Below are positions 1 through 64,000 of a stretch of 64,000 bases of DNA, piece after piece; position 1 is the first letter of the stretch, and each line of letters begins with the position of its first letter. The notes under the pieces were generated by a model, which was not told where the DNA came from, ran no database searches, and worked only from the letters and a program-made list of their open reading frames with translations. The DNA is taken from positions 2,912,001 through 2,976,000 of the forward strand of contig OY781964.1 in NCBI GenBank assembly GCA_963677485.1. Reading direction: 5' to 3'. Origin of the DNA: Armatimonadota bacterium (lineage in GTDB: Bacteria; Armatimonadota; HRBIN16). A program made the position numbers and the translations under genes.

Positions 1-229
1 GGTGCTTGTCTCAAAGGGAGCTGATGGAGTGAAGCCGCTGGCGTCGGTGATACTGCCACCATTTACCAGTGCGGAAGCGGGCCGATTCAAGAAGGTCAGC
101 CTCACCTGGAAGGGTAGCTCCTCCGCGAAAGGTCGGCTCATCGGTGCGCGGCTGGAGTCCAACGGCCCGCAGATCGCGTGGGACAACGTGCGGCTGGTGG
201 AGGAGACTGTTGGCGGGCGAGGGGACTAA
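1..229 (+). CDS. 3' end of a gene truncated by the window edge; possible carbohydrate-binding/jelly-roll C-terminal domain
   Basis: Open frame from the window start to TAA at 227-229; ends in ...IAWDNVRL, typical of CBM-like beta-sandwich termini. Confidence 0.5.
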   Translation, partial: VLVSKGADGVKPLASVILPPFTSAEAGRFKKVSLTWKGSSSAKGRLIGARLESNGPQIAWDNVRLVEETVGGRGD

Positions 230-933
230 ATCCGCGGCAGCATGAGCTGGTGGCCTGCGATTTGGGCGTTCGGCCCCGTGTCGACGGGTTCTATCGCCCC
301 AGGGGGCTCCATCACCCGTCGCTGATCAAATGGCTGCCCGCGTCGCTTCGCTCCTGCGGGCGCTGGCGGAGGGCTCCCGGCGCCCGCTTGCGGGCTGCGA
401 CTCATCAGACGCGCGGTGAGGAAACCCCATTTATGGGGTGACTAAACCCGCGGCATCGTGGCTGATCACCGGCGACGTGGGCTATTGGCCCAGTGTCGAC
501 GGGTTCTATCGCCCCAGGGGGCTCCATCACCCGTCGCTGATCAAATGGCTGCCCGCGTCGCTTCGCTCCTGCGGGCGCTAGCGGAGGGCCATCTGCGCCC
601 GCTTGCGGGCTGCGACTCATCAGACGCGCGGTGAGGAAACCCCATTTATGGGGTGACTAAACCCGCGGCATCGTGGCTGATCACCGGCGACGTGGGCAAT
701 TGGCCCAGTGTCGACGGGTTCCATCGCCCCAGGGGGCTCCATCACCCGTCGCTGATCAGGTGGCTGCCCGCGTCGCTTCGCTCCTGCGGGCGCTGGGGGA
801 GGGCCATCTGCGCCCGCTTGCGGGCTGCGACTCATCAGACGCGCGGTGAGGAAACCCCATTTATGGGGTGACTATACCCGCGGCAATGTGGCTGGTGGCC
901 TGCGACATGGGTTGATATGCCCGTGTCGACGGG
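221..933. repeat. Tandem array of a ~215-bp hairpin-rich repeat (about 3.3 copies)
   Basis: Motif ACTA(A/T)A(C/T)CCGCGGCA starts at 225, 441, 656 and 871 (spacing 216/215/215); units are nearly identical. Confidence 0.95.
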
Positions 934-936
934 ATT

Positions 937-1014
937 GGCTAACCGCCAGACCGGCGCGGTCTACAGCCTTCTGTAGTCGCTAGCGTACTGACAGACCGCC
1001 CCGGACATAGGCAA
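937..1014. repeat. Dispersed repeat family A (AGACCGGCGCGGTCT...CAGACCGCCCCGGACATAGGCAA)
   Basis: Related copies at ~8321-8350, 30301-30470 (inverted pair), ~35449-35513 and ~63909-63974. Confidence 0.8.
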
Positions 1015-1059
1015 TTGGGGGTTCAGCTAGCCACAAAACCTCCCCGGACAGTGCCACAC

Positions 1060-1092
1060 AAAAGGCCGGCGCGGATAAACCGCGTCGGCCTG
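1060..1092 (-). terminator. Probable intrinsic terminator after the oxidoreductase
   Basis: AGGCCGGCGCGG-ATAAA-CCGCGTCGGCCT stem with an adjacent A-run (T-tract on the minus strand), just past the stop at 1116. Confidence 0.65.
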
Positions 1093-1115
1093 ATGGGATA
1101 CCGCCTGTGGCGATC

Positions 1116-2150
1116 CTATTTGTATTTTGCGAGTTGGGCGCGGCTCTGCTTGGCACTGCGGTCGGCCAGGTCCAGAATGTGAATCGGTCGTCGAGCCCAC
1201 TCAGGGGTGATGATGAGTTCCTCGCCTTTGATCAGGTGGTCGGCGATGTTTTGATACAGCTTCCAGCCTTCACCGGCGGGGTTGCCACCGCGGCGGACGG
1301 TCGATTCGCCCTTCTCATTGCGGCTGATGACTTCATATGAGCCATGGTCCATGATGTAGGTGCCCTTGGTGCCTGTGATCTCCAATACGCCGCGCTTCGG
1401 GTTGGAATCCAACTGGCTGATGGTCAGGGTGAGCCACTGTCCGTTACTGAAGCGCACCACAGCCTGGCCTTCATCTTCGTTGGTGTCTTTACCCCATTTG
1501 GTTTGGTCGGCCCAATAGCCATACTTGGCATAACCGCTCACTTCCACCATGTCGCCATCCAGCAACTGCAGGCTGTATTCCAGAACGTGAACGCCCCAGT
1601 CATACATAATTCCGCCGGAGATGGTCTTGCTGCTGCGCCACCAGTCGCCCGGCTTACCATAGCCGCCCATATGCGCTTCGATACGGACGACATCGCCGAT
1701 CGCTCCGCCGCGAATCTCTTCCACAGCCTTGAGGATGCATCCGTCCCAGTGACGGTTGTGATAGGTGCTCAGCACCACGCCGTTCGCTTTGGCGGCCGCG
1801 ATCATGGCGTCACATTCGCCGGTGGTGATGGCCAGCGGCTTTTCGCAGACCACATGCTTGCCTGCTTTCAGGCATTGCAGGGCCAGTTTGGCATGGGTGT
1901 TATGCGGGGTGATGATGGCAACCATGTCTACATCGCATTTGCTCAGCATGGTACCAAGGTTGGCGTATGTGGCGATGCCAGGGAAGTCCTTCTTGGCCTG
2001 CTTGCGCAGATCCTCGCTCAACTCCACCACAGCGGTGGGCACCATTCCGGCTTTCGCCATTTCATTAAGGTGGGCTCTGCCCATTCCGAAGGCTCCGCTG
2101 TATCCTACGACAGCGACTTTGATCTGATCGGCACTTACGTATTTCGGCAT
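1116..2150 (-). CDS. Gfo/Idh/MocA family NAD(P)-dependent oxidoreductase
   Basis: N-terminal Rossmann motif VAVVGYSGAFGMG, GKHVVCEKP, GGIMYDWGVH. Confidence 0.93.
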   Translation of the reverse strand: MPKYVSADQIKVAVVGYSGAFGMGRAHLNEMAKAGMVPTAVVELSEDLRKQAKKDFPGIATYANLGTMLSKCDVDMVAIITPHNTHAKLALQCLKAGKHVVCEKPLAITTGECDAMIAAAKANGVVLSTYHNRHWDGCILKAVEEIRGGAIGDVVRIEAHMGGYGKPGDWWRSSKTISGGIMYDWGVHVLEYSLQLLDGDMVEVSGYAKYGYWADQTKWGKDTNEDEGQAVVRFSNGQWLTLTISQLDSNPKRGVLEITGTKGTYIMDHGSYEVISRNEKGESTVRRGGNPAGEGWKLYQNIADHLIKGEELIITPEWARRPIHILDLADRSAKQSRAQLAKYK

Positions 2151-2318
2151 ATGTGTTTACCTCATGTAGTTTGGGGGTATCATCTCTGCTAGTTTAGCCC
2201 TTACATGCCTGTTTCCCTTCACCATTTCGGGTATATGCCGAAAGTTGCTAATCTCCTTTACGCCTTGCACACGATATAATAAAACCAGTAGCAACCGCAT
2301 GGAGATGAAGCCCCGAAT

Positions 2319-3422
2319 ATGCTGGACCCAACCACTTTAGAGTTACAACCATACCGATATAAATTGGACGAACTGGCCATCAGCCTGAAGGTTGAGTATG
2401 TTCGCCTGCAGATAGCTGATATCGAAGCGAAAACCACAAACGCGGCCTTTTGGGACAACCCCACCGAGGCGCAGTTCACAATGCAGCAGCTCAACACACT
2501 GAAGCAAAGCATCGCCCCATGGGAACAGGTCAACCAGCAGTTGGCCGACCTGGAGGCGACGGTCGAGTTGCTGAAGGAAGACGAGGATGAGGAGCTCATC
2601 GCCGAATTCCTGGAAGAGGTGGAGACGCTCAAAACCAGTCTGGACAACCTGGAAATTGAGACCCTGCTATCGGGCGAGCACGATGACAGAACCGCCATTC
2701 TGGAAGTGAACGCCGGCGCGGGCGGCACCGAGAGCTGTGACTGGGCGGAAATGCTGTTGCGCATGTATCTGCGCTGGGCCGCCTCCCGCGGATTTCATAC
2801 GGAGATCATTGACCATAACCCTGGCGACGTGGCGGGAATCAAAAGCGCCACCATCCGCATTGAGGGCCGAAACGCCTTCGGATACAGCCGCGGCGAGAGC
2901 GGAGTGCATCGCCTGGTGCGCATCTCGCCTTTTGACTCCAACGCCCGCCGACATACCTCCTTCGCCTCTGTCGATGTGGTGCCGGAAATCGAAGTGAACG
3001 AAGTGGATATGAACACCGACGACATCAAGCTGGAGACCTTCCGCGCCAGCACCGCCGGTGGGCAGCATATGCAGAAAAATGAAACCGCCGTGCGCTTGAC
3101 GCATATCCCGACCAATACGGTAGTCACATGTCAGAATGAGCGCAGTCAGGGGCAGAACCGGCTGCTGGCCATGAAAGTTTTGGGTGCACGGCTGGCGGAG
3201 CGTGAACGGCGTCTTGCGATCGAAAGGCTCAACGAGCTGCGTGGCGACACCGCCCCAATCGAATGGGGGCACCAGATCCGCAGCTATGTATTCCAGCCGT
3301 ATTATATGGTGAAGGACCACCGCACCAACGCCGAATCGGGCAGTGTGCCCGCCATTATGAATGGCGACATCGACCTGTTCATCCACGCCTATTTGAAATG
3401 GAAGAAGTCGAAGGAGATCTAA
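2319..3422 (+). CDS. prfB: Peptide chain release factor 2
   Basis: GAGGTESCDWA, ESGVHRLVRISPFDSNARRHTSF (SPF motif), GGQ motif, WGHQIRSYV. Confidence 0.97.
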   Translation: MLDPTTLELQPYRYKLDELAISLKVEYVRLQIADIEAKTTNAAFWDNPTEAQFTMQQLNTLKQSIAPWEQVNQQLADLEATVELLKEDEDEELIAEFLEEVETLKTSLDNLEIETLLSGEHDDRTAILEVNAGAGGTESCDWAEMLLRMYLRWAASRGFHTEIIDHNPGDVAGIKSATIRIEGRNAFGYSRGESGVHRLVRISPFDSNARRHTSFASVDVVPEIEVNEVDMNTDDIKLETFRASTAGGQHMQKNETAVRLTHIPTNTVVTCQNERSQGQNRLLAMKVLGARLAERERRLAIERLNELRGDTAPIEWGHQIRSYVFQPYYMVKDHRTNAESGSVPAIMNGDIDLFIHAYLKWKKSKEI

Positions 3423-3423
3423 A

Positions 3424-4338
3424 ATGGCCAGACATCTGCGACGGGTTACCTGGCTGATGGCTGGTATTACGGCAGTCTGCTCGATTGGGTGTTCTACCGC
3501 ACCGATGTTCGATGGGGACCGAGCTTATACAGACCTCAAGAAGCAGGTGTCGTTTGGCCCTCGTGTGCCGAACACCAAACCGCACACACTGTGTCGCGAT
3601 TGGATGGTGAGCCAGCTAAAACCCCTAGCCGATAAGGTGATCGTTCAGAGTTTTTGGGACCACGCGCGAGATACGGATCTAAATCTTAACAACGTGATCG
3701 CTGTGTTCAACCCGAAGGCCAGCAAAAAGCTGATGATCGCCGCCCATTGGGACAGCCGCCCCGTGAGCGACCAGGCCAGCTCTGAGAGTGACCGTGTTAA
3801 ACCCGTGCCTGGGGCCAACGATGGAGCCAGCGGTGTGGCTGTGCTGCTGGAACTAGCCCGCTGCTTGAAGCAAAAAGCGCCGGATGTGTGCGTGGTGCTT
3901 GCTTTCTGGGATGGTGAAGACTACGGTCCAAACACCAAACAGATGTTCCTGGGCAGCCGTTATTTCATACAAGACCCTAGAGGATTCCGGCCAGATAGCG
4001 GAATTCTGCTGGACATGATCGGTGACTCGGATCTGCAGATATCCCGCGAAACGAACTCCGATATCTCCGATTGTACCGCGTTGGATCGGCTTTGGGCGAT
4101 CGCGGCCGATAAGGGATACCAGAAGCATTTCCCAGAACATCTCGGCCAGCCAATTGAGGATGACCACATCCCCTTCATCGGAGCGGGTGTTCCGTTTGTA
4201 GACCTCATCGATTTTGACTACCCATACTGGCACACCCCCGCCGACACCGCCGATAAATGCAGTGCCAAAAGTCTGAAAGTGGTGGGTGATGTGGTGTTGA
4301 GCTATATCTACCAGTATGGTAAGGGTAAGGCAGAGTAG
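3424..4338 (+). CDS. M28 family peptidase / glutaminyl cyclase-like lipoprotein
   Basis: Signal peptide with Cys; AAHWDSR, GANDGASGVAVLLE, WDGED, LLDMIG, EDDHIPF, YWHT motifs. Confidence 0.9.
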   Translation: MARHLRRVTWLMAGITAVCSIGCSTAPMFDGDRAYTDLKKQVSFGPRVPNTKPHTLCRDWMVSQLKPLADKVIVQSFWDHARDTDLNLNNVIAVFNPKASKKLMIAAHWDSRPVSDQASSESDRVKPVPGANDGASGVAVLLELARCLKQKAPDVCVVLAFWDGEDYGPNTKQMFLGSRYFIQDPRGFRPDSGILLDMIGDSDLQISRETNSDISDCTALDRLWAIAADKGYQKHFPEHLGQPIEDDHIPFIGAGVPFVDLIDFDYPYWHTPADTADKCSAKSLKVVGDVVLSYIYQYGKGKAE

Positions 4339-4375
4339 GGTTCGTGTCAGTTATCCATAATGATAACGGCCCCTT

Positions 4376-4400
4376 GGAAACGCCAATCTCCCGATTGGCA
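4376..4400. repeat. REP-like palindrome family B (GGAACGCCAATCTCCCGATTGGC)
   Basis: Related copies at ~6462-6486 (reverse), ~8355-8379 and ~26538-26560 (reverse). Confidence 0.75.
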
Positions 4401-4501
4401 TTTTCTCCGTTCGTGTCCATTTGTGGTTGAATACCGGCCAATAGGATTTGAAGGACGAGGTGGACAAGGTGGACATGGAAATGAAGGGCCCATAGCAGGG
4501 C

Positions 4502-4526
4502 AAGGGGCAGCTATTTACTGCCCCTT
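4502..4526. terminator. Hairpin between convergent genes, possible terminator
   Basis: AAGGGGCAG-CTATTTA-CTGCCCCTT perfect stem, just past the porin stop. Confidence 0.55.
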
Positions 4527-4539
4527 ATGCATATCGTGG

Positions 4540-5640
4540 CTAGAACGAAATCTGCAGGTTGTTGATCAGCATATCGGTCTTCATGCCGATGGCGGGGTTG
4601 CTGTGGACGAAGTTCATTTGCCACAGCATGTTGTCTTTCATGTAGTGGTTCACGCCCAGTGTGTATTCATTAATGTTGTCTGATGCGGCCCAGCGGTTGG
4701 GGTCGTACTGATCCCATCGAGTCACAACTTCCCAGGCGGGGTTAATGCGTTTAGCAGCCAGCGCATAGAACCCGCAAGGTTCGGCTTTGGCTATGCCGTC
4801 ACCTCTCCGTGCTTCGTAGATTTCACTTCGCAGCGTCCAGTCCTTGTCCTTGTACTGAAGCTCAGCAGCAAGGCGGTTATCGGGGCTGCGGTCGGTGTTT
4901 TTCCAGCCCATGTATCCGCTGGTGCCGATGCTCCAGGCTTTGCCAGGGGTGGACACGAGACGAACAGCCATGTCTTTCACATCGTTGTTGTCCATGGTGT
5001 TCTGGCCGCTGCCATTGACCACACCAATACCGATGCTGCCGTCTTTGCCTGATTTGTTAAGGTAAGCACCGAGCTCATACTGCATATCGATGCCTTTGAG
5101 GGTCATCATACTGCGTTCGGTCGTCTCCACTTTACTGGAGGACATCAATGCCTCATATCCAAATGGCACTTTCTGCTGGCCAAGGGTGAGTTTCCAGCCA
5201 TCAGCCACGGGCAGTGCTGCCCAGGCTTCCATCAGCATTCGACTCGACTGGTCCATTTCCAGAGTGGTGTTGTTGTATTTCAGATCGCGGGCAGGGTCTA
5301 TCTGCAGGCGCCAATCTGTGGAGCCTATGGAACCATCGAACGTGATGTAAGCCCGTCGGATGCGGAAGGAATCCGCCTTGACATGGTCCGCGCGGTCGCT
5401 GCGGTTATCGACGGTCAGGAAGTTTTGGATATAGCCGCTCACCTTGATGGTGTCTTTGGCTGGTGCTTGCACGGGGTTGTTATTCTTCGGTGTCTTCTTG
5501 AGAGCCGTTATCTCTTTTTGGATCGCCTGCAACTGCATTTCAAGCTGATCGATTCTTTTGTCGGTACCTGTATCGGCTGAAAGCATAGTGCATGAGGCAA
5601 TCATCAAGAGACTGAGTGCGGCACTTGTAATCTTGTTCAT
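4540..5640 (-). CDS. Outer-membrane porin, OprO/OprP (phosphate-selective porin)-like
   Basis: Signal peptide from ATG 5640 (MNKITSAALSLL), coiled coil, FRIRRAY, GQQKVPFGYE motif, C-terminal Phe. Confidence 0.8.
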   Translation of the reverse strand: MNKITSAALSLLMIASCTMLSADTGTDKRIDQLEMQLQAIQKEITALKKTPKNNNPVQAPAKDTIKVSGYIQNFLTVDNRSDRADHVKADSFRIRRAYITFDGSIGSTDWRLQIDPARDLKYNNTTLEMDQSSRMLMEAWAALPVADGWKLTLGQQKVPFGYEALMSSSKVETTERSMMTLKGIDMQYELGAYLNKSGKDGSIGIGVVNGSGQNTMDNNDVKDMAVRLVSTPGKAWSIGTSGYMGWKNTDRSPDNRLAAELQYKDKDWTLRSEIYEARRGDGIAKAEPCGFYALAAKRINPAWEVVTRWDQYDPNRWAASDNINEYTLGVNHYMKDNMLWQMNFVHSNPAIGMKTDMLINNLQISF

Positions 5641-5870
5641 AGCTGTTCCTTTTTGAGAGTGAGGGAATTCCCCATAGATATTGATAGCTTTATGTACAGA
5701 GAAATGCAAATCTGAGGTTCGATAAGCTGATCGAAATCATAATATATGGCCTAAATGGGATGGTGGATGAGCCAGATGGAAATGGATATTCGAGAATCGG
5801 CATTCTTGTTGCATAAATAGTAGAAATATGTGTATATAATAAAGTATATCTTTCCGCAGAGGTGTTGCCA

Positions 5871-6365
5871 ATGTATCCGAAACCAAGTGCCAAACCATCA
5901 CCTGCGATGTTGGAACAAATCGCCGACCAGTTACTGAAATCGACACCCGACCACAATGCATTGACAGAAGAGCAAATGAGACGCAGACGACGACAGGAGC
6001 GTGATAGCCTTAAAAAGTATGTTTGTCAGTCAGACCCCACCCTTGATGCCATGAACTACCTGAAACACCAGGAGCTGATGCTGGTGGTGACCCGAGCACG
6101 CCTAAACACGAGGCAGAAAAAGATGGTGATGCTTCTGCTGCAAGACCTCAGTGTTCAAGAGGCTGGGGCACAGATGGGTATCAAGCGCAGCTATGCCTAC
6201 GAGCTCTATCACCAGGTGGTGAGCCGGCTTAGGGAGGTTTGGCTCCATGCGCCGGTCACGGGACTGGCCAGCAGCTACTGCCGCGACATCAACCGGCGTT
6301 ATGCGCGGAAAAGCTGTTTCCGTCACCGGGATCAGGATCCGGGTGACCGATCGGGCGATGTATAG
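5871..6365 (+). CDS. Hypothetical protein with sigma-70 region 4 / LuxR-like HTH
   Basis: LNTRQKKMVMLLLQDLSVQEAGAQMGIKRSYAY resembles a sigma r4 HTH; divergent from the porin across an AT-rich spacer. Confidence 0.55.
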   Translation: MYPKPSAKPSPAMLEQIADQLLKSTPDHNALTEEQMRRRRRQERDSLKKYVCQSDPTLDAMNYLKHQELMLVVTRARLNTRQKKMVMLLLQDLSVQEAGAQMGIKRSYAYELYHQVVSRLREVWLHAPVTGLASSYCRDINRRYARKSCFRHRDQDPGDRSGDV

Positions 6366-6409
6366 GAGCTAGGTCTTGGGCTATTAGCCAAACCGCATCG
6401 GAGACTTGT

Positions 6410-6555
6410 CTGAACCACGGATGACACGGATGGGCTCGGATAGGTTCGGATGGAGAGGAGAGGCCAACCAGGAGATTGGCGTTCCCAAGGGAAACCCCAT
6501 GCGTTGGCATTCCATCCGTGTCATCCTGTCAATCCGCGTGATCCGTGGTTCAGAC
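6410..6555. repeat. Inverted-pair repeat family C (TCTGAACCACGGATGACACGGAT...ATCCGTGGTTCAGA) with a nested family B copy
   Basis: Related copies at ~8283-8515, ~20687-20730, ~26505-26700, ~33518, ~35281 and ~35568. Confidence 0.8.
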
Positions 6556-6734
6556 AACAACCCGTCTTTGCGTTGAATCCCTCTCCAGGCTAACCGCCAA
6601 ACCGCGCCGGACACCGGATACATTGATTCTAGCTCCATCACAAGCTGGTAAAAAATTGGTAAGATATAAACGAAGAGTTGCGTACTTGCGAGTGCGCTTC
6701 ATTATTAAAATATCCAGGAGGTCATCAGCTCAAC

Positions 6735-8216
6735 ATGGCTGAGAAGGTATATATCGCAGCGGATCTTGGTGCAGAGAGCGGCCGTGCCATCGCCGGTAAA
6801 TTCGATGGTGACAAACTAAGTCTTGAGGTAGCTCATCGCTTCATGAATATCCCGCTGCGCCTGCCCAACGCTTTGAGTTGGAATACAGGCCACCTGTATG
6901 CGGAAATTCTTTCGGGTATCAAAACAATAGTCTCGACATATGGTGATGGCGTTCAGTCCGTCAGCGTAGATACCTGGGGCGTGGATTTCGGCCTGCTCGA
7001 TAAGTCGGGTGCGCTGATGACCATGCCTGTTCACTACCGTGACAAGCGTAATGTACTGGCTTTCGACGAGCTGCGGCAGAAGCTGGGCGACTCGATGATA
7101 TACGACGCCACCGGCCTTCAGTTCATGCCATTCAACTCACTCTATCAGCTTTATGCCATGACAAAGAACCAGATGGACGTGCTGCAGGATGCCAACAAGC
7201 TGCTGTTCATGCCCGATATCTTCCATTATTGGCTGAGCGGAGTGGGTGTAGCGGAAAGCACCATCGCCAGCACCTCGAACCTGGTTGATCCACGCACCGG
7301 TAAATGGGCGACGGATCTTATTGAGGCCGCCGGTATTCCGACCCACTTCTTGCCTGAGCTGGTTAAACCGGGCACTATCCTGGGTGATGTTCGCGATGAC
7401 GTGGTGTTTGACACCAAAGCTAGTGGTGTGAAGGTCGTGGTGCCTGGATCGCACGACACCGCCAGTGCAGTGGCCGCGGTGCCTGTTGCCGATGGCGACC
7501 GTGACTATGTCTTCATGAGCTCCGGCACCTGGTCGTTGATGGGCATGGAGCTGGACAGCCCCATCATCAACGCAGATAGCCGCCGGCTGAACTTCACCAA
7601 CGAAGGCGGGGTGGAGAACACCATCCGCTTCCTGAGGAACATCTCAGGGCTGTGGCTGGTTCAAGAGCTGCGCCGTGGTTACGAGCGTGATGGTGAAGTT
7701 TACAACTACACCGAACTCACTCAGATGGCCGCCGAAGCACCGGAGTTCCGCAGCCTGGTGGACCCCGATGATATGAGCTTCATGGCACCGCAGGACATGC
7801 GCGCCGCTGTGGCGGAGTTCTGCCAGAACAGCGGTCAGCCGGTACCTAACACACCCGGTCAGTTCAACCGTGCCGTGCAGGAGAGCCTGGCGATGCGCTA
7901 CCGATGGGTTGTGGAGCGGCTGCGTGAGCTGACGGGCAAGAAATTGCCGACCCTGCACATTGTGGGCGGCGGCACCCAGAACAAGCTGCTGTGCCAGTTT
8001 ACCGCCAACGCCACCGGATGCCGTGTGGTGGCTGGCCCTGTTGAGGCCACCGCAGCCGGTAACGTGCTAATTCAGATGATGGCGATGGGTGATGTGAAGA
8101 GCCTGAGTGAGGGCCGCGAGCTCATCCGACGCTCGTTTGAGGTTCACGAATACCTGCCCAAATCCCAGGAGAAGTGGGATGCCGCCTACGAACGCTGGAT
8201 GAAGATCGCCAAGTAG
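6735..8216 (+). CDS. rhaB: Rhamnulokinase-type FGGY carbohydrate kinase
   Basis: AADLGAESGR, VDTWGVDFGLLD, GSHDTASAV, SSGTWSLMG, TNEGG, GPVEATAAGN; AGGAG upstream of ATG 6735. Confidence 0.88.
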   Translation: MAEKVYIAADLGAESGRAIAGKFDGDKLSLEVAHRFMNIPLRLPNALSWNTGHLYAEILSGIKTIVSTYGDGVQSVSVDTWGVDFGLLDKSGALMTMPVHYRDKRNVLAFDELRQKLGDSMIYDATGLQFMPFNSLYQLYAMTKNQMDVLQDANKLLFMPDIFHYWLSGVGVAESTIASTSNLVDPRTGKWATDLIEAAGIPTHFLPELVKPGTILGDVRDDVVFDTKASGVKVVVPGSHDTASAVAAVPVADGDRDYVFMSSGTWSLMGMELDSPIINADSRRLNFTNEGGVENTIRFLRNISGLWLVQELRRGYERDGEVYNYTELTQMAAEAPEFRSLVDPDDMSFMAPQDMRAAVAEFCQNSGQPVPNTPGQFNRAVQESLAMRYRWVVERLRELTGKKLPTLHIVGGGTQNKLLCQFTANATGCRVVAGPVEATAAGNVLIQMMAMGDVKSLSEGRELIRRSFEVHEYLPKSQEKWDAAYERWMKIAK

Positions 8217-8230
8217 ACGCTTCAATGACC

Positions 8231-8270
8231 AACAGCCCCAGGCCCCGGCCTGGGGCTGTTTTGTTTTTTT
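8231..8270 (+). terminator. Rho-independent terminator
   Basis: AACAGCCCCAGGCC-CC-GGCCTGGGGCTGTT followed by a T-tract directly after the kinase stop. Confidence 0.9.
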
Positions 8271-8531
8271 TGGGGTTGGTATCCACAGATGACGCAGATG
8301 ACGCAGATTGGATTGCTACCGCCTAAGTCCGGGGCGGTCTGGCGGATAGCCCCTGGGAACGCCAATCTCCCGATTGGCCATCCCCTCCCATCCCCATCCG
8401 CGTTCATTTGCGGCTCAATAGCCCCTACCGGACAAGTAGGATGAGTAAGACGAGTAGGACAATGGTTGGCTTGCCCCTCGCCATCCGAACCCATCCGTGG
8501 AATCCGTGGTTCAGAAAATCCCCCGCCACTG

Positions 8532-11500
8532 TCAATCGCCTAATGCGCGCCGGACCATGGTAGACAACTCACTCATGGAAAACGGCTTCTGGATGAAATA
8601 CATCCCTTCCTCAACTTTTCCCTGGTGAGCAATCACATCGGAGGTGTATCCTGACATAAACAGACGCCCCATGCCAGGATAGTATGACAGCAGATTCCTG
8701 GCCAGATCGCGGCCATTCATCTCGGGCATCACCACATCGGTGAGCAAAAGGTTGATTTCGCCATGGTGCCGCTTGGCCAGCTCGGTCGCTTCACCAGGGG
8801 AGGCCGCGGCAATGACATTGTAGCCCAGGCGTTCCAGCATCTTCTTTGCCAATCTGAGTATAGACGTTTCATCCTCTACCAGCAGTATGGTTTCGTGACC
8901 GCATATGGTGGGGACTGTTGTTATCCCTTCCAGCAACTCCTTGGTAATATGTTTGAACCTTGGGATATAGACGCTGAAAAGAGTACCATGGCCCAGCTCA
9001 CTATAGACGTTGATGAAGCCGTCATTTTGTTTTACCGCACCATACACGCTGGCAAGTCCCAATCCGGTACCTTCGCCTACACCTTTGGTGGTAAAGAACG
9101 GTTCAAAAACATGGGTTAAAATGTCCTTGCTCATCCCGCATCCGCTATCATTGACTGTCAAGCGCACAAAATCCCCAGGTTCGAAGCCTGTATGAATCGC
9201 ACAATAGGATTCGTCTATCGTGATATTGTTGGTCTCGATTTGCACTTGACCCACATCGGCGATAGAATCGCGAGCGTTCACGCACAAGTTGGCTAGTATC
9301 TGGTTTACTTGAGAAGGATCCATCTTCACCCTCCATATATCAGCCGAGGGCTTCCACATGAGCTGCACATTTTCGCCGACCATCCGTTCCAGCATCTTTA
9401 ACATGCCCGCGATGGTCTCATTCAAATCCAGTTCTTTAGGCTGCACGGTCTGTTTTCGAGCGAAAGCGAGAAGCTGTCTGGTGAGTTCCGCAGATCGTTC
9501 CGCAGCTAGTTTGATTTCGGTTAGGTCTTCATACAGTGGTAGGGTGGGATCCAATCCATCCATAGCCATCTGTGTGTGCCCGATAATCACGCCCAGCATA
9601 TTGTTGAAATCATGTGCCACACCGCCTGCAAGACGGCCCACGGTCTCCATCTTCTGGGCCTGCTGTAGTTGGGTCTCAAGCGCGACTCGGACTTCCTCTG
9701 CCTTTTTTCGAGCGGTGATATCGTGGTAAAAAACAACTATCTGTCCGTCCCCAGTTGGATCATACTTGATGCTGATCTCTAAATCGCATATGGTGCCGTC
9801 CTTGCGCCGGTGCTGCGATTCGAACCGCATTTCACCTAGTTTTATAAGCTCATCGTGACGGGCATCGATCTCTCCTACTGAGTCAATCGCCTCCAGGTCA
9901 GATATGCGCATTGACAATAACTCCTGTGCGCTATAACCGATCATCCGGCAATAAGCCTCATTTACATCCAACACTTGCCCCTGCATATTGGCTAGCAAGA
10001 AGCCGTCCATGGCTGTCTGAAGTATGGTTCGATGCCAATCATCGCTTTGTTTTAGCTTTGCCTCCGCTTGAATGCGCATCATCGCAGACCCGATGTGAGC
10101 AGCGATACCTTCCATCATTTCGACAGTCTCAAGCGTAAACCGACCTTTCCTCTTGTCGTTAAGTTGAATGAGCCCCACTATGGTTTCTTGGATTTTGATG
10201 GGCACTAACGCCACCGATGCGTAGTTTTGGTGGATGCAGTTGTTTCGCGGGCGGTTCCTGGGCTCCTGATCAGGCGTCAGCTCCAGCAAAGGGAAGGAAT
10301 CATTCACCCAGAAGCTGCCGCCGCGTGTCATGAGCGGATGAGCCGGGTCAGTTCTGCCGGATATCACCAGTCCGCAGGTACACTCCAGGCTGATATTCCC
10401 ATCGCAGTCGCGGCACACACCACCGTCGGCTCCACGCTCAATCAATGAGTTTTCCGTCAACAAAAAATCGGATGAAAATCCGTCTTGAACGAAATAGGGG
10501 TAGTCATCGCCGTCCTGCAGCCTGATCCCTACTGCGTCAAACCCGGTGTGCGACTTTATGGAGCCCAACACACGCTGGATGGTCTTTGGGAAAGGTGCCG
10601 AATCATTCAGGATTTTGAGCACATCAATGCTCATTTCACGGTAGATTTCTGCTTGCTTGTGTTCTGTGATGTCGCGTATGACAACGAGAATCCTGGTCTG
10701 ACCCGCAATCTGGGTTCTGCGCATGGTGTTCTCTGTGTAGAAGAGCTCTCCCGTATTCTTTTTCGATAACCACTCATACACGGGTGTCTGCCCCTCCATC
10801 GCTCGCTGGAGGTATGGTTGTGCTTCATCTAGTGTGTATGGGTGCGCATTTGCACTTAACTCGCCAGTTTTGCAGTTCCGTGCTTCTTCCTTTGAGCTAA
10901 AACCATACATTCTGAGCATAGCGTTATTGACATCCAGTATTTGCCAGGTTACAGGATCGTGGATGATCATGGCATCCACTGCGGCATCAAAGATATCGTG
11001 GTATCTTGTTACACTCTGCCGCATAGCCTCCTCTTCCAGTTTACGCTGGGTGATGTCGCTTATCACCACTCGGCAGACGGCCGAGCCGCCGGTATCTTGC
11101 GTAGTCGTGGCTTCCAAACGCACCCAGAACGATTTGCGGTCATACGTTAACATCCGCAGTTCGCACAGTTGCGGATCACCACTGCTAAAAAGCTGTTTGC
11201 GGTGCAGGTAGTAGATGTCCTGATCTTCAGGGTGAATGAATTTGCTTAATGGCCGTTTGATCAGTTGTTCGCGGGTTGTGGCCAGTAACTTCACGGCGGT
11301 GAGGTTGGCCTCGAGGATGATGCCTTGATCATTGACCGTGCAATAGCCCACAGGGGCCAGATCATATAGGTCGATATAGCGAGCGCGCGAGGCGTCCAGT
11401 TCCGATTGCGTCCTGCGCAGCTCATCGTTCTGCATTTCCAGCTCAATCTGGTGTACCTGCAGCTCATGCACTGTTCTGGCGATTTGCTCGGGAGACAGGG

Positions 11501-11599
11501 ATGCCGTGTTTCCTGGCAAAAGTGCCTCATTAGCTAGCGACTTCTCCTCGGCAATCCGACGCATCGCGGCGGCCTGTTCGGACCGGTCATCAATATTGC

Positions 11600-11603
<4 letters not shown>
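8532..11603 (-). CDS. Hybrid sensor histidine kinase / response regulator (PAS-PAS-GAF-PAS-HisKA-HATPase-REC)
   Basis: [11 protein letters not shown]-box, [19 protein letters not shown]-terminal receiver (LLVEDE, TDVVMP, FIQKPF). Confidence 0.95.
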
Positions 11604-14662
<3,059 letters not shown>

Positions 14663-14851
14663 ATGAAGCCTCCCGTTTATTTAAATGCCCGGCTAAATCG
14701 GGGCATAAAAAGCATCATATGTTGGGAAATCAATCCGATTATCTCATATGTGTATGTCATATGGTACCTGTTATTAGTTCATGAAATGTGGATTTACGAT
14801 GGAACCAAAGACGGGGGGGAACTATACCTATGAGGTGGTTATGTAAACGGT

Positions 14852-14896
14852 GTAGGGGCGTGGTCTCCGTGCCCAGGGCGTGGAGACCACGCCCCT
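14852..14896. repeat. GTAG-type REP inverted pair
   Basis: GTAGGGGCGTGGTCTCCGTGCCC-A-GGGCGTGGAGACCACGCCCCT. Confidence 0.75.
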
Positions 14897-14954
14897 TGTA
14901 CGGTGGCCATATAAACGGTACCGGCACGGAAACGCCGCCCCGGTGGCCATGTGT

Positions 14955-15959
14955 CTATCGCGCGGCTAACTCCGCATATTCGCGGTAGAGGCGCAGATAT
15001 TGCTGGTAATCGGCGAAGCTGCAGCCTGGAGGGGTCTGGTGGTCCACGCCCACCACATAGCCGCCGGACTTCATCGCGGGCATTAGCCGCTCGAACTCCT
15101 GCCGCACGCGGGCCTCACCCAGGTGCATCACGGTCTTGTCATACCCGCCCAGCATTAGGAACTCGGGGTGGTCCTGCCGAATCTGGTTGACATCAACTCC
15201 TGCCATCCGCTCCAAGGGGAGAATGCCCTCGATGCCCGACTCTTTGAACCACTTGATGGGCTCCGTGACATCGCCATCGGAGTCGGCAAACACCAGCACG
15301 CCGGCTTCCTTCAACTGGGGTACGATCTGCAGGTAGTAGGGGTGCATGAACTCGTCATACATCTTGCGGCTGAGCATGGGACCGTGGTTGTAGCTCATAT
15401 CCTCGGCGAAGGTCATGATATCCGGGGTGATGATCTTGAGTACCTTCTCCAGTTGCCGTTGATGGTGTTCGACCAGCCCCTGGTTCATCTCATGCATGAT
15501 TTCGGGCTCATCCAGCAGCGCGAAAAGATGCTCCTCGATGCCAAACAGGGTGCGCGGGAACCAGAAGAAGCCTTCCATTACCATCCAGATAATCGCACCT
15601 TCGGCCTGCAGACCCGCAAGATATTGCGCATACTCGGTGGAGAACCCTTCCTCGGGAAAGAGGTATTTCTGGAACTCAGGCCAGTCCGATGCGCTGGGCA
15701 TCAGCGGTGCGCTGTGTCCGGTGTATGGCGGGCACTCCGGCCGTCGTGAGCCAATACCCAGGCAGCAGAACAGGTCAAGTCCTAGCTGACGCTGAAGCTC
15801 GATGCCGGCGTTCTCGGTGGGCATCACCAGCCCCTCTTCTTGCCAGCGGTTGGTGGTGAGGTGCCACCATGGGGCCCATTCCACCATGGGAAGGCGGTCG
15901 ACATCCTGAAAGCTCATGGTTCGTTTGAAGCGCTCGCGTGCGGTGAGTTCTGGGCTCAT
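14955..15959 (-). CDS. Uroporphyrinogen decarboxylase (URO-D/MtaA-CmuA) family protein
   Basis: ELTARERFKRTMSFQDVDRLP, FAEDMSYNHGPMLS, DSDGDV, LGGYDK, GGYVVGVDH. Confidence 0.85.
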   Translation of the reverse strand: MSPELTARERFKRTMSFQDVDRLPMVEWAPWWHLTTNRWQEEGLVMPTENAGIELQRQLGLDLFCCLGIGSRRPECPPYTGHSAPLMPSASDWPEFQKYLFPEEGFSTEYAQYLAGLQAEGAIIWMVMEGFFWFPRTLFGIEEHLFALLDEPEIMHEMNQGLVEHHQRQLEKVLKIITPDIMTFAEDMSYNHGPMLSRKMYDEFMHPYYLQIVPQLKEAGVLVFADSDGDVTEPIKWFKESGIEGILPLERMAGVDVNQIRQDHPEFLMLGGYDKTVMHLGEARVRQEFERLMPAMKSGGYVVGVDHQTPPGCSFADYQQYLRLYREYAELAAR

Positions 15960-16207
15960 GATATAGAGGTACTCCTGTGCTAGATAGTGTCTCGCATCCC
16001 ATTATGGGCTGTGTGCCGGATACATATTATAACAACCGTGCGGTTGCGTGGGGTTTTAGTGGCATACGGTGCGGCAGATGCCACACGGAACCTGGTCTAG
16101 GTATGTTCGTTGTATACACAACCTTGTGTGAGGCGTGGAAGTCGCCCGCTCTGGTGGTATAACTAATTGGATCCATGCACTCCATCACCTTACGCCAAGA
16201 GGCATAT

Positions 16208-17977
16208 ATGAAACTGTCTGTATCGATGTTGTTATTGTGCCTCCTGGTCAGTCATGCGTTTGCGGGTGAACGGATACATACGTTTGACACAACCATCACG
16301 CTGCGTACCGACGGCTCCGTGCTGGTACGCGAGAAAATCACACTGAGCTCCAATGCGGAGACGGTAAGGTATGGGATCACGCGAGAGTTGCCGAATGTCG
16401 TGCGTGGAGACTGGGGCCGCAGGATAAAGCTACCCTTAAAGGTCACGCGGGTGATGGTTGATGGCCGCAAGATGCCCATCTATACCCGCCAGATAGATAA
16501 CCGTCTGAGCGTGGTGATGGGCGATGCACTGGTGGAAATGCCCCCGGGGGAGCATCATTTCGAGCTGGACTATGAGCTCCAGCAGATGGTCAGCTGCTCT
16601 CATGGGTTAGATGAACTGTCTTGGAACGCGACTGGCGACCGTATCATACTGCCCATCGAACACGCAAGTGTGACGGTCGATTTGCCTCTATCGGTGACCG
16701 CCGGGCAGGTTGAGACGGCTGCATACACAGGCTCGTATGGCCGTCTCGACCGCAGCATCAAGCTGCTGACAGCCGGCGAACATAAGCTGATGATCAGCAC
16801 CACCCACACGCTAGACCCCCAGGAGGTATTCAGCGTGGTGCTGCGCTGGTCGCAGGGGTTAGTGACGGCGCGTCCGTCTGAAAATGGTGCGGCACTGAGT
16901 GCGGTGGGCCTATTACTTTGGATGGCGGCCACTTTCGGCGCTTTTGTATATCTCATCAGAAGCCATATACGAGCACGGTTGCTCCGCACAAACCATCATG
17001 CCGCGGAGCTATTGTCTGGTATGTCACCAGCCGCCGCGCGGTTTCTGGCGTTAGGTCGAAGCGACGCGAAGGCTCTAGCATGCACTATCATCGATATGGC
17101 TGTCAAGGGGGTTCTTCGCGTTGAGTTACATCGCCGTGGATTTACCTTGCACCGCCTTGGAGAGCATGAATTGACCGGATCGGGTGAACAGCGGCTTATC
17201 CTTGACAGCCTATTGAGCGGCCGCGACAGCTATACGGTGATTCCAAGCTACCAGCATGATGTGCAACGGCTGCTTGGGGAGTTTATGGCCTGCGTGAAAT
17301 ATCGCTGGAGGTTTGCCGTTCGCCAACGCCGTGTGCTCACATCCCTTGTGATGGTATCTGGTGTGGCGTGCTCAGCCATGTGTGTAACCATGTTCGGCCC
17401 CTTCAGCCCGACGTGGGTGGTGGTCACTATCCTTTACTGGTCGGTGTGGGTCTCACTGGTTGGCTGTTTAGCAGTCGGCAGGATGCGCCGGTCATGCCAG
17501 TTCCGGCTGAACGCATTGTCGACACTTGTAAATGTGGTGTTGATGCTGGCTCCTGGTGCAATGGTATGGCACCGCATCCCTGGCGAGTTTGGGCTGGTAT
17601 CTGTCTGCACCATGCTATTATGTGTCAGCATGATGGCGCATGTTTTTTCGAGTTTGCCGACTGCAGAAGGTTTGAGCTGGTTTTCTCGTCTGGCTCAGTT
17701 TCGGTGGGAGTATCATCAGAAACCTCCCACGGAGCAGCACGATTCACCGGCGTACCTGGGCTACCTGTTGGCTGTGGAAATGCATGGTAAAGGGGCCGCC
17801 GAAGCCCAACTGGACTGGCTCACACTGCCGATGGGTCAGAGCAGAATGAACCCTCGTGCCCTCTGTGACAGGCTGACCATGGACATCGCCCATAGCGCTG
17901 TGCAGCCGATCGCACCCGGACGCCGGCGTCTTAAGGCGTTAGGCGACGGTGATGGATTCGCAAGTAGACAACAATAA
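16208..17977 (+). CDS. DUF2207-like predicted membrane protein
   Basis: Signal peptide then ERIHTFD...DGSVLVREKI...DELSWNATG...AYTGSYG, IIDMAVKG and several TM helices. Confidence 0.75.
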   Translation: MKLSVSMLLLCLLVSHAFAGERIHTFDTTITLRTDGSVLVREKITLSSNAETVRYGITRELPNVVRGDWGRRIKLPLKVTRVMVDGRKMPIYTRQIDNRLSVVMGDALVEMPPGEHHFELDYELQQMVSCSHGLDELSWNATGDRIILPIEHASVTVDLPLSVTAGQVETAAYTGSYGRLDRSIKLLTAGEHKLMISTTHTLDPQEVFSVVLRWSQGLVTARPSENGAALSAVGLLLWMAATFGAFVYLIRSHIRARLLRTNHHAAELLSGMSPAAARFLALGRSDAKALACTIIDMAVKGVLRVELHRRGFTLHRLGEHELTGSGEQRLILDSLLSGRDSYTVIPSYQHDVQRLLGEFMACVKYRWRFAVRQRRVLTSLVMVSGVACSAMCVTMFGPFSPTWVVVTILYWSVWVSLVGCLAVGRMRRSCQFRLNALSTLVNVVLMLAPGAMVWHRIPGEFGLVSVCTMLLCVSMMAHVFSSLPTAEGLSWFSRLAQFRWEYHQKPPTEQHDSPAYLGYLLAVEMHGKGAAEAQLDWLTLPMGQSRMNPRALCDRLTMDIAHSAVQPIAPGRRRLKALGDGDGFASRQQ

Positions 17978-18062
17978 ACCCATCATTCCGATATACTTAA
18001 TATAGAAGAGAAACATCAGCCATATCGACGCGGATGTCTGATCGAAAATGAGAGGAAATGGA

Positions 18063-18506
18063 ATGAAACTATCTACCCGGGCTCGGTACGGACTCAGAGC
18101 GATGCTGGCATTAGCAATGACTGACAGTACGGAGCCTGTGATGACCAGGGAGATCGCGGCGTCACAGAAGCTGCCCGCCACCTATCTTGAGCAGTTGATG
18201 CTAGCTTTGAGGAAGGCGGGTTTGGTCGTGGCCACTCGCGGTTCCAAGGGCGGTTATGTGCTGGCTCATGAGGCAGCCAGTGTCACCGTGGCACAGATCA
18301 TCGAAGCACTGGAAGGCCCCATTGAGATCGCGGATTGCGGCAATGTGGCAGACTGCCCGACCGATTCGGAGCATTGCGCCATACGTAACCTGTACATACA
18401 GGCAAATGATGCCGTGTACAGTGTATTTCGCGCCACAAGCCTGCAGGATCTGGCTGATCAGCAGCAGCGGTACCTTGGCAATGGCAACGTGATGTACTAC
18501 ATCTAG
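18063..18506 (+). CDS. Rrf2 family transcriptional regulator (IscR-like, three Cys)
   Basis: MKLSTRARYGLRAM, YLEQL, RGSKGGYVL, ALEGP, DC-x5-C-x6-C. Confidence 0.92.
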   Translation: MKLSTRARYGLRAMLALAMTDSTEPVMTREIAASQKLPATYLEQLMLALRKAGLVVATRGSKGGYVLAHEAASVTVAQIIEALEGPIEIADCGNVADCPTDSEHCAIRNLYIQANDAVYSVFRATSLQDLADQQQRYLGNGNVMYYI

Positions 18507-18585
18507 CGAGGGGTTTGGGCCTCAGATAACCCGCCGAAGAGCCTGAGTAACAAACCCAGATCATGAACCCGAGCGTCCCGTCTCT

Positions 18586-18905
18586 GTGCCGCGGGTTTAG
18601 TCACCCCACGGGACTGGCGTCCCTAACCGGGGTTCCCTCACCGCGCGTCTAGATTGTTGCAGCCCGCAAGCGGGCGCAGGGAGTAACCCAACGCCCGCCC
18701 GTACACGGGGCACGTGGTACGGATTCGTAGGGATGGCCCTTGTGGCCATCCGAAATCCCAACGCGAACGATCGCAGGTGTCGAAGCTGCCAGCCGGTTTA
18801 GTCGCCCCAGCCAATCACCCACAAATGAACAACAGGTTTATGGCGTCCGATTCCGCGACATAAATGTCTCGGCTACTGATCAGCAAGCCTGCTGAAGCAG
18901 TCTAG
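18586..18905. repeat. Composite repeat cluster: partial 215-bp-family copy, GTAG REP and family D (GATTCCGCGACATAAATGTCTCGGCTA)
   Basis: Matches to 23602-23990, 33627-33852 and 54301-54595. Confidence 0.75.
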
Positions 18906-18945
18906 GTGCAGCATCGACAACGGCCGCCTGCCAGAACACCACCCG

Positions 18946-20460
18946 TTACCGCTCCCATCTCAGCATGATGTCCCAGCCATCTTCACTGCGCTGACGCTCG
19001 GACTTCGATTTGCCGCCATCGTCCTTGAAATCCTCGCCGACGCTGTAGACCTTGAACCCCTTGGTGGTACGTTTGTAAACGAAATCCTTACCGTTGAAGG
19101 GATCCATCGGGATATCCGATATGCCCATCGATCGCACCAGCGCCATCGTCTCAGGGTACTGGCTGTGGCTTGCTTTATATTGCTGTGCTGCCATAAGTAT
19201 CTGCGTCAAGGCTGTCTTCGCACGGGTGGCATGGGGTTTCATGACTACAGATGTAAACATGGGAATCATGGCTGCTACCATAGGGGCATAACTCGGAACG
19301 CTGGTTTCGACCTTATTCAACTCATCCTGCTGTTGCTTTGCATTGGGATACCGCTTCTCAGCGATGGCGATTGTTTGTGACATCACACGCAGTCCCGTGA
19401 CGCCGTAAAAATAAGCTACCGGACGCAACAGATAGCCAAGCATCGAATCACCATGTTGTGCATCTTTCGAGCTCCCTCCACTGATTCCTTTAAGGCCTTC
19501 AGGCATGAGTATGCTGTACATACGATTTGCCATCGTCAAGCTCAAAGCTCTCTCGCCTTGCAGACCATATACAAGCTGGCTCTCCAGCCTCGGACTTTTT
19601 AACAGACGATTTAGCTTAGCTGCCTGAGCTGGTGTAGGATTACCATACTCCAGAACCTTTTGTAGACCGGAATTAGCTATTTCGACATACGAAAGCAACC
19701 TGAAAACGGCGACCACGCTCTGTTCTTTACGATTAACTTGGGCGGTGGCGAAGGCGAGGCTGATCTTCTCAATCGCCTGACCCATCTTTCCGTCATGCGC
19801 ATCAACTACTGCGAGGGCCGAAAGCACACTGACAAGATAGCGTAAACCGGCATAATGCTTGGGTGTGGCCAACGAATCTGGATTGGTATCCATTGGAAAC
19901 TGGCAGTCTGGCCGAGACAGAACCTCCCGTGTGATCGGAACCACACCGGCGACTTGCTTCGCCGCCTGTATGACCTCGAGCCATGGTGTGGGACCCTTTT
20001 CCATACGTTGCGGTGCTTGGATCGGTGGCATGACTGGCACACCCGGGGGAGTTTGTGTCATCGGCAATACTGGCATCGGTGGCTTGAAGGTCGCTGATTT
20101 GCTCTTGCCGGCAACTGGCCGTTTACCAGACATCATGTATCTGAGTGTATCGGTAGCCTTCTCACCATCTTTACTCTCGAGAATCTTGAACGCTTTTGCG
20201 AACACGACCGCACCGTTTCGCTTGTCAGGCACCGCTGGCCTGACAAGATCAGCAGCCGTGACTGGCTGACCTTGTGCCCTCAAGGTCGTGATCTCCGCTA
20301 CGAACCGCCGCTCGAGCAGATAGGTCGTTAAGCTGTAGCATACGACCAGTACCAGCACCAGGCCAAGAACTAGTTTCCAGCCATTGAAGTAAAACCAGCG
20401 GATACCTTTTCCGGTCGATTGCAAGATTCGGTTTGTTCGAGATGGTTCGGTCTGGCTCAT
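18946..20460 (-). CDS. Membrane-anchored protein with pseudopilin/GspG-like C-terminus (paralog 1)
   Basis: N-terminal TM helix; C-terminal YPETM...DIPMDPFNGKDFVYKRT..GFKVYSVGEDFKDDGG. Confidence 0.7.
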   Translation of the reverse strand: MSQTEPSRTNRILQSTGKGIRWFYFNGWKLVLGLVLVLVVCYSLTTYLLERRFVAEITTLRAQGQPVTAADLVRPAVPDKRNGAVVFAKAFKILESKDGEKATDTLRYMMSGKRPVAGKSKSATFKPPMPVLPMTQTPPGVPVMPPIQAPQRMEKGPTPWLEVIQAAKQVAGVVPITREVLSRPDCQFPMDTNPDSLATPKHYAGLRYLVSVLSALAVVDAHDGKMGQAIEKISLAFATAQVNRKEQSVVAVFRLLSYVEIANSGLQKVLEYGNPTPAQAAKLNRLLKSPRLESQLVYGLQGERALSLTMANRMYSILMPEGLKGISGGSSKDAQHGDSMLGYLLRPVAYFYGVTGLRVMSQTIAIAEKRYPNAKQQQDELNKVETSVPSYAPMVAAMIPMFTSVVMKPHATRAKTALTQILMAAQQYKASHSQYPETMALVRSMGISDIPMDPFNGKDFVYKRTTKGFKVYSVGEDFKDDGGKSKSERQRSEDGWDIMLRWER

Positions 20461-20775
20461 TTTGGTCTTCCTTTGTTTTGGTATCTGGTCATATAACGCG
20501 GGCTTACCGCGGGTTTCGTCACATGTATTGTAACTCTCAGCCCCCGTGCCGCGGGTTTAGTCACTCACACACGACTGTGTTCCGGGAGCTGACGCTCCGG
20601 GAACTGCGTTCGGTGCGGGTTCCTGCACCGCGCGGCTGATCATTATCGGCCTGCGTCGCTCCGCTCCGGCAGGCGGGTGGCCCTCCCAATCCGTGTTATC
20701 CACATAATCCGTGTAATTCGTGGTTCAGACATGAAACCCAATCGTGGCTGATCGCCTTTGCCCGCCCCGCACCGT

Positions 20776-22155
20776 CTATTGTTCCCACCTGAGCACGATG
20801 TCGCGGTTGTACGTGCTCGAACTACAAGACAACCCGCCGTCATCTGTGAAGTCAGGTCCGACGCTATAGACCGTAAACCCCTTGGCGGTTCGCTTGTAGA
20901 CGAAGTCCCTGTCGCTGAAGGGGTCCATCGGGATATCAGCCAATCCCACCGATCGCACCTGCGCCATCGTCTCAGGGTATTGACCGTGGCCCGTTTTATA
21001 CCTCTGTGCGGCCAGAAGTATCTGGGTCAAGGCCGTCTCAGCTCGGGTAGCCAGGCATCTCTGGCCATATGGATAAGCGGTTAAGAAGACCAAACTGTAC
21101 ACACGCGTTGGATACCCATCGATTGCCGATTTCTTCATCCTCTTTTGCTGGGCAGCATTGGGATACGGTTTTGTATTCATGGCGATATTGATGGACATCC
21201 ACTTCAGATAGGCAAGACCGTCGGCAAAAACTGTAGGGAGCATCGCGTAGTCAAACATGCGAGTCGAAAATGACGGCTTCTCTGGGGTTTCATCCTCACA
21301 ACATATACTGACCAATCCTTTTTGGAACACCTGTTGATACATATCCAGGCCTTTGGCCCGATCCCATATCATCGCAGTGGTATGTTCAGGCCGGTAGTCG
21401 GTATGCGACAGCAGACTATTAAAATCCTCGCACTGCCTGACACTGAGCTTACCATACCGCGTGATACCACGCAAGCCCCTATTAGCCGCAAGGGTAGCAC
21501 TCAGCATGGTTAGTACCCCCGTGCTTGATGGCTCTCTTATGGTGGCTTGTGCTACTTTGAACGCCAAACCAATCTTGTAGACAGCCTGCTCCATCTGCCC
21601 ATCATGTGCATCAACCATAGCCATACCAGCCAATATGGACACGATATTTACCATCCCGTCATGATGCCTGATCTTTTCCATCTTCTGCTTCCGCCAGTCT
21701 GTGGCGAAACGACAATCTGGCCGAAGGAGTGCCTCTTTTACTAATGGAACCAGGCTTGAGAGGCTCTTTGCAGCTTGATTAGCTTCAGCCCAATCAGCAT
21801 CTAGTGAGTAGGGCGAATTCACCCTGGCGAACCTGGATATGCTCATCAGGGTGTTCATGGCCTCGCTGTTTTTCCTGCTGTTTTGCTGGCTGTTAATCAG
21901 CGGAAAGGCTTCCGCGTAGATTGGTGCCGCGTTCTGGCTTTCTGGCAGACTGGCAGGTCGGTATTCCGCCATCGACACATGATACCCCTGCGACCTCAGC
22001 AACTCGATCTCGGCTCTGTACTGCATCTGCATTTCCAGCAACCAGGCTCCATGCGTGATGGTCGCCACAAGCAGGACGCCAAGGGTTAGCCAGCGTAATT
22101 TCCTTGTCAAAGCGGTCGAGTAATCCTTATGTATTCGCACTCCTGTCACTCCCAC
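20776..22155 (-). CDS. Membrane-anchored protein with pseudopilin/GspG-like C-terminus (paralog 2; start uncertain)
   Basis: Same architecture; ALTQILLAAQRYK...DIPMDPFSDRDFVYKRTAKGFTVYSVGPDFTDDGG. Confidence 0.7.
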   Translation of the reverse strand: MGVTGVRIHKDYSTALTRKLRWLTLGVLLVATITHGAWLLEMQMQYRAEIELLRSQGYHVSMAEYRPASLPESQNAAPIYAEAFPLINSQQNSRKNSEAMNTLMSISRFARVNSPYSLDADWAEANQAAKSLSSLVPLVKEALLRPDCRFATDWRKQKMEKIRHHDGMVNIVSILAGMAMVDAHDGQMEQAVYKIGLAFKVAQATIREPSSTGVLTMLSATLAANRGLRGITRYGKLSVRQCEDFNSLLSHTDYRPEHTTAMIWDRAKGLDMYQQVFQKGLVSICCEDETPEKPSFSTRMFDYAMLPTVFADGLAYLKWMSINIAMNTKPYPNAAQQKRMKKSAIDGYPTRVYSLVFLTAYPYGQRCLATRAETALTQILLAAQRYKTGHGQYPETMAQVRSVGLADIPMDPFSDRDFVYKRTAKGFTVYSVGPDFTDDGGLSCSSSTYNRDIVLRWEQ

Positions 22156-23531
22156 TTCAACACGATGTCGCCGCCCTTGTTGCTCTGGCGTTTGTCCACC
22201 GGCCGACCTCCATCGTCTTTGAAGTCCTCACCGATGCTGTAGACCGTAAACCCCTTGGCAGTGCGCCTGTAGATGAACTCCTTGCCGCTGAAGGGGTCCA
22301 TCGGGATATCCGCTATACCTGCTGACCTCACTTGGGCCATGGTCTCAGGATACTGGCCGTTGCTTGCTTTATATCTCTGGGCGGCTAGAAGAATCTGGGT
22401 CAAGGCAGTTCGTGCGCGAGTGGAATCGAGTTTCAGAGCACCCGTGCTATATACAGGGCACAGAATGAGGGCGGTCATCGCATAGCGTGGAATGCTATTT
22501 GAGACTGCCGAAAAGGCCATCTGCTGCTGTTTTACGTTACCATCACGTTTTTCCAGAATAGCGAGATACTTCGACATCACCTGTGTATAAATCACTCCAT
22601 CGGCATATATGAGCGGTCGCGCTAGACTGATCAAGGCTTGCAGCTTATACCGATCGGGTTCTGGGTTATCGTAAGATGAAATGAAGTTGCCATAGATCAC
22701 TGCAACAAATGATCGGTCATCATAATATGGGTTATTGAACCCTGACAGTCCGACAGCCCTCTCACCCTTAAGAGAGTTCACCATACTACCTTCGTAGTTG
22801 GTGTCGGCCAAAAGCTTATTTAGTTCTACAGTCTGTTTTTCGTTCGGCTTACCACATTTGATGACACCCACCAACCCTTTGTTGGCAAATTCGGTGCAGG
22901 CCAGGGTGACGAGAGTGCTGATCAGCGAGGGCTCATTTCTACACACTTTGGCGGCTTTGAAAGCCAGCATGATCTTACGGTAAGCCTCATCCATCCGGCC
23001 ATACTGCGCGTCGATCACCGCAGCCATTGATAGCACCTTAACCAGGGAGCGCAGGCTGCCCAAATGCCCAAACGACGCACGAGCACCCTCAACCCATTTG
23101 ATGGGGAATTGGCAACTCGGACGAGACAGAGCCACTTCTGTTAAAGGCACCACTGCGCCAAGCTCCATCGCTGCCCGCTGACCTTCTGGCCATGGAACAG
23201 GCGGGTTCATCTTGCCAAGAAGCTCCACTGCCTTTTTGCCCTCTTTAGTCTCAAGCAGCTTGAAGGCCTTCTCAAACTGGATCGCACCGTTCTGACTGTC
23301 TGGCAGCTTAGAGCCCGCCAGTTCGGCTGACGACACAGGTTCACCTTTGGCCTTGATCGCACGCACTCCCGCGTCAAAATGCATCTTGAAGGCTAGCACC
23401 AGCAGTCCGTGGGCAACGACCAAGAACAACACAATCCCAAGCAACAGCCTCCAACCCTTGTGCTGCAGCCACTGCCGTGATCCTCGGCTGGTTCGTAGTT
23501 CGTTCGGTGATGATGGTTCTGTCTGGCTCAT
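22146..23531 (-). CDS. Membrane-anchored protein with pseudopilin/GspG-like C-terminus (paralog 3)
   Basis: ATG 23531 after GAGG gives MSQTEPS, identical to the paralog 1 start; same C-terminal motif. Confidence 0.7.
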   Translation of the reverse strand: MSQTEPSSPNELRTSRGSRQWLQHKGWRLLLGIVLFLVVAHGLLVLAFKMHFDAGVRAIKAKGEPVSSAELAGSKLPDSQNGAIQFEKAFKLLETKEGKKAVELLGKMNPPVPWPEGQRAAMELGAVVPLTEVALSRPSCQFPIKWVEGARASFGHLGSLRSLVKVLSMAAVIDAQYGRMDEAYRKIMLAFKAAKVCRNEPSLISTLVTLACTEFANKGLVGVIKCGKPNEKQTVELNKLLADTNYEGSMVNSLKGERAVGLSGFNNPYYDDRSFVAVIYGNFISSYDNPEPDRYKLQALISLARPLIYADGVIYTQVMSKYLAILEKRDGNVKQQQMAFSAVSNSIPRYAMTALILCPVYSTGALKLDSTRARTALTQILLAAQRYKASNGQYPETMAQVRSAGIADIPMDPFSGKEFIYRRTAKGFTVYSIGEDFKDDGGRPVDKRQSNKGGDIVLKWE

Positions 23532-23601
23532 GTTCGTGTCCTCTTTGGTTGGTATCTGACCAAATATCGTTGCCGTCGCCCGCCCGTTGGAGCGAAGGTA
23601 G

Positions 23602-23995
23602 CACGGATTCGTAGGGGTGGCCCTTGTGGCCATCCGAAATCCCAATGCCGATGATCGCAACAGTAGCGTGCATGGCCTCCCGTTAACGCCCGCCGGTACG
23701 CGGGCCGGTAATGATCAGCGATGGGTGACAGTGCCCGTACCGGGACGAAGTCACGGACGGGCCACGGAACCCGTCGCCAATGGCTGGTAGCCTACATCGA
23801 AGCTCTCAGCCCACGCTGCCGCGGGTTTAGTCACCCCACGGGACTGGCGTCCCTAAACGGGGTTCCCTCACCGCGCGTCTACTAAATCGCAGCCCGCAAG
23901 CGGGCGCAGGGTGCCCTCCGCCAGCGCCCGCAGTAGAGCGGGCCGTGTAGGGGCGATTCGCGAATCGCCCTGGGTGATGGAGCCCGTCGACTGTT
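23602..23995. repeat. Composite repeat cluster: GTAG REPs and a partial 215-bp-family copy
   Basis: GTAGGGGTGGCCCTTGTGGCCATCC, GCCGCGGGTTTAGTCACCCCACGGG..., GTAGGGGCGATTCGCGAATCGCCC (also at ~32000). Confidence 0.75.
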
Positions 23996-24073
23996 ATATC
24001 CTGGAATCGAACCAAAATTACCGTTGCAACCAGGCCGTAGTCCAGCGTTGTGCAGACATATGACAAGGCGGAG

Positions 24074-24445
24074 TTAGGTGGCCGACTCTTCCTTAGGATT
24101 AGGGCCCCACTTGTTGTCACCAGGTTTACTGTCCTCAGCCATGAACACGATAAGCACCACTGCTCCTAGCAGAAACGCATATGGGATGAGTGGTAATAAC
24201 CCAAACCAGCCACTGCGGCCGGTATCATGGAGACGCCGTACACAAACAGCTACACTGGGTGTCAGGATGGCGAGACAGAACAGGATGGCGATAATATCAA
24301 TTACCTCACCAACGAAAGCCATACGAGCGATCCCTAGTAATGCAAGAACCACTATGTTTATGAGCATGAAATGCCAAAACTCGGATCGACGCGCACGACC
24401 CGTAAAGATCGCGTATTTCCGGAGAACTTTCATGTACCAGTTCAT
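24074..24445 (-). CDS. DUF805 family membrane protein
   Basis: KYAIFTGRARRSEFW, AVCVRRLHDTGRSGW, GDNKWGPNPK. Confidence 0.92.
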   Translation of the reverse strand: MNWYMKVLRKYAIFTGRARRSEFWHFMLINIVVLALLGIARMAFVGEVIDIIAILFCLAILTPSVAVCVRRLHDTGRSGWFGLLPLIPYAFLLGAVVLIVFMAEDSKPGDNKWGPNPKEESAT

Positions 24446-24737
24446 ATTTACCTCGTGGCGAAACTCGTCTGTTCAAAATACGAGATGGTCAGCACCGTAA
24501 GGCCGACATGGGATGGGCCATGGAAATACGGTTCTGCCGATATGATGATATCATTCGCTAGCATAGGGCTGATATCCTTCTTTTCTGCCGGACATGCTGC
24601 ACCCCAATCTGGCTGATGCGACGAACGTGATGGCCTACTCCGACGGGCAGGATTACCGCACACACACACGAAACCTAACCACAGGCACTCGATATACTAA
24701 TAGGTATCGGCATAGAACCCACAGGAGCGAGCACAAA

Positions 24738-26477
24738 ATGAGCCCATATAGCATCGAAAAACTGATTGTAACAATTCACACAGCACTCATATTCACCGCA
24801 TCGGTCGCGGCATTCGCTGCGAGTGGGGACATCACCCGCAAAACGCTCTGGAACTTCGAGGATTACCGAAACCTGCCGTTCGATGTCGAAACTATCTCCA
24901 CTCGCGATGACAAAGGCTACCGAGTCAGCGAGCTATACTTCACCAGCGAACAAACCCCAAATGGGCCAAACCGCATCTTCTGCGCATTTGCAAGGCCGAT
25001 CCAGCCATCCAAGCCCGTGCCGGCGTTGATCATGATCCATGGCGGAGGAGGGCATTCGGATACAGCCGGCGCGCTCTGGGCCGCCCAGGCTTATCATTGC
25101 GCTGTCATCCATGTCGACTGGAGCGGCGAATCCATCCCTGGACCGGCGCACTACACAAAATGGTGCAGCAGGTATACCGCCTTGGCCACCATGACCACTA
25201 ACCCGCGTGAGAACATGCTTTATCACATCGTGCTGGCCTTGCACCGTGCTTTGGACTATATGGCCGAGCAACCGGAAGTGAACATGTCCAAAGTGGCAGC
25301 CTTCGGCGGATCCTGGGGCGGCTATCTGTCCCTGCTGCTGGCTGGTGCGGACCCCCGGGTCGGATGCGTGATGTCCGCCTACGGAGCAGGGGGCTGGGAG
25401 AAGTCGCACAGTGCTCTGAGTGGGGGTATCGAGCAACTGCCTGCAGAGTTGAAAGCGCAATGGTTCGAACTCTACGACACCATAGCTTACGCGAAACAGA
25501 CCAAAGCCGCCGTTCTGATGACCACCTCTGCAAATGACTTCTATTTTTGGCTGGGCGGGCTGATGGAGCACTACAAAAAGCTGCCAAGCAAGAAGCAGCT
25601 TGTCATCGTGCCGAATGGCGACCACGGCACCGGAGGCCCTCGCTGGACCGATGCCGCGTGGCCTTGGGTTCAGCAGTACTTCGAGGGTAAAGATGAGTTC
25701 CCGAGTGTGACCCCAGGTTCGCTGAAAAGAAGGGGGAACACATACTCCTGGAGCAGCAAGGGCACCAAGCCCATCAAAAATGCGGTGTTCAGCTTTAGCC
25801 TAGGCAAGCTGGATTGGCCCTGCAGGTACTGGGTTGAGGTGGCGGCGCACCGGCACGGTAACACGTGGGAGGCGGAGCTTCCCAATCAGTTTGTCGGTAT
25901 GGCGGGGGAAGCATACGCCACGGTTTTCGATGCAGAGGGTCTTCCCGGCTCCAGCACGACGGTTTCCTGCAACGGCCTCGACCCATCCACTCAGCCTGTC
26001 GCGCTCTGGCCAGGTGAGAATCTGTGGGACAAAGCCCGCGGGGCAGAGGCCTGGCGAACCTACATCCACGAGCCATTGAGCATAACTGCACTGCCAACGG
26101 GGGCCTTTACCATCGGGCCGGGGGCTGGCAGCACCCACTTTACGGCGGTCACCAACAGCGTGATACTCGCAAGTGCCCGGGCTAAGGATTACGCGGGCCT
26201 TCGGCTGACACTGAACGCAGTCACAGACGGTCAGCTTCATGTCAGGCTGTGCCGTTACACCCGTACCAACCGTGAGCAGGCCTGCATCGCGGAGGTCAAC
26301 TATAAGGCTGGTAAGGCCGCGTTCGATCTACCCTGGTCATTTTCCACACCTCAAGCCGGAGCTGCGCCTTTGCCTGCTCCCTTCGACGGTCTGGTGCTGG
26401 AGGGCACCCGAGCAGAAGGTTCCCCGATCACCGTCGAGTCACTTGAGCTCATGCCGAAGGGATGGGGCCACCTCTAG
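24738..26477 (+). CDS. Secreted alpha/beta hydrolase (acetylxylan esterase / dienelactone hydrolase-like)
   Basis: IHGGGG, nucleophile elbow GGSWGG, ND and NGDH candidates for the triad; GGAG RBS before ATG 24738. Confidence 0.75.
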   Translation: MSPYSIEKLIVTIHTALIFTASVAAFAASGDITRKTLWNFEDYRNLPFDVETISTRDDKGYRVSELYFTSEQTPNGPNRIFCAFARPIQPSKPVPALIMIHGGGGHSDTAGALWAAQAYHCAVIHVDWSGESIPGPAHYTKWCSRYTALATMTTNPRENMLYHIVLALHRALDYMAEQPEVNMSKVAAFGGSWGGYLSLLLAGADPRVGCVMSAYGAGGWEKSHSALSGGIEQLPAELKAQWFELYDTIAYAKQTKAAVLMTTSANDFYFWLGGLMEHYKKLPSKKQLVIVPNGDHGTGGPRWTDAAWPWVQQYFEGKDEFPSVTPGSLKRRGNTYSWSSKGTKPIKNAVFSFSLGKLDWPCRYWVEVAAHRHGNTWEAELPNQFVGMAGEAYATVFDAEGLPGSSTTVSCNGLDPSTQPVALWPGENLWDKARGAEAWRTYIHEPLSITALPTGAFTIGPGAGSTHFTAVTNSVILASARAKDYAGLRLTLNAVTDGQLHVRLCRYTRTNREQACIAEVNYKAGKAAFDLPWSFSTPQAGAAPLPAPFDGLVLEGTRAEGSPITVESLELMPKGWGHL

Positions 26478-26838
26478 CGTACCGTCAGACCACGCCGGTA
26501 ATAGTCTGAACCACGGATTTCACGGATGGAGAGGGAGGCCAATTAGGAGATTGGCGTTCGCAGGGTTGCGCCCTTGAATGGCATTCCCATCCGTATCATC
26601 CTGTAAGTCCGTGTAATCCGTGGTTCAGACAACAACCCGCCTTTTGCGTTGGAACAACCACATACATCATCAATCTGTGTAATCTGCGTAATCTGTGGAT
26701 TACCATTCTCCGCGACAGCCGTCCACAACCCATCAACACACCGTTTTGGTAAACTCATATGTGTAGTGCTGCCCGGCGCATGATACAATTTGTTCCCACG
26801 CCGGTGCTGGCACGGCGACTCGTCGTGAAGAGGCGGTT

Positions 26839-29121
26839 ATGAGACAGCAATCATCAAGACCCAAGCCTGCTCGGTCAGATGACCAGCACATTCGCCGGAT
26901 CATAGACATCGGCGGGATCATCCTAGTCACCCTCGGTGCCATCATGATGGTCAGCCTGCTCACCTCCAACAGCGGTGTGCTGGGTGCGGGCATCGAAAGC
27001 GTGCTGCGCGGCTTTGCGGGTATCGGCGCATTTGTCCTCCCGCCCATCGTCATGCTGATGGGTGTGCTGCTGCTTCTCGGTAAAACGGAGTTCGAATTCG
27101 GCCACACCTACTGGGGCCTGGGTCTGGCACTGCTGGCGGTCACCGGCTGGGCCACCCTGCCTTTGCGTTTCGATCAGCTCTACTTCCCCGAGATGTACCG
27201 TGCGCATGGCGGTCTGATGGGCTCCTCGCTGCTCTGGGTGCTGCTCAGCCTGGTGGGGCGCGTGGGCACTGGAGTCGTGCTCACCGCATTTTGCCTGGTA
27301 GCGTTCCTTCTGACTTTCGATATCCCCGCCATTGCGCTCATCACCAGAGGAGTGAGCAGTTGGCGCAATGGCATGACCACTGCCCGTAAAGGGGCTCAGA
27401 CCGTGAAGCGGAATGCCCAGCGCATCCCTACCGTGCGCGAGATGGCCCAAAACATCAAGCTGCAGAAGAGCACCCCCAAGCCAGTTGCGGCACTTTATAC
27501 ACCACCAGTGGGCGACCTCCCCGCTGCAGAGCTTGCCGCGGATGGGCCTGCGGTCATCAATGATGATATGCCCGCACCGGCCGCCGCGCGGCGTACTCGG
27601 GGGGCGCGTGGTTCCAAAGCCCAGCCGGAGTCGGCGGACGGCACCGCCACCGCTGTGCAGCAAGAAATCGACTTCAACGATGTCGAGGGCTTCATTCTAC
27701 CGTCACTCGACCTTCTAAAACCCAGCCCGCCGGCGCCGAAACGCCAGGATGAAGAGGTACAGAAGAAAATAAAGGTGCTGGAGAGCACACTGGAGCAGTT
27801 CGGCATCGAGGCCACAGTAGCCGAGGTGGCCAGCGGACCCACAGTCACCCGCTACGAAATACTGCTCGGACCAGGCGTGCGCGTCAGCAAGATTGTCAGC
27901 CTCGCCGATAACATCGCTATGGCTTTGGCTGCGATTGATGTGCGTGTGGAGGCACCCATCCCAGGAAAATCGGCCATCGGCGTGGAGGTGCCCAACGACA
28001 ACCCGCGTATGGTCACCCTGCGAGAGCTCATGGAAGACGAAGGGTTCCGGCGTTCCAGCTCCCTGCTGACTTTTGCTCTGGGCCGTGATGTGGCGAATGT
28101 GCCTCACTGCGCCGACCTGACGAAGATGCCCCACCTGCTCATCGGTGGCTCTACGAACTCCGGCAAGTCGATCTGCCTGAACACGCTGATCTGCAGCTGG
28201 CTCTACCGCGCCACCCCAAAACAGGTCAAGCTGATTCTCATCGACCCCAAGCGTGTCGAGCTGTCGCTATTTGAGGGCATCCCGCACCTCGCCTGTCCGG
28301 TTGTCAAGGATGTGAAGCAGGCCGCCGGTGTGTTGAAGGCAGCCATCAAGGAGATGGACCGTCGGTATACCATGTTCAGCAACATGCGCACCCGCAACAT
28401 TGAGGGCTACAACAGCCGTTGTGAACCCGAGGAAAAGCTGCCCTACGTGGTCATCGTGATCGACGAGTTGGCCGATATGATGATGCAGGTCGGCGCGGAG
28501 GTAGAGGCGAGCATCTGCCGTCTGGCCCAACTGGCGCGCGCGACGGGTATTCATCTGGTCATCGCCACGCAGCGCCCGAGTGTGAATGTCATTACAGGGT
28601 TGATCAAGGCGAACATCTCCTCGCGGCTGGCTTTTGCGGTCAGCAGTGGCATCGACAGCCGCACTATTTTAGACATGTCTGGGGCTGAGCGACTGATTGG
28701 CAAGGGCGATATGCTGTTCATGCCCATCGACGCCAATAAGCCGGTCCGTCTGCAGGGCTGTTTCGTGTCTGAAACCGAAGTAAATGACCTCTGTAAATAC
28801 TTGAAAACACAGGGGCTGCCTGAATACACCATCATGCCGATGGAGAGCAGCGAACACGAACAAGGTGAGTTTGAGGAGCCTGAAAGCGACGAGCTGTTTG
28901 AGGCTGCGGTGCGTCTGGTTGTGATGAACGGGCAGGCCAGCACCAGCATGCTGCAGCGGCGCTTCCGGGTGGGCTACACGCGAGCCGCCCGGCTGGTGGA
29001 TATGATGGAGGCACGCGGCATCGTGGGTGCGCTGGAAGGTGCCAAACCGCGGGAGATACTGATGAGCCGAGACGAAGTTGAGCATATGTTCAGCGATGAT
29101 GACACAGACGAAACAGGGTAA
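26839..29121 (+). CDS. ftsK: DNA translocase FtsK/SpoIIIE
   Basis: 4-TM N-terminus, MPHLLIGGSTNSGKS, IDPKRVEL, VIDELADMM, ATQRPSV, gamma domain STSMLQRRFRVGYTRAARL. Confidence 0.97.
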   Translation: MRQQSSRPKPARSDDQHIRRIIDIGGIILVTLGAIMMVSLLTSNSGVLGAGIESVLRGFAGIGAFVLPPIVMLMGVLLLLGKTEFEFGHTYWGLGLALLAVTGWATLPLRFDQLYFPEMYRAHGGLMGSSLLWVLLSLVGRVGTGVVLTAFCLVAFLLTFDIPAIALITRGVSSWRNGMTTARKGAQTVKRNAQRIPTVREMAQNIKLQKSTPKPVAALYTPPVGDLPAAELAADGPAVINDDMPAPAAARRTRGARGSKAQPESADGTATAVQQEIDFNDVEGFILPSLDLLKPSPPAPKRQDEEVQKKIKVLESTLEQFGIEATVAEVASGPTVTRYEILLGPGVRVSKIVSLADNIAMALAAIDVRVEAPIPGKSAIGVEVPNDNPRMVTLRELMEDEGFRRSSSLLTFALGRDVANVPHCADLTKMPHLLIGGSTNSGKSICLNTLICSWLYRATPKQVKLILIDPKRVELSLFEGIPHLACPVVKDVKQAAGVLKAAIKEMDRRYTMFSNMRTRNIEGYNSRCEPEEKLPYVVIVIDELADMMMQVGAEVEASICRLAQLARATGIHLVIATQRPSVNVITGLIKANISSRLAFAVSSGIDSRTILDMSGAERLIGKGDMLFMPIDANKPVRLQGCFVSETEVNDLCKYLKTQGLPEYTIMPMESSEHEQGEFEEPESDELFEAAVRLVVMNGQASTSMLQRRFRVGYTRAARLVDMMEARGIVGALEGAKPREILMSRDEVEHMFSDDDTDETG

Positions 29122-29130
29122 ACTGGTAAT

Positions 29131-30201
29131 ATGAATAAGTTCGCATTTATACTTCATCCCATCCGGATTAGCGACATCACTCGCCGATTCCCTATTTTCA
29201 AAGCACTGCCGGCATCGCTTACCCAAGGCATATTTAAGCAAGTACCCCCCTTCAAAACGGCCCATATCACCGGGATTAAAAGCATCACCGGTCAGGAAGC
29301 CGAGGGGTGGTTCATCGTAGTGCCATGGTCGCCCGAGATGCTGCTAAACACGCGTTGGCCCATCGTGCTGGACAAGATACTCAAGGCGGGGCACATCGCC
29401 GAGGAGCTGGGCGTTGATATCATGGGCCTTGGTGCCTTCCTGAAGGTGGTTGGCGATAAAGGCGTGAGCGTGGCGAAGGGGCTATCGGTGCCAGTCACCA
29501 CTGGCAACAGCTATACTACCGCTAGTGCTGTTCAAGGTGCGCTGCTGGGTGCGGAACGCCTGGGCATCGATCCCAAAAACGCACACGCCACCGTGGTCGG
29601 TGCGACCGGTGCGATCGGCGCGGCTTGCGCACGTGTGCTCTGCCCGAAGGTGGGTCACTTAACGCTCTGCGCCCGCAGCATGGGGCCGCTGGAAGCATTG
29701 CAGCAAGAGCTCCGGTTGCTGAATGGTGCCGAGGTGGGCATCGTCACCGACAGCCATGAGGCGATCAAACAGGCCGAAATAGTGATCACCGTCACCTCCG
29801 CCACCGACACGCTGATCGAACCTGAGGACATCCGCCCGGGCGCCGTGGTGTGCGATGTGGCGCGGCCGCGCAACGTCAGCCAGGCGGTGTATGAGCGGCG
29901 CAGGGACGTGCTGGTCATCGACGGCGGCGTGATCAAGGTGCCGGGTGAGAATGTGGACTTTGGCATGAACTTCGGATTCCCTCCCAAACACGCGGAGGCC
30001 TGCATGGCCGAAACCATCGCGCTGTGCCTGGAGGGCCGGTTCGAGAGCTTCACCATTGGCGGCGACATCTCCGCGCAGAAAGTCTCGGAGATTGACCAGA
30101 TCGCCACAAAGCACGGCTTCGAGATCTCCGGCTTCCGCAGGTTTGAGCGTGCCATACCGGACGAAGAGGTAGAGGCCATACGCAAGGCCGCCGGCCGGTA
30201 G
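29131..30201 (+). CDS. COG5322-type NAD(P)-dependent reductase (often labelled shikimate dehydrogenase; acyl-ACP reductase-like)
   Basis: FAFILHP, GLGAF, VTTGNSYT, VVGATGAIG, VCDVARPRNV, ACMAET. Confidence 0.8.
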   Translation: MNKFAFILHPIRISDITRRFPIFKALPASLTQGIFKQVPPFKTAHITGIKSITGQEAEGWFIVVPWSPEMLLNTRWPIVLDKILKAGHIAEELGVDIMGLGAFLKVVGDKGVSVAKGLSVPVTTGNSYTTASAVQGALLGAERLGIDPKNAHATVVGATGAIGAACARVLCPKVGHLTLCARSMGPLEALQQELRLLNGAEVGIVTDSHEAIKQAEIVITVTSATDTLIEPEDIRPGAVVCDVARPRNVSQAVYERRRDVLVIDGGVIKVPGENVDFGMNFGFPPKHAEACMAETIALCLEGRFESFTIGGDISAQKVSEIDQIATKHGFEISGFRRFERAIPDEEVEAIRKAAGR

Positions 30202-30300
30202 GTTTGTCGGCTGCGATGTAGCAGCCACTGTCAACATGCGAAATGCCGCATTTGCAACAACGGCAGCCCAGAAGGGATGTTCGTCTTAGATCCTGCAAGC

Positions 30301-30470
30301 GTTGCCTATGTCCGGGGCGGTCTGTGCGCAGGCTAGCGGATGCGGATGGCTCGAGACCGCGCCGGTCTGGCGGTTAGCCATGAAAGATTTGTGTCAGGAA
30401 AAAGACCGGCGCGGTCTATAGACAGTGGCGATTACTAGCGTACCGCCAGACCGCCCCGGACTTAGGCAAT
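30301..30470. repeat. Inverted pair of repeat family A (REPIN/MITE-like)
   Basis: TTGCCTATGTCCGGGGCGGTCTG...CAGACCGCCCCGGACTTAGGCAA termini with an internal AGACCGCGCCGGTCT pair. Confidence 0.8.
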
Positions 30471-30597
30471 ATACTCACCTAGATGCCGCTAGCTGTAGTT
30501 CAACCGTGCTCAATCCATCACTTCACTCCTTGTGGTAACACCGCGTACCCATCAGGCGTCCTAGTACTGATCTGCGAAATGGGGGGACTCTATTAAT

Positions 30598-31836
30598 ATG
30601 GAAGCTGGCGTATGGCGTTTTACCGTGGGAGCGAGTGGGGCCGCACCGGTTGTGGTGCGGATGCCGCAGTCGATGCTGCCGATGCCTCTGATGCGTTCGG
30701 AGAGCCTGTGGCAGGGGAACGTGGTGGATTTTGCTCAAGCTGTCTCCCAGTTTGGTGCGAATGGGGTGATATTGAATCTTCCTCTGTCCGACCTCTCTGG
30801 CGAAGGCCGGCTTTCTCTGGCACAAATATCTGGCATCGGAACACTCATACGTAAAACTGCCGATCGGACACAGAAGGCTGGCGTGTCGCTGTTCATTGAG
30901 ATATCCAGTCTGCCCATGCCGGCCTGGCTGGCTTCTGCCGGGGGTATTGATGGACCAGAGGGGCGTACGCACCTCGGAAATGCCATGTCGACCTTCGCGG
31001 ATGCGCTTGGTGCCGCCGTTGGAGTGGCGGCCATTATGCCAGACATAGGGCTATCCCAACCGCCGATGGGGAGTGATAACTGGGACACGTTTAAATCGGG
31101 TGGGAGTGCCGTTCGTCTGTGGAAGCAGTGGCGTTCTCAAGCAAAACTGCCGCAGGAAGACGAACTTCCCGCGATTTCGTGGAACAAGCTGCTAAAACAA
31201 TATGACCTGCCTCAGACGAAGATTTACGAAATCCAACGCTTCAGGAGCTGGCTTTTCCTGCAGAGATGGGCGGCTTTGACCACTGACGCAATACCGGAAA
31301 ACTCTAAGCTGCCGTGGGGTTGCCATCTGCCTGATGGACGGTTGGGGCTGATGGCAGGTGAAGCTGGCCAATACGCGGGCGTGCTGGGTGTGGATATGCC
31401 TTCAACATGCAGCGTCTGCAGGATAGACCTGGGTGAGTATCCATATAAAGAAGATGCTGATGTGAATGAATGGGTCAAACGGTCTGTGATGCTGTTGCGC
31501 CTATCTGTCAAAGGCACTCAACCTTGCGTCATGGCCGAACTGTCGACTAAACTGAGCACAGATGCGGCACTAGTGGCGCTAAGATCCAACTTGGCCATCA
31601 TACGCAAACATTGTGCCGGGCTTGTGATAGGCAGCATTGAGCTGGCATCCGCATTGGGTCGGGAGACGATGGTCAGTTTGGCTCAACCGATCAAGCGCAC
31701 TCCGCCTCGTGCCTTTGTGCGTCTGAGCCGCATTGATGAGCTGGCCCCGGTTAAGCCCGGACGTTTGACCGAGCTGATGAAAACCCCACTGGTGCGTGTG
31801 CAACAGACCGACGGTCAGTGGGACAATCCGAAGTAG
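30598..31836 (+). CDS. Hypothetical protein, possibly a degenerate glycoside hydrolase TIM barrel
   Basis: 412-aa ORF filling the space; faint GH5/GH42-like pattern (MPAWL, WKQW, FRSW); no clear catalytic motif. Confidence 0.5.
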   Translation: MEAGVWRFTVGASGAAPVVVRMPQSMLPMPLMRSESLWQGNVVDFAQAVSQFGANGVILNLPLSDLSGEGRLSLAQISGIGTLIRKTADRTQKAGVSLFIEISSLPMPAWLASAGGIDGPEGRTHLGNAMSTFADALGAAVGVAAIMPDIGLSQPPMGSDNWDTFKSGGSAVRLWKQWRSQAKLPQEDELPAISWNKLLKQYDLPQTKIYEIQRFRSWLFLQRWAALTTDAIPENSKLPWGCHLPDGRLGLMAGEAGQYAGVLGVDMPSTCSVCRIDLGEYPYKEDADVNEWVKRSVMLLRLSVKGTQPCVMAELSTKLSTDAALVALRSNLAIIRKHCAGLVIGSIELASALGRETMVSLAQPIKRTPPRAFVRLSRIDELAPVKPGRLTELMKTPLVRVQQTDGQWDNPK

Positions 31837-32066
31837 TTCAAAGCTCCATCGTTAATACATAGCCTCACGCGAAGACGCGAAGACGCGAAGGTAATGACCG
31901 CGCCGGTTTCCCAGTACGATGGCAATCGCTGTGCAGGTAACCTCCGGCGCGTTCTGGCGGATATCCCGTATTCGGTCAGCTACAGTTGCCGCGGGTTTTG
32001 TAGGGGCGATTCGCGAATCGCCCTGGGTGGCGGTACCCCACGAAATCCCCTGGTCCAACGGTCACC

Positions 32067-33431
32067 CTACTCCACGCAGTCGATGCCGTCAAGCCCACCG
32101 TCGGCGATCACTTTTTGATACCAGTATGCGCTCTTCTTCCAACTGCGTTTTTGAGTCGCGTAGTCCACTCCCAGCAAACCAAGCCTAGCTGTGAACCCAG
32201 CACCCCATTCGAAGTTGTCAATCAGTGACCAAACCTGGTAACCGCGCACATCGACCCCCTCGCTCATCGCTTTATACAGCCAGCTTAAGAAGCCGGTGAG
32301 GTATTCGATTCGCTCGTCGTCTTGAATCACACCGTTCTGGTCCACTGTATTCTGACCGTCTGGCGTGCCGTTCTCGGTAATGATGATGGGGATATCCAGG
32401 TCGTAATCACGCTTGAGCATCATAATGGCATCGTAGATCGCCTTGGGGTAGAGCTCCGCGCCGTTGGTGAGGAAGTCATGCCCTTCGCGTTTCTTACGGT
32501 CTGAGATCGCAGCATCCGGGTCGGCACTATCGAGCACGCGGTTGTATACATTCAGTCCAAAGTAGTCCATCTTTTCGCTGATGATGCGCATGTCGCCAGC
32601 CTCAATATAGGGGGTGGTGCGCTGCTCTGCCATCTGCTGTTTGAGGTAGTCGGTGTAGTCACCGGTCAGAATGGGGTGAACGAACTGCCTGAAGGAGTTC
32701 TCATCACCAGAGCGGGCCAGCTTGCGGTCCTCCTCGCAGTCGCGCAGGGGGTGGTGTTTCCATATATCAATCACGCAGCCGATCTCACCGCCGTCGGGAC
32801 CATACTCGCGGAATGCTTGAATCGCTTTGCCGTGAGCTAATAGACAGTTGTGCACCGACTGCTTACCGGCTTTTTCGCTGCCCAGCCCGGGGGGTAAGCC
32901 GGGGTGCGCGTGCCCGATGTAGATGGCAATGGGCTCGTTGAGCGGCGACCAGATATGCGCCCAGTCGCCGAGTGCTTCGTAGCAGACGCGTGCGTAGTCG
33001 GCGAACCAGTCTGCGATGTCGCGGTTCAGCCAGCCGCCGCGCGCATACAGTGCGAGGGGCAGGTCCCAGTGATACAGCGTGACGATAGGGGATATGCCCG
33101 CCTCACGAAGCTCCTGACACAGCCGCTTGTAGAAGTCGAGGCCTTTTTGATTCACCGCCCCGGTGCCATCGGGCATGACACGCGACCATGAGATAGAGAA
33201 TCGGTAGCTCTTCAGCCCCAACGCCTTCATCTGGGCGATGTCTTCCTTATATAAGTGGTAATGGTCGCAGGCCACATCACCGGTTGAACCGTCGGCTGTG
33301 CGGCCAGGTTCGTGTGAGAATGTGTCCCAGATGCTGGGCTTACGGCCGTCGACTTGTGCCGCGCCTTCTACCTGGTATGCGCTGGTGGCCACTCCCCACA
33401 GGAAGTTTTCTGGGAAAATCAGTTTGGGCAT
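32067..33431 (-). CDS. Beta-glucosidase, glycoside hydrolase family 1
   Basis: FPENFLWGVATSAYQVEG, YRFSISWSR, TLYHWDLP, LNEP, ITENG, WSLIDNFEW. Confidence 0.96.
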   Translation of the reverse strand: MPKLIFPENFLWGVATSAYQVEGAAQVDGRKPSIWDTFSHEPGRTADGSTGDVACDHYHLYKEDIAQMKALGLKSYRFSISWSRVMPDGTGAVNQKGLDFYKRLCQELREAGISPIVTLYHWDLPLALYARGGWLNRDIADWFADYARVCYEALGDWAHIWSPLNEPIAIYIGHAHPGLPPGLGSEKAGKQSVHNCLLAHGKAIQAFREYGPDGGEIGCVIDIWKHHPLRDCEEDRKLARSGDENSFRQFVHPILTGDYTDYLKQQMAEQRTTPYIEAGDMRIISEKMDYFGLNVYNRVLDSADPDAAISDRKKREGHDFLTNGAELYPKAIYDAIMMLKRDYDLDIPIIITENGTPDGQNTVDQNGVIQDDERIEYLTGFLSWLYKAMSEGVDVRGYQVWSLIDNFEWGAGFTARLGLLGVDYATQKRSWKKSAYWYQKVIADGGLDGIDCVE

Positions 33432-33626
33432 ATCGAGTCTCCTTACGGTTTGTTTCTACTGGTTATTGTATACGCCTTCATGGTGGTTTCGCATGGGTGG
33501 CGGAGGGGAATCATAATCCACAGATTTCGCAGATTACGCAGACAAGGTAATCTTCGGCGCGGTCTGACGGATAACCTTACCCGTCGCCAAGGGGCTGCCC
33601 ACCCAGATTGCTGGTTGCCCGCCATC

Positions 33627-33852
33627 GTGCCGCGGGTGTAGTCACCCCGTGAACGGGGTTCCCTTACCGCGCGTCTAGATATTTGCAGCCCGCAAGCGGG
33701 CGCAGGGAGCCCTCCGCCCGCGCCCGCGGGAGCGAAGCGACGCGGGCAGCCATCTGATCAGCGACGGGTGATGGAGCCCCCTGGGGCGATGGAACCCGTC
33801 GACACGGACTGATCGCATATATCGCAGGTTGCCAGCAATCGTGCCGCGGGTT
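33627..33852 (-). repeat. Single complete copy of the 215-bp-family element, reverse orientation
   Basis: Reverse complement matches the unit at 436-650 along its length; bounded by GTGCCGCGGG at both ends. Confidence 0.85.
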
Positions 33853-33853
33853 C

Positions 33854-35185
33854 CTACACCTCAAACATCATGCTGACGCCTTCGCCGGGCTGCAGTTCAA
33901 GCGCGATGCTGCGGTTCTTGACCGCGATATCCCGCGCAGTGCTGTCGCCGACAGGATACATCCGCTTTACGATGGCGTGCTTGGCGGCATGGTATTCGCG
34001 CGGCAGTTTCCAGGTGCGCTTGTCGCCTTTCTTGCTGAAGGCCATGATGGCTATCTGGTGACCATCGGCGCTGTTCATCCACGGAGCGGGCACGAACATG
34101 GTCTGACCATCCACATACAGCACACCATCGCGTTTGATGGTCAGATGGCCGTCACTGTGCTGCACGCTGCTGATGGTGCCGTTTTTCCATAGCACATCAT
34201 ACTTTTCGGCCGTCTGTTCGTGCTTCGTCGGATACGAGTTGTTCAAAAACTGCCAGGGCAGCGTTTTGAGGAAGAACTCCTCTGCGAAGAATGGAATCAT
34301 GCCCACGCCGAGATCCCGGTCCACCGAATGCCCCCAGGCGGCTTCATACAGACAACCACCTTCTGGGCGGTTGGGCTGCGGGAAAGTGGGTGCTGGGCCA
34401 AATCCATACCGGGCGTTCCACATAGAGCCGCCGCCGCAGATGGTGGTGGGTGGGTAGATAAGACGGCCGCGCTCTTCCAGATTGAAGTGATACACCATCG
34501 GCACCAAACCTGCGAGCTCTGGCTGGAAGTCCTCACAGGTGACATCTACGCCCTTGGAATTCCAATATCGGCACCAGTCGGCCATGGCTTTATACTCATC
34601 TTCGCGGGTGATACCGTGCTTGGGGTTGGGCACCGGAAGGAAGGCGTCCAGGTGTATTGTGCCGGATTCGCGGATGGGCAGGTATTTCATCAACTGGTCG
34701 ATGCGCCGCTGGGTCAAGCCGGCCTGCCACTCGCGCGGCTTGCTGATGTAGTAGCACTGTTCGCCGTCCCAGATGCCGCCCTTCAGCAGGCTGCCGTCAC
34801 TGTTCTTCACGATCAGGTCTTTATCGACATACTCCTGCCAGAGCGGGCTGTTTTCGTAGGCATCGGACATGTTGATATGGAAGCTGATCACCGTGTTGTA
34901 TTGCTTCGCCTGCTGCATCAGCCAGAGGATGCTGGCGTGTGCATCGGGGTCCTCCGCGCGTTTGAGTTTTCGGTTCGCCTCGAAGAAGGCTGGGTATTTG
35001 GAGTCATGGCCTTCATACTGCCAGCCCACGAGGTAGACGATCTGCTTGATTCCGCCGGTGATCTGCCAGAGCTGCCGGATGCTGTCCAGCGTCTGATCGA
35101 GTGTCATGTGTACCCCGCCGGATTTGGATGCGAGGAACGCCTTGTTGGTCATGCACTTATGGTATTGGTGAACAGGTTGTGGCAT
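33854..35185 (-). CDS. Endo-alpha-N-acetylgalactosaminidase (GH101)-like glycoside hydrolase
   Basis: YLVGWQYEGHDSKYP, SFHINMSDAY, TIHLDAF; GGAG RBS before ATG 35185. Confidence 0.7.
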   Translation of the reverse strand: MPQPVHQYHKCMTNKAFLASKSGGVHMTLDQTLDSIRQLWQITGGIKQIVYLVGWQYEGHDSKYPAFFEANRKLKRAEDPDAHASILWLMQQAKQYNTVISFHINMSDAYENSPLWQEYVDKDLIVKNSDGSLLKGGIWDGEQCYYISKPREWQAGLTQRRIDQLMKYLPIRESGTIHLDAFLPVPNPKHGITREDEYKAMADWCRYWNSKGVDVTCEDFQPELAGLVPMVYHFNLEERGRLIYPPTTICGGGSMWNARYGFGPAPTFPQPNRPEGGCLYEAAWGHSVDRDLGVGMIPFFAEEFFLKTLPWQFLNNSYPTKHEQTAEKYDVLWKNGTISSVQHSDGHLTIKRDGVLYVDGQTMFVPAPWMNSADGHQIAIMAFSKKGDKRTWKLPREYHAAKHAIVKRMYPVGDSTARDIAVKNRSIALELQPGEGVSMMFEV

Positions 35186-35957
35186 CTTTCGGTCTCCTTG
35201 GGTTGAGTGTTGTTCTGAGCTTAGGTTCCGCGGGTGGGGTGGGTATTCCTGCGTATAGCCACGGAGGTTGGTGAGGTCATCCACAGATTACGCAGATTGC
35301 GCAGATGGCGGATTGATGGGGATCATTTCACGCGAAGAAGCGAAGACGCGAAGACGCGAAGGTGGGGACCGCGCTACATTCGTCCCTTCATCTAGCGGAG
35401 CTTGAAATAACAGTCGAAGAAAGGGGGCGTGACGGCCACCTCCCAGTGGGCTATGTCCGGGGCGGTCTATCGGTAAAACAGCGGATTCAGAAGGCTCAAG
35501 ACCGCGCCGGTCTGTTTCCCTGGCAGCTGTCGATTAGCACAAAGGGGATGTATATAAATCCACAGATTACGCGGATTACGCAGATGGCGCGTTTTTGGGT
35601 GCGGTCTAGCGGAGTGACAAAACCGTGGTTCAGGCAAGAAGCCGATGCAGCACGTCAACCCCGCGGCATGAATGCCACGGCTAATTGAACGAAAAGCCGG
35701 CTTGAAGCCGGCTAGGGAGGTACTTCCTTCCGGGCGTTTTTAGTGCAGGAGGCACGTCACCAAGGCAATCACCTTCTGGCCCAGGTTCGATGTCTCCACC
35801 TATTGGCCGGTCCCTAGAGATGGCCTCAAACGCCGTAAACGCAGCCTTGCTGCCGAACGCGGCCAATGACTGGTCTCGCGTGATCAAACAGCGGATGAAC
35901 GATGGCAAGTTAACTTATCAACTCATCACAACAGTCCTTGATGTGTGCCATTTGAAT

Positions 35958-35986
35958 TTGCATTAAGCTTTCCTTTACGTTATGCT
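35958..35986 (+). promoter_or_regulatory. Candidate sigma70 promoter of the island operon
   Basis: TTGCAT-17 nt-TATGCT upstream of ATG 36024. Confidence 0.45.
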
Positions 35987-36023
35987 ATATACTATTCATA
36001 TCCAAACCCTGCAGGTCAGTGAC

Positions 36024-37112
36024 ATGAGAAGAAAAATCATCGACATTTTGAAAGACACAATGGGTGGGCAAATTATACCGTGTAAGCCAATCAGTCTTGA
36101 TACTGATTGGAATATGGAAGTACAAGGCAGTAATGAGCGAGGTATTACCCAGGTATTTGAAGATAATGACAATATTAAGGCAAACCCTAAGAACCCTATT
36201 CAACTAGACCTCTCTAAATTATCAAGCTTCCAAAACACTTCATTTCGATATTTTCTAGATGGATCTAGAAAAACGTATCGTCTTGCTGATGTTAATTTCG
36301 AGGGGAATTACTATCCGCTTGTCGGTGGACAAATATGTGTTTCTGTAATAGAACGACTTGATGACGGCAGTTATAAACCTTGTCGCGACTATTGTTGCCG
36401 GAAGAAGCTGCTAGTCTTTCCGCATACCACAGACATCCATGACGTAAAGGTATGGCAAAAGAGCCTTTCTGACGAAAATGTGTCATTTACGGTTTTGCGA
36501 TGCACCAAACCTGTTGGTGATCAAAGACAGGATATCGTAGATAGTGCAATATCGAAAATCCATTCAGAAATGCATCAACTTGAGATCGATGCTGTATCGA
36601 ATATGACTAGAGATAATAAGTTATCTCAATTCAAGAAACTAGTGGTAGACGGTCCTTTGGAATTTACTAAAGGATTAGATAAGTTTCAGTTTCAGTTCGT
36701 TATCGGTCTTTCAAAGACATTTACAGCAAATAGCCGCATCGGACGGTCGGATGTTGGCAATATCACGGTAAATCTTGGTGAAGGTCATAGAACAGCCGTA
36801 TTCAAGGTTGATCACCCATCTGGTAAGATAGGATGCTGGTTCCTTAGAATACGTGACAAGAAGCATACTCAGATGCCACTACAGGGCGTAGTTAAAGTTG
36901 AGTGCTTTGCTGTGCAACCTGAAGATGAGGAAAATGGTATTAACTCAGGATATGTGGATACTATCTCCTACTCTTTACTACGAGAAAGAAACGTAACTCC
37001 ATATAAATCGGATGATAGATGGGCAAGTCATATATACCCCATCTATGTTGCAGAAAAATACGCAAAACTACTTTTTGAGAGCGACTTAGTGTTCCGTGCA
37101 GCATTTGCCTAG
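36024..37112 (+). CDS. NurA-like nuclease (RNase H-like fold)
   Basis: FRYFLDGSR, LVVDGPL, IGLSKT, CWFLRIR, C-terminal HIYPIYVAEKYAK; directly upstream of a HerA ATPase. Confidence 0.7.
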   Translation: MRRKIIDILKDTMGGQIIPCKPISLDTDWNMEVQGSNERGITQVFEDNDNIKANPKNPIQLDLSKLSSFQNTSFRYFLDGSRKTYRLADVNFEGNYYPLVGGQICVSVIERLDDGSYKPCRDYCCRKKLLVFPHTTDIHDVKVWQKSLSDENVSFTVLRCTKPVGDQRQDIVDSAISKIHSEMHQLEIDAVSNMTRDNKLSQFKKLVVDGPLEFTKGLDKFQFQFVIGLSKTFTANSRIGRSDVGNITVNLGEGHRTAVFKVDHPSGKIGCWFLRIRDKKHTQMPLQGVVKVECFAVQPEDEENGINSGYVDTISYSLLRERNVTPYKSDDRWASHIYPIYVAEKYAKLLFESDLVFRAAFA

Positions 37113-37115
37113 GAG

Positions 37116-38795
37116 ATGGATATGGAAACAATTGGAAAAATCAGTGCAACCGAACGCAATCCGACAACATGTAACGATATATCATTCTGGCTAAAACCAG
37201 GTGTGATGATCAGCCCTTTTGACATTGTTAAGGTACAGCATATGGGGAGAGCAGGTGGTACGAGTAATAGCTATGCCATCATTACGAGCCTGTCGCATAG
37301 TACAGACAGTCCCGCGCATCTTTCTAACTTCGTTTCTTCCGATTTTGGTGATGTGGATGTTATGCCCTTAAACCGACGGTTGGGAATAACCGTTGCTGAA
37401 GCCAATGTTCTATACAATGATGATGACGTTGAATTGCCAATAGAGGACGGACAACCTGTCGAGTGGGCTGACGAAGAGGGCATCCGCGAAGCATTAGGCT
37501 TGACACATATGGAACAGCCCATACCAGCCGGGTACATGTCATGTTCAGGCAGCGGAATTGATGTAAGGGTGGATGTTGATGGGCATTTCCTTCTAGGACC
37601 AGAAGGAGCCCATTTGAACATAAGTGGCATGTCCGGGCTGGCAACTAAGACATCGTATGCTATGTTTCTTTTACAATCGATCCAACAAACTACCGATGAT
37701 ACGGCCATTGTGTTGTTCAATGTGAAGGGGAGTGACCTTCTACACATTGACAAAACAAACGAAAATCTTACCGACTATGATGAGAAAAAGTGGAAGACAT
37801 GTGGGCTCAATCCATGTCCGTTTAAAAACGTAACTTACTATTTGCCATATGGCGATAACCCGAATTCTTATACACAGTCGAAAATGGATTCTAACCATTT
37901 ATCTGAGTGCGTTCAACAAAAAAGTGCTTTCAACTATATAGTTGACCCGACTAATGGACTGCAATCATTATCGATGTTATTTCACGACATAGAAGATCCT
38001 AATGCTACATTCGATAGTATCATTGCAGAATTACAGAATAATCAAAACGGGACCTTCAGTAGCTGGGACGATATATACAGCTATATAAATCAAAAGACTA
38101 GTAAAGGGTCAGGTAGTAGTGAAGCAGGTATACATATAGCTTCGTGGCGTCGGTTTCGGCGTTTAGTGACAACCCGAACATCCAACAGCATATTCACCAA
38201 TAAGCTCCAGAGTTATTCGGAGAAACGAAGGCAATTACCTATCGACGAAATAATCAATCATATACAACCGAATACTGTAACTGTGATAGATATAGAACCT
38301 CTGCCTGACTATTTACAGGCTGTAGTTGTCGGTACCATATTAAAGAAAATATACGATGCAAAAACGTGTAATACTGAGGATTATGCTGAAGATGAAACAC
38401 CTGCAAAGTTAGCTGGTGTGAAGAAAGTGGTTATCTTCGCTGACGAACTTAATAAATATGCACCGCAGCAAGGTGGTAATACGAAAACACTAACGCGAGT
38501 ACTACTTGATGTTGCTGAAAGAGGACGGTCTCTTGGGGTTGTGTTATTTGGTGCTGAACAATTCCGAAGCGGTGTTCACGAACGTGTGATTGGTAACTGT
38601 GGAACCCACGTATTTGGACGGACAAGCAGTGTAGAACTCAATAAATGCGCAGATTATAAGCATATGCCAGATGCATATAGGAATTCACTCTTACGGTTAA
38701 CTAAAGGTACATTGTTGCTACAACATGCGGTATTTAAGACGGGCGTAATTCGTATTCACTTCCCTAAACCTGCATATTATCAACCGAAAAACTAA
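37116..38795 (+). CDS. HerA-like ATPase/translocase (HAS barrel + FtsK-HerA domain)
   Basis: N-terminal HAS-barrel-like region, variant Walker A HLNISGMSGLATKTS, FNVKG, Walker B IFADELNKYAP, ERGRSLGVVLFGAEQ. Confidence 0.88.
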   Translation: MDMETIGKISATERNPTTCNDISFWLKPGVMISPFDIVKVQHMGRAGGTSNSYAIITSLSHSTDSPAHLSNFVSSDFGDVDVMPLNRRLGITVAEANVLYNDDDVELPIEDGQPVEWADEEGIREALGLTHMEQPIPAGYMSCSGSGIDVRVDVDGHFLLGPEGAHLNISGMSGLATKTSYAMFLLQSIQQTTDDTAIVLFNVKGSDLLHIDKTNENLTDYDEKKWKTCGLNPCPFKNVTYYLPYGDNPNSYTQSKMDSNHLSECVQQKSAFNYIVDPTNGLQSLSMLFHDIEDPNATFDSIIAELQNNQNGTFSSWDDIYSYINQKTSKGSGSSEAGIHIASWRRFRRLVTTRTSNSIFTNKLQSYSEKRRQLPIDEIINHIQPNTVTVIDIEPLPDYLQAVVVGTILKKIYDAKTCNTEDYAEDETPAKLAGVKKVVIFADELNKYAPQQGGNTKTLTRVLLDVAERGRSLGVVLFGAEQFRSGVHERVIGNCGTHVFGRTSSVELNKCADYKHMPDAYRNSLLRLTKGTLLLQHAVFKTGVIRIHFPKPAYYQPKN

Positions 38796-39278
38796 GGACA
38801 CGAAATTGGACAAACACCTCAATGTTGGAATCTATATCATTGAAATACTTACCCTGGGTATGTATCCTGATGAGCTAGCTGTAATCCGCGAGTACATACA
38901 AAATTCAACGGACTCGATAACTACTGCTATCGACCAAGGCATCCTTGGTGACAGCGAAGGCCGCGTAACTATCCATATGGATGATACGAAAAGATCAATA
39001 ACCATATCAGATAATGGTACGGGTATAAATCCAGAACTTGCCGTAGATATACTGACTTCTATAGGTGACTCAAATAAAGATGGGGAGAGCACTGCCGGAT
39101 TTAGAGGAATTGGACGGCTAGCGGGTATTGCCTATTGTGACCAGCTATCATTTAAGACCTCAAATCGTGGAAGCAATAAATATATCACGGTTCATTTTGA
39201 CTGTAAGACAATCCGGCATCTTATCAAGAACCATCGTATTACTAAGTCACACATTGATGATATGGTGAATTGTATTAG

Positions 39279-40930
39279 TATCTTACCAACCATATTTTGA
39301 ACACGGTGTATAGAATATTCTGATATTACGCACCACACAAAGCGTTAGGCACAACGATCTGGCGAATAGCAAGTGCTGCCATGATGATACGCTTGCCAAG
39401 TGCAGTGAGGTAGTATTTGTAGCGTTTACCGCATTTTTTAACGAGCCGGAATACTCGGCATCGCTTGATGAAGTATGATATCTGAGAGCTGGACATCTGC
39501 GGTAAGGCTTTTTGAAGCATACGGTTTGTGATCCCGCTGATGCATCCCTCTCCGCGAGCAAGTGCAATGAGACATTCCAAATCCTTCTTGAGGAAAAGGT
39601 TGAATCCTCGATACGAGCGATGATCACGGGTGGTCGAGGTCGCGATTTTGATGATCTGATGTTCACCATCGCTGTTGTCATCAAGGGCGGAAAGAAAGTC
39701 AAGATATCTGTTGTTTGCAGATAATAACAGTTCCCTCAATGGAGGAAGGCTGTAGATGGTCTTTTGCATAGGGGCGTATTTAATCTCAGTCGTCCCATCA
39801 TGATGTTCTACCTCACGGTAGTGTTTAAATTCAGAGACGTCATTCACAGTCGTCTCGATACGCAAGATTATCCCTTGCTTGTCATACATTTTGATAGAAG
39901 CCCATCCCATGTAGTGTTTGATGCGCGTGCCTTGTATGCGGCGATCGAACTTGTAGTCAGTGCCGATCTCAGCGAGTGTTCGCCCATCAAGTTTCTTACC
40001 AAGAAACATCGCGATAGACTCTGGCGTTACCGTATGTATCGCTGTTTTGACTAGATTATCGTAGATGGCTTTGAGGTCTTCGGCGCGTTTGAACACGATG
40101 TCTGTAGCATATTCCACCTGCATTAGCGACCAATGATATGAATTGTCAGCAAGCCGTATCACGGGGCAATACATTCTGGCAAATGCATCCAGCGCATGGT
40201 GCAGCTTATCAGCAGGAAAAGCGTCTGCCAGCCTCTGAGCACAGCTAAAGTCGTCGATTTTTACAAAGGCGTTGTCCAGTGGAGTGAAAACTACTCCCTC
40301 GGATTGAAGGCAATGCGCGAGATAATTGTGTCCATTACAATAGAATTGCAGACGGAAGGGCACCCAGGTCGGAACTCGTAGATAGCACAGTCCAAACTCT
40401 GCATCGATGAAATAGAAGTAGTAATGAAGACACTTGGTCTCCTTGATATTCAGCCGGGTTTTGTGGGTAATCTTGTCGTGCCACGGGGTGTATGCAGGAC
40501 ATTTTTCCAACACTGAGAATATGTGGACGAGACCGGGGTGACACCCTCGACTACTAATGATCTCTTTGATGCGGTCTTCTTTTCGAAATGAAGAGGCACG
40601 GCGTATATACTCAATTTCAATGCTGTTGGTAACGGCAAGGCGTTCCGCATTGGCTTTGATCTCATCTCGTAGAGGTTCGGCAAATTCCTTAGGAAAGTCA
40701 AATAGCCTGATGTTGCGTTGATGAAGATAGATGCCCATTCCGTCGCTATGACACCAGCCTGGGATTGTACCGGTGATAACTATGCGGTCGAAGCATGAAT
40801 ATACCCCAGCTATCTGCTTTGCATAGCGTTCTTGAAGTGATGTCATTCTGGGCAACCTCACGAAAGGGTGTTTGAATGTATATTACGTGGCGAATGCAAT
40901 CATTCCTTTTTTGGTTGCGGCTAAGCCGCC
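39279..40930 (-). mobile_element. 1652-bp insertion element flanked by TTAG direct repeats, without terminal inverted repeats
   Basis: TTAG at 39275-39278 and 40931-40934; splits the GHKL ORF; single ORF on the opposite strand; hairpin GCGGC-TAA-GCCGC at 40917-40929. Confidence 0.88.
39326..40861 (-). CDS. Putative transposase with Rep_trans-like nickase motifs and a C-terminal winged HTH
   Basis: Fills the element; QVEYATD...HYMGWASIKMYDK...LRIE; C-terminal GITNRMLQ...QISYFIKR...YKYYLTALGK wHTH; no DDE or HUH motif recognised. Confidence 0.7.
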   Translation of the reverse strand: MRLPRMTSLQERYAKQIAGVYSCFDRIVITGTIPGWCHSDGMGIYLHQRNIRLFDFPKEFAEPLRDEIKANAERLAVTNSIEIEYIRRASSFRKEDRIKEIISSRGCHPGLVHIFSVLEKCPAYTPWHDKITHKTRLNIKETKCLHYYFYFIDAEFGLCYLRVPTWVPFRLQFYCNGHNYLAHCLQSEGVVFTPLDNAFVKIDDFSCAQRLADAFPADKLHHALDAFARMYCPVIRLADNSYHWSLMQVEYATDIVFKRAEDLKAIYDNLVKTAIHTVTPESIAMFLGKKLDGRTLAEIGTDYKFDRRIQGTRIKHYMGWASIKMYDKQGIILRIETTVNDVSEFKHYREVEHHDGTTEIKYAPMQKTIYSLPPLRELLLSANNRYLDFLSALDDNSDGEHQIIKIATSTTRDHRSYRGFNLFLKKDLECLIALARGEGCISGITNRMLQKALPQMSSSQISYFIKRCRVFRLVKKCGKRYKYYLTALGKRIIMAALAIRQIVVPNALCGA

Positions 40931-41997
40931 TTAGGGTTGATGAAGGGAAAGAAGATTCTAATAACCACTATTTTGATGTGGTAATGACTGGTGTTGATAA
41001 TGAAGGCTTTTTCAATCTAGACAGCCTTATGAACTATATCGGAATTGTCGGTCCCGTACCTATGTCGGAGAAATTCGTATATTCCCAAAATTTGCATAGC
41101 GAGTTATTCAACGCATATCATATCAACGAATTCCAAATTGTTCTGAATGGAAATAGCTTTCAACGACAGATATATCGTGAATTCCGGACCGTATATGGGA
41201 TGAAAAGAGGTAAGGCACAAGGCTCCATATACGATATAGATGGTGTACTAGTAAACGTGGTAAGCATTGGTGACCATAGTAAGGTGGCCTATTGGCTTAG
41301 CGAATCCGATTTACGTGGTCAAATTTGTGATCAATATGCCGGACTACGCCTTAGGCACCACAATATCGCCATAGGTGATGTTGACACTTTAGAGACATTA
41401 TGGAAACAAATAATGTTAACTAATCCTTCCGATTCTAGATTTCTCAAGTACTTCATTGGTGATATACACATCATTAGCAATAACGTTGTTCCAAATGCTA
41501 GAAGAGATATGTTTGAAGATAATCAATGTTGGCGGGAGATAGTCGAAATAGCGATTAAACCGCTATTTGAGGACATAACTCGAAAAGTCAGGACTGCATC
41601 AAAAGAGCATGAAGACCCTGAAAAAAAAATAGAGAAGGAAGTGCGTGCGTTAATTGGGCAGGGAAGCGGGTTTTCGTCGCATAGTGCGGTGTTACCTGAC
41701 GACAAGAGGGATTATCTTAAACAAGTTGAGAAAGCAAAAGCAAAAGCAAAAGCTGTTCAAGATGAGAGAGAATTTCCAAACCCACGTATACAGATTGTGG
41801 TTGATGACCTAGACAAAGTTGCATCAACTGTTGCTGAAATAAAGGATCCCTACATCGGGCTAGATCGTAAGCTTCGTAAGGTTGTAGACAGAATTCTTAA
41901 GGCCCTGGGTGGTGTTTTGGATAGTGATAATTACGAACTGGCAAAAGGTGTTATACTTGACGAGTTGACGAACCCTAATGCAAAGGTTGATTTATAA

Positions 41998-43371
41998 TTG
42001 CCGAATATCCTCCTAGTCGAACCTAGTTATAAAACTAAGTTCCCGCCGATCGGTTTACTTCGATTATCTTCATATCATAAAGACAATGGAGATTGTGTTA
42101 GTTTTACTAGAGGCTGCTTACCAGCATATAGAGACCTGTATTGGGACCGTATTTACGTTTCCTCCTTGTTTACATATGAACTGCCGAGAACTGTAAAGAC
42201 AGTACAGTATTACCAACATGCAGTATCCAATCCCGATACCGACATAGTAGTTGGTGGCATCGCGGCAACTCTCATGCCTGACTACATTAAAGACCGGTGT
42301 AGGTGCCGCGTAGTAGTCGGCCCACTCAATCGTCAAGGTCTGATCGACCAACACATTCCCGACATATCGAACTACCGAATAGATTATAGAATCGCAGACG
42401 ATAAACAGTGGAATTATCGTCCTAACGACTGCTATTATTTACGTGCTACCACAGGTTGCATCAGGAAATGCTCGTTCTGTGCTGTCCCTGTAATCGAACC
42501 ATACTTTGGTTTATCCCGTCCGATCAAAGACCAGATTGACGAAGTAAATAACGAATTTGGTAATAAGAAGGATGCGGTATTCATGGACAACAATATACTG
42601 GCAGTCAATGAATTGCCAGATATCATAAGTCAGCTAGTCGACGCCGGATTTAGTACGAAAGCGACATATAATGGTTCACTACGGTCAGTAGACTTCAACC
42701 AAGGATTAGACGCCCGTCTTGTTACCCCACGCATAGCATCATTACTAGGCAAAATATGCTTGAGACCAGCCCGTTTTGCGTATGATAACGAATCTGTGAC
42801 AGATAAATATATCGATGCTATCAGCATGTGTGTAGACCAAGGTATAACCAACTATACGAACTATGTTATGTTCAACTTTCAGGATGATATATATTCCCTA
42901 TACAGACGGCTTGAGCGAAACATCATACTTTCTGCATCAAAAGGTATACGGGTTACCGGGTTTCCAATGAAATATGCTCCCATATATGATGTTGAACGGC
43001 ACTATATAGATGCGAAATGGCATTGGAAATATATCAGAGGTATTCAATGTATTCTAAACGCCACACATGGGATGGTTTCGCCCAATCCATCATTCTTCTA
43101 TCGGGCCTTTGGAAATACAGAAAATGCATTTGAAGAGATCGTATGCATGCCAGAAGGTTACATCATGAGCCGCGTGAAACGTACTGATGACGGTGCCATA
43201 GATGATTGGTTACAGTGTTTCCGCAAGCTATCGCGTGATGACAAAAATTTATATCTACATGCTTTGTCTGAGCTGCATGATGTTAAGGGTGATAGAAGCG
43301 TAATGCTGGATTACCCCCAGTTTGGTGAGCTATGGGTTCATTATGGAACGGATACAAACGTCACAATATAG
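41998..43371 (+). CDS. Radical SAM protein with an N-terminal B12-binding-like domain
   Basis: ILLVEP...PPIGL, VVGGIAATL, CIRKCSFC (CxxxCxxC), MDNNIL, DFNQGLDARL; TTG start abuts the upstream stop. Confidence 0.88.
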   Translation: MPNILLVEPSYKTKFPPIGLLRLSSYHKDNGDCVSFTRGCLPAYRDLYWDRIYVSSLFTYELPRTVKTVQYYQHAVSNPDTDIVVGGIAATLMPDYIKDRCRCRVVVGPLNRQGLIDQHIPDISNYRIDYRIADDKQWNYRPNDCYYLRATTGCIRKCSFCAVPVIEPYFGLSRPIKDQIDEVNNEFGNKKDAVFMDNNILAVNELPDIISQLVDAGFSTKATYNGSLRSVDFNQGLDARLVTPRIASLLGKICLRPARFAYDNESVTDKYIDAISMCVDQGITNYTNYVMFNFQDDIYSLYRRLERNIILSASKGIRVTGFPMKYAPIYDVERHYIDAKWHWKYIRGIQCILNATHGMVSPNPSFFYRAFGNTENAFEEIVCMPEGYIMSRVKRTDDGAIDDWLQCFRKLSRDDKNLYLHALSELHDVKGDRSVMLDYPQFGELWVHYGTDTNVTI

Positions 43372-43623
43372 TGAAAATCCACGCCACACAACGTGGATTC
43401 AGGTTGCGGTAGCTTTCGTTTTAGCGATTGATATATTCAAAAGATACGGGTGACTACAAGAGGCACAGTATTACCCTCCCGTCATCCAATTACTCCGCGG
43501 TTCGGGAGAATCGGCGCAGGCATACCCCCCGTCCGCTTCAGCGGACCGGTATTGATCAGCGATGGGTGACGAGGCCCACTTTAGTGGGTTGATGGAACCC
43601 GTCGCTTCCTGCCCTTCCCCCCC

Positions 43624-44877
43624 CTACTCCCGCAAGTGCCCCTCCCCGATGGCTACCCACTTGGCGCAGGTGAGCTCCTCGGGACCTACCGGACCGCGGG
43701 CGTGCAGCTTGTCCGTGCTGATGCCCACCACCGCGCCCATGCCGTAGTCGCCGCCGCCGGATAGCCGCGTGCTGGCGTTGACCAGCACACTGGCGCTGTC
43801 CACCCCCAGGCAGAAGCGGTTGGCGGTGCTCATGCTGCTGGTGATAATGCCGTCGGTGTGCGAGCTGCCGTAGCTGTTGATGTGCTCCACGGCCTCCTCC
43901 AGACCATCCACCACGCGGATGCTCAGGATGGGGGCGAGGTATTCAGTGACCCAATCCTCCTCCGTGGCAGGCTTCATGGGAACAATCTGGCAACTGCGCT
44001 CGCAGCCGCGCAGCTCCACGCCGCGCTGGCGCAGGGCATCGGCCAGAACGGGCAGGGCGGTCGGCGCGATGGCGGCGTCCACCAGCAGCGTCTCCAGCGC
44101 GTTGCACACCTCCACCTTCTCCAGCTTGCTGTTCAGCACCAGCCGCACGGCCATTTCGATGTCGGCATCGGCGGCCACATACTGGTGGCAGATGCCGTCG
44201 TAGTGCTTGATGACCGGGATCAGGCTCTCCTCCGATACCCGCTTGATCAGCGACTTGCCGCCCCGCGGGATGATCACATCCACCAGCCCCTTCATGCGCA
44301 GTAACTGACCCACCGCAGCCCGGTCGGGCGTCCGCACGATCTGGATGGCGTCACGTGGCACCCCGCATCGGGCGGCGGCATCGGCCATGGTGTCGGCCAG
44401 CAGCACATTGGTGCGCAGCGCCTCGCTGCCCCCGCGCAAAATCACCGCATTCCCGCTGTACACGCACACGCTGGCGGCGTCGGTGGTCACATTGGGTCGG
44501 CTTTCATAGATGATGCCGATCACGCCCAGCGGCACGCTCACCCGGTGCACCTTCAAGCCGCTCGGGCGGGTATGACCCTTGGTGATGATGCCCAGCGGAT
44601 CGGGCAGATTGGCCAGATCGGAGAGGCGCTTCGCCATGTAGTCGAAGGCCTTGTCGTTCATCTCCAGCCGTTTGAGCATGGGGCCTTCCAGACCGGCCTC
44701 ACTCGCGGCCTGCACGTCCTGATCGTTGGCCGCTTTGATCGCCTCACGGCTGTCACTCAGCGCCTGGCCCATCGCTTTGATGGCGGCTTTGCGTACTTTC
44801 CCCGAGAGCTGCGAAAGCTCTCGGCTGGCCTTCTTGGCGCGCTCCGCCAGCGGGGTGATGTCACTATTCATATCCAT
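43624..44877 (-). CDS. proA: Gamma-glutamyl phosphate reductase
   Basis: VPLGVIGIIYESRPNVT, ILRGGSEA, IPRGGKSLI, VCNALETLL, SHTDGI, GISTDKLHARGP; AGGAG before ATG 44877. Confidence 0.96.
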   Translation of the reverse strand: MDMNSDITPLAERAKKASRELSQLSGKVRKAAIKAMGQALSDSREAIKAANDQDVQAASEAGLEGPMLKRLEMNDKAFDYMAKRLSDLANLPDPLGIITKGHTRPSGLKVHRVSVPLGVIGIIYESRPNVTTDAASVCVYSGNAVILRGGSEALRTNVLLADTMADAAARCGVPRDAIQIVRTPDRAAVGQLLRMKGLVDVIIPRGGKSLIKRVSEESLIPVIKHYDGICHQYVAADADIEMAVRLVLNSKLEKVEVCNALETLLVDAAIAPTALPVLADALRQRGVELRGCERSCQIVPMKPATEEDWVTEYLAPILSIRVVDGLEEAVEHINSYGSSHTDGIITSSMSTANRFCLGVDSASVLVNASTRLSGGGDYGMGAVVGISTDKLHARGPVGPEELTCAKWVAIGEGHLRE

Positions 44878-44953
44878 GGAATTCTCCTGAAAGGTCAACG
44901 GATGACTCATCTTTTTACATGATATCGCAGCTCTTTGGTATAACGATGACAGG

Positions 44954-46882
44954 TTACGGCTCGATGTACATTGTATAGAGATCAGCCCGTCGCATCGTGA
45001 CTCGGAGGCGGTAATCGCCTTCTGGCAACGCAAAGACGGGCATTTTGATGCCGTCTCCCCGGACGTTAGCGGTGGCGAGCACTCGGCCCTTCGCATCCAG
45101 CCGCTCTATGCGTAGCAGACCGGTTGCGGCGACACGGGCGTTCACTCGGAGCACCCCGCCTCCCTGGATGGGACGGGTGACGAAGCTCCCCTGGCCGCTT
45201 CCGGCACGGACGCCGAACCAGCCGTCGGCACGGTAAGACATCACCCCCACAGCATAGTAGCCCTTACGGGTGTTCTCCGCCAGGCCTTCCCAACCACCGA
45301 TAGATTTGAAATATGGCAGGCTTTCCGCGAATCGGCGTTTCCCAAAGACCGCCTTGTAGTCGTCACTGGTGACTTCGCGCAGGGAGTTACGGCGGAACAA
45401 GGGCTCGGCGAGATAGTGCGGCAGCGACGTGCCTGATGCCATCTGATAATAACGGTCGCCTGCTTGGACAATATCCTGGCCGGTAAACAACATGCCGAAA
45501 TACCAGTCGGAAGGGTTATTTGACTTAACAAACGGTTGCGGGTCAGTGAAGTCGTAGAAGCTATAACCATCTCGGCTGTATTTAAGGTCTAGATAGACCT
45601 GCTGGCTCTGGCCGTCGTATGCGGCGATGAAAGCTAAATGGAGCCCTGCATCAGGCATGTACCGGATATCAGCGTCATATTGCTGCGTGAACGAGCTATC
45701 AATCGGACCGCATGTGGTGATGGAGTGACAATACTTCCAGTCAACGCCGTCAACGGTACTGTATATGGTCAGGATGCGACTGCTGTTTGGCAGCAAGTCG
45801 TAAGGCACATCGTATGGCGCGAAACGGCGCACAGTCTGACCGCGGGCAAGATATAGCGTTTTACCGTCATCAGACAGCCACATGTTGCCGAAATTGTCGT
45901 TGGTTGTGAAGCCGTCATCGAAGTTGTCGCCAGTGTATATCGGCACATCACGAAAGAGCGGCGTACCGCGCAGGAATACAGTCTGGCCAGATGTGGTGCG
46001 GGCAACGAGCCAGTAGGTTCGACTGCCAGCCTGAACACATCCAAAATCATGGGGCTCACTGTTTTGGATGACTCCGACGTCACGCAGAGTGTAGCTGCCA
46101 TGACGATTACGGTCGTACATCTCATACTTATCTTGGCTTGATGTCAAACCGAGTGTTCCGAAGTCTTTGTAGATATCTTTCATCGGCTGCATACGAGCGA
46201 CCGAAGTAACGAGCTTATATGGCCCCTCGGGCGATCGGCTCTGGACGGCAAAGTTTCTAGCATCACTAGAGTAAAGGTATCCTCGCCTGTACGGATGCTC
46301 CTGCCCCCTAATCACATAGTTGCCGTCAACTGTTTTGCCAACCGATATACCATACAAGTTCACCACATCGGGGCTAGTTGAGTGGTAGGCTTCGGTAAGT
46401 TTGGGCTTGGAATAGCGGATCTCGAGGTTGCGGAACGACTCAAAGAGCCAGCTATCGGGCGTGAAGAATATCTTGCGAAAACCGATAGGACCAGTGGGCT
46501 TCTGCATGGCGGGGATGCGCTCGATACGCAGCATGCGCTTCATCGAGGCTTTCCCTACCGTCACGGTGGCTATGTATCGTCCCGGAGGAATTGCGCCGAT
46601 GTTTTTAAGCACACAGGCGTTCCATCCTGGTGAAAGTTTGAAGCTCCCGTTCCAAACCTCCTTCTCTTCGGGTGAGGCAACGGAGACCGAAGCGGCGCGC
46701 AGCTCGGTCATTGCCTTGGGTATGACTACCGTGAGCTCGGCTTGCGAAGGGTTGCGGTAGATGGGCATCGTGAACTCGGCCTGCACTTCGGCGAAATCAA
46801 GCAACTCGCCGGCGGCTTGTGCGAAAGATGCACATGCGACAGCCAGTAAACATACGGCAAGACATAGTATCGTTCTTCTCAT
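44954..46882 (-). CDS. Secreted hypothetical protein, probable beta-propeller glycosidase-like
   Basis: Signal peptide; Asp-box-like STVDGVDW and YSRDGYSF; C-terminal YRADGW...GSFVTRP...LRVNA...LRVTMRRADLY. Confidence 0.6.
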   Translation of the reverse strand: MRRTILCLAVCLLAVACASFAQAAGELLDFAEVQAEFTMPIYRNPSQAELTVVIPKAMTELRAASVSVASPEEKEVWNGSFKLSPGWNACVLKNIGAIPPGRYIATVTVGKASMKRMLRIERIPAMQKPTGPIGFRKIFFTPDSWLFESFRNLEIRYSKPKLTEAYHSTSPDVVNLYGISVGKTVDGNYVIRGQEHPYRRGYLYSSDARNFAVQSRSPEGPYKLVTSVARMQPMKDIYKDFGTLGLTSSQDKYEMYDRNRHGSYTLRDVGVIQNSEPHDFGCVQAGSRTYWLVARTTSGQTVFLRGTPLFRDVPIYTGDNFDDGFTTNDNFGNMWLSDDGKTLYLARGQTVRRFAPYDVPYDLLPNSSRILTIYSTVDGVDWKYCHSITTCGPIDSSFTQQYDADIRYMPDAGLHLAFIAAYDGQSQQVYLDLKYSRDGYSFYDFTDPQPFVKSNNPSDWYFGMLFTGQDIVQAGDRYYQMASGTSLPHYLAEPLFRRNSLREVTSDDYKAVFGKRRFAESLPYFKSIGGWEGLAENTRKGYYAVGVMSYRADGWFGVRAGSGQGSFVTRPIQGGGVLRVNARVAATGLLRIERLDAKGRVLATANVRGDGIKMPVFALPEGDYRLRVTMRRADLYTMYIEP

Positions 46883-47082
46883 GGGATAGCCTTCTTTCTG
46901 TGAGGCAGTGTCGGGGATCGCAACCAGGCGGTCTACCGAGGGGGCTTGTAGTTTGCATCCATGTCACTCAACCATGCACTAAGATTGCAATTCGCATACA
47001 TTGTACCCTGAAAGATCGCGGCGGGCATATGCTGGGCGTATAACCGGCGGGTGATATCACCGTATTCAGGTGCTGGGTTGAT

Positions 47083-47105
47083 GGCGTTTCGCGAAACGCC
47101 CCTAC
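47083..47105 (-). repeat. GTAG-type REP overlapping the stop codon of the upstream gene
   Basis: Minus strand reads AT-GTAG-GGGCGTTTCGCGAAACGCC; the TAG is the stop of 47102-50725. Confidence 0.75.
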
Positions 47106-50100
47106 ATTTTTTTGATCAATCCCTCAATCGCGCGCGCAAGCTGACGCTTGACGGCGAACACGGCATCCGGGTCGGGCAGGATGGCGGACGAATACCTACC
47201 GCCGGTACTGGGCATACCGACCAGCTCTTCGGCGGACTTCAATGCCAGCTCCGCGGAGGCGGTATCCAAGCCCTTCGCCTTCGCTTGGGCGATCAGAGCG
47301 CGCAACAGGTGCAGGTATTCGTAATCCTCCACACCCTCACGCGCCTGAGCCATTCGGATGGAAGGGATCGGCGCATTGATGCCGACAGAGGCCCCCGGGT
47401 AGGCGATGTAGCCGTCTCCATTAGGATACCGCACGAAGTAGCTCTTGCCTGGCGTGTCGGTCTGCGGGATGTAGGAGTGCCAGCCGTATGTGTGCGGGTC
47501 ATAGGTCAGCCAGTTGGCCCCCCAGAACTCATAGCCCTCCACACCATACTTGTCGCAGTAGTGCGGCAGCAGCCGTTCAATCGCACAATATGGGGTATCC
47601 AGGCACATCTGGCCATCGGTGGTGAAACGCACCCGCGCACCGTCGGCTCGCAGCTTCTTGATGGTGGTTTCGGGCACATCGCCGTAGTGGCCGATTCCCC
47701 ATAAATTCAAGTAACCGTCCCAGCTATCCACATGCCCCCAAGTGCTGGAGTAGATGGGGATGGCGGGATCAACCTCCGCGATCATTTTGCAGAGTGCCTG
47801 CATCTGCGCGATGGTGGCCGGCTGGCTGTAGAAGGGCTCATCTGAGATGTAGTAGACCAGCTTCTTGTCCCAGCTATTTTGTTTCACATGATCCCAGTAA
47901 GCTTTTAAGCAGGCCTTCATGGCCGTTTTGAACTCTCGACGCAAGATGCGCCGGTCGACCCCATCATACGGGAACACCCCATCGTATGGCTTCTCTCCGA
48001 AGCGCACATCGGGCGGAAATCCCCAGCCAAACAGGTAGAACACATCGGGCATGTAGGAGCTGGGCAGATGCAGCACGTCCAAGTAGTATTCGGCCGCCTT
48101 GTCATACTCAGTGAAGTCCGCAACCACCTTGCCGTTCTCATAGCGGATGTCCGGGTTGGGATAGATACGGTCTGGGCACAGCCGATAATCGGCCATAAAC
48201 TTCCAGAACTGGCGGCGGCTTTGCTCGGTGCTCTGCCCGGGAATTTCCCATTCGGAACCCATCCGCACGTCATAGATCGCCACGGTATTCGACTGCTGCG
48301 GCAGCGAGAACCCCCACAAATGCACCGTGAAGGGAAGCTCCTTGACGCTCTTTCCGGCGGAGATCAGCTTGACCTTGCCCGCATAGTCACCAGGAGCTGC
48401 ATTCGTCGGCGTGCTGACGGTGATCCAAATCGGCTGGGTGCTGTTGGCCTCCAGCTTTACATGGTCACGCGGGTAGATGGGGTCTGGCCACATGCCAGCC
48501 CAACCGTCACATGCCGGTGGCGACTGCGGCACTTTTCGGAACCACACCGGGTTGGTATCCTGGTAGTAGTTGGTGGGGTAATCCACCGGCACGAAACCCA
48601 CCATACCCACATCGACACCGAGTTTTGAACCTGACTTGTTCACAGGTGCATCAACCACCACGCGGACGTCTGCCAGGGCCTTCGGGCTGCGCAGTGCCAG
48701 TTGCAGGGGCTCCTTCTCGTTACCCGCCATGGTGATCTGCACCGCGGGCTGTTTGCCGACCGGATGGTGTTCGTGAAACACCTTCTCGATGGCGTTCACC
48801 TGCCACAGCTCCAGAAGGCTGCTGCCCGGAGCCGGTCGGGTCAGCACCCCTCGCGGCATGGCGGAGCTGACTTCCATCACCACCACCCCATCGTGCCAGA
48901 GAGTGCCGGTGCCGTTTGTAGTGAGGTGCAGCTCTATCTCGCTGGAGTTGGAGGGAATGGTGAGCGAACCCGACAGCAGTGTCCAATCGGAGTCACCGCT
49001 GATCGCGGTGCCGATGTTGGCGTAGACAATCGTATCACCCTTCACATCAAGGATGTGCGCATACATCGATGTGCCCACGGAGAGCTGCTGGCTCCTCATC
49101 CATACCGCGCATAGATAACTCTGTCCTGGTTTGGCCTTGATCTTCTGACGCCAGCCCACCCAGGCCGCAGGACTACTAGCCGGCACCGCTATCTTGCCGC
49201 AGTGCTGGCCGAACAATCCGGGCGTGTCAACTGACATGCGGGTCGCCTCAGCACTGATGCCCTCAACGCCGCCTTGCCAGCCATCCGGGAATGGGCTGCC
49301 GGTCTCCAGACTTGGGTTCTTCGCGAGGTTGTTTGGGCTGTTGAGCAGTGCTTCATAGGCCTTCCGCGAGATGCCGTTTGTGGACGCCATCTTACCGGAC
49401 GCCGGGTTTTGTCGGGTGTCTTCCGTGGTTCCGGTGCTGCGCGTGCTGCTTATCTGAACCCCCACAGCCTTGCCCGCAGCTCGAGGATGTACATACAACC
49501 CCAGCGTCACCGAGTTCCGGGCAGGCAGGCTGACGCCCGAAATCAGCAGCGTGTTGCCTAGAAGGGTGCTGGGATAGCTGCGCAGCCCATCGGACACCAC
49601 GATGCTGGCGGTGTCTGCGTTGCGGCCCATGCGCGCTTTGGTGCCCGCTATGTCCACGCTAACCACGCTTGAACCGAGCGGTTGATCTGTGAAGTTGAAC
49701 AGCTTAACTGGTGCGCACCACTCCGTACCTTTCGGCCAGGTGGTGGCAAGCGTCTTTTCCGTGAGTTGCATCTTCTCAGGTGGGAACAGCTTGGTTGTGA
49801 TGGCAGCTTCAGTTCCCGTGGTCACCAGGCTGATGTCGTCAAACCAAGCGGTGCCGGTGCCGTAGAGCAAGGTGCCGAGGTCCGCCATGCTGCAGTCTTT
49901 CGGCACGGTGAACTCCGTGCTGACGCGGTGCCAGTCGTTGGTACCAGCCTGCCCAGCCGCCATGGGCGAGAGCACCATATAGTTTCCCGGGTTACCTACA
50001 TGGATGTAGATGCCCACGCTTCCGACCACATTTTCGGTGCGCACCCAAGCCGACAGGGTGTAGTGCTCACCGGCCACGAGCCGAAGGCCATCCTGGCGCG

Positions 50101-50725
50101 TTGATATCCAACTCGCGGCTGCATCCGACCGAACCTCCAGCTTCAAACAGCGCTTCCCTGAATGGGGGGTATCGGTGCTCCAACTGGCGGTGTGCTGCTC
50201 ATCGGCTGCATCGTGCTTCCAGCCGGTCGGCGTATTCGCCTGACCCTGCTCCACCCCTCCGTTTATGAGTTCACCACCGCCCTTCAGGAAGTCGGGCACG
50301 GCAAGCGCGTGCGGATTGTCAAAGTAGACGTAATACCGGCTGATGGAGGTAGGCTCGCAATCTACCGGTATCAGCAGCTTAGCGCCGTCAGGGATCGGCC
50401 CGCTGGTGATGTCCCTGCCCTGCGGACTGGTGAGCTTCCACAGCAGTTCGCGGCCTGAGGCGTCGCAGACACGCAGCCCCTTCGCATCGGTCGACACCAA
50501 CTTGATCTGCCCATCCTGCGAGCCGACGGTCAGGCTGACTGGCTCTCCTGCTAAGACTCGGCTGGAGCGGTTGGTTACCTCCACCATTTGCCTTTGCTTC
50601 CAGTAGCCGTCACCGCCCAGGTAGAGGTTGTTGTGCCAAGGCGCCGGTGCGGCTTGCATGGTACTGGTAGTTGAAAGAGCGATTATAAGAGCAAACCCAA
50701 CGAATAGTGAGCGAGATGATGACAT
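47102..50725 (-). CDS. Large secreted glycoside hydrolase-like protein with two CBM4/9-like modules and a DUF4091 (GH123-like) C-terminus
   Basis: Signal peptide; NGGVEQG and NPSLETG CBM starts; YYISDEP; NGDGYIAYPG...PSIRMAQAREGVEDYEY. Confidence 0.8.
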   Translation of the reverse strand: MSSSRSLFVGFALIIALSTTSTMQAAPAPWHNNLYLGGDGYWKQRQMVEVTNRSSRVLAGEPVSLTVGSQDGQIKLVSTDAKGLRVCDASGRELLWKLTSPQGRDITSGPIPDGAKLLIPVDCEPTSISRYYVYFDNPHALAVPDFLKGGGELINGGVEQGQANTPTGWKHDAADEQHTASWSTDTPHSGKRCLKLEVRSDAAASWISTRQDGLRLVAGEHYTLSAWVRTENVVGSVGIYIHVGNPGNYMVLSPMAAGQAGTNDWHRVSTEFTVPKDCSMADLGTLLYGTGTAWFDDISLVTTGTEAAITTKLFPPEKMQLTEKTLATTWPKGTEWCAPVKLFNFTDQPLGSSVVSVDIAGTKARMGRNADTASIVVSDGLRSYPSTLLGNTLLISGVSLPARNSVTLGLYVHPRAAGKAVGVQISSTRSTGTTEDTRQNPASGKMASTNGISRKAYEALLNSPNNLAKNPSLETGSPFPDGWQGGVEGISAEATRMSVDTPGLFGQHCGKIAVPASSPAAWVGWRQKIKAKPGQSYLCAVWMRSQQLSVGTSMYAHILDVKGDTIVYANIGTAISGDSDWTLLSGSLTIPSNSSEIELHLTTNGTGTLWHDGVVVMEVSSAMPRGVLTRPAPGSSLLELWQVNAIEKVFHEHHPVGKQPAVQITMAGNEKEPLQLALRSPKALADVRVVVDAPVNKSGSKLGVDVGMVGFVPVDYPTNYYQDTNPVWFRKVPQSPPACDGWAGMWPDPIYPRDHVKLEANSTQPIWITVSTPTNAAPGDYAGKVKLISAGKSVKELPFTVHLWGFSLPQQSNTVAIYDVRMGSEWEIPGQSTEQSRRQFWKFMADYRLCPDRIYPNPDIRYENGKVVADFTEYDKAAEYYLDVLHLPSSYMPDVFYLFGWGFPPDVRFGEKPYDGVFPYDGVDRRILRREFKTAMKACLKAYWDHVKQNSWDKKLVYYISDEPFYSQPATIAQMQALCKMIAEVDPAIPIYSSTWGHVDSWDGYLNLWGIGHYGDVPETTIKKLRADGARVRFTTDGQMCLDTPYCAIERLLPHYCDKYGVEGYEFWGANWLTYDPHTYGWHSYIPQTDTPGKSYFVRYPNGDGYIAYPGASVGINAPIPSIRMAQAREGVEDYEYLHLLRALIAQAKAKGLDTASAELALKSAEELVGMPSTGGRYSSAILPDPDAVFAVKRQLARAIEGLIKKM

Positions 50726-50855
50726 GATAATCCTCCCAAGAGGGCAGATAAGATGCAGGCGACCAAACTAGTGACATGATACGCCATCACCTATCAGGCT
50801 GCAATCGGGTATCCACCATGGTGAATGCCGCTTGAGTGCTCAGAGCCACGTGAGC

Positions 50856-50884
50856 TTGACAGCTTCATTGGTATCTGGTACTAT
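50856..50884 (+). promoter_or_regulatory. Sigma70 promoter for tRNA-Glu
   Basis: TTGACA-17 nt-TACTAT with extended -10 TG, 17 nt upstream of the tRNA. Confidence 0.8.
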
Positions 50885-50901
50885 ATCTTTGCACGCGATA
50901 T

Positions 50902-50978
50902 GGCCTCATCGTCTAGTGGCCTAGGACGCCTGGTTCTCAGCCAGGAGATCAGGGGTTCGAATCCCCTTGGGGCTACCA
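50902..50978 (+). tRNA. tRNA-Glu (anticodon CTC)
   Basis: GGCCTCA/TGGGGCT acceptor stem, CCTGG-TTCTCAG-CCAGG anticodon arm, AGGGG-TTCGAAT-CCCCT T-arm, encoded CCA. Confidence 0.97.
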
Positions 50979-50983
50979 ATTTT

Positions 50984-51025
50984 CAGAGAGCGGAAAGCGA
51001 ACAGCTTTCCGCTCTCTGGCGTTTT
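50984..51025 (+). terminator. Intrinsic terminator after tRNA-Glu
   Basis: CAGAGAGCGGAAAGC-GAACA-GCTTTCCGCTCTCTG followed by GCGTTTT. Confidence 0.8.
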
Positions 51026-51250
51026 AGTAGGGTGATGGGATGTCTATGGCCACGTTCATACCATACAGCTTGTCTGCAGGTTGTGCAGGTGGCGTTACCG
51101 CCAGATTACGTGCTCTCATCGCTCGGATTTTGTGAGATGTAATCCGGGTGAGCACACTGCACTTGACATGATCTTAGTTATCTTCAAGGCTAGCTCAGAA
51201 TCCAGTTCACTTAATGAGCATCACATCATCATCATATGGAATACCGACAA

Positions 51251-54001
51251 TTAATGGAGTATGGTTGATATCTCATCCGTGATCTTCAACACCGATTTAT
51301 AATTGCGCGAACGATATTCCTTCAAAGCTGCAGAGAACTTGCGCTGCAGCGGTTCCAGTTGGGCATTGTCTGGCGTCTTAGTTGCCGCCAGTTGAAGGCG
51401 CGCATACATGCATGAGAGCTGGTTGCCGGCTTGCCTCTGCTGCTGGACTGCAATATGTGTGGAGGCCGGTTCCATTCGCGTGAGGGTGAGACGAATGTGG
51501 CTCTGAGAAGCCATGGTCACAGGGTTCCCCGCCGCCAGTTGCACATTTGTGTAGATCGCAGCATGGGCCTTTCCCTGCAATTCCTGGGTCTCCAACCTGT
51601 ACTTCCCTGCCGATAAATGCTTGAACATAATTTCAGTTTTGCGCTTCTCTGAGCTTGGGTTGAAAACCACAAAGTGCCTGGTTGCGCCTGATACTGCATC
51701 ATCATACCCATCTAGTGCATCTAGATTCAGAACCATGATGTTGCGGTCATCAACTTCTGCGAGTGCCTCATAAAGCCAGTAATTCCACATCGACATACCG
51801 GACATATAAGCGGCAGTGTTGCCTCGGTGCCCCCCGTTTCCTTCAAGGCTGTAGAACGGTTCAATTGGGAAATACTGTCCAATTCCAGCCTGCCTGTTGC
51901 CAAGCACTGTGTCACTGCAAGCCGCCGGATAGAAATAGAATGAGTTGATGCGATTCAGGTTAGTGAGTTTGAGCAGCAGGTTATAGATGGGGTTCGTCGT
52001 GTCGTGCTTGAGCAGGGAGGTCATGCAGAGATTTGCCTCTGTGGTCTCCCATGGTGTTGCGACGTGGGCTCCCCCATGAGGATAGAACAATCCCGCATTG
52101 CGAAGTTCGCGGCTGATGGGGTCAGTCTCGTCTTCATACCAGAATGTCACACGTAGAAGGGTGTTCGCGAAATCCCTCGAGTAGCGCAGATATCTGCTGT
52201 CCCCGGTGGCTTTATAGACATCGTATGCCGCGACTGCTCCATATGCGTTCCCGAATAACTCGGTGATAGGGAACTCAACCGGATTGGTGTATTCGCGATT
52301 ATATATTGCATTTTTGACGGTGTATCGCATGGCCGTCAAGAGATTTTTGATACTGGCGGCGGCCTCATTTCGGTACAGACTATCGCCGGAGAGCCGATAA
52401 GCCCGCATCATCACGTAGGCATAAGATCCTACCTGCCACGGTTCGCGTACCATGCCCAGCTTTGGCACGTCGTTCTGCACGAGGGGCATTAGTTTATATG
52501 GATCGAACCATTGCGGGAAAACATAGTCGACTTTGTGTGCATAGTCGATGAGATGGCGTGCTGAGATCAGGAACCGTCCGGCAACTGCGGGGTTCACATC
52601 TCCTGCCGGTGTGGCATCGATGGCGCGTGCTGTTTCTATATGGAAGAACAGGTTCTGCCAGGTCATTTCCAAATCTCCGACATGCTCAGGCTGACGCGTG
52701 CCCCACCGAATCATGCCTGCCTTGGGATCAAAGAACCGCTCCAGACCGTCCACCTTGAGCTTCAGTAGTTCCTGCTGTTTCTTGTCAGGATTGATCCGGG
52801 AATACAGTTCCCATGCAGACAGGTGGTTGTTGACCGTGGAGAAGTCCCATTCATTTTGTATTCTTGGGGCAGATGAGATATGCCCGGGATGAACTACCAT
52901 CTCAGAGGATGGTTCCACCAGGCTCAATGGCCCGTCGGTCCATGGTGCCTTGAGATGAGAGAAGGTACTACCATCCACCATCAAATCGTTAATCGTTTTG
53001 CGTGCGAACTGTGTCCAAGAAACCTGCCCTCCGTCGGCGTAGTTTCGCGGGAAAACTGATGTCGCCGGATGCAGCGGAGCGCACACGCGGACCATCGTGT
53101 CCAGTGCTTGAAGTGATGTCGGTCGCTCGGGACGGGCACCGGAGTACAAGTGGAACTTCACCACCATATCCCCGGATCGTATCCGACTGCCAGACAGCTT
53201 ATCGCTATGCATACCCAGCCCGGTTTTGCCCTCTACGGTCCGTGTGCCCACGTGTAAGTCGAAAAAACGCTGAATGCCGTCGGCGGCCATCCAGGTTGCC
53301 GGGGTCATGTCGAAAAAGACCATGGCCTCTGTGCCTTTGTGCCAGAGATACGCTGCCGGAAAGCCCAAATTGTGGGGTATCCCCAAAGAGCCATATATGC
53401 TCTCCGGTCCCTGATCGACTACTACCTCAGGTTTTGTTTCTGTCATCCATAGAGCCACTGATGGCTGGGGGTTCGGCAGGATCATATCTGCAGGCAGGTG
53501 ACAAGTGATGTTAAAGCTGATCATAGGCGTATCCGAATTGGTCTCAACCAGCATATCCCAGTTATAGTTGGGATTCGTATGAACCCCGCTCAACATGACC
53601 GCTTTGGAAACTTTCGTATTCCGCACAACCTTCGCCTCGCTGGGAATGAGGTTGAAAGAGGAGCCAGTGACTATGGGAGCCGATGTGCCGAAGAAGGGTT
53701 CCCATCGGTCCCCGTGGCGAATGCTTGTTGAGTTTATATAACGATTGCTGGCGTCGCGGGCAAATGTAACCCGCTGCGATTCATTTCCCATTGTGATTGA
53801 GTTTGGAGTAGAGTTCAGAAATAGATCGTGCTGTCCGGCCATGGTTGGTTGGGGAAACAGACCAGCAAGCATCAAGATCATGAACATCATTATAGTGAAC
53901 ATGGTCGAGGTAAAACGTCGCAAGTGCTTATAAGTTCTCTCAAGGAACATGGGTTGACATATACGATTAGTGCCGGCCTGTTTCATATTGGGAATATACA
54001 T
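51251..54001 (-). CDS. Large exported hypothetical protein, possibly an (alpha/alpha)-barrel glycosidase or lyase; start uncertain
   Basis: 916-aa ORF; hydrophobic signal-like stretch; repeats AYRLSGDSLYRNEA and VYKATGDSRYLRYS typical of six-hairpin folds. Confidence 0.6.
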   Translation of the reverse strand: MYIPNMKQAGTNRICQPMFLERTYKHLRRFTSTMFTIMMFMILMLAGLFPQPTMAGQHDLFLNSTPNSITMGNESQRVTFARDASNRYINSTSIRHGDRWEPFFGTSAPIVTGSSFNLIPSEAKVVRNTKVSKAVMLSGVHTNPNYNWDMLVETNSDTPMISFNITCHLPADMILPNPQPSVALWMTETKPEVVVDQGPESIYGSLGIPHNLGFPAAYLWHKGTEAMVFFDMTPATWMAADGIQRFFDLHVGTRTVEGKTGLGMHSDKLSGSRIRSGDMVVKFHLYSGARPERPTSLQALDTMVRVCAPLHPATSVFPRNYADGGQVSWTQFARKTINDLMVDGSTFSHLKAPWTDGPLSLVEPSSEMVVHPGHISSAPRIQNEWDFSTVNNHLSAWELYSRINPDKKQQELLKLKVDGLERFFDPKAGMIRWGTRQPEHVGDLEMTWQNLFFHIETARAIDATPAGDVNPAVAGRFLISARHLIDYAHKVDYVFPQWFDPYKLMPLVQNDVPKLGMVREPWQVGSYAYVMMRAYRLSGDSLYRNEAAASIKNLLTAMRYTVKNAIYNREYTNPVEFPITELFGNAYGAVAAYDVYKATGDSRYLRYSRDFANTLLRVTFWYEDETDPISRELRNAGLFYPHGGAHVATPWETTEANLCMTSLLKHDTTNPIYNLLLKLTNLNRINSFYFYPAACSDTVLGNRQAGIGQYFPIEPFYSLEGNGGHRGNTAAYMSGMSMWNYWLYEALAEVDDRNIMVLNLDALDGYDDAVSGATRHFVVFNPSSEKRKTEIMFKHLSAGKYRLETQELQGKAHAAIYTNVQLAAGNPVTMASQSHIRLTLTRMEPASTHIAVQQQRQAGNQLSCMYARLQLAATKTPDNAQLEPLQRKFSAALKEYRSRNYKSVLKITDEISTILH

Positions 54002-54027
54002 ATCTTCTTCTCCATCAATTCAAAAGG

Positions 54028-54056
54028 GGAAGCCCACGGCCTTGCTGTGGGCTTCC
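54028..54056 (-). terminator. Terminator-like hairpin just upstream of the 51251-54001 gene
   Basis: GGAAGCCCAC-GGCCTTGCT-GTGGGCTTCC, followed on the minus strand by CCTTTTG. Confidence 0.5.
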
Positions 54057-54300
54057 ATAGCTTAACGCATACACGCTGGGAGTGCAAATATCATGTGGTA
54101 TATGGCCAAGTATTATCGCCATGTTCTATTCGGTCAGATCGAGATGAAAGTTGGCAAGGTGCTGGTTGGTTTAGCCCGGAACGATGCATGGCTGCTTACC
54201 GCTCTATGTCAGTCTATTACCCACAAATATAACTGAAGTACCGCCAGGCGCTAAAGCACAAGGCTATTGACCTACAAATATTGCATGGCCAGTAGGTCAC

Positions 54301-54595
54301 CGATTCCGCGACACAAATGTCTCGGCTATTGACCTACCAAGCACCCGCCCGTGCATGCCCGGCAGCCCAGGCTGTAACTGATACGGTCGTAGGGGCGTCC
54401 CTTGTGGGCGCCCTAAAACCAAAACTATCGAATCAACAACGATTAGGGCGCCCACAAGGGACGCCCCTACGACCAGCTATATAAAAGCATGCTGAAGCAG
54501 TCTGCATTTACGTTATTACCATCGGCATATGGTTCCGGCAGCCCGATTCATCGGGCTTGATGACCAATAGCCGAGACATTTATGTCGCGGAATCA
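54301..54595. repeat. Family D inverted pair enclosing a perfect GTAG REP inverted pair (54386-54473)
   Basis: GATTCCGCGACACAAATGTCTCGGCTATTG...CAATAGCCGAGACATTTATGTCGCGGAATC; inside GTAGGGGCGTCCCTTGTGGGCGCCC...GGGCGCCCACAAGGGACGCCCCTAC. Confidence 0.85.
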
Positions 54596-54686
54596 GTGAC
54601 CGAATAGTTAGGCGATATTTATGGGCACTTAACTGTGCTCACTGGCGATGGAGGTGGATGTTTTCATGGCCATATGCAGCCCGCCC

Positions 54687-56669
54687 CTACCGGTCGCCTA
54701 AGGCCTCCTTCACCAGAGCCAGCTTCTTGGCGATCTCCGCCAGGTCCACCAGCATCAACGGACTGCTGGCCTTGGAGGGGTCGGTGAGGGTGATATAGCC
54801 CCTGGGTTGGCCATCCAGGCTGTAGCATAGTGCTCCCTGGTCATCGTTGCGGTCGATCGTCCCGGTGAATGGGTATTCGGCTGGCTGTAACGCCGTATGA
54901 CTGGTAAAAACTTGCATCATTTTGCCGTCTGCCATTGAGGCGTCCACACCATATAGCTTTTCTCCGGGTGTCACTGGCTGGCAATCCGTCAAGTCGATAG
55001 CCTTCATTGGTCTAATTGGCAGTTTCCTCAACTTGCCGATGGACAAACCGAGCCTTTCGGAGGTGAACACGGTGGCGATGGCGCCGATCTGGCCTTGGTC
55101 GTCCACAATAGCCGAATCGAATTCAGTGCTGAGGAAGTTACTGCGCATCTGTTGTGGTGAGGTATCTGCTGCAGGGTGGGTGGTTTTGTTATCATCAAAC
55201 CATCCCGTATGAGGCAGCACGAAATAGCCCGACCCATCGATGCAGACCGCTGAGCATATCACATCACCAAAAGGTTCCTTTTCTGAGTCTAGAAATCCCC
55301 AGTTACGGATATTGTGTGGTATCCTGGCGACAGCCGACGGAGATGTTTGTCTGCGCTTGTCCTTAGCCATGCTCAGCTGAATTCCCGGCATCAGGTTTTG
55401 TAGACGCTTCACCGCCGTGCTGGCTCCATTGTATGCAAAAGTGTAGGAAGCATTAACATCAGACTGCATCATCAATGCTGCCGCACGCCCATCACTGTTA
55501 AAGAGGATACCGGACGCCACCGAACCCACTACTATGCGATCGGGATAGGACGGATCGTGACCATCAACTACACCACTGTTCACGTTTGATGGCATGCAGC
55601 CATAAACAGTCTCGCCGACCTGTGGCAGTTCGTCTACCTGCCAAGTAATCGGTGTCAATGGTTTCTTCAGCGGGGCGACGGGTGACAGCACTGCCATGTT
55701 TCCGCCCTTTTCTATCTTCTTCCAACGCATCTGGCACTTGGTACCGTTGGTCAGTGTGGCTTTAGCCGGTTGGGAGCCAGGCCGTGATGCCTTCTCCAGC
55801 ATCTTTGAAGGCATTATTACCAGCACATCGCCTGATGGAGTGAGTGCGTAATAATCGGTGTTTTCGTAGCGATTCTCTTCAGACTCGTATCTGAGTGTGC
55901 CCATGCTGTTCTTGTTTGCATCATATACGCGCTGATATATGGGGTCCACCGGCTCCTTGATGTCCACAACAGGCTTCACACGAACACCGGTATTACTCGA
56001 TATGAAATTCCAAAGACGATCATCAAGTGTCCATACAGAGACGCCGCTGGAGGTCTCCTGACCGCTCCATGCTATGAACTGCCCGGTTAGCGCACTGAAT
56101 ACCAGGTGCATCGGGTTGTATATGTCGTAAGGTACCGATTTGCCAAAAACACCAGACACTGCTTTTTGGTTGACCACGTAATCCTTGGACTCCTCAGACC
56201 TTATGACTGACAACACGTGCAAACCTAGTGGTAAGTGACAGGGCTGGGAGATATCTATATAAGGCAGTGGACCGATTGGTTCGGCAGGTACCAGGATGCT
56301 TAAGTAGGCAGCAGGATCATAGGCTTTCAGCCGGTATTCGATGCTTCGGCCATCGGCCATTTGTATAAAGGGCTGACCTGTGAAGGTGGTCTTTTGGGGA
56401 TCGCTTACCTGGCTCCAAGCCAGTCTGGCATCGCATTTCCCCTGCAGCATCACCGCACCTTCAGGTGATATGATTACCCCGATGTTTTTGTATTTGTAGC
56501 TCTGGTCCTTGTTGAACTCATTCCATTTCAAGGTCATAGTGACCAGCACCACGCACTGGTCAACCTGCTTCTGAACTCGGCTGAGCACGTCGTCTGAGAC
56601 GGGATCCGCAGAGCAGGTTCGAATGCCGAGGGTCAGCAAGCAAATGGCCGCTAATAGTAGCCGCTTCAT
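54687..56669 (-). CDS. Secreted protein with three degenerate trypsin-like repeats (paralog A)
   Basis: Signal peptide; IGVIISPEGAVM, YALTPSGDVLV, SAVCIDGSGYFVL; ends LVKEALGDR. Confidence 0.55.
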   Translation of the reverse strand: MKRLLLAAICLLTLGIRTCSADPVSDDVLSRVQKQVDQCVVLVTMTLKWNEFNKDQSYKYKNIGVIISPEGAVMLQGKCDARLAWSQVSDPQKTTFTGQPFIQMADGRSIEYRLKAYDPAAYLSILVPAEPIGPLPYIDISQPCHLPLGLHVLSVIRSEESKDYVVNQKAVSGVFGKSVPYDIYNPMHLVFSALTGQFIAWSGQETSSGVSVWTLDDRLWNFISSNTGVRVKPVVDIKEPVDPIYQRVYDANKNSMGTLRYESEENRYENTDYYALTPSGDVLVIMPSKMLEKASRPGSQPAKATLTNGTKCQMRWKKIEKGGNMAVLSPVAPLKKPLTPITWQVDELPQVGETVYGCMPSNVNSGVVDGHDPSYPDRIVVGSVASGILFNSDGRAAALMMQSDVNASYTFAYNGASTAVKRLQNLMPGIQLSMAKDKRRQTSPSAVARIPHNIRNWGFLDSEKEPFGDVICSAVCIDGSGYFVLPHTGWFDDNKTTHPAADTSPQQMRSNFLSTEFDSAIVDDQGQIGAIATVFTSERLGLSIGKLRKLPIRPMKAIDLTDCQPVTPGEKLYGVDASMADGKMMQVFTSHTALQPAEYPFTGTIDRNDDQGALCYSLDGQPRGYITLTDPSKASSPLMLVDLAEIAKKLALVKEALGDR

Positions 56670-56699
56670 ATCAGTTTCCTCCGTTGATGCTCATGGTTT

Positions 56700-56882
56700 G
56701 GACACGGCACGCCGTGCATCAGGACGGGACACGGCACGCCGTGCATCAGGACGGGACACGGCACGCCGTGCATCAGGGCGGTGACACAGCACGCCGTGCA
56801 TCAGGGCGGTGACACAGCGCGCCGTGCACCAGGGCGGGGACACGGCACTCCGTGCACCAGGGCGGGGAGACCCCGCCCCTAC
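56700..56882. repeat. Six tandem 27-28-bp REP-derived units ending in a GTAG REP
   Basis: GGACACGGCACGCCGTGCATCAGG(A/G)CG x3, three 28-bp variants, then GGGCGGGGAGACCCCGCCCCTAC. Confidence 0.9.
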
Positions 56883-58843
56883 CGATCGCCTAAGGCCTTC
56901 TTGACATATGCCAGACTCTTATCGATTTCCGCCATGTCAACCAAAACCGACTTCTGGTGGTTCGTTAATGATGTGACCCTGGATCCATATCCTCGCAGAG
57001 TTCCGTCTGAGCTGACCACCAGAAAGGCGGTATCAACACCGTCATCGCCTTGCCCAGGATCAACGATGCGGGCCGCCGGTTTGTATTGCTTTCGGTAGGG
57101 GATCAATCGGCCATCGTATAATGCCACATCAACATTCCATAGCTGTTCGGAGCTGGGGGCGACAAGGCAGTGGGCCAGGCTGACCGCCTTCATCGGGCGC
57201 GTGGGCGGCTTGAGCATTTTGCTGATGGAGATGCCCAGTTTGGGATTGTGGTACACAACCGCTGCTTGACCAGTCGTGCCCGATTCATCACGAATATAGT
57301 CCATATCATCACGACTGTTGAATGCCTTTACGATGTCGCCAGATCGGCTCTCAACCATGTGGTAACTCTTCATTGGCAGCACGAAGTAGCCTGAAGCATC
57401 GATGCATATGGCGGTGCTGTTCCACCCAAGGGGTATTCCTACGTTGATGTTATGGCCGGATTCCCAACCCCATATGCGGTAACCCTGGCTCAGTGCCGTC
57501 ATGACAGGGGCCACCGTGTTCTGCTGATTAACCTTGACCGTGCTAATCGTTTGGCCAGGCACCAGCGACTGCACATACTTCACACTCTCGGCGGTGCTGG
57601 TCGTCTGCCCAACATACACTCCCCACGCCATCCTGGTCAGTCCCACTGCCCGGCCCTGGCCGTCGAACAGAATGAACGGGGGCCAGTCGCGCACGACAAA
57701 ACGCTCTGGGTAGGCGCGGTCGTGTCCCACCAGCTCTTCGTTACTCACGTCACCATAGTTGCACGCGAAATACCGTCGGTCAATCTGTGGCTGACTGCCT
57801 AAGGCCCACACCACTGGCTTGAGCGGTCGCTGTAAGGGCTTCAACGGGCGCAAGATAGCCAGTTGTTGGGTCTTGTCGACTGCCATCAACTTCATCTTGA
57901 TCTTCTGTCCATCCGGCAGAATGGCGGTCGCTGGCATCTTGTTGACTCTAGGTTTTGCTTCACTCATCTCAAACGGTAGGTTCGTCAGCATATCACCTGC
58001 CAAAGTAAGAACATAGGCAGTGTAGACATCATGTTTGGGGTTATCCTCAAACTGAAATTGCACCTGGCACATGCTATTGCGCAGAGGAGCGTAGGCCCGG
58101 CTATACTGCGGATCGACAGGTCCCTCAACTGCACCGCGGTCGCTGAACTTGATACCGACATATTTTGTAATGAACTGTTTGTTTTGCTGGGACAACTGGG
58201 TGATTTTGGTGTATCCGGATCTGGTGTCGAAGTGGAAGCCGATAAACTCACCCGTACTGGCGCTGAACGCCAGGGCGAGCAGCGTGAGTGGACTGTCGGA
58301 CACTGGAACTTCTGGGTCATTGGTGACAACCGCCTTGTCGATGGTCACCGCGCTGTTATAGTTATCTGTTTGTCGGACATACACGGGCATCCCCATTGGC
58401 ACACGCCAGGTATTGGAGATGTCAAGATATGGCTGATTCTTGAGGGGCTTCACAGGCGTGATTAGGCTCCAGTGCTGATGACCTGAGCCAGCCACCTGCT
58501 TATATGCCACCCAGCGTCCATTGGCGAGCCGGACTTTTGTTGATTTCCAAAGCTCTCGGTAAGGTTTGTCATATTCGTCTGTGCCGTTGTATAACGGGTA
58601 TCCCCATCCGCCGTATATGATCGCAGTGCCGTCGGATTTGATCACAATCGCAGTATCTGCTCGTTTGTTAAACTCAGGCGTGCCATCGTGCCGAACCATA
58701 CGCGTTTCTTTCACTTGCACCAGGCAGCGGTCGAGTTGCTGCTGCACTCGGTTCCGACCATCGCCTGAAAGTGGCGGAAACGGCTTGTTGCCGCAGCCTG
58801 CGAGCGTCAGCAGGCAAAAAATCGAGATAAGCAGACGGTTCAT
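56879..58843 (-). CDS. Lipoprotein with three degenerate trypsin-like repeats (paralog B)
   Basis: Lipobox LAGC; TAIVIKSDGTAI, YVLTLAGDML, TAICIDASGYFVLP; ends YVKKALGDR. Confidence 0.55.
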   Translation of the reverse strand: MNRLLISIFCLLTLAGCGNKPFPPLSGDGRNRVQQQLDRCLVQVKETRMVRHDGTPEFNKRADTAIVIKSDGTAIIYGGWGYPLYNGTDEYDKPYRELWKSTKVRLANGRWVAYKQVAGSGHQHWSLITPVKPLKNQPYLDISNTWRVPMGMPVYVRQTDNYNSAVTIDKAVVTNDPEVPVSDSPLTLLALAFSASTGEFIGFHFDTRSGYTKITQLSQQNKQFITKYVGIKFSDRGAVEGPVDPQYSRAYAPLRNSMCQVQFQFEDNPKHDVYTAYVLTLAGDMLTNLPFEMSEAKPRVNKMPATAILPDGQKIKMKLMAVDKTQQLAILRPLKPLQRPLKPVVWALGSQPQIDRRYFACNYGDVSNEELVGHDRAYPERFVVRDWPPFILFDGQGRAVGLTRMAWGVYVGQTTSTAESVKYVQSLVPGQTISTVKVNQQNTVAPVMTALSQGYRIWGWESGHNINVGIPLGWNSTAICIDASGYFVLPMKSYHMVESRSGDIVKAFNSRDDMDYIRDESGTTGQAAVVYHNPKLGISISKMLKPPTRPMKAVSLAHCLVAPSSEQLWNVDVALYDGRLIPYRKQYKPAARIVDPGQGDDGVDTAFLVVSSDGTLRGYGSRVTSLTNHQKSVLVDMAEIDKSLAYVKKALGDR

Positions 58844-59020
58844 ACACATCGCCTCCATTGCGATTTTGGCCGAAAATAGTGGCCAAAATATGGTTTATTA
58901 CAGCTTTATTTACAATGATACCACGAATCGATTTTGGATGGTGCCACAGTTGTCGGTAAGCCAGGTCAATGAACCCGTGATAAACTCGTAGATAGAACGG
59001 TGACAAATAGAGGTGACGGC

Positions 59021-59785
59021 ATGAACGCGATAGAGGCAAAACAGCTCGCTCAGTGGATCTACGAAAGCAAGTATATGGTGGCATTGACCGGTGCCGGTAT
59101 ATCGACAGCGGCCGGACTGCCCGACTTCCGGGGCAAAGGCGGGTTATACGAACGCCCAGGTTACGATCCCGAGACGATTTTTGATATCAGGCACTTCCCA
59201 AAGAAGCCCAAACCATTCTTCGACTTCAGCCGTGAGTTGATTGGCATGGTCGGTGACCTGACCCCCACCTTCACACATAAGCTGCTGGCGCGGTGGGAGC
59301 GGGAGGGCAAATTGCATGCACTGCTGACGCAGAACATAGACCCGCTGCATCAGATGGCAGGCAGCACGAACGTGATCAGCCTGCACGGCAACTACTGGAA
59401 CAGTCATTGCTTGAGCTGCAAACAAACCTATACCTACGATCTGCTGGTCAAAATGCTGCTCGAGCAGGATGTGCCTCGCTGCCAATGCGGCGGGTTGATT
59501 AAGCCGGATGTGGTGTTTTTCGGGGAGCAGGTGAGTGAGTTTGAGCCGGCTCTGGCCAAAGTCAAGGCCTGCGATCTTCTTCTAGTGCTGGGCAGCAGCC
59601 TGGTGGTCTACCCGGTGGCCTTGCTGCCCGCCTATGCCAAAGGCAGGGTGGTGGTGGTGAACCTTGGCGATGTGGATATGGCACCAGGTAAGAAGACGAT
59701 GGTGGTGAACGCCGATCTGGACAGCTTCTTCAAGCTTGTGGATGTTGAATTAACCGCGTTGATGGTTCAACAAGCTATGTCATAA
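59021..59785 (+). CDS. cobB: NAD-dependent protein deacylase, Sir2/CobB family
   Basis: LTGAGISTAAGLPDFRG, TQNID, LHGN, Zn-binding Cys pairs, KPDVVFFGE, GSSLVVYPVA. Confidence 0.9.
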   Translation: MNAIEAKQLAQWIYESKYMVALTGAGISTAAGLPDFRGKGGLYERPGYDPETIFDIRHFPKKPKPFFDFSRELIGMVGDLTPTFTHKLLARWEREGKLHALLTQNIDPLHQMAGSTNVISLHGNYWNSHCLSCKQTYTYDLLVKMLLEQDVPRCQCGGLIKPDVVFFGEQVSEFEPALAKVKACDLLLVLGSSLVVYPVALLPAYAKGRVVVVNLGDVDMAPGKKTMVVNADLDSFFKLVDVELTALMVQQAMS

Positions 59786-59827
59786 GCGCACAGGAGTTTT
59801 GGTATGGATAAGGGGCAGGGTAATCTT

Positions 59828-60280
59828 ATGAAAATCGCGACATATGTCGTCGGTATCTTGCTGGTGGTCGTGGTCATTTGGCAGATATCGGCATCCCTGC
59901 ACCAACGATCGGCCATCAGTGACATGAAGCGTTCCACAGCCACGGTGTATCCGCTGCCGCCGCCAGACGATTCGGTTGACGCCGTCTACTACGTCAACAC
60001 CAAATCGGATAAATACCACACGCGGAAATGCCCGATAGCGATAACGGCTGCCGATGCTTACATCAAGCCCGAAGAGGCCGTCCATCAGAGCCAGTATCGT
60101 AAGTGCCCCTATTATTTAGGGGGACGTTCTGTTGGTTCCTCCCAGCAGCAGTCGGATGATGCCGAGTTTAGTGTCGCGAAGACACGGCTGATGATGAGTG
60201 GTGATCAGGATAACCAGCAGGTGATCACAGATATGACCAAGCAGCAGGAAGGCGCCGTCAAACACGGAACCGGCAGGTAG
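59828..60280 (+). CDS. Small membrane-anchored hypothetical protein
   Basis: N-terminal TM helix; YVNTKSDKYHTRKC...YRKCP resembles an Ada-like metal-binding module. Confidence 0.55.
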   Translation: MKIATYVVGILLVVVVIWQISASLHQRSAISDMKRSTATVYPLPPPDDSVDAVYYVNTKSDKYHTRKCPIAITAADAYIKPEEAVHQSQYRKCPYYLGGRSVGSSQQQSDDAEFSVAKTRLMMSGDQDNQQVITDMTKQQEGAVKHGTGR

Positions 60281-60401
60281 GGTCAGTTTTCTGGTGGGGT
60301 GTGGCGTGCCGTGTCTTGGGCGGGGAGACCGCATTTCGCAGCGTGCCGTGTCTTGGGCGGGGTCTCCCCGCCCACATACGCCCCGCCACCAACGGTTCCT
60401 T

Positions 60402-62240
60402 CTACGGCACGATGGGCGGGCGAAGAAGCTCCGCGAAGCCGTTCTCCACACCGCTGTAGCAGCCCGGACCGGTGAGGTTCCAGGTCCAGAACAGCCCTCC
60501 AGAATACCCCAGTTCCTTGATCTGCCGCCGGATGGTCAGCACCTGCTGTTTGGCCTGCTCCAGCGGGATATGTGTGAAGGCTCCGTATTCCCCCACAAAC
60601 ACCGGTTTGCCATTTCGGCAGAGCGCCTCCCATTCGTGCCCCTCTTTGTTGATAAGCGGACTGTCACCCCAGGGGTAGATGTGGATATCCAGGCAGTCCA
60701 GCTTACAGGATGGGCTGCTGAGCACGCTAGGTCTGGGGCAGTAGCGCTGGTCAGCCGTCACACCTTCTGACAGGTTGACACCGCCATCGGGTGCGCGTCG
60801 GAAGGCGTCGGCCGTCCACATGCCGGCAGTGGTCAATGCCTTGGGGTCGATCTTCTTGACCACATCCGACAGGCGGTTAGCCCAGTAGACCACGCCGTCA
60901 TCATAGCAGGCCTGCCTTTGTTCTTTGCTATCCATACGGTAGCTTCGGCCATTGGCGGTGGCGACAACCCCTTTTGATCTGCTGAACGGAGCATCCATCC
61001 CGTTCACGAAAAGCTCATTTGAGAATGACCAGGCCAGCACGCAGTTCAACAAGCCCTGATCAGCATTCTTCACGGCCGTGACGAACTGCTTGATAGCCTC
61101 CGCTTTAGCCTCAATCAACCCTTTGGTCAGGTATTGCCGGTTGTAGCCAGATACCCCGGGTATAGGCGTCGATCTGTCATATTTATCCGTGATGTAGTTG
61201 AAATAGTAATTCCGTGGTGTTTCGTCAAACACAGGGATCACATAGATGCGATGAGCCGTGCACCGGCGCAGGAAATCCACGAAGTTTTCAAGGTAGGCCG
61301 GGTTAAGTCCGCGACTGTCAGGTAGACCGCACCAGCCGTCGGGTTTCACCACCTCGCCCCATGCCCATACGCGGATGGCGTTCGCTCCAGCCGCTTGAAG
61401 TGCGGCCAGCATAGATTCGATACGCGCCGAATCATATGTCTTGGTGTTGAACATGCTGTGCCAGTGGGTGTCGGAGCTGAGTTCGGTGTAATTATATCCT
61501 TGCGGCGAATAGACAGCACCGGTATCGAGCCACACGAACTGCCCTGGCAACCCCTTGCGCGTACGGACGCCAATCCGCGGCAGCGGTTTGACTGGGGGCT
61601 GTTTTCGGACAACCGGCTGTATGCCCGCAATAGGAACAAGCGGTACCAGAGGCGCTTCGATCCCCTGTACGCTGAGGTTGGAGTAATTGGCCCCGTTGAA
61701 GTAGTTGACCAGCAGCACCTCACCCTCCCTATATGCGGAAGACTGGTCCCTACCTGGGCTTGATTGGGCGATGAGAGGTGGTTGGTCATCTACCCAGGCG
61801 GATATCTTGCCACCTTCGACTATCGCTCGCAGGTGCACAGTTTGCTTACGCAGATCAAGCCCTGTTTCGCGTTTGGCCAGTTCCGCCACACCTTGATCAC
61901 TGATGCAAAGCTGACCAGAGCTGCGGATCATGATCAGGATGCCTTCCTGGAAGACGGACAGTGCCAGCGGATTGCGGTTGTGAATCTGTATGCCCGCCCA
62001 GTTCTGGCCGACATCACCATATTCGGCGGTGATTTTGAGATCGACATTCACCTCTACATCGCGAAAGCGGTGACCGGTCCAACTGAGCGTGCCTGCTTGC
62101 CGGCTACGGTCGTCATGCTGGATAGATCGGCCGTTGAACGTCCATTCGCCCCCTGACGCGGCCCAGTTTTGCATATCGTCGGCGTTAAATGTAACGAGGG
62201 GGCCCGGTTTCCCGGACCCCTTAGTGTTTGCTTGTGGCAT
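60402..62240 (-). CDS. Glycoside hydrolase (GH5-like TIM barrel) with an N-terminal concanavalin/DUF1080-like domain
   Basis: AGANAIRVW, WSFSNE (acid/base), LDIHIYP, KPVFVGEYG (nucleophile), LFWTW; ATG 62240 follows the SPFH stop. Confidence 0.75.
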   Translation of the reverse strand: MPQANTKGSGKPGPLVTFNADDMQNWAASGGEWTFNGRSIQHDDRSRQAGTLSWTGHRFRDVEVNVDLKITAEYGDVGQNWAGIQIHNRNPLALSVFQEGILIMIRSSGQLCISDQGVAELAKRETGLDLRKQTVHLRAIVEGGKISAWVDDQPPLIAQSSPGRDQSSAYREGEVLLVNYFNGANYSNLSVQGIEAPLVPLVPIAGIQPVVRKQPPVKPLPRIGVRTRKGLPGQFVWLDTGAVYSPQGYNYTELSSDTHWHSMFNTKTYDSARIESMLAALQAAGANAIRVWAWGEVVKPDGWCGLPDSRGLNPAYLENFVDFLRRCTAHRIYVIPVFDETPRNYYFNYITDKYDRSTPIPGVSGYNRQYLTKGLIEAKAEAIKQFVTAVKNADQGLLNCVLAWSFSNELFVNGMDAPFSRSKGVVATANGRSYRMDSKEQRQACYDDGVVYWANRLSDVVKKIDPKALTTAGMWTADAFRRAPDGGVNLSEGVTADQRYCPRPSVLSSPSCKLDCLDIHIYPWGDSPLINKEGHEWEALCRNGKPVFVGEYGAFTHIPLEQAKQQVLTIRRQIKELGYSGGLFWTWNLTGPGCYSGVENGFAELLRPPIVP

Positions 62241-62241
62241 A

Positions 62242-63246
62242 CTACCCTGCCTGGACGTTCTTCGGAGCCGGTTTATCCAGTTTTGAGAAGATCTCCTTGA
62301 TGCCGCCCAAGGCACCCAGCACACCAGTTGCTTCGTATGGAATGTAGATGGTCTTGTTGTCTTTTCCGCTGACCATGTTCTGCAGTGTTTCGATGTATTT
62401 CACCGCGATCAAATAGCTGGCAGGATCGCCGCCTGAGCTGGAAATCGCAGCGGTGACCAGGTTAATCGCTTCACCTTCAGCTTGAGCCACTTTCACTCGG
62501 GCGAGTGCCTCACCCTCCGCTCGAAGGATCATAGACTGTTTGATACCCTCTGCCTTGTTGATTTCTGACTGTTTCATACCCTCGGCGGTGAGGATGGCCG
62601 CTTGCTTCTGACCTTCAGCCTCCAGGATGATGGCGCGGCGGTCTCGCTCGGCGCGCATCTGTTTTTCCATGGCGGCTTTGATGTCGGCTGGGGGAATGAT
62701 ATCCTGCAGTTCGACTCGGGTGACCTTAACGCCCCACTTGTCGCTGGCTTCATCAAGCACGATGCGCAGCTTGCCGTTGATCGTCTCGCGTGAGGTCAAG
62801 GTGTGGTCAAACTCCATCTCGCCGATGATGTTACGCAGTGTAGTCTGTGTCAGCTTCTCGATGGCATCTGGCAGGTTGGCTATTTCATAAACCACGCGTT
62901 TAGGATCGACAATCTGGAAATAGATCATCGCATTGATTTCAATCGCTACGTTGTCGCGGGTGATGACATTCTGCTTCGGGAAGTCATATACTGTCTCGCG
63001 CAGGTCCACACGGGTGATCTGCTCACGGCGGACAAATGTGCGGCCTGAGGGGTCAGTTCGGTTATATCTCCAGTCCACAACTCTCGGTTTATCGATGATC
63101 GGCCAGATGATATGCAGGCCCGAGGTCAGCGTTTTGTGGTATGTGCCCAGCCGTTCTATCACGATGGACTCGGCCTGTGCCACCACTTTAACACCACTTA
63201 AGATGAACAGCACCACGAACAGGAGCAAGATCAAGATTACTTGCAT
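62242..63246 (-). CDS. SPFH/band 7 (stomatin-like, QmcA-type) protein
   Basis: IERLGTYHKTL, VITRDNV, QTTLRNIIG, WGVKVTRVE, QMRAERDRRA. Confidence 0.93.
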   Translation of the reverse strand: MQVILILLLFVVLFILSGVKVVAQAESIVIERLGTYHKTLTSGLHIIWPIIDKPRVVDWRYNRTDPSGRTFVRREQITRVDLRETVYDFPKQNVITRDNVAIEINAMIYFQIVDPKRVVYEIANLPDAIEKLTQTTLRNIIGEMEFDHTLTSRETINGKLRIVLDEASDKWGVKVTRVELQDIIPPADIKAAMEKQMRAERDRRAIILEAEGQKQAAILTAEGMKQSEINKAEGIKQSMILRAEGEALARVKVAQAEGEAINLVTAAISSSGGDPASYLIAVKYIETLQNMVSGKDNKTIYIPYEATGVLGALGGIKEIFSKLDKPAPKNVQAG

Positions 63247-63247
63247 T

Positions 63248-63703
63248 TTAGCCCTCCTGGCTACTTAAGGTCACAGTGAGTGTGCACCCCTCAATGGAGA
63301 TGACCACCACTTCACTTCCAACTGGTATTGGTTCTTTTTCGGTTGTTCTCGCGCGCCAGTCGTCGCCTCCACACTTTACGCGTCCCTGCGAACCATCGAG
63401 CTCAATCTGTTGCGTGACACGCCCCGTCTTGCCTATCAGCGAAAGCGCGTTGGTCTGCTCCCCCTTTTTGTTGTATGCCGGCATGAACTTTAACATCAAA
63501 GGGCGGATGAACACAAACAGAACGGCAGCCGCGATGATATACACCAGGAGCTGCACGGTAGTGGCTGTTTTTGGTGCGATGAGTGTGACCAGCGCCGGCA
63601 CGATGGCGGCGATGCCCAAGACACCGGCTACAAACCCAGGCGTGAATATCTCTAAAATCAGCAGGACGATCAGCACGATCATCCAAGAATGCCAGACTTC
63701 CAT
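63248..63703 (-). CDS. NfeD-like (YbbJ-type) membrane protein
   Basis: LEIFTPGF TM region, SLIGKTGRV, GRVKCGGDDWRA OB-fold; coupled to the SPFH gene. Confidence 0.9.
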   Translation of the reverse strand: MEVWHSWMIVLIVLLILEIFTPGFVAGVLGIAAIVPALVTLIAPKTATTVQLLVYIIAAAVLFVFIRPLMLKFMPAYNKKGEQTNALSLIGKTGRVTQQIELDGSQGRVKCGGDDWRARTTEKEPIPVGSEVVVISIEGCTLTVTLSSQEG

Positions 63704-63908
63704 GAGGGGGTTCCTCCCAGTATCACCATATGAGGTGATTTACGGTTATATCATACCCGAAAATCGCGTTGAAAGGATGTTGATGTAGATGAATAATGAG
63801 TGCGGAGTATGGAGATAGAAACGTGGAACGGTGAAGTTCCTAAAATGCAGACTAACGAGTGAAAATGCAGTCATCGAGTCGCCGGAGGTTGCTTGTAAAA
63901 ACTTGGTT

Positions 63909-63974
63909 GGCTATGTCCGGGGCGGTCTGTCAGTACGCCTGCGGTGGCCACAGTCTATAGACCGCGCCGGTCTT
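63909..63974. repeat. Repeat family A copy
   Basis: GGCTATGTCCGGGGCGGTCTGTCAGTACGC...AGACCGCGCCGGTCT. Confidence 0.75.
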
Positions 63975-64000
63975 GTTCGTGGAACGTATCTTTCAGGGCT

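Follow-up and report, generated by a model that had tools for sequence, protein, structure and literature searches.

A NurA-HerA-GHKL-radical SAM operon that looks like an undescribed DNA-targeting immune system

Prokaryotic viperins are radical SAM (rSAM)-based anti-phage defence enzymes. The HerA-NurA pair of D. radiodurans has been studied as a repair or recombination machine. A published defence role exists for other HerA-family ATPases, namely those of the Sir2-HerA and DUF4297-HerA systems (available text of PMC11291478, PMC11472057, PMC11514289). Ophion is described in the accessible part of its preprint as an anti-phage system of rSAM, PHP and PRTase proteins in which the rSAM is essential (bioRxiv 10.1101/2025.09.30.679545). 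Bergerat-fold ATPases of the prokaryotic MORC/paraMORC and Tiamat types are found with helicases and nucleases in restriction-like operons, as far as the available portions of PMC2292703 and bioRxiv 10.64898/2026.09.30.754977 go. Modules of the Pbe and DISARM types normally go together with phosphorothioation or methylases (PMC10853773, available part).

The window, i.e. the whole stretch of 64,000 nt analysed here, contains an operon encoding NurA, HerA, a GHKL ATPase and an rSAM enzyme, which looks like an undescribed DNA-targeting immune system. It recurs near-unchanged in many unrelated bacteria and some viruses, while a jumping gene has probably switched off the copy present here. The original prediction, made from the sequence alone, named all four domains correctly. 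Its claims that no named system has this composition and that PADLOC would return no full match are in line with the literature searched, in which no description was found, and with PADLOC v2.0.0, which gave no such match and contains models for neither the rSAM nor the NurA protein of the operon.

The operon and its proteins

The features of the locus are as follows.

35253-43619, no strand: strain-specific low-GC island holding the operon, approximate limits (GC, same-genus comparison)
35982-43371, plus: operon of four tightly spaced genes (ORF listing)
35982-37112, plus: NurA-family nuclease gene, 376-aa longest ORF (profile against PDB, Foldseek of the AF2 model)
37116-38795, plus: bacterial-type HerA ATPase/translocase gene, 559 aa (profile match to PDB 7f6d_B)
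38806-39275, plus: GHKL ATPase gene, 5' piece with the Bergerat ATP-binding fold (HATPase_c_3, NF010683)
38806-39300, plus: GHKL 5' ORF, reading into the insertion sequence (IS) with a stop at 39300
39276-40935, minus: IS splitting the GHKL gene (part common to all genomic copies)
39326-40861, minus: IS ORF, 511 aa from GTG or 506 aa from ATG
40876-41997, plus: ORF containing the GHKL 3' piece (ORF listing)
40931-41997, plus: GHKL ATPase gene, 3' piece with the middle and C-terminal regions (alignment with intact homologues)
41998-43371, plus: rSAM enzyme gene, 457 aa (CxxxCxxC motif, fold, phrog_9298)

The ORF coordinates agree with the predicted gaps of 3, 10 and 0 nt between four plus-strand genes, and the ORF listing contains no Mre11 or Rad50 gene between them, as had been stated. 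The AT-rich island is equally evident, with a GC content of 0.39-0.48 over 36000-43499 compared to 0.52-0.68 in the flanks. Homology to a same-genus genome (G001) ends at ~35252 on the left and returns at ~43620 on the right. The left side encodes GH1 and GH101-like glycosidases, matching the glycosidase flank claimed earlier, and the right flank holds an aldehyde-dehydrogenase-family ORF, possibly the proA named in the prediction. A candidate promoter had been placed at 35958-35986. It did not hold up: by eye it fits ~7 of 12 sigma-70 consensus positions, it is absent from the promoter scan list, and promoter-like sites in the region are not in excess in that scan (25 found, 19.6 +/- 4.3 expected).

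The NurA protein has no match in Pfam, PADLOC or NCBIfam. Its 12-sequence profile has a sole PDB match, the NurA chain 7f6d_H (E 3.3e-4), and the top Foldseek matches of its AF2 model (pLDDT 76.6) are D. radiodurans NurA (7f6d_G, 3.0e-11) and TM1739 (1zup, 3.8e-11). Residues D93, E201, D223, K245 and H350 are invariant among homologues, the alignment of which also suggests that the true start is the ATG at 36024 (Met15 of the longest ORF). The HerA profile matches HerA of the same complex (7f6d_B) at 1.1e-53, spanning the N-terminal and ATPase parts, and the PADLOC and NCBIfam HerA models match weakly (1.8e-6 and 1.6e-5). K178-T179 of the P-loop (GxSGLAxKTS) are invariant and shared with 7f6d HerA; the Walker B pair D443-E444 is likewise invariant in the alignment.

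The fact that the nearest solved structures of both proteins are the D. radiodurans pair is in favour of a DNA repair or maintenance operon. Here, the rSAM enzyme would reverse or process lesions like spore photoproduct lyase, the GHKL protein would be a MutL-like matchmaker, and HerA-NurA would resect ends. DNA repair enzymes of the rSAM type exist. GHKL ATPases include MutL (PMC2292703, available part). The distribution of the operon, described below, makes such a role distinctly improbable.

The 5' piece of the GHKL gene is matched by Pfam HATPase_c_3 (3.6e-12) and NCBIfam NF010683 'HSP90 family protein' (3.3e-12), and its ExxxN, DNGxG and GFRGIGR motifs line up with intact homologues. The earlier designation as a GHKL/MORC ATPase stands as to GHKL and can be refined: the protein is nearer to the Hsp90/HtpG type (HtpG 4.8e-11, NF010683 ~3e-12) than to MORC/MutL (MutL models only 0.018-0.08). 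The 3' piece matches the second part of intact homologues of ~510-530 aa with nothing missing, including their GEIH and PNARRDxFED motifs, and tblastn places both pieces in one gene at other loci. The insertion noted in the operon was identified as an IS of 1.66 kb with 22 genomic copies of 99-100% identity, whose ORF has no match in Pfam, NCBIfam, PADLOC or PDB sequences. An uninterrupted GHKL allele is present on a ~97% identical contig from another study's metagenome; the metagenome contig (run X6) joins 39274 to 40931 and so omits 1656 nt, the junction being ambiguous by 3 nt. In view of the near-identical IS copies and the uninterrupted allele elsewhere, the disruption is recent. As the IS splits the GHKL gene, the operon is probably inactive in the present genome; the remaining three genes (NurA, HerA, rSAM) are intact with their catalytic motifs. 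The location of the IS in the GHKL gene instead of the nuclease genes is neutral regarding restriction-modification logic.

All 20 aligned sequences retain the rSAM cysteines C154-x3-C158-x2-C161. Besides these, C103 and C351 are the only cysteines that do not vary, thus the alignment gives no evident sign of a three-cysteine auxiliary cluster of the MiaB type. The protein begins with a Rossmann domain that resembles B12-binding domains, followed by the rSAM barrel and a helical domain at the C-terminus. The Pfam matches to Radical_SAM (3.4e-4) and B12-binding (2.4e-3) are both under the gathering scores, the latter with 18.1 bits against a cut-off of 32.1, and cobalamin binding is putative. 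PADLOC v2 yields no match with an E-value of 0.1 or less. A match at 2.2e-37 is to phrog_9298 'radical SAM domain protein'. Foldseek with the AF2 model (pLDDT 86.7) retrieves MgmA, AprD4, MtaB, CysS, TokK, MiaB and RimO. The fold is equally near to enzymes whose substrates are proteins (MgmA), small molecules (AprD4, TokK, CysS) and RNA (MiaB, MtaB).

Co-occurrence, partner modules and mobility

Co-occurrence was assessed on 80 metagenome contigs found by HerA alone, independently of the rSAM gene. NurA lies upstream of HerA in 66 of the 69 contigs that extend at least 1100 nt on that side, GHKL downstream in 70/71 contigs with at least 1600 nt, and rSAM downstream in every one of the 47 contigs with at least 5000 nt. 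The four-gene set is not a chance neighbourhood, and its co-occurrence is strict. Among 80 genome contigs found by the rSAM gene, ten carry the four genes colinearly, one in permuted order (MAG labelled Verrucomicrobiota) and one lacks GHKL (MAG labelled Methylomirabilota). The ten colinear loci belong to MAGs labelled Bacillota, Chloroflexota, Planctomycetota, Armatimonadota, Thermodesulfobacteriota and Hydrogenedentota and to one unlabelled MAG. Both counts strongly bear out the predicted recurrence of the gene order in unrelated taxa. The expected vicinity of known defence genes is seen only faintly, with weak PADLOC matches (LeoA-like, primase-like) for two of ten large neighbours of type-A loci. 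This scarcity suits a repair function.

Of 40 relatives, one has window-type HerA (full length, 43% identity), and a search of two same-genus genomes did not find it. Complete four-gene systems are found on 8 of 80 viral contigs, Marinitoga camini virus 1 contains a NurA-HerA-rSAM set adjoining a resolvase, and the conjugative plasmid pNL1 carries a variant of the system. Integrases are the commonest neighbours (5 of 103 scanned). The operon is horizontally acquired and mobile. Its patchy occurrence in a low-GC island, its carriage by viral contigs, a cultured temperate virus and a conjugative plasmid, and the IS disruption of the GHKL gene in the present strain all argue against repair or maintenance, as does the sharing of the rSAM with defence-type modules.

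Specifically, the rSAM family, often with GHKL, is also found at the end of other operons. The partner modules are PbeA (6.6e-207) with PbeC (4.1e-164); DrmA (2.6e-161) and DrmB (5.6e-62) with a NERD-helicase; an SNF2 helicase with two ParB_N-like proteins; and DndB-like proteins (DndB/DGQHR-type) with an MBL-fold protein. When the partner label is mapped on a tree of 156 rSAM sequences, it has to change 42 times, against a possible minimum of 9 and a shuffled mean of 87.2. The rSAM, with or without GHKL, is a portable cassette common to at least four other partner modules and to phages, and the system therefore belongs to a larger modular family and is no isolated oddity. In a scan of 103 unclustered same-strand neighbour proteins, the 25 families listed (93 more were matched) include a single DNA methylase family, to which one protein belongs. 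Hence no methylase recurs among the families listed, and no recurrent candidate modifier other than the rSAM was seen there.

Viral contigs contain 506 confirmed stretches homologous to the rSAM. Of 80 viral loci, 77 sequences were labelled by neighbourhood in the tree, and 63 of these are solo rSAM copies, mostly of ~290-340 aa among those listed. The two short viral copies that were scanned hit phrog_9298 with a best E of 2e-94, and one of 423 aa does so at 1.2e-40. Some copies adjoin genes for a ParB-like nuclease, a terminase or a PAPS-reductase-like protein, and in phage phiCT453B the homologue is situated between recombination genes and HNH/terminase genes.

This abundance, the phiCT453B neighbourhood and the full systems on viral contigs, as well as the variant on pNL1, would fit genes that serve the carrier element, through DNA processing or hypermodification to evade restriction or to replicate, instead of protecting the host. 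Since defence systems commonly travel on prophages and plasmids, mobile carriage does not separate the two readings. No phage structural or conjugation genes were found within 35253-43619, however, and a processive nuclease motor would be an odd tool for the self-protection of an element. An element-serving role is considered very improbable.

Proposed function

We consider the operon to be a four-component, horizontally acquired, restriction-like DNA-targeting conflict system against phages or plasmids, with a probability of roughly 0.55. HerA, a hexameric DNA translocase, and the nuclease NurA would form an ATP-driven DNA-degrading machine, as this activity is established for the HerA/NurA family. 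The rSAM and the Hsp90-like GHKL protein may supply the marking or discriminating function: the rSAM would most likely mark host DNA covalently, and the GHKL protein, as a dimer, could act as an ATP-gated clamp through which inspection of the DNA is coupled to the nuclease motor. The division of labour put forward in the original prediction, with rSAM marking or signalling, GHKL sensing and HerA-NurA degrading, is an inference. Elsewhere the rSAM/GHKL cassette is plugged into other restriction-type modules (PbeA/PbeC-like, DrmA/DrmB-like, ParB-like with SNF2, and DndB/DGQHR-type).

Alternatively, within a defence system, the rSAM might produce a viperin-type antiviral nucleotide analogue or signal, or damage invader DNA by radical chemistry, with HerA-NurA clearing DNA and GHKL as an infection sensor. 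Elsewhere, rSAM enzymes have a proven role as defence effectors, the fold is compatible with several substrate classes, and strict four-gene co-occurrence suits any division of labour. Such a role is nevertheless unlikely. The architecture differs from viperin, with an N-terminal B12-like domain and MgmA, AprD4 and MiaB as best folds, and in operons of the Pbe-like and DISARM-like kinds the rSAM takes the place of the modification partner, with no recurrent methylase in the listed families. Solo phage copies would be difficult to account for in a suicide enzyme or one making antiviral metabolites, but are readily accounted for by a protective mark.

Comparison with described systems

D. radiodurans HerA-NurA (PDB 7F6D) comprises the closest solved relatives of both window proteins. 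The unusual P-loop GISG(L/V)ATKTS of its HerA is shared with window HerA, and the window NurA gene is directly upstream of herA. Structural alignment of the two NurA proteins gives only 16% identity. In contrast to that pair, GHKL (70/71) and rSAM (47/47) genes follow here, in mobile, patchy islands.

As in Sir2-HerA and DUF4297-HerA, a HerA-family ATPase is combined with an adjoining degradative effector gene, but the effector is NurA and two further genes are obligatory. NCBIfam HerA_antiphage_2 matches window HerA at 1.5e-4 (cut-off 850 bits) and the PADLOC anti-phage HerA at 1.8e-6. The Tiamat TmtA models match the window GHKL weakly (8.9e-5). Unlike MORC and Tiamat proteins, it is nearest to HtpG/Hsp90-type N-domains, lacks a fused nuclease, has its own conserved GEIH and PNARRDxFED motifs, and is partnered by an rSAM instead of a methylase. 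Neither 'radical SAM' nor 'HerA' occurs in the available part of PMC2292703; in that of the Tiamat preprint (bioRxiv 10.64898/2026.09.30.754977), 'HerA' does not occur and 'radical SAM' occurs once, in a cited viperin title.

The window rSAM shares a three-part fold (N-terminal Rossmann-like domain, rSAM barrel, C-terminal domain) and the CxxxCxxC motif with the B12-domain rSAM enzymes and methylthiotransferases MgmA, TokK, CysS, AprD4, MiaB, RimO and MtaB (Foldseek E 3.6e-11 to 1.8e-5, TM ~0.45-0.54). Sequence likeness is negligible, with a best E of 0.065 for the rSAM profile against PDB and NCBIfam matches far under cut-offs, and the genomic context is DNA-directed. In viperins and, according to the accessible preprint text, in Ophion, an rSAM enzyme is essential to an anti-phage system, but with other partners (PHP and PRTase in Ophion) and another rSAM architecture.

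DISARM and CxC-ABC/PbeABCD-Dnd are also modular operons in which a variable restriction-type module is joined to a shared enzyme. The window operon has no Drm or Pbe protein, whereas its sister rSAM loci carry DrmA/DrmB-like or PbeA/PbeC-like genes, with the rSAM (with or without GHKL) in the position in which the available part of PMC10853773 would lead one to expect a methylase or DndA/C.

Layout and genomic setting of the operon

The candidate defence operon consists of four genes on the + strand, which are tightly spaced as originally noted, with intergenic gaps of 3, 10, and 0 nt. The third gene is split by an insertion sequence (IS).

35982-37112, +, NurA gene (ORF)
37116-38795, +, HerA gene (ORF)
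38806-39300 plus 40876-41997, +, GHKL ATPase gene (two ORFs, IS-split)
39326-40861, minus, IS ORF (506/511 aa)
41998-43371, +, radical SAM (rSAM) gene (ORF)

Alignment with homologues suggests that NurA starts at the ATG at 36024. A promoter had been proposed at 35958-35986, which was not upheld: judged by eye, this weak candidate agrees at about 7 of 12 positions, and it is absent from the list of a promoter scan. The scan itself returned 25 promoter-like sites in the region, compared with 19.6 ± 4.3 in shuffled sequences.

The operon lies in an AT-rich island, with a GC content of 0.39-0.48 inside the operon stretch versus 0.52-0.68 in the flanks. Its proposed position between a glycosidase and proA is confirmed on the left, where GH1 and GH101-like glycosidases are encoded; the ORF on the right belongs to the aldehyde dehydrogenase family and is a candidate for proA. 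Besides the four genes, the island contains the ORF of the IS and a pair of small ORFs that matched nothing, so that the partners Mre11 and Rad50 are absent from it, as had been stated. Homology to a genome of the same genus (G001) stops at about 35252 and restarts at about 43620. G001 offers no simple empty site: about 10.8 kb separate the two flanks there, which lie on opposite strands. Of the 40 relatives searched, one (G010) encodes a full-length HerA of the window type (43% identity); neither of the two same-genus genomes does.

In the sister genus g2 (G003-G017), 12 of the 13 genomes searched encode a different, longer HerA paralogue with open frames of about 670-710 aa, sharing about 35% identity with the window HerA in the N-terminal part and about 43-45% in the C-terminal part. 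This paralogue may be a housekeeping HerA, separate from the island-borne one. Short dispersed repeats occur at the island edges (35440-35520, 35650-35725, and 43525-43610), with 116, 4, and 31 (short) matches, respectively, in the window's own genome and dozens of matches to parts of the island borders in G001. They resemble REP/MITE-type elements and possibly flag a site prone to recombination.

The IS is present in 22 copies in the 5.22-Mb genome. The stretch common to all copies is 39276-40935 (1.66 kb), 20 of the 22 are at least 99.9% identical, and the IS is recent. Its ORF gave no match in Pfam, NCBIfam, PADLOC, or the PDB sequences and falls into ESM Atlas clusters named "hypothetical protein" throughout, most commonly from Chloroflexota, Acidobacteriota, and Pseudomonadota; it may represent an unclassified transposase family. 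TTAG is found at both junctions of the window copy, copies differ in the two bases that precede the left end of the common stretch, and no terminal inverted repeats are obvious by eye.

The IS junctions are present in contigs of three sequencing runs from two studies (X1, X3, X5). A third study contributes run X6, the metagenome of an anaerobic digester, in which a contig of 1177 nt joins 39274 to 40931 without the IS. The 1656 nt that it skips are divisible by three (the junction is ambiguous by 3 nt), and it shows 13 differences in one flank (415 nt) and 10 in the other (762 nt). An uninterrupted allele thus occurs naturally, and the window copy is very probably inactive for GHKL function. 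Excision of 1662 nt (39274-40935) was considered as a repair of the frame and dropped, since the X6 contig lacks 1656 nt and retains two more codons at the junction.

Assignment of the four proteins

Single-sequence scans of Pfam, PADLOC, and NCBIfam gave no match for NurA and marginal ones for HerA and rSAM, so that profiles and folds were required. A profile of 12 NurA orthologues has a sole match in the PDB, the NurA chain of the Deinococcus radiodurans HerA-NurA complex (7f6d_H; E 3.3e-4, 49 residues), placing the protein, as judged by profile, among the kin of known NurA. The AF2 model (pLDDT 76.6, pTM 0.81) is predicted to adopt the RNase H-like NurA fold. Its top two PDB matches in Foldseek are 7f6d NurA (3.0e-11; TM 0.52/0.58) and TM1739 (1zup; 3.8e-11), followed by a third at E 5.9e-3. 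Residues D93, E201, D223, K245, and H350 are invariant (12/12 sequences for D93, E201, D223, and H350), and these four may form the active site, following the D-E-D-H pattern of NurA. Clustering of such proteins at 50% identity leaves 845 representatives at E ≤0.001 and 173 at E ≤1e-30.

The HerA profile matches the HerA of the same complex (7f6d_B) over its whole length in two stretches (profile positions 6-246 and 385-546; 1.1e-53), and the two proteins have an unusual P-loop, GISG(L/V)ATKTS, in common. The Walker A residues K178 and T179 and the Walker B residues D443 and E444 are invariant in 13/13 sequences. The protein is thus assigned by its profile to the FtsK-HerA superfamily of ATPases. 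The predicted identities of a NurA-like nuclease and a HerA motor are upheld, by profile and fold for the former and by profile for the latter.

The third protein had been described as a GHKL/MORC ATPase, of which the first part stands and the second is not supported. Membership of the MORC/paraMORC subfamily would call for an S5-fold domain bearing the MORC-specific motif and for closest kinship to MutL/MORC. Its 5' piece matches the Bergerat-fold family HATPase_c_3 (3.6e-12, above the 25-bit cut-off) and NCBIfam NF010683, "HSP90 family protein" (3.3e-12), and motifs I-III (ExxxN, DxGxG, GxxGxG) hardly vary across the 21 rows of the alignment, which is the signature expected of a GHKL ATPase. 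Among PDB entries, the GHKL profile finds N-domains of HtpG, Hsp90, and TRAP1 exclusively (best 4.8e-11), and MutL models reach 0.018-0.08. The protein is therefore named Hsp90-like, and the MORC label was dropped. When aligned to 19 intact homologues, which measure about 450-540 aa, the window pieces join end to end with just a couple of junction residues missing, and they carry the family motifs GEIH and PNARRDxFED.

In the alignment of the GHKL family (A4), these two motifs (window 40936-41997) are nearly invariant and lie outside the ATPase fold; a metal or catalytic site might be built from their His, Asn, Asp, and Glu residues. In one structurally similar Atlas cluster, fusion to an MTaX1 domain is frequent (48% of members). 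Complex prediction for the rSAM and GHKL pair of locus L010 scored 0.71, 0.00, and 0.00 in three runs and points neither way.

The fourth protein belongs to the radical SAM superfamily, having the CxxxCxxC motif and a partial TIM-barrel fold, in agreement with the original prediction. The motif (C154/C158/C161) is invariant in 20/20 sequences, and the protein matches phrog_9298, "radical SAM domain protein", at 2.2e-37. Pfam Radical_SAM was matched at 3.4e-4 (21.3 bits against a cut-off of 29.5), and the rSAM profile reached at best E 0.065-0.088 against PDB sequences. The best Foldseek match of the AF2 model (pLDDT 86.7) is MgmA (3.6e-11), followed by AprD4, MtaB, CysS, TokK, MiaB, and RimO; among the matches listed, ranks 1-14 (E ≤1.8e-5) are all rSAM enzymes except for one integrative model.

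The N-terminus, a candidate for the cobalamin binding of class B radical SAM enzymes, matches Pfam B12-binding at 2.4e-3 (18.1 bits, with the cut-off at 32.1), and homologues are annotated as "cobalamin-binding domain-containing protein" in source databases. Among the fold neighbours are the cobalamin users MgmA, TokK, and CysS as well as AprD4 and MiaB, neither of which is known as a cobalamin enzyme. Only two further cysteines are invariant, so that an auxiliary cluster of the MiaB type is not evident; a reading as a MiaB-type methylthiotransferase was dropped, as no three-cysteine auxiliary motif is conserved. The family comprises more than 5000 homologue clusters. Named public records on the proteins described here read "radical SAM protein", "ATP-binding protein", or "hypothetical protein" only.

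Recurrence of the four genes and exchange of partners

A scan based on rSAM, in which each species was represented by a single genome, yielded 490 confirmed loci. Among the best 80, searched by tblastn with the window proteins, ten show the colinear four-gene order (L010, L011, L013, L018, L022, L024, L025, L026, L030, and L034). According to record title or taxonomy, their MAGs are labelled Bacillota, Chloroflexota, Planctomycetota, Armatimonadota, Thermodesulfobacteriota, and Hydrogenedentota, with one unlabelled. Locus L068, from a MAG labelled Verrucomicrobiota, has a permuted gene order, and L027, labelled Methylomirabilota, has rSAM, NurA, and HerA without GHKL.

An independent scan started from HerA and covered metagenome contigs, of which the best 80 of 580 confirmed stretches were used. 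Counting only contigs that extend far enough to show the neighbour, NurA is found upstream of HerA in 66 of 69 (≥1100 nt available), GHKL downstream in 70 of 71 (≥1600 nt), and rSAM downstream in all 47 (≥5000 nt). NurA was not matched in L112, L143, and L162, nor was GHKL in L151. NurA-HerA-GHKL-rSAM is an obligate, widespread four-gene unit, and the expectation that the order recurs in unrelated taxa is borne out by both scans.

The rSAM gene is not confined to this unit, being the last gene of several different operons. ORFs around rSAM were clustered for 79 loci with an rSAM ORF and the window, 80 in total, and the cluster representatives were scanned.

Operon types ending in the rSAM gene (type: partners; loci; loci with GHKL)
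A: NurA-HerA, window included; 12 loci; 11 with adjacent GHKL
B: two ParB_N-like proteins, a 135-aa protein, SNF2 helicase (ZorD/DpdE-like, 3.7e-46); 25 loci; 5
C: PbeA (6.6e-207), PbeC (4.1e-164; DndD family 2e-50), a 148-aa DndE-sized protein, a protein of about 1000 aa with sigma70-r4/alpha-CTD-like segments; 12 loci; 2
D: DrmA (2.6e-161), DrmB (5.6e-62), NERD-SF1 helicase, UvrD-like helicase; rSAM longer (about 680 aa); 8 loci; 7
E: DndB-like and metallo-beta-lactamase-fold proteins; 6 loci; 2
Other or none; 16 loci; 9

In a FastTree phylogeny built from 156 rSAM sequences, 42 changes of partner label are required, with a possible minimum of 9 and a mean of 87.2 after shuffling; none of 200 shuffles was as low as 42. 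The window rSAM belongs to a well-supported group of 30 rows in which types A, B, and C occur together with unassigned rows. Partners are thus frequently exchanged.

At four loci (L020, L029, L052, and L078), GHKL and rSAM adjoin a protein of about 300 aa (cluster c19), which weakly matches the NF047698 PP_RS20740 family (3.1e-8), without large translocase modules. These loci may represent a minimal three-gene variant.

Further neighbours were scanned at the loci other than type B, considering unclustered same-strand ORFs of 180-900 aa within six genes of rSAM (103 proteins, i.e., 109 selected minus six near-duplicate rows of L061). Among the 25 of 118 Pfam families listed, phage integrase is the commonest (5/103) and no DNA methylase recurs, the one methylase family being found in a single protein. 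Just two of ten large neighbours of type A loci have a PADLOC match, one LeoA-like and one primase-like.

Mobile copies, proposed function, and known systems

A scan of viral contigs for rSAM gave 506 confirmed stretches. Of the best 80, 77 have a neighbourhood label in the tree: eight are full NurA-HerA-GHKL-rSAM loci, five are of the ParB/SNF2 type, one is of the DrmA/B type, and 63 are solo. The solo genes lie in phage-like neighbourhoods and mostly encode about 290-340 aa among those listed. Two short viral copies match phrog_9298 at 8e-92 and 2e-94, and a copy of 423 aa at 1.2e-40; identity between short phage rSAM and window rSAM is about 26-36%. Representatives of recurrent neighbour clusters at viral loci are ParB-like nuclease, terminase large subunits, PAPS-reductase-like protein, and phrog_2045. 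Phages are also carriers of orphan methylases.

The short solo genes form a large phage family (phrog_9298), including L204-L248 and NC_029004.1 (9456-10331), and some adjoin ParB-like nuclease, terminase, and PAPS-reductase-like genes.

Named elements carry the rSAM gene as well. In Clostridium phage phiCT453B it lies between recombination genes and HNH/terminase genes. The conjugative plasmid pNL1 of Novosphingobium aromaticivorans (L257, NC_009426.1, 114946-122990) has the order PIN-like, GHKL, DGQHR (DndB-like), rSAM, GHKL, with another DGQHR gene opposite and generic record annotation. In the cultured temperate Marinitoga camini virus 1 (L259, KP836355.1, 37383-41209), rSAM is convergent with HerA and NurA-type exonuclease genes annotated by the depositors, and tblastn found no GHKL gene at the locus. 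The set lies near a resolvase, a position typical of prophage-borne defence. A function in service of the mobile element itself, for which carriage by phages and a plasmid would speak, is considered highly improbable.

HerA hexamers translocate DNA and feed NurA nuclease dimers, and rSAM enzymes start radical chemistry with a 4Fe-4S cluster and SAM. The invariant part of the operon family is inferred to be rSAM, often with GHKL, and the variable part in every case a DNA translocase or nuclease module driven by NTPs. GHKL/GHL ATPases are described in the text of PMC2292703 as ATP-gated dimeric clamps that link DNA recognition to nucleases and helicases, and modules of the Pbe and DISARM types normally need a DNA-modifying partner according to the text of PMC10853773. 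The shared rSAM (with or without GHKL), the variable modules, the lack of a methylase recurring among the families listed, and the solo phage copies therefore make a restriction-like system the simplest model. rSAM would mark self DNA, GHKL would couple DNA inspection to the effector, and HerA-NurA would destroy unmarked DNA.

Overall, a defence system with HerA-NurA as effector is favoured, with a probability of about 0.55. The more specific mark model is advanced tentatively, with the odds against it: rSAM, helped by GHKL, might install a new covalent DNA mark as a "self" label for interchangeable restriction modules (NurA-HerA, PbeA/C-like, DrmA/B-like, ParB-like with SNF2, and DGQHR/PIN-type), a mark that the phage short form (phrog_9298) would forge. 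Radical chemistry might also yield a soluble antiviral or signalling product or act by direct radical damage; this is considered unlikely.

If the defence reading is true, a widespread multi-gene immune system is added, bacterial HerA-NurA gains a defined role outside repair, and an Hsp90-like ATPase joins the GHKL families of defence. Most importantly, rSAM would be a candidate for a new DNA-marking activity common to several restriction-type modules and phages. Such a mark would represent new epigenetic self/non-self chemistry beside methylation, phosphorothioation, and 7-deazaguanine, and could yield both a new DNA modification and new tools. The idea is open to direct test by nucleoside mass spectrometry and long-read kinetics.

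As had been anticipated, no named system has this composition in PADLOC-DB v2.0.0, where the models of no single system match all components, or in the published full texts searched. NurA and rSAM match no PADLOC-DB v2.0.0 family at E ≤0.1; weak matches link HerA to HerA and mad8, and GHKL to TmtA. No published full text was found to couple this rSAM with NurA, HerA, or GHKL, although supplementary tables or newer databases might. The main text of the Dnd/Pbe reappraisal (PMC10853773) mentions radical SAM solely in connection with DndC, and that of the YprA/ARMADA preprint (10.1101/2025.09.15.676423) mentions no rSAM partner; the supplementary neighbourhood tables of both may list such loci. 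Neither rSAM nor HerA is mentioned in the main text of the MORC paper (PMC2292703). In that of the Tiamat preprint (10.64898/2026.09.30.754977), HerA is absent and the sole "radical SAM" is a viperin paper in the reference list. Ophion, as presented in the main text of its preprint (10.1101/2025.09.30.679545), is also rSAM-based, but a different system.

A DNA repair operon, as the pairing of HerA with NurA might suggest, is improbable. In archaeal-type Mre11-Rad50-HerA-NurA repair operons, mre11 and rad50 are adjacent, whereas the conserved neighbours in the 80 loci analysed here are GHKL and rSAM. A Pfam scan of six window ORFs gave no match to Sir2 or DUF4297. In Sir2-HerA and DUF4297-HerA systems these effectors adjoin HerA, whereas here the neighbour of HerA is NurA. 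The operon is best compared to a multi-gene, restriction-like defence built on HerA and an effector, with real potential for new DNA-marking chemistry.

Follow-up and report, generated by a model that had tools for sequence, protein, structure and literature searches.

The window, a 64,000-nucleotide (nt) stretch of the genome of an Armatimonadota bacterium, contains an insertion sequence that carries a single gene and interrupts a HATPase_c_3 gene (Table 1). The disrupted gene is real, as its N-terminal piece matches the HATPase_c_3 family (E, 3.6e-12). Removal of 1656 nt restores its frame, with 176 codons open on one side of the junction and 354 on the other. A DNA search of the whole genome found 22 copies of the insertion sequence. 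Over a 1601-nt core, 20 of the 22 copies are 100% identical, and the remaining two are 99.9% and 99.4% identical. Because 22 copies are present, 20 of them identical, and because they interrupt genes, the element is mobile. When the flanks of all 22 copies were aligned, the similarity began with TATCTTACC at 39279 and stopped with ...GCCGCCTTAG at 40934; in the orientation of the gene, the element reads 5'-CTAAGGCGGC...GGTAAGATA-3'. A repeat search found no terminal inverted repeats at these ends.

Table 1. Features of the insertion sequence and its insertion site (coordinates are those of the window; residue numbers follow the 506-aa protein)
Feature	Coordinates	Strand	Remarks
HATPase_c_3 gene, N-terminal piece	38806..39278	+	Pfam PF13589, E 3.6e-12; resumes at 40935..41997
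Target-derived tetranucleotide	39275..39278	+	TTAG here; varies among copies
Insertion sequence proper	39279..40934	-	1656 bp; stretch common to 22 copies
Gene-downstream conserved end	39279..39300	-	...GGTTGGTAAGATA, then flanking CTAA
Putative transposase gene (sole gene)	39326..40846	-	506 aa from ATG at 40846, stop included
C-terminal MarR-like winged helix-turn-helix	39329..39634	-	residues 405-506; Foldseek
Beta-rich domain, predicted TBP-like/Rep_trans-like fold with helical insertions	39770..40813	-	residues 12-359; AlphaFold2 and Foldseek
Catalytic-motif block (putative)	39854..40114	-	residues 245-331: E245, D249 (QVEYATD), K319-x-Y321-D-K323, R329-x-E331
Gene-upstream conserved end	40905..40934	-	CTAA, one base, hairpin, then AACCAAAAAAGG
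Hairpin within upstream end	stem 40917-40921/40925-40929	-	loop TAA

The exact length was determined from reading frames and from empty sites. At 6 of the 22 sites, taking out 1656 nt yields frames that stay open for 100 or more codons in both directions from the junction, and taking out 1657 nt yields such frames at none; at sites 2411349 and 2450131, the 1657-nt removal gives a longer open frame on one side. Seven sites were queried in two genomes of the same genus, neither of which has a match to the element DNA. Three were usable, and the flanks of the other four matched paralogs, repeats, a partial flank, or nothing. At all three usable sites, the homologous empty site of a same-genus genome has the length of the site in the window's genome minus exactly 1656 nt. 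In three isolate runs, a Logan unitig covers 39279-40935, and its depth is 8 to 36 times that of the flanks. Solo ends and MITE-like derivatives were not found; each end sequence occurs 21 times, always inside copies.

The tetranucleotide flanking the element on the left is TTAG in 17 copies, ATAG in 4, and TTAA in 1, and the base after the right end (40935) is G in 22/22. The target is thus WTAG^G, or C^CTAW in the gene orientation. The element itself carries a TTAG at its right end. Because this TTAG is invariant across copies while the left tetranucleotide varies, there is no true target duplication. At the TTAA site, the empty site of the relative (genome G141) also has A at the fourth position. 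A register one base leftward is disfavored: the base in the relative's empty site fits the register chosen here at two of three sites and fits neither register at the third. At one locus (L070), two successive copies are joined end to start and share only one CTAA at the joint. An earlier note, made from the sequence alone, had described the same object as a 1652-bp element at 39279-40930 plus a TTAG duplication; its bounds are amended to those in Table 1, and its statement that there are no terminal inverted repeats held.

The ends of the element are conserved in other phyla. When 80 loci from other phyla were sampled, giving 52 distinct stretches, all but one of these (51) contained the upstream end block, and the hairpin within it is conserved: 94% of cells are paired and 11 cells have two-sided changes, which none of 500 shuffles matched, and slid controls were 6 to 37% paired. 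We call the hairpin because of this covariation across phyla, not because of folding energy, which was uninformative by itself (z-scores of -1.1 to +0.5 for single-strand folding of the ends). Past the open reading frame (ORF), a T[AT]A[GA]-n2-4-CTA motif was found at a distance of 51 to 144 nt in 44 of the 64 loci examined, and comparisons of copies within 7 other genomes end at this motif. Across phyla, one end consists of CTAA, a GC hairpin with compensatory changes, and AACCAAA, and the opposite end is TAAGnnA-CTAA. The idea that the two ends pair with each other at a circle junction was considered by eye and dropped, as AACCA is invariant and its proposed partner varies. A promoter scan of the 88 nt upstream of the gene found no sigma-70-like promoter.

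The junctions raise the possibility of an IS110/IS1111-type element, moved by an RNA-guided or site-specific recombinase. In its favor are the lack of terminal inverted repeats and target site duplications and the short identical core at both junctions. Against it, there is no DEDD or other Pfam match and no Rfam match, and the non-coding ends are just 88 and 47 nt. In addition, IS110-type elements reprogram their targets, but the same CTAA core is found in elements from different phyla whose proteins are only 50 to 60% identical. We regard this explanation as extremely unlikely.

The ORF (39326..40861, minus strand) encodes 511 aa from an upstream GTG at 40861. We prefer the 506-aa start because homologs and the called protein (P0001) start at the ATG. 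The 506-aa protein has no match in Pfam (E≤0.1) or NCBIfam. A PDB sequence-profile search with the family alignment gave chance matches only (best E, 0.25), and a PHROGs search gave one chance match (E, 0.19). Homologs are abundant: there were 7998 matches among 8000 candidates scored, and the family comprises 6552 clusters at 50% identity (E≤1e-3). Most relatives are on contigs of ∼1.7 to 2 kb from many phyla, and record titles put the family also in an archaeal metagenome-assembled genome. Within the phylum, the protein family is present in 15 of 401 genomes, and it is in none of 17 other genomes of the same taxonomic family. The relatives are named "hypothetical," "MarR family transcriptional regulator" (P0066), or "ArsR family transcriptional regulator" (H31) in databases. 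Of the Pfam families matched by 70 family members, 25 were examined, and none of these is a transposase family; there were weak matches to Pfam winged-helix families, including HVO_A0261_N in 33 of the 70. With Foldseek, the C-terminal domain of the protein matched 1r7j (TMt, 0.68) and the MarR protein 2rdp, both at a probability of 1.00. That the whole protein is a MarR-family regulator, i.e., a stand-alone winged-helix dimer of ∼150 aa that controls the genes next to it, was rejected: only residues ∼405-506 are winged helix, and the protein is the sole gene product of a 22-copy mobile element.

The AlphaFold2 model of the whole protein has a pLDDT of 93.1; for residues 1-362, the value is 94.7. 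When the full model was compared to the PDB with Foldseek, chains of the Rep_trans structure 4cij occupied ranks 1 to 4 (4cij_A: E, 4.6e-4; probability, 1.00), with 4cwe at rank 7 and 4cwc at rank 13. With residues 1-362, ranks 1 to 4 and 7 were 4cwc, 4cwe, and 4cij, at probabilities of 0.94 to 0.99. TATA-binding proteins (TBPs) followed, with probabilities of 0.94 to 0.99 and TM-scores of 0.48 to 0.59 (for 1mp9_B, a probability of 0.99 and a TMt of 0.59). By global measures the similarity to the Rep_trans structures is weak, with TM-scores of only 0.19 to 0.35 and root mean square deviations of 11 to 13 Å, and their Foldseek E values are only 5e-4 to 3e-3. In BFVD, the matches were viral TBPs and Inoviridae Rep proteins (E, 1e-5); one of these Rep proteins was assigned to PF02486 by a 2026 paper (PMC13107129). 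Rep_trans proteins are characterized by a crescent-shaped, TBP-like antiparallel sheet of two 5-strand modules. The order of strands in the model agrees with the published Rep_trans topology, in which a central N-terminal strand is followed by four strands and then the motif strands (PMC4797284). In the first 50 PDB matches, a probability of ≥0.8 was not reached by any DDE/RNase H, HUH, serine recombinase, or tyrosine recombinase fold, and the sole HUH-type relaxase chain in the list was TraI (8a1c_A; probability, 0.20).

Five residues (E245, K319, Y321, R329, and E331) do not vary in an alignment of 70 sequences with identities down to 28%, and two more, D249 and K323, are nearly invariant (K323 is conserved in at least 90% of the sequences). 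The Tyr of HYMG is not conserved. Further invariant residues (D20/R21, Y143/Y145, N171, and N192) lie outside the Rep_trans-like block. Alignment of profiles with hhalign, using a 14-sequence Rep_trans alignment that drew on 13 PF02486 matches from 401 genomes of the phylum, matched the active-site block only, with a pairwise E of 0.0045, a probability of 7.7%, and just 22 confident columns. A search for RepC homologs returned near-identical staphylococcal proteins only, hence no diverse profile could be built from it, and hhalign against RepC alone was not significant (probability, 0.1). The hhalign block places residues 312-333 on RepC 182-216 and pairs K319 with R189, Y321 with Y191, K323 with K193, R329 with R212, and E331 with E214. 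The basic-flanked Tyr of Rep_trans proteins is thus present, with K319-M-Y321-D-K323 on R189-I-Y191-N-K193, and RepC Y191 and E214 are the nucleophile and a metal ligand (PMC4797284). Rep_trans proteins have three carboxylate metal ligands (D46, D142, and E214), each on its own strand. Of the putative counterparts, only E331 is aligned (to E214); E245 and D20 would correspond to D142 and D46 by motif order and invariance, without confident alignment, and a low-confidence extended path places the N-terminal Asp motif of Rep on residues 78-85, not on D20.

The similarity in fold and motifs to Rep_trans is therefore present but remote, and the fold is that of a predicted model. PF02486 (Rep_trans) had no match in the protein (E≤0.1) or anywhere in the genome (E≤1), and it is not one of the 25 Pfam families examined among the matches of the 70 members. 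Given the low TM-scores, an hhalign probability of only 7.7%, and the lack of a Pfam match, we consider the protein a distant relative of Rep_trans and not a member of PF02486.

Most of what the earlier note had claimed about the protein held. Its single 511-aa ORF is correct from the GTG, with homologs favoring 506 aa. The motifs it named (QVEYATD, HYMG-x6-YDK-x5-RIE, and a C-terminal winged helix) are all present, except that the HYMG Tyr is not conserved. The Rep_trans motif string that it gave, RxDxAxD...YxG...Y[DN]K...RxE, was checked on pT181 RepC and held, the motifs in the plasmid record being RLDLAFD, KYFG, IYNK, and WRVE. Its prediction that the protein is easily mis-annotated as MarR-like is borne out by the database names above. 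The note had preset outcomes that would refute it. The first, an RNase H/DDE fold, was not given by the AlphaFold2 model, for which the best PDB matches are Rep_trans proteins and TBPs. The second, a match to an established IS family, was not found with Pfam or NCBIfam. The third, a lack of conserved ends among homologs, was not met, as conserved ends and the CTAA junction were found in elements of other phyla. Its central claim, that the transposase derives from a Rep_trans-type nickase, is supported to the extent of a distant relationship; Tyr321 as the nucleophile and rolling-circle movement remain inferences.

The remoteness of this similarity leaves room for a second explanation, that the element is a real insertion sequence but its TBP-like domain only binds DNA. 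Catalysis would then reside elsewhere, e.g., at D20/R21, Y143/Y145, N171, or N192, and the likeness to Rep_trans motifs would be convergent or coincidental. The low TM-scores and hhalign probability favor this explanation, as do the facts that TBP, which is not an enzyme, matches about as well as Rep_trans and that several invariant residues lie outside the motif block. Against it, the only block aligned by hhalign is the block with the nucleophile and metal ligand of Rep_trans, the aligned residues of which do not vary even at 28% identity, and none of the recombinase and transposase folds named above reached a probability of 0.8 in the first 50 PDB matches. We consider the DNA-binding-only explanation unlikely.

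A third explanation is that the element is first of all a minimal rolling-circle replicon, with a Rep gene and a hairpin as its origin, and that it can insert into the chromosome. Its protein would then serve chiefly as a replication initiator, and the integrated copies would be a by-product. The gene content and the layout of hairpin plus Rep gene are indeed like those of the smallest rolling-circle replicons, and Rep_trans proteins are replication initiators (PMC4797284). However, the copies in complete genomes are all chromosomal and have exact ends, most matches are on contigs of about the length of the element with flanks, as expected of a repeat that breaks assemblies, and the best matches in the plasmid collection searched lie inside large plasmids and not in replicons of ∼1.7 kb. 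Also, no Logan contig from four runs joins the two ends. These contigs contained no circle junction, end-to-end joint, or empty site, but contigs lose rare forms, so this result is uninformative either way. On balance the replicon explanation is very improbable.

Among known systems, the Rep_trans initiators (pT181 RepC/RepD and RepSTK1; 4cij, 4cwc, and 4cwe) are the best structural matches. They share with the element protein the motif order (acidic strand, K/R-x-Y-x-K, R-x-E), the correspondence of the aligned nucleophile and one metal ligand, a hairpin DNA site adjoining the gene, and a DNA-binding helical domain after the catalytic sheet. Unlike them, the element protein has no Pfam match, is ∼200 aa longer, with large helical insertions, and has a MarR-like winged helix as its DNA-binding domain; the element is chromosomal and multicopy with defined ends, not a plasmid or phage. 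pT181 is nicked in the hairpin loop. Because the hairpin loop of the element is not conserved, the element is probably cut beside the hairpin instead. The MOBT relaxases (Tn916 Orf20, ICESt3 RelSt3, and ICEBs1 NicK) are likewise Rep_trans-type nickases that mobilize chromosomal elements (PMC6499999, PMC9371924), but their role is to initiate the conjugative transfer of a large element, the integration of which depends on a separate recombinase, whereas the nickase-like protein described here is the only gene product and must itself account for insertion. Rep-Arvir proteins (DUF7845) differ in being initiators of archaeal viruses and plasmids that use separate integrases, and the motif around their Tyr is KHYYM; DUF7845 is not one of the 25 Pfam families examined among the matches of the 70 proteins.

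Like IS200/IS605, which move by single-strand peel-and-paste with an HUH Y1 transposase, the element has no terminal inverted repeats or target site duplication, has a subterminal hairpin, and has a specific tetranucleotide outside one end with a similar one closing the other end. But the fold of the HUH Y1 enzyme is unrelated, the element protein is three times larger, and only one conserved hairpin has been demonstrated. Relative to replication (origin and terminus inferred from GC skew), 15 of the 22 copies have the same orientation (P = 0.13). A preference for the lagging-strand template such as that of IS200/IS605 is therefore not clear, and the observed excess is not significant. Like IS91/ISCR and Helitrons, it appears to have a Rep-derived transposase, and it has no duplication, tetranucleotide target specificity, and a hairpin near one terminus; unlike them, its protein lacks a helicase domain as well as any HUH motif or fold, and the same tetranucleotide is at both junctions. 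Membership in IS200/IS605, by an HUH Y1 TnpA, or in IS91/ISCR, by an HUH Y2 transposase, was rejected, there being no Pfam or NCBIfam match to either.

The element is likely to be an autonomous insertion sequence of an undescribed family; no description of this family was found in the literature searched, although no comparison with ISfinder was made. The explanation that we favor is that this new family is moved by a non-HUH, Rep_trans-like tyrosine nickase by a single-strand or rolling-circle route. We think this likely, but the nucleophile, metal ligands, cut strand, and route are inferred from sequence and the model, without biochemical evidence. In this scheme, the 506-aa protein, a TBP-like curved beta-sheet bearing an invariant K-x-Y-D-K/R-x-E active site followed by a MarR-like winged helix, would recognize the conserved hairpin end. 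Tyr321 would cut one strand beside the tetranucleotide, TTAG^ on the plus strand of the window or ^CTAA on the strand of the gene. It would do so at the two junctions of the element and at the WTAG^G target, forming a 5'-phosphotyrosyl link like the intermediate of site-specific nicking by Rep_trans proteins. An acidic triad would hold the metal; E331 is assigned by its alignment to the RepC ligand, but the assignment of E245 and D20 rests only on motif order and conservation. By strand transfer, a single strand would then be moved or copied, either as a single-stranded circle by peel-and-paste, as in IS200/IS605, or by rolling-circle copy-out, as in IS91 and Helitrons. The absence of a target duplication is consistent with either route, as neither leaves one.

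We lean slightly toward a bolder reading, in which the element is the first example of an additional catalytic class of prokaryotic transposases. Its enzyme would be a non-HUH tyrosine nickase that has a TBP fold, belongs to the Rep_trans lineage, and acts as a single-protein, single-strand DNA transposase with a 5-nt target. The family would be ancient and would have spread horizontally through more than a dozen bacterial phyla. Within this reading, a second nucleophile could conceivably be supplied by Y143/Y145, an invariant pair in the N-terminal, pseudo-symmetric half of the sheet, which might let a monomer do the job of Rep_trans dimers.

The family is large (see the cluster count above), it breaks assemblies, and its members are annotated as hypothetical or as MarR or ArsR regulators. 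Its recognition would allow many annotations to be corrected and would improve the detection of insertion sequences in environmental genomes. A compact, one-protein insertion beside a short defined sequence without duplication would also be of interest for research on DNA-insertion enzymes. IS families are classified by whether the chemistry of their transposase is that of a DDE, DEDD, or HUH enzyme or of a serine or tyrosine recombinase. HUH enzymes are used by all Rep-derived transposons reported to date, namely, IS200/IS605, IS91/ISCR, Helitrons, and Replitrons (bioRxiv 10.1101/2022.12.15.520654). If our interpretation is true, a second, unrelated lineage of rolling-circle nickases has also been recruited for transposition, and a new enzyme class would be added to those of bacterial transposons.

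A DNA search found 22 copies of the element in the 5.22-Mb single-contig genome to which the window belongs. Identity over the 1601-nt core is 100% in 20 of the 22, 99.9% in one, and 99.4% in one. When the flanks of all 22 copies were aligned, the common sequence on the + strand of the window opened with TATCTTACC at 39279 and closed with GCGGCTAAGCCGCCTTAG at 40934. There were no terminal inverted repeats at the element ends and no solo ends elsewhere in the genome. The tetranucleotide before the element start is TTAG at 17 copies, ATAG at 4, and TTAA at 1; the base after the right end is G in all 22, and the base beyond that is never C. Because the right TTAG is constant and the left tetranucleotide varies among copies, the right one is carried by the element and the left one is supplied by the target. 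At the TTAA location, the relative's empty site likewise has A as its fourth base, in support of the view that the variable tetranucleotide comes from the target. Target duplication is excluded, and the target is WTAG^G, i.e., C^CTAW in the gene direction.

Frame, empty-site, and read-depth tests fixed the length of the element at 1656 nt. At 6 of the 22 sites, deletion of 1656 nt gave open frames of ≥100 codons to the left and right of the junction; deletion of 1657 nt did so at no site. At sites 2411349 and 2450131, one of the two flanking frames was longer after the 1657-nt deletion, probably by chance (genome GC, 54%). A genome of the same genus has three homologous empty sites, with flanks 80 to 90% identical, and each has exactly the length of the occupied site minus 1656 nt. 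In Logan contigs from three isolate runs, a high-depth unitig corresponded to 39279-40935, with 8- to 36-fold deeper coverage than its flanks. The earlier note had proposed, from sequence alone, a 1652-bp insertion element; the 22 copies with exact ends confirm an insertion sequence, and its length is 1656 nt, without a TTAG duplication.

Individual copies had other features. The diverged copy (99.4% identity; genome positions 824515-826173) lacks 1 nt of the T-run beside the hairpin described below and has C in place of A in the loop of that hairpin; it may be older or inactive. In one isolate run (X4), contigs depart from the element at internal positions 39359 and 39964 into unrelated sequence, which suggests that this strain has a truncated or interrupted copy. 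The copies near 1.898 Mb and 3.220 Mb sit in genes that belong to one large family of paralogs; their flanks gave >40 matches at 64 to 78% identity in the same-genus genome, many grouped at 2.96 to 2.99 Mb.

The element's ORF sits between the two halves of a + strand gene, the N-terminal piece of which is an HSP90/MORC-type ATPase (HATPase_c_3, E = 3.6e-12) with a weak PADLOC match to TmtA (E = 8e-5). The interrupted gene is part of a same-strand cluster that may be a defense-type operon knocked out by the insertion.

Features of the element and of the cluster that it interrupts (window coordinates)
Feature	Coordinates	Strand	Product	Matches or remarks
Element	39279..40934	-	Putative transposase	Sole gene
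Long ORF	39326..40861	-	511 aa	From GTG
Gene as called	begins 40846	-	506 aa	From ATG; relatives begin here
Gene cluster	35982..43371			Same strand; includes ATPase gene
Cluster neighbor	within 35982..43371		376-aa protein	No family match
Cluster neighbor	within 35982..43371		559-aa HerA-like ATPase	PADLOC HerA, E = 1.8e-6; weak Pfam DUF87
Cluster neighbor	within 35982..43371		457-aa protein	Weak radical SAM and B12-binding matches

Copies within each of seven other genomes were compared, and the boundaries fell at the same motifs. In the gene direction, the element starts with (C)CTAA-N, a 5-bp GC hairpin with a 3-nt loop, and AACCAAAcAGG; it finishes with TAAG-nn-A followed by CTAA. We sought the hairpin end in 80 loci using the anchor AACCA[AG]A alone. 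This search yielded 52 distinct 36-nt stretches, and the motif was present in 51; the remaining one, from locus L064, was a false anchor. Five Nitrospirota loci have AACCAAG at the anchor with the motif otherwise present. The anchor was absent in 26 of the 80 loci, 10 of which had too little upstream sequence. The covariation alignment comprised the window's copy and 30 loci, no two rows being identical; the other 21 stretches, which by eye repeat one of the aligned 30-nt cores or depart from one in the last bases alone, were omitted. The hairpin was paired in 94% of cells, and two of the five pairs showed double-sided changes, from C-G to G-C or T-A, in a total of 11 cells. None of 500 shuffles matched this covariation, and slid controls had 6 to 37% of cells paired. 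The loop sequence is not conserved. At the downstream end, the pattern T[AT]A[GA]-n2-4-CTA occurred in 44 of 64 loci examined.

Two loci or groups of loci had unusual arrangements. A 2286-bp contig from a metagenome-derived genome (L070) carries two slightly different related copies head to tail (150-215 and 1830-1860), with a single CTAA between the end of one and the hairpin start of the next; insertion into the CTAA next to a resident copy would give this arrangement. On a Sedimentisphaerales chromosome (L037, L038, and L039), the similarity of three copies runs past the usual ends. CTAATAC lies ahead of the CTAA-hairpin end, and the other end is trailed by CTAATAC and then a ~30-nt palindrome (CTCAAACTGG...CAGTTTGAG). 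The element could lie inside another repeat there, or an extra 3' module could have been captured.

Searches of Pfam, NCBIfam, PHROGs, and PDB sequences gave no match to the 506-aa protein. Of 8000 candidates scored, 7998 matched the family, mostly ~505-aa proteins on 1.6- to 2.5-kb contigs; a library clustered at 50% identity gave 6552 family clusters (E ≤ 1e-3). Relatives are named "hypothetical," "MarR family transcriptional regulator," or "ArsR family transcriptional regulator" in databases, and the protein atlas gave only unnamed clusters. Among 70 full-length sequences, down to 28% identity, D20, R21, G105, Y143, Y145, G152, P163, N171, N192, E245, F252, K319, Y321, R329, and E331 are invariant, and D249 and K323 are ≥90% conserved.

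AlphaFold2 with the family alignment gave a pLDDT of 93.1 over the whole protein and of 94.7 over residues 1 to 362. The model falls into three parts. The first has a long N-terminal strand (12-27), four strands within 105-171, a helical insertion, and strands 238-252, 294-301, 306-313, 316-323, 327-334, 341-347, and 353-359; the second is a helical linker, and the third is a winged helix (405-506). With the full model, Foldseek against the PDB placed chains of 4cij (RepSTK1) at ranks 1 to 4 (E = 4.6e-4, probability 1.00) and 4cwe and 4cwc (RepDE) at ranks 7 and 13; TBP matched with probability 0.99 (TMt 0.59), and Sso10a and MarR matched the C terminus. With residues 1 to 362, 4cwc, 4cwe, and 4cij took ranks 1 to 4 and 7 (E = 1.5e-3 to 6e-3, probability 0.94 to 0.99). 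The top BFVD matches were viral TBPs and Inoviridae proteins, including A0A345MNV4 (E = 1.3e-5), an Inoviridae replication initiator with PF02486 (PMC13107129). No DDE, HUH, or recombinase fold appeared with high probability among the matches. TM-scores of Rep_trans structures against the model were 0.19 to 0.35 (rmsd, 11 to 13 Å); the likeness is a remote similarity without clean superposition.

In RepC/RepDE the nucleophile is Y191, flanked by R189 and K193; the metal ligands are D46, D142, and E214, one per strand, the N-terminal strand is central in the TBP-like sheet, and the conserved motifs lie on strands 6, 9, 10, and 11 (Carr et al. 2016, PMC4797284). RepC from the pT181 record carries RLDLAFD, KYFG, RIYNK, and WRVEIE, in agreement with the Rep_trans motifs given in the earlier note. 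We aligned the family by hhalign with 14 Rep_trans sequences (RepC and 13 PF02486 matches from 401 genomes of the phylum). A single block paired SIKMYDK...LRIETT with IRIYNK...WRVEIE (pairwise E = 0.0045, probability 7.7%), so that K319, Y321, K323, R329, and E331 correspond to R189, Y191, K193, R212, and E214. E245 (in QVEYATD) and D20 (in FDRIVITGT) fit D142 (in RLDLAFD) and D46 by order, strand position, and invariance, without a confident alignment; on a permissive path the acidic strand was roughly colinear and Rep's N-terminal Asp motif landed on residues 78 to 85. The protein falls outside PF02486 by that family's own test. It is likely a distantly related member of the lineage of TBP-fold tyrosine nickases, and the earlier note's reading of a Rep_trans-derived transposase is supported as remote homology, its enzymology being untested. 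The archaeal Rep-Arvir family, in which a domain of this kind is also fused to a MarR-like region, has much the same status (PMC13107129).

Rep_trans nickases and HUH single-strand transposons suggest, by analogy, that cleavage by Tyr321 is the most likely mechanism; catalysis and the cut strand are inferred. The protein would bind the hairpin end, and Tyr321 would nick a single strand next to the tetranucleotide, both at the two element junctions and at the target, and become joined to the DNA by a 5'-phosphotyrosyl link. Free 3'-OH groups would resolve these links, giving either a single-stranded circle, with the donor resealed (peel-and-paste), or copy-out by a rolling circle. Both routes would account for the lack of duplication, the common tetranucleotide, and the contrast between a constant element-borne tetranucleotide and a mismatch-tolerant target-borne one. 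Relative to the origin and terminus, set by cumulative GC skew (minimum, 2.15 Mb; maximum, 4.75 Mb), 15 of 22 copies are oriented one way (P = 0.13). No circle junction was found in contigs of four runs, which are uninformative about rare forms. The closest DNA logic is that of IS200/IS605 and IS91, the enzymes of which are unrelated HUH proteins.

We found no link between Rep_trans-type proteins and any insertion sequence in the full-text literature searched, and a Replitron preprint abstract describes Rep-mobilized transposons as HUH groups only. The family may be uncatalogued as an insertion sequence, although the absence of an NCBIfam transposase match is merely indirect evidence.

A one-genome-per-species collection contains 577 loci with a gene for a relative. 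The top 80 are only 51 to 59% identical to this protein and, by record titles, come from Acidobacteriota, Nitrospirota, Chloroflexi, Planctomycetota, Armatimonadota, Spirochaetota, Bacillota, Actinomycetes, Pseudomonadota, Bacteroidota-type families, Gemmatimonadota, Cloacimonadota, and others, plus one MAG labeled as the archaeon Bathycorpusculum. Several genomes are multicopy; these 80 loci include at least 5 from a Nitrospirota MAG, at least 4 from an Acidobacteriota MAG, and at least 3 from the Sedimentisphaerales chromosome. Distant relatives, all annotated as hypothetical, also occur on large plasmids of Rhodococcus, Burkholderia, Paraburkholderia, and Mycobacterium (plasmid-collection records H32 to H45), at 21 to 25% identity over 85 to 99% of the protein length and at up to 4 places in one record; they may represent a second and more diverged family branch. 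Closer to the window's genome, the element DNA had no match in two same-genus genomes, and the protein-family profile matched none of 17 further genomes from the taxonomic family and 15 of 401 sampled across the phylum, several of the 15 being fragments or stop-containing. The element is recent in this genome and patchy in its distribution elsewhere.
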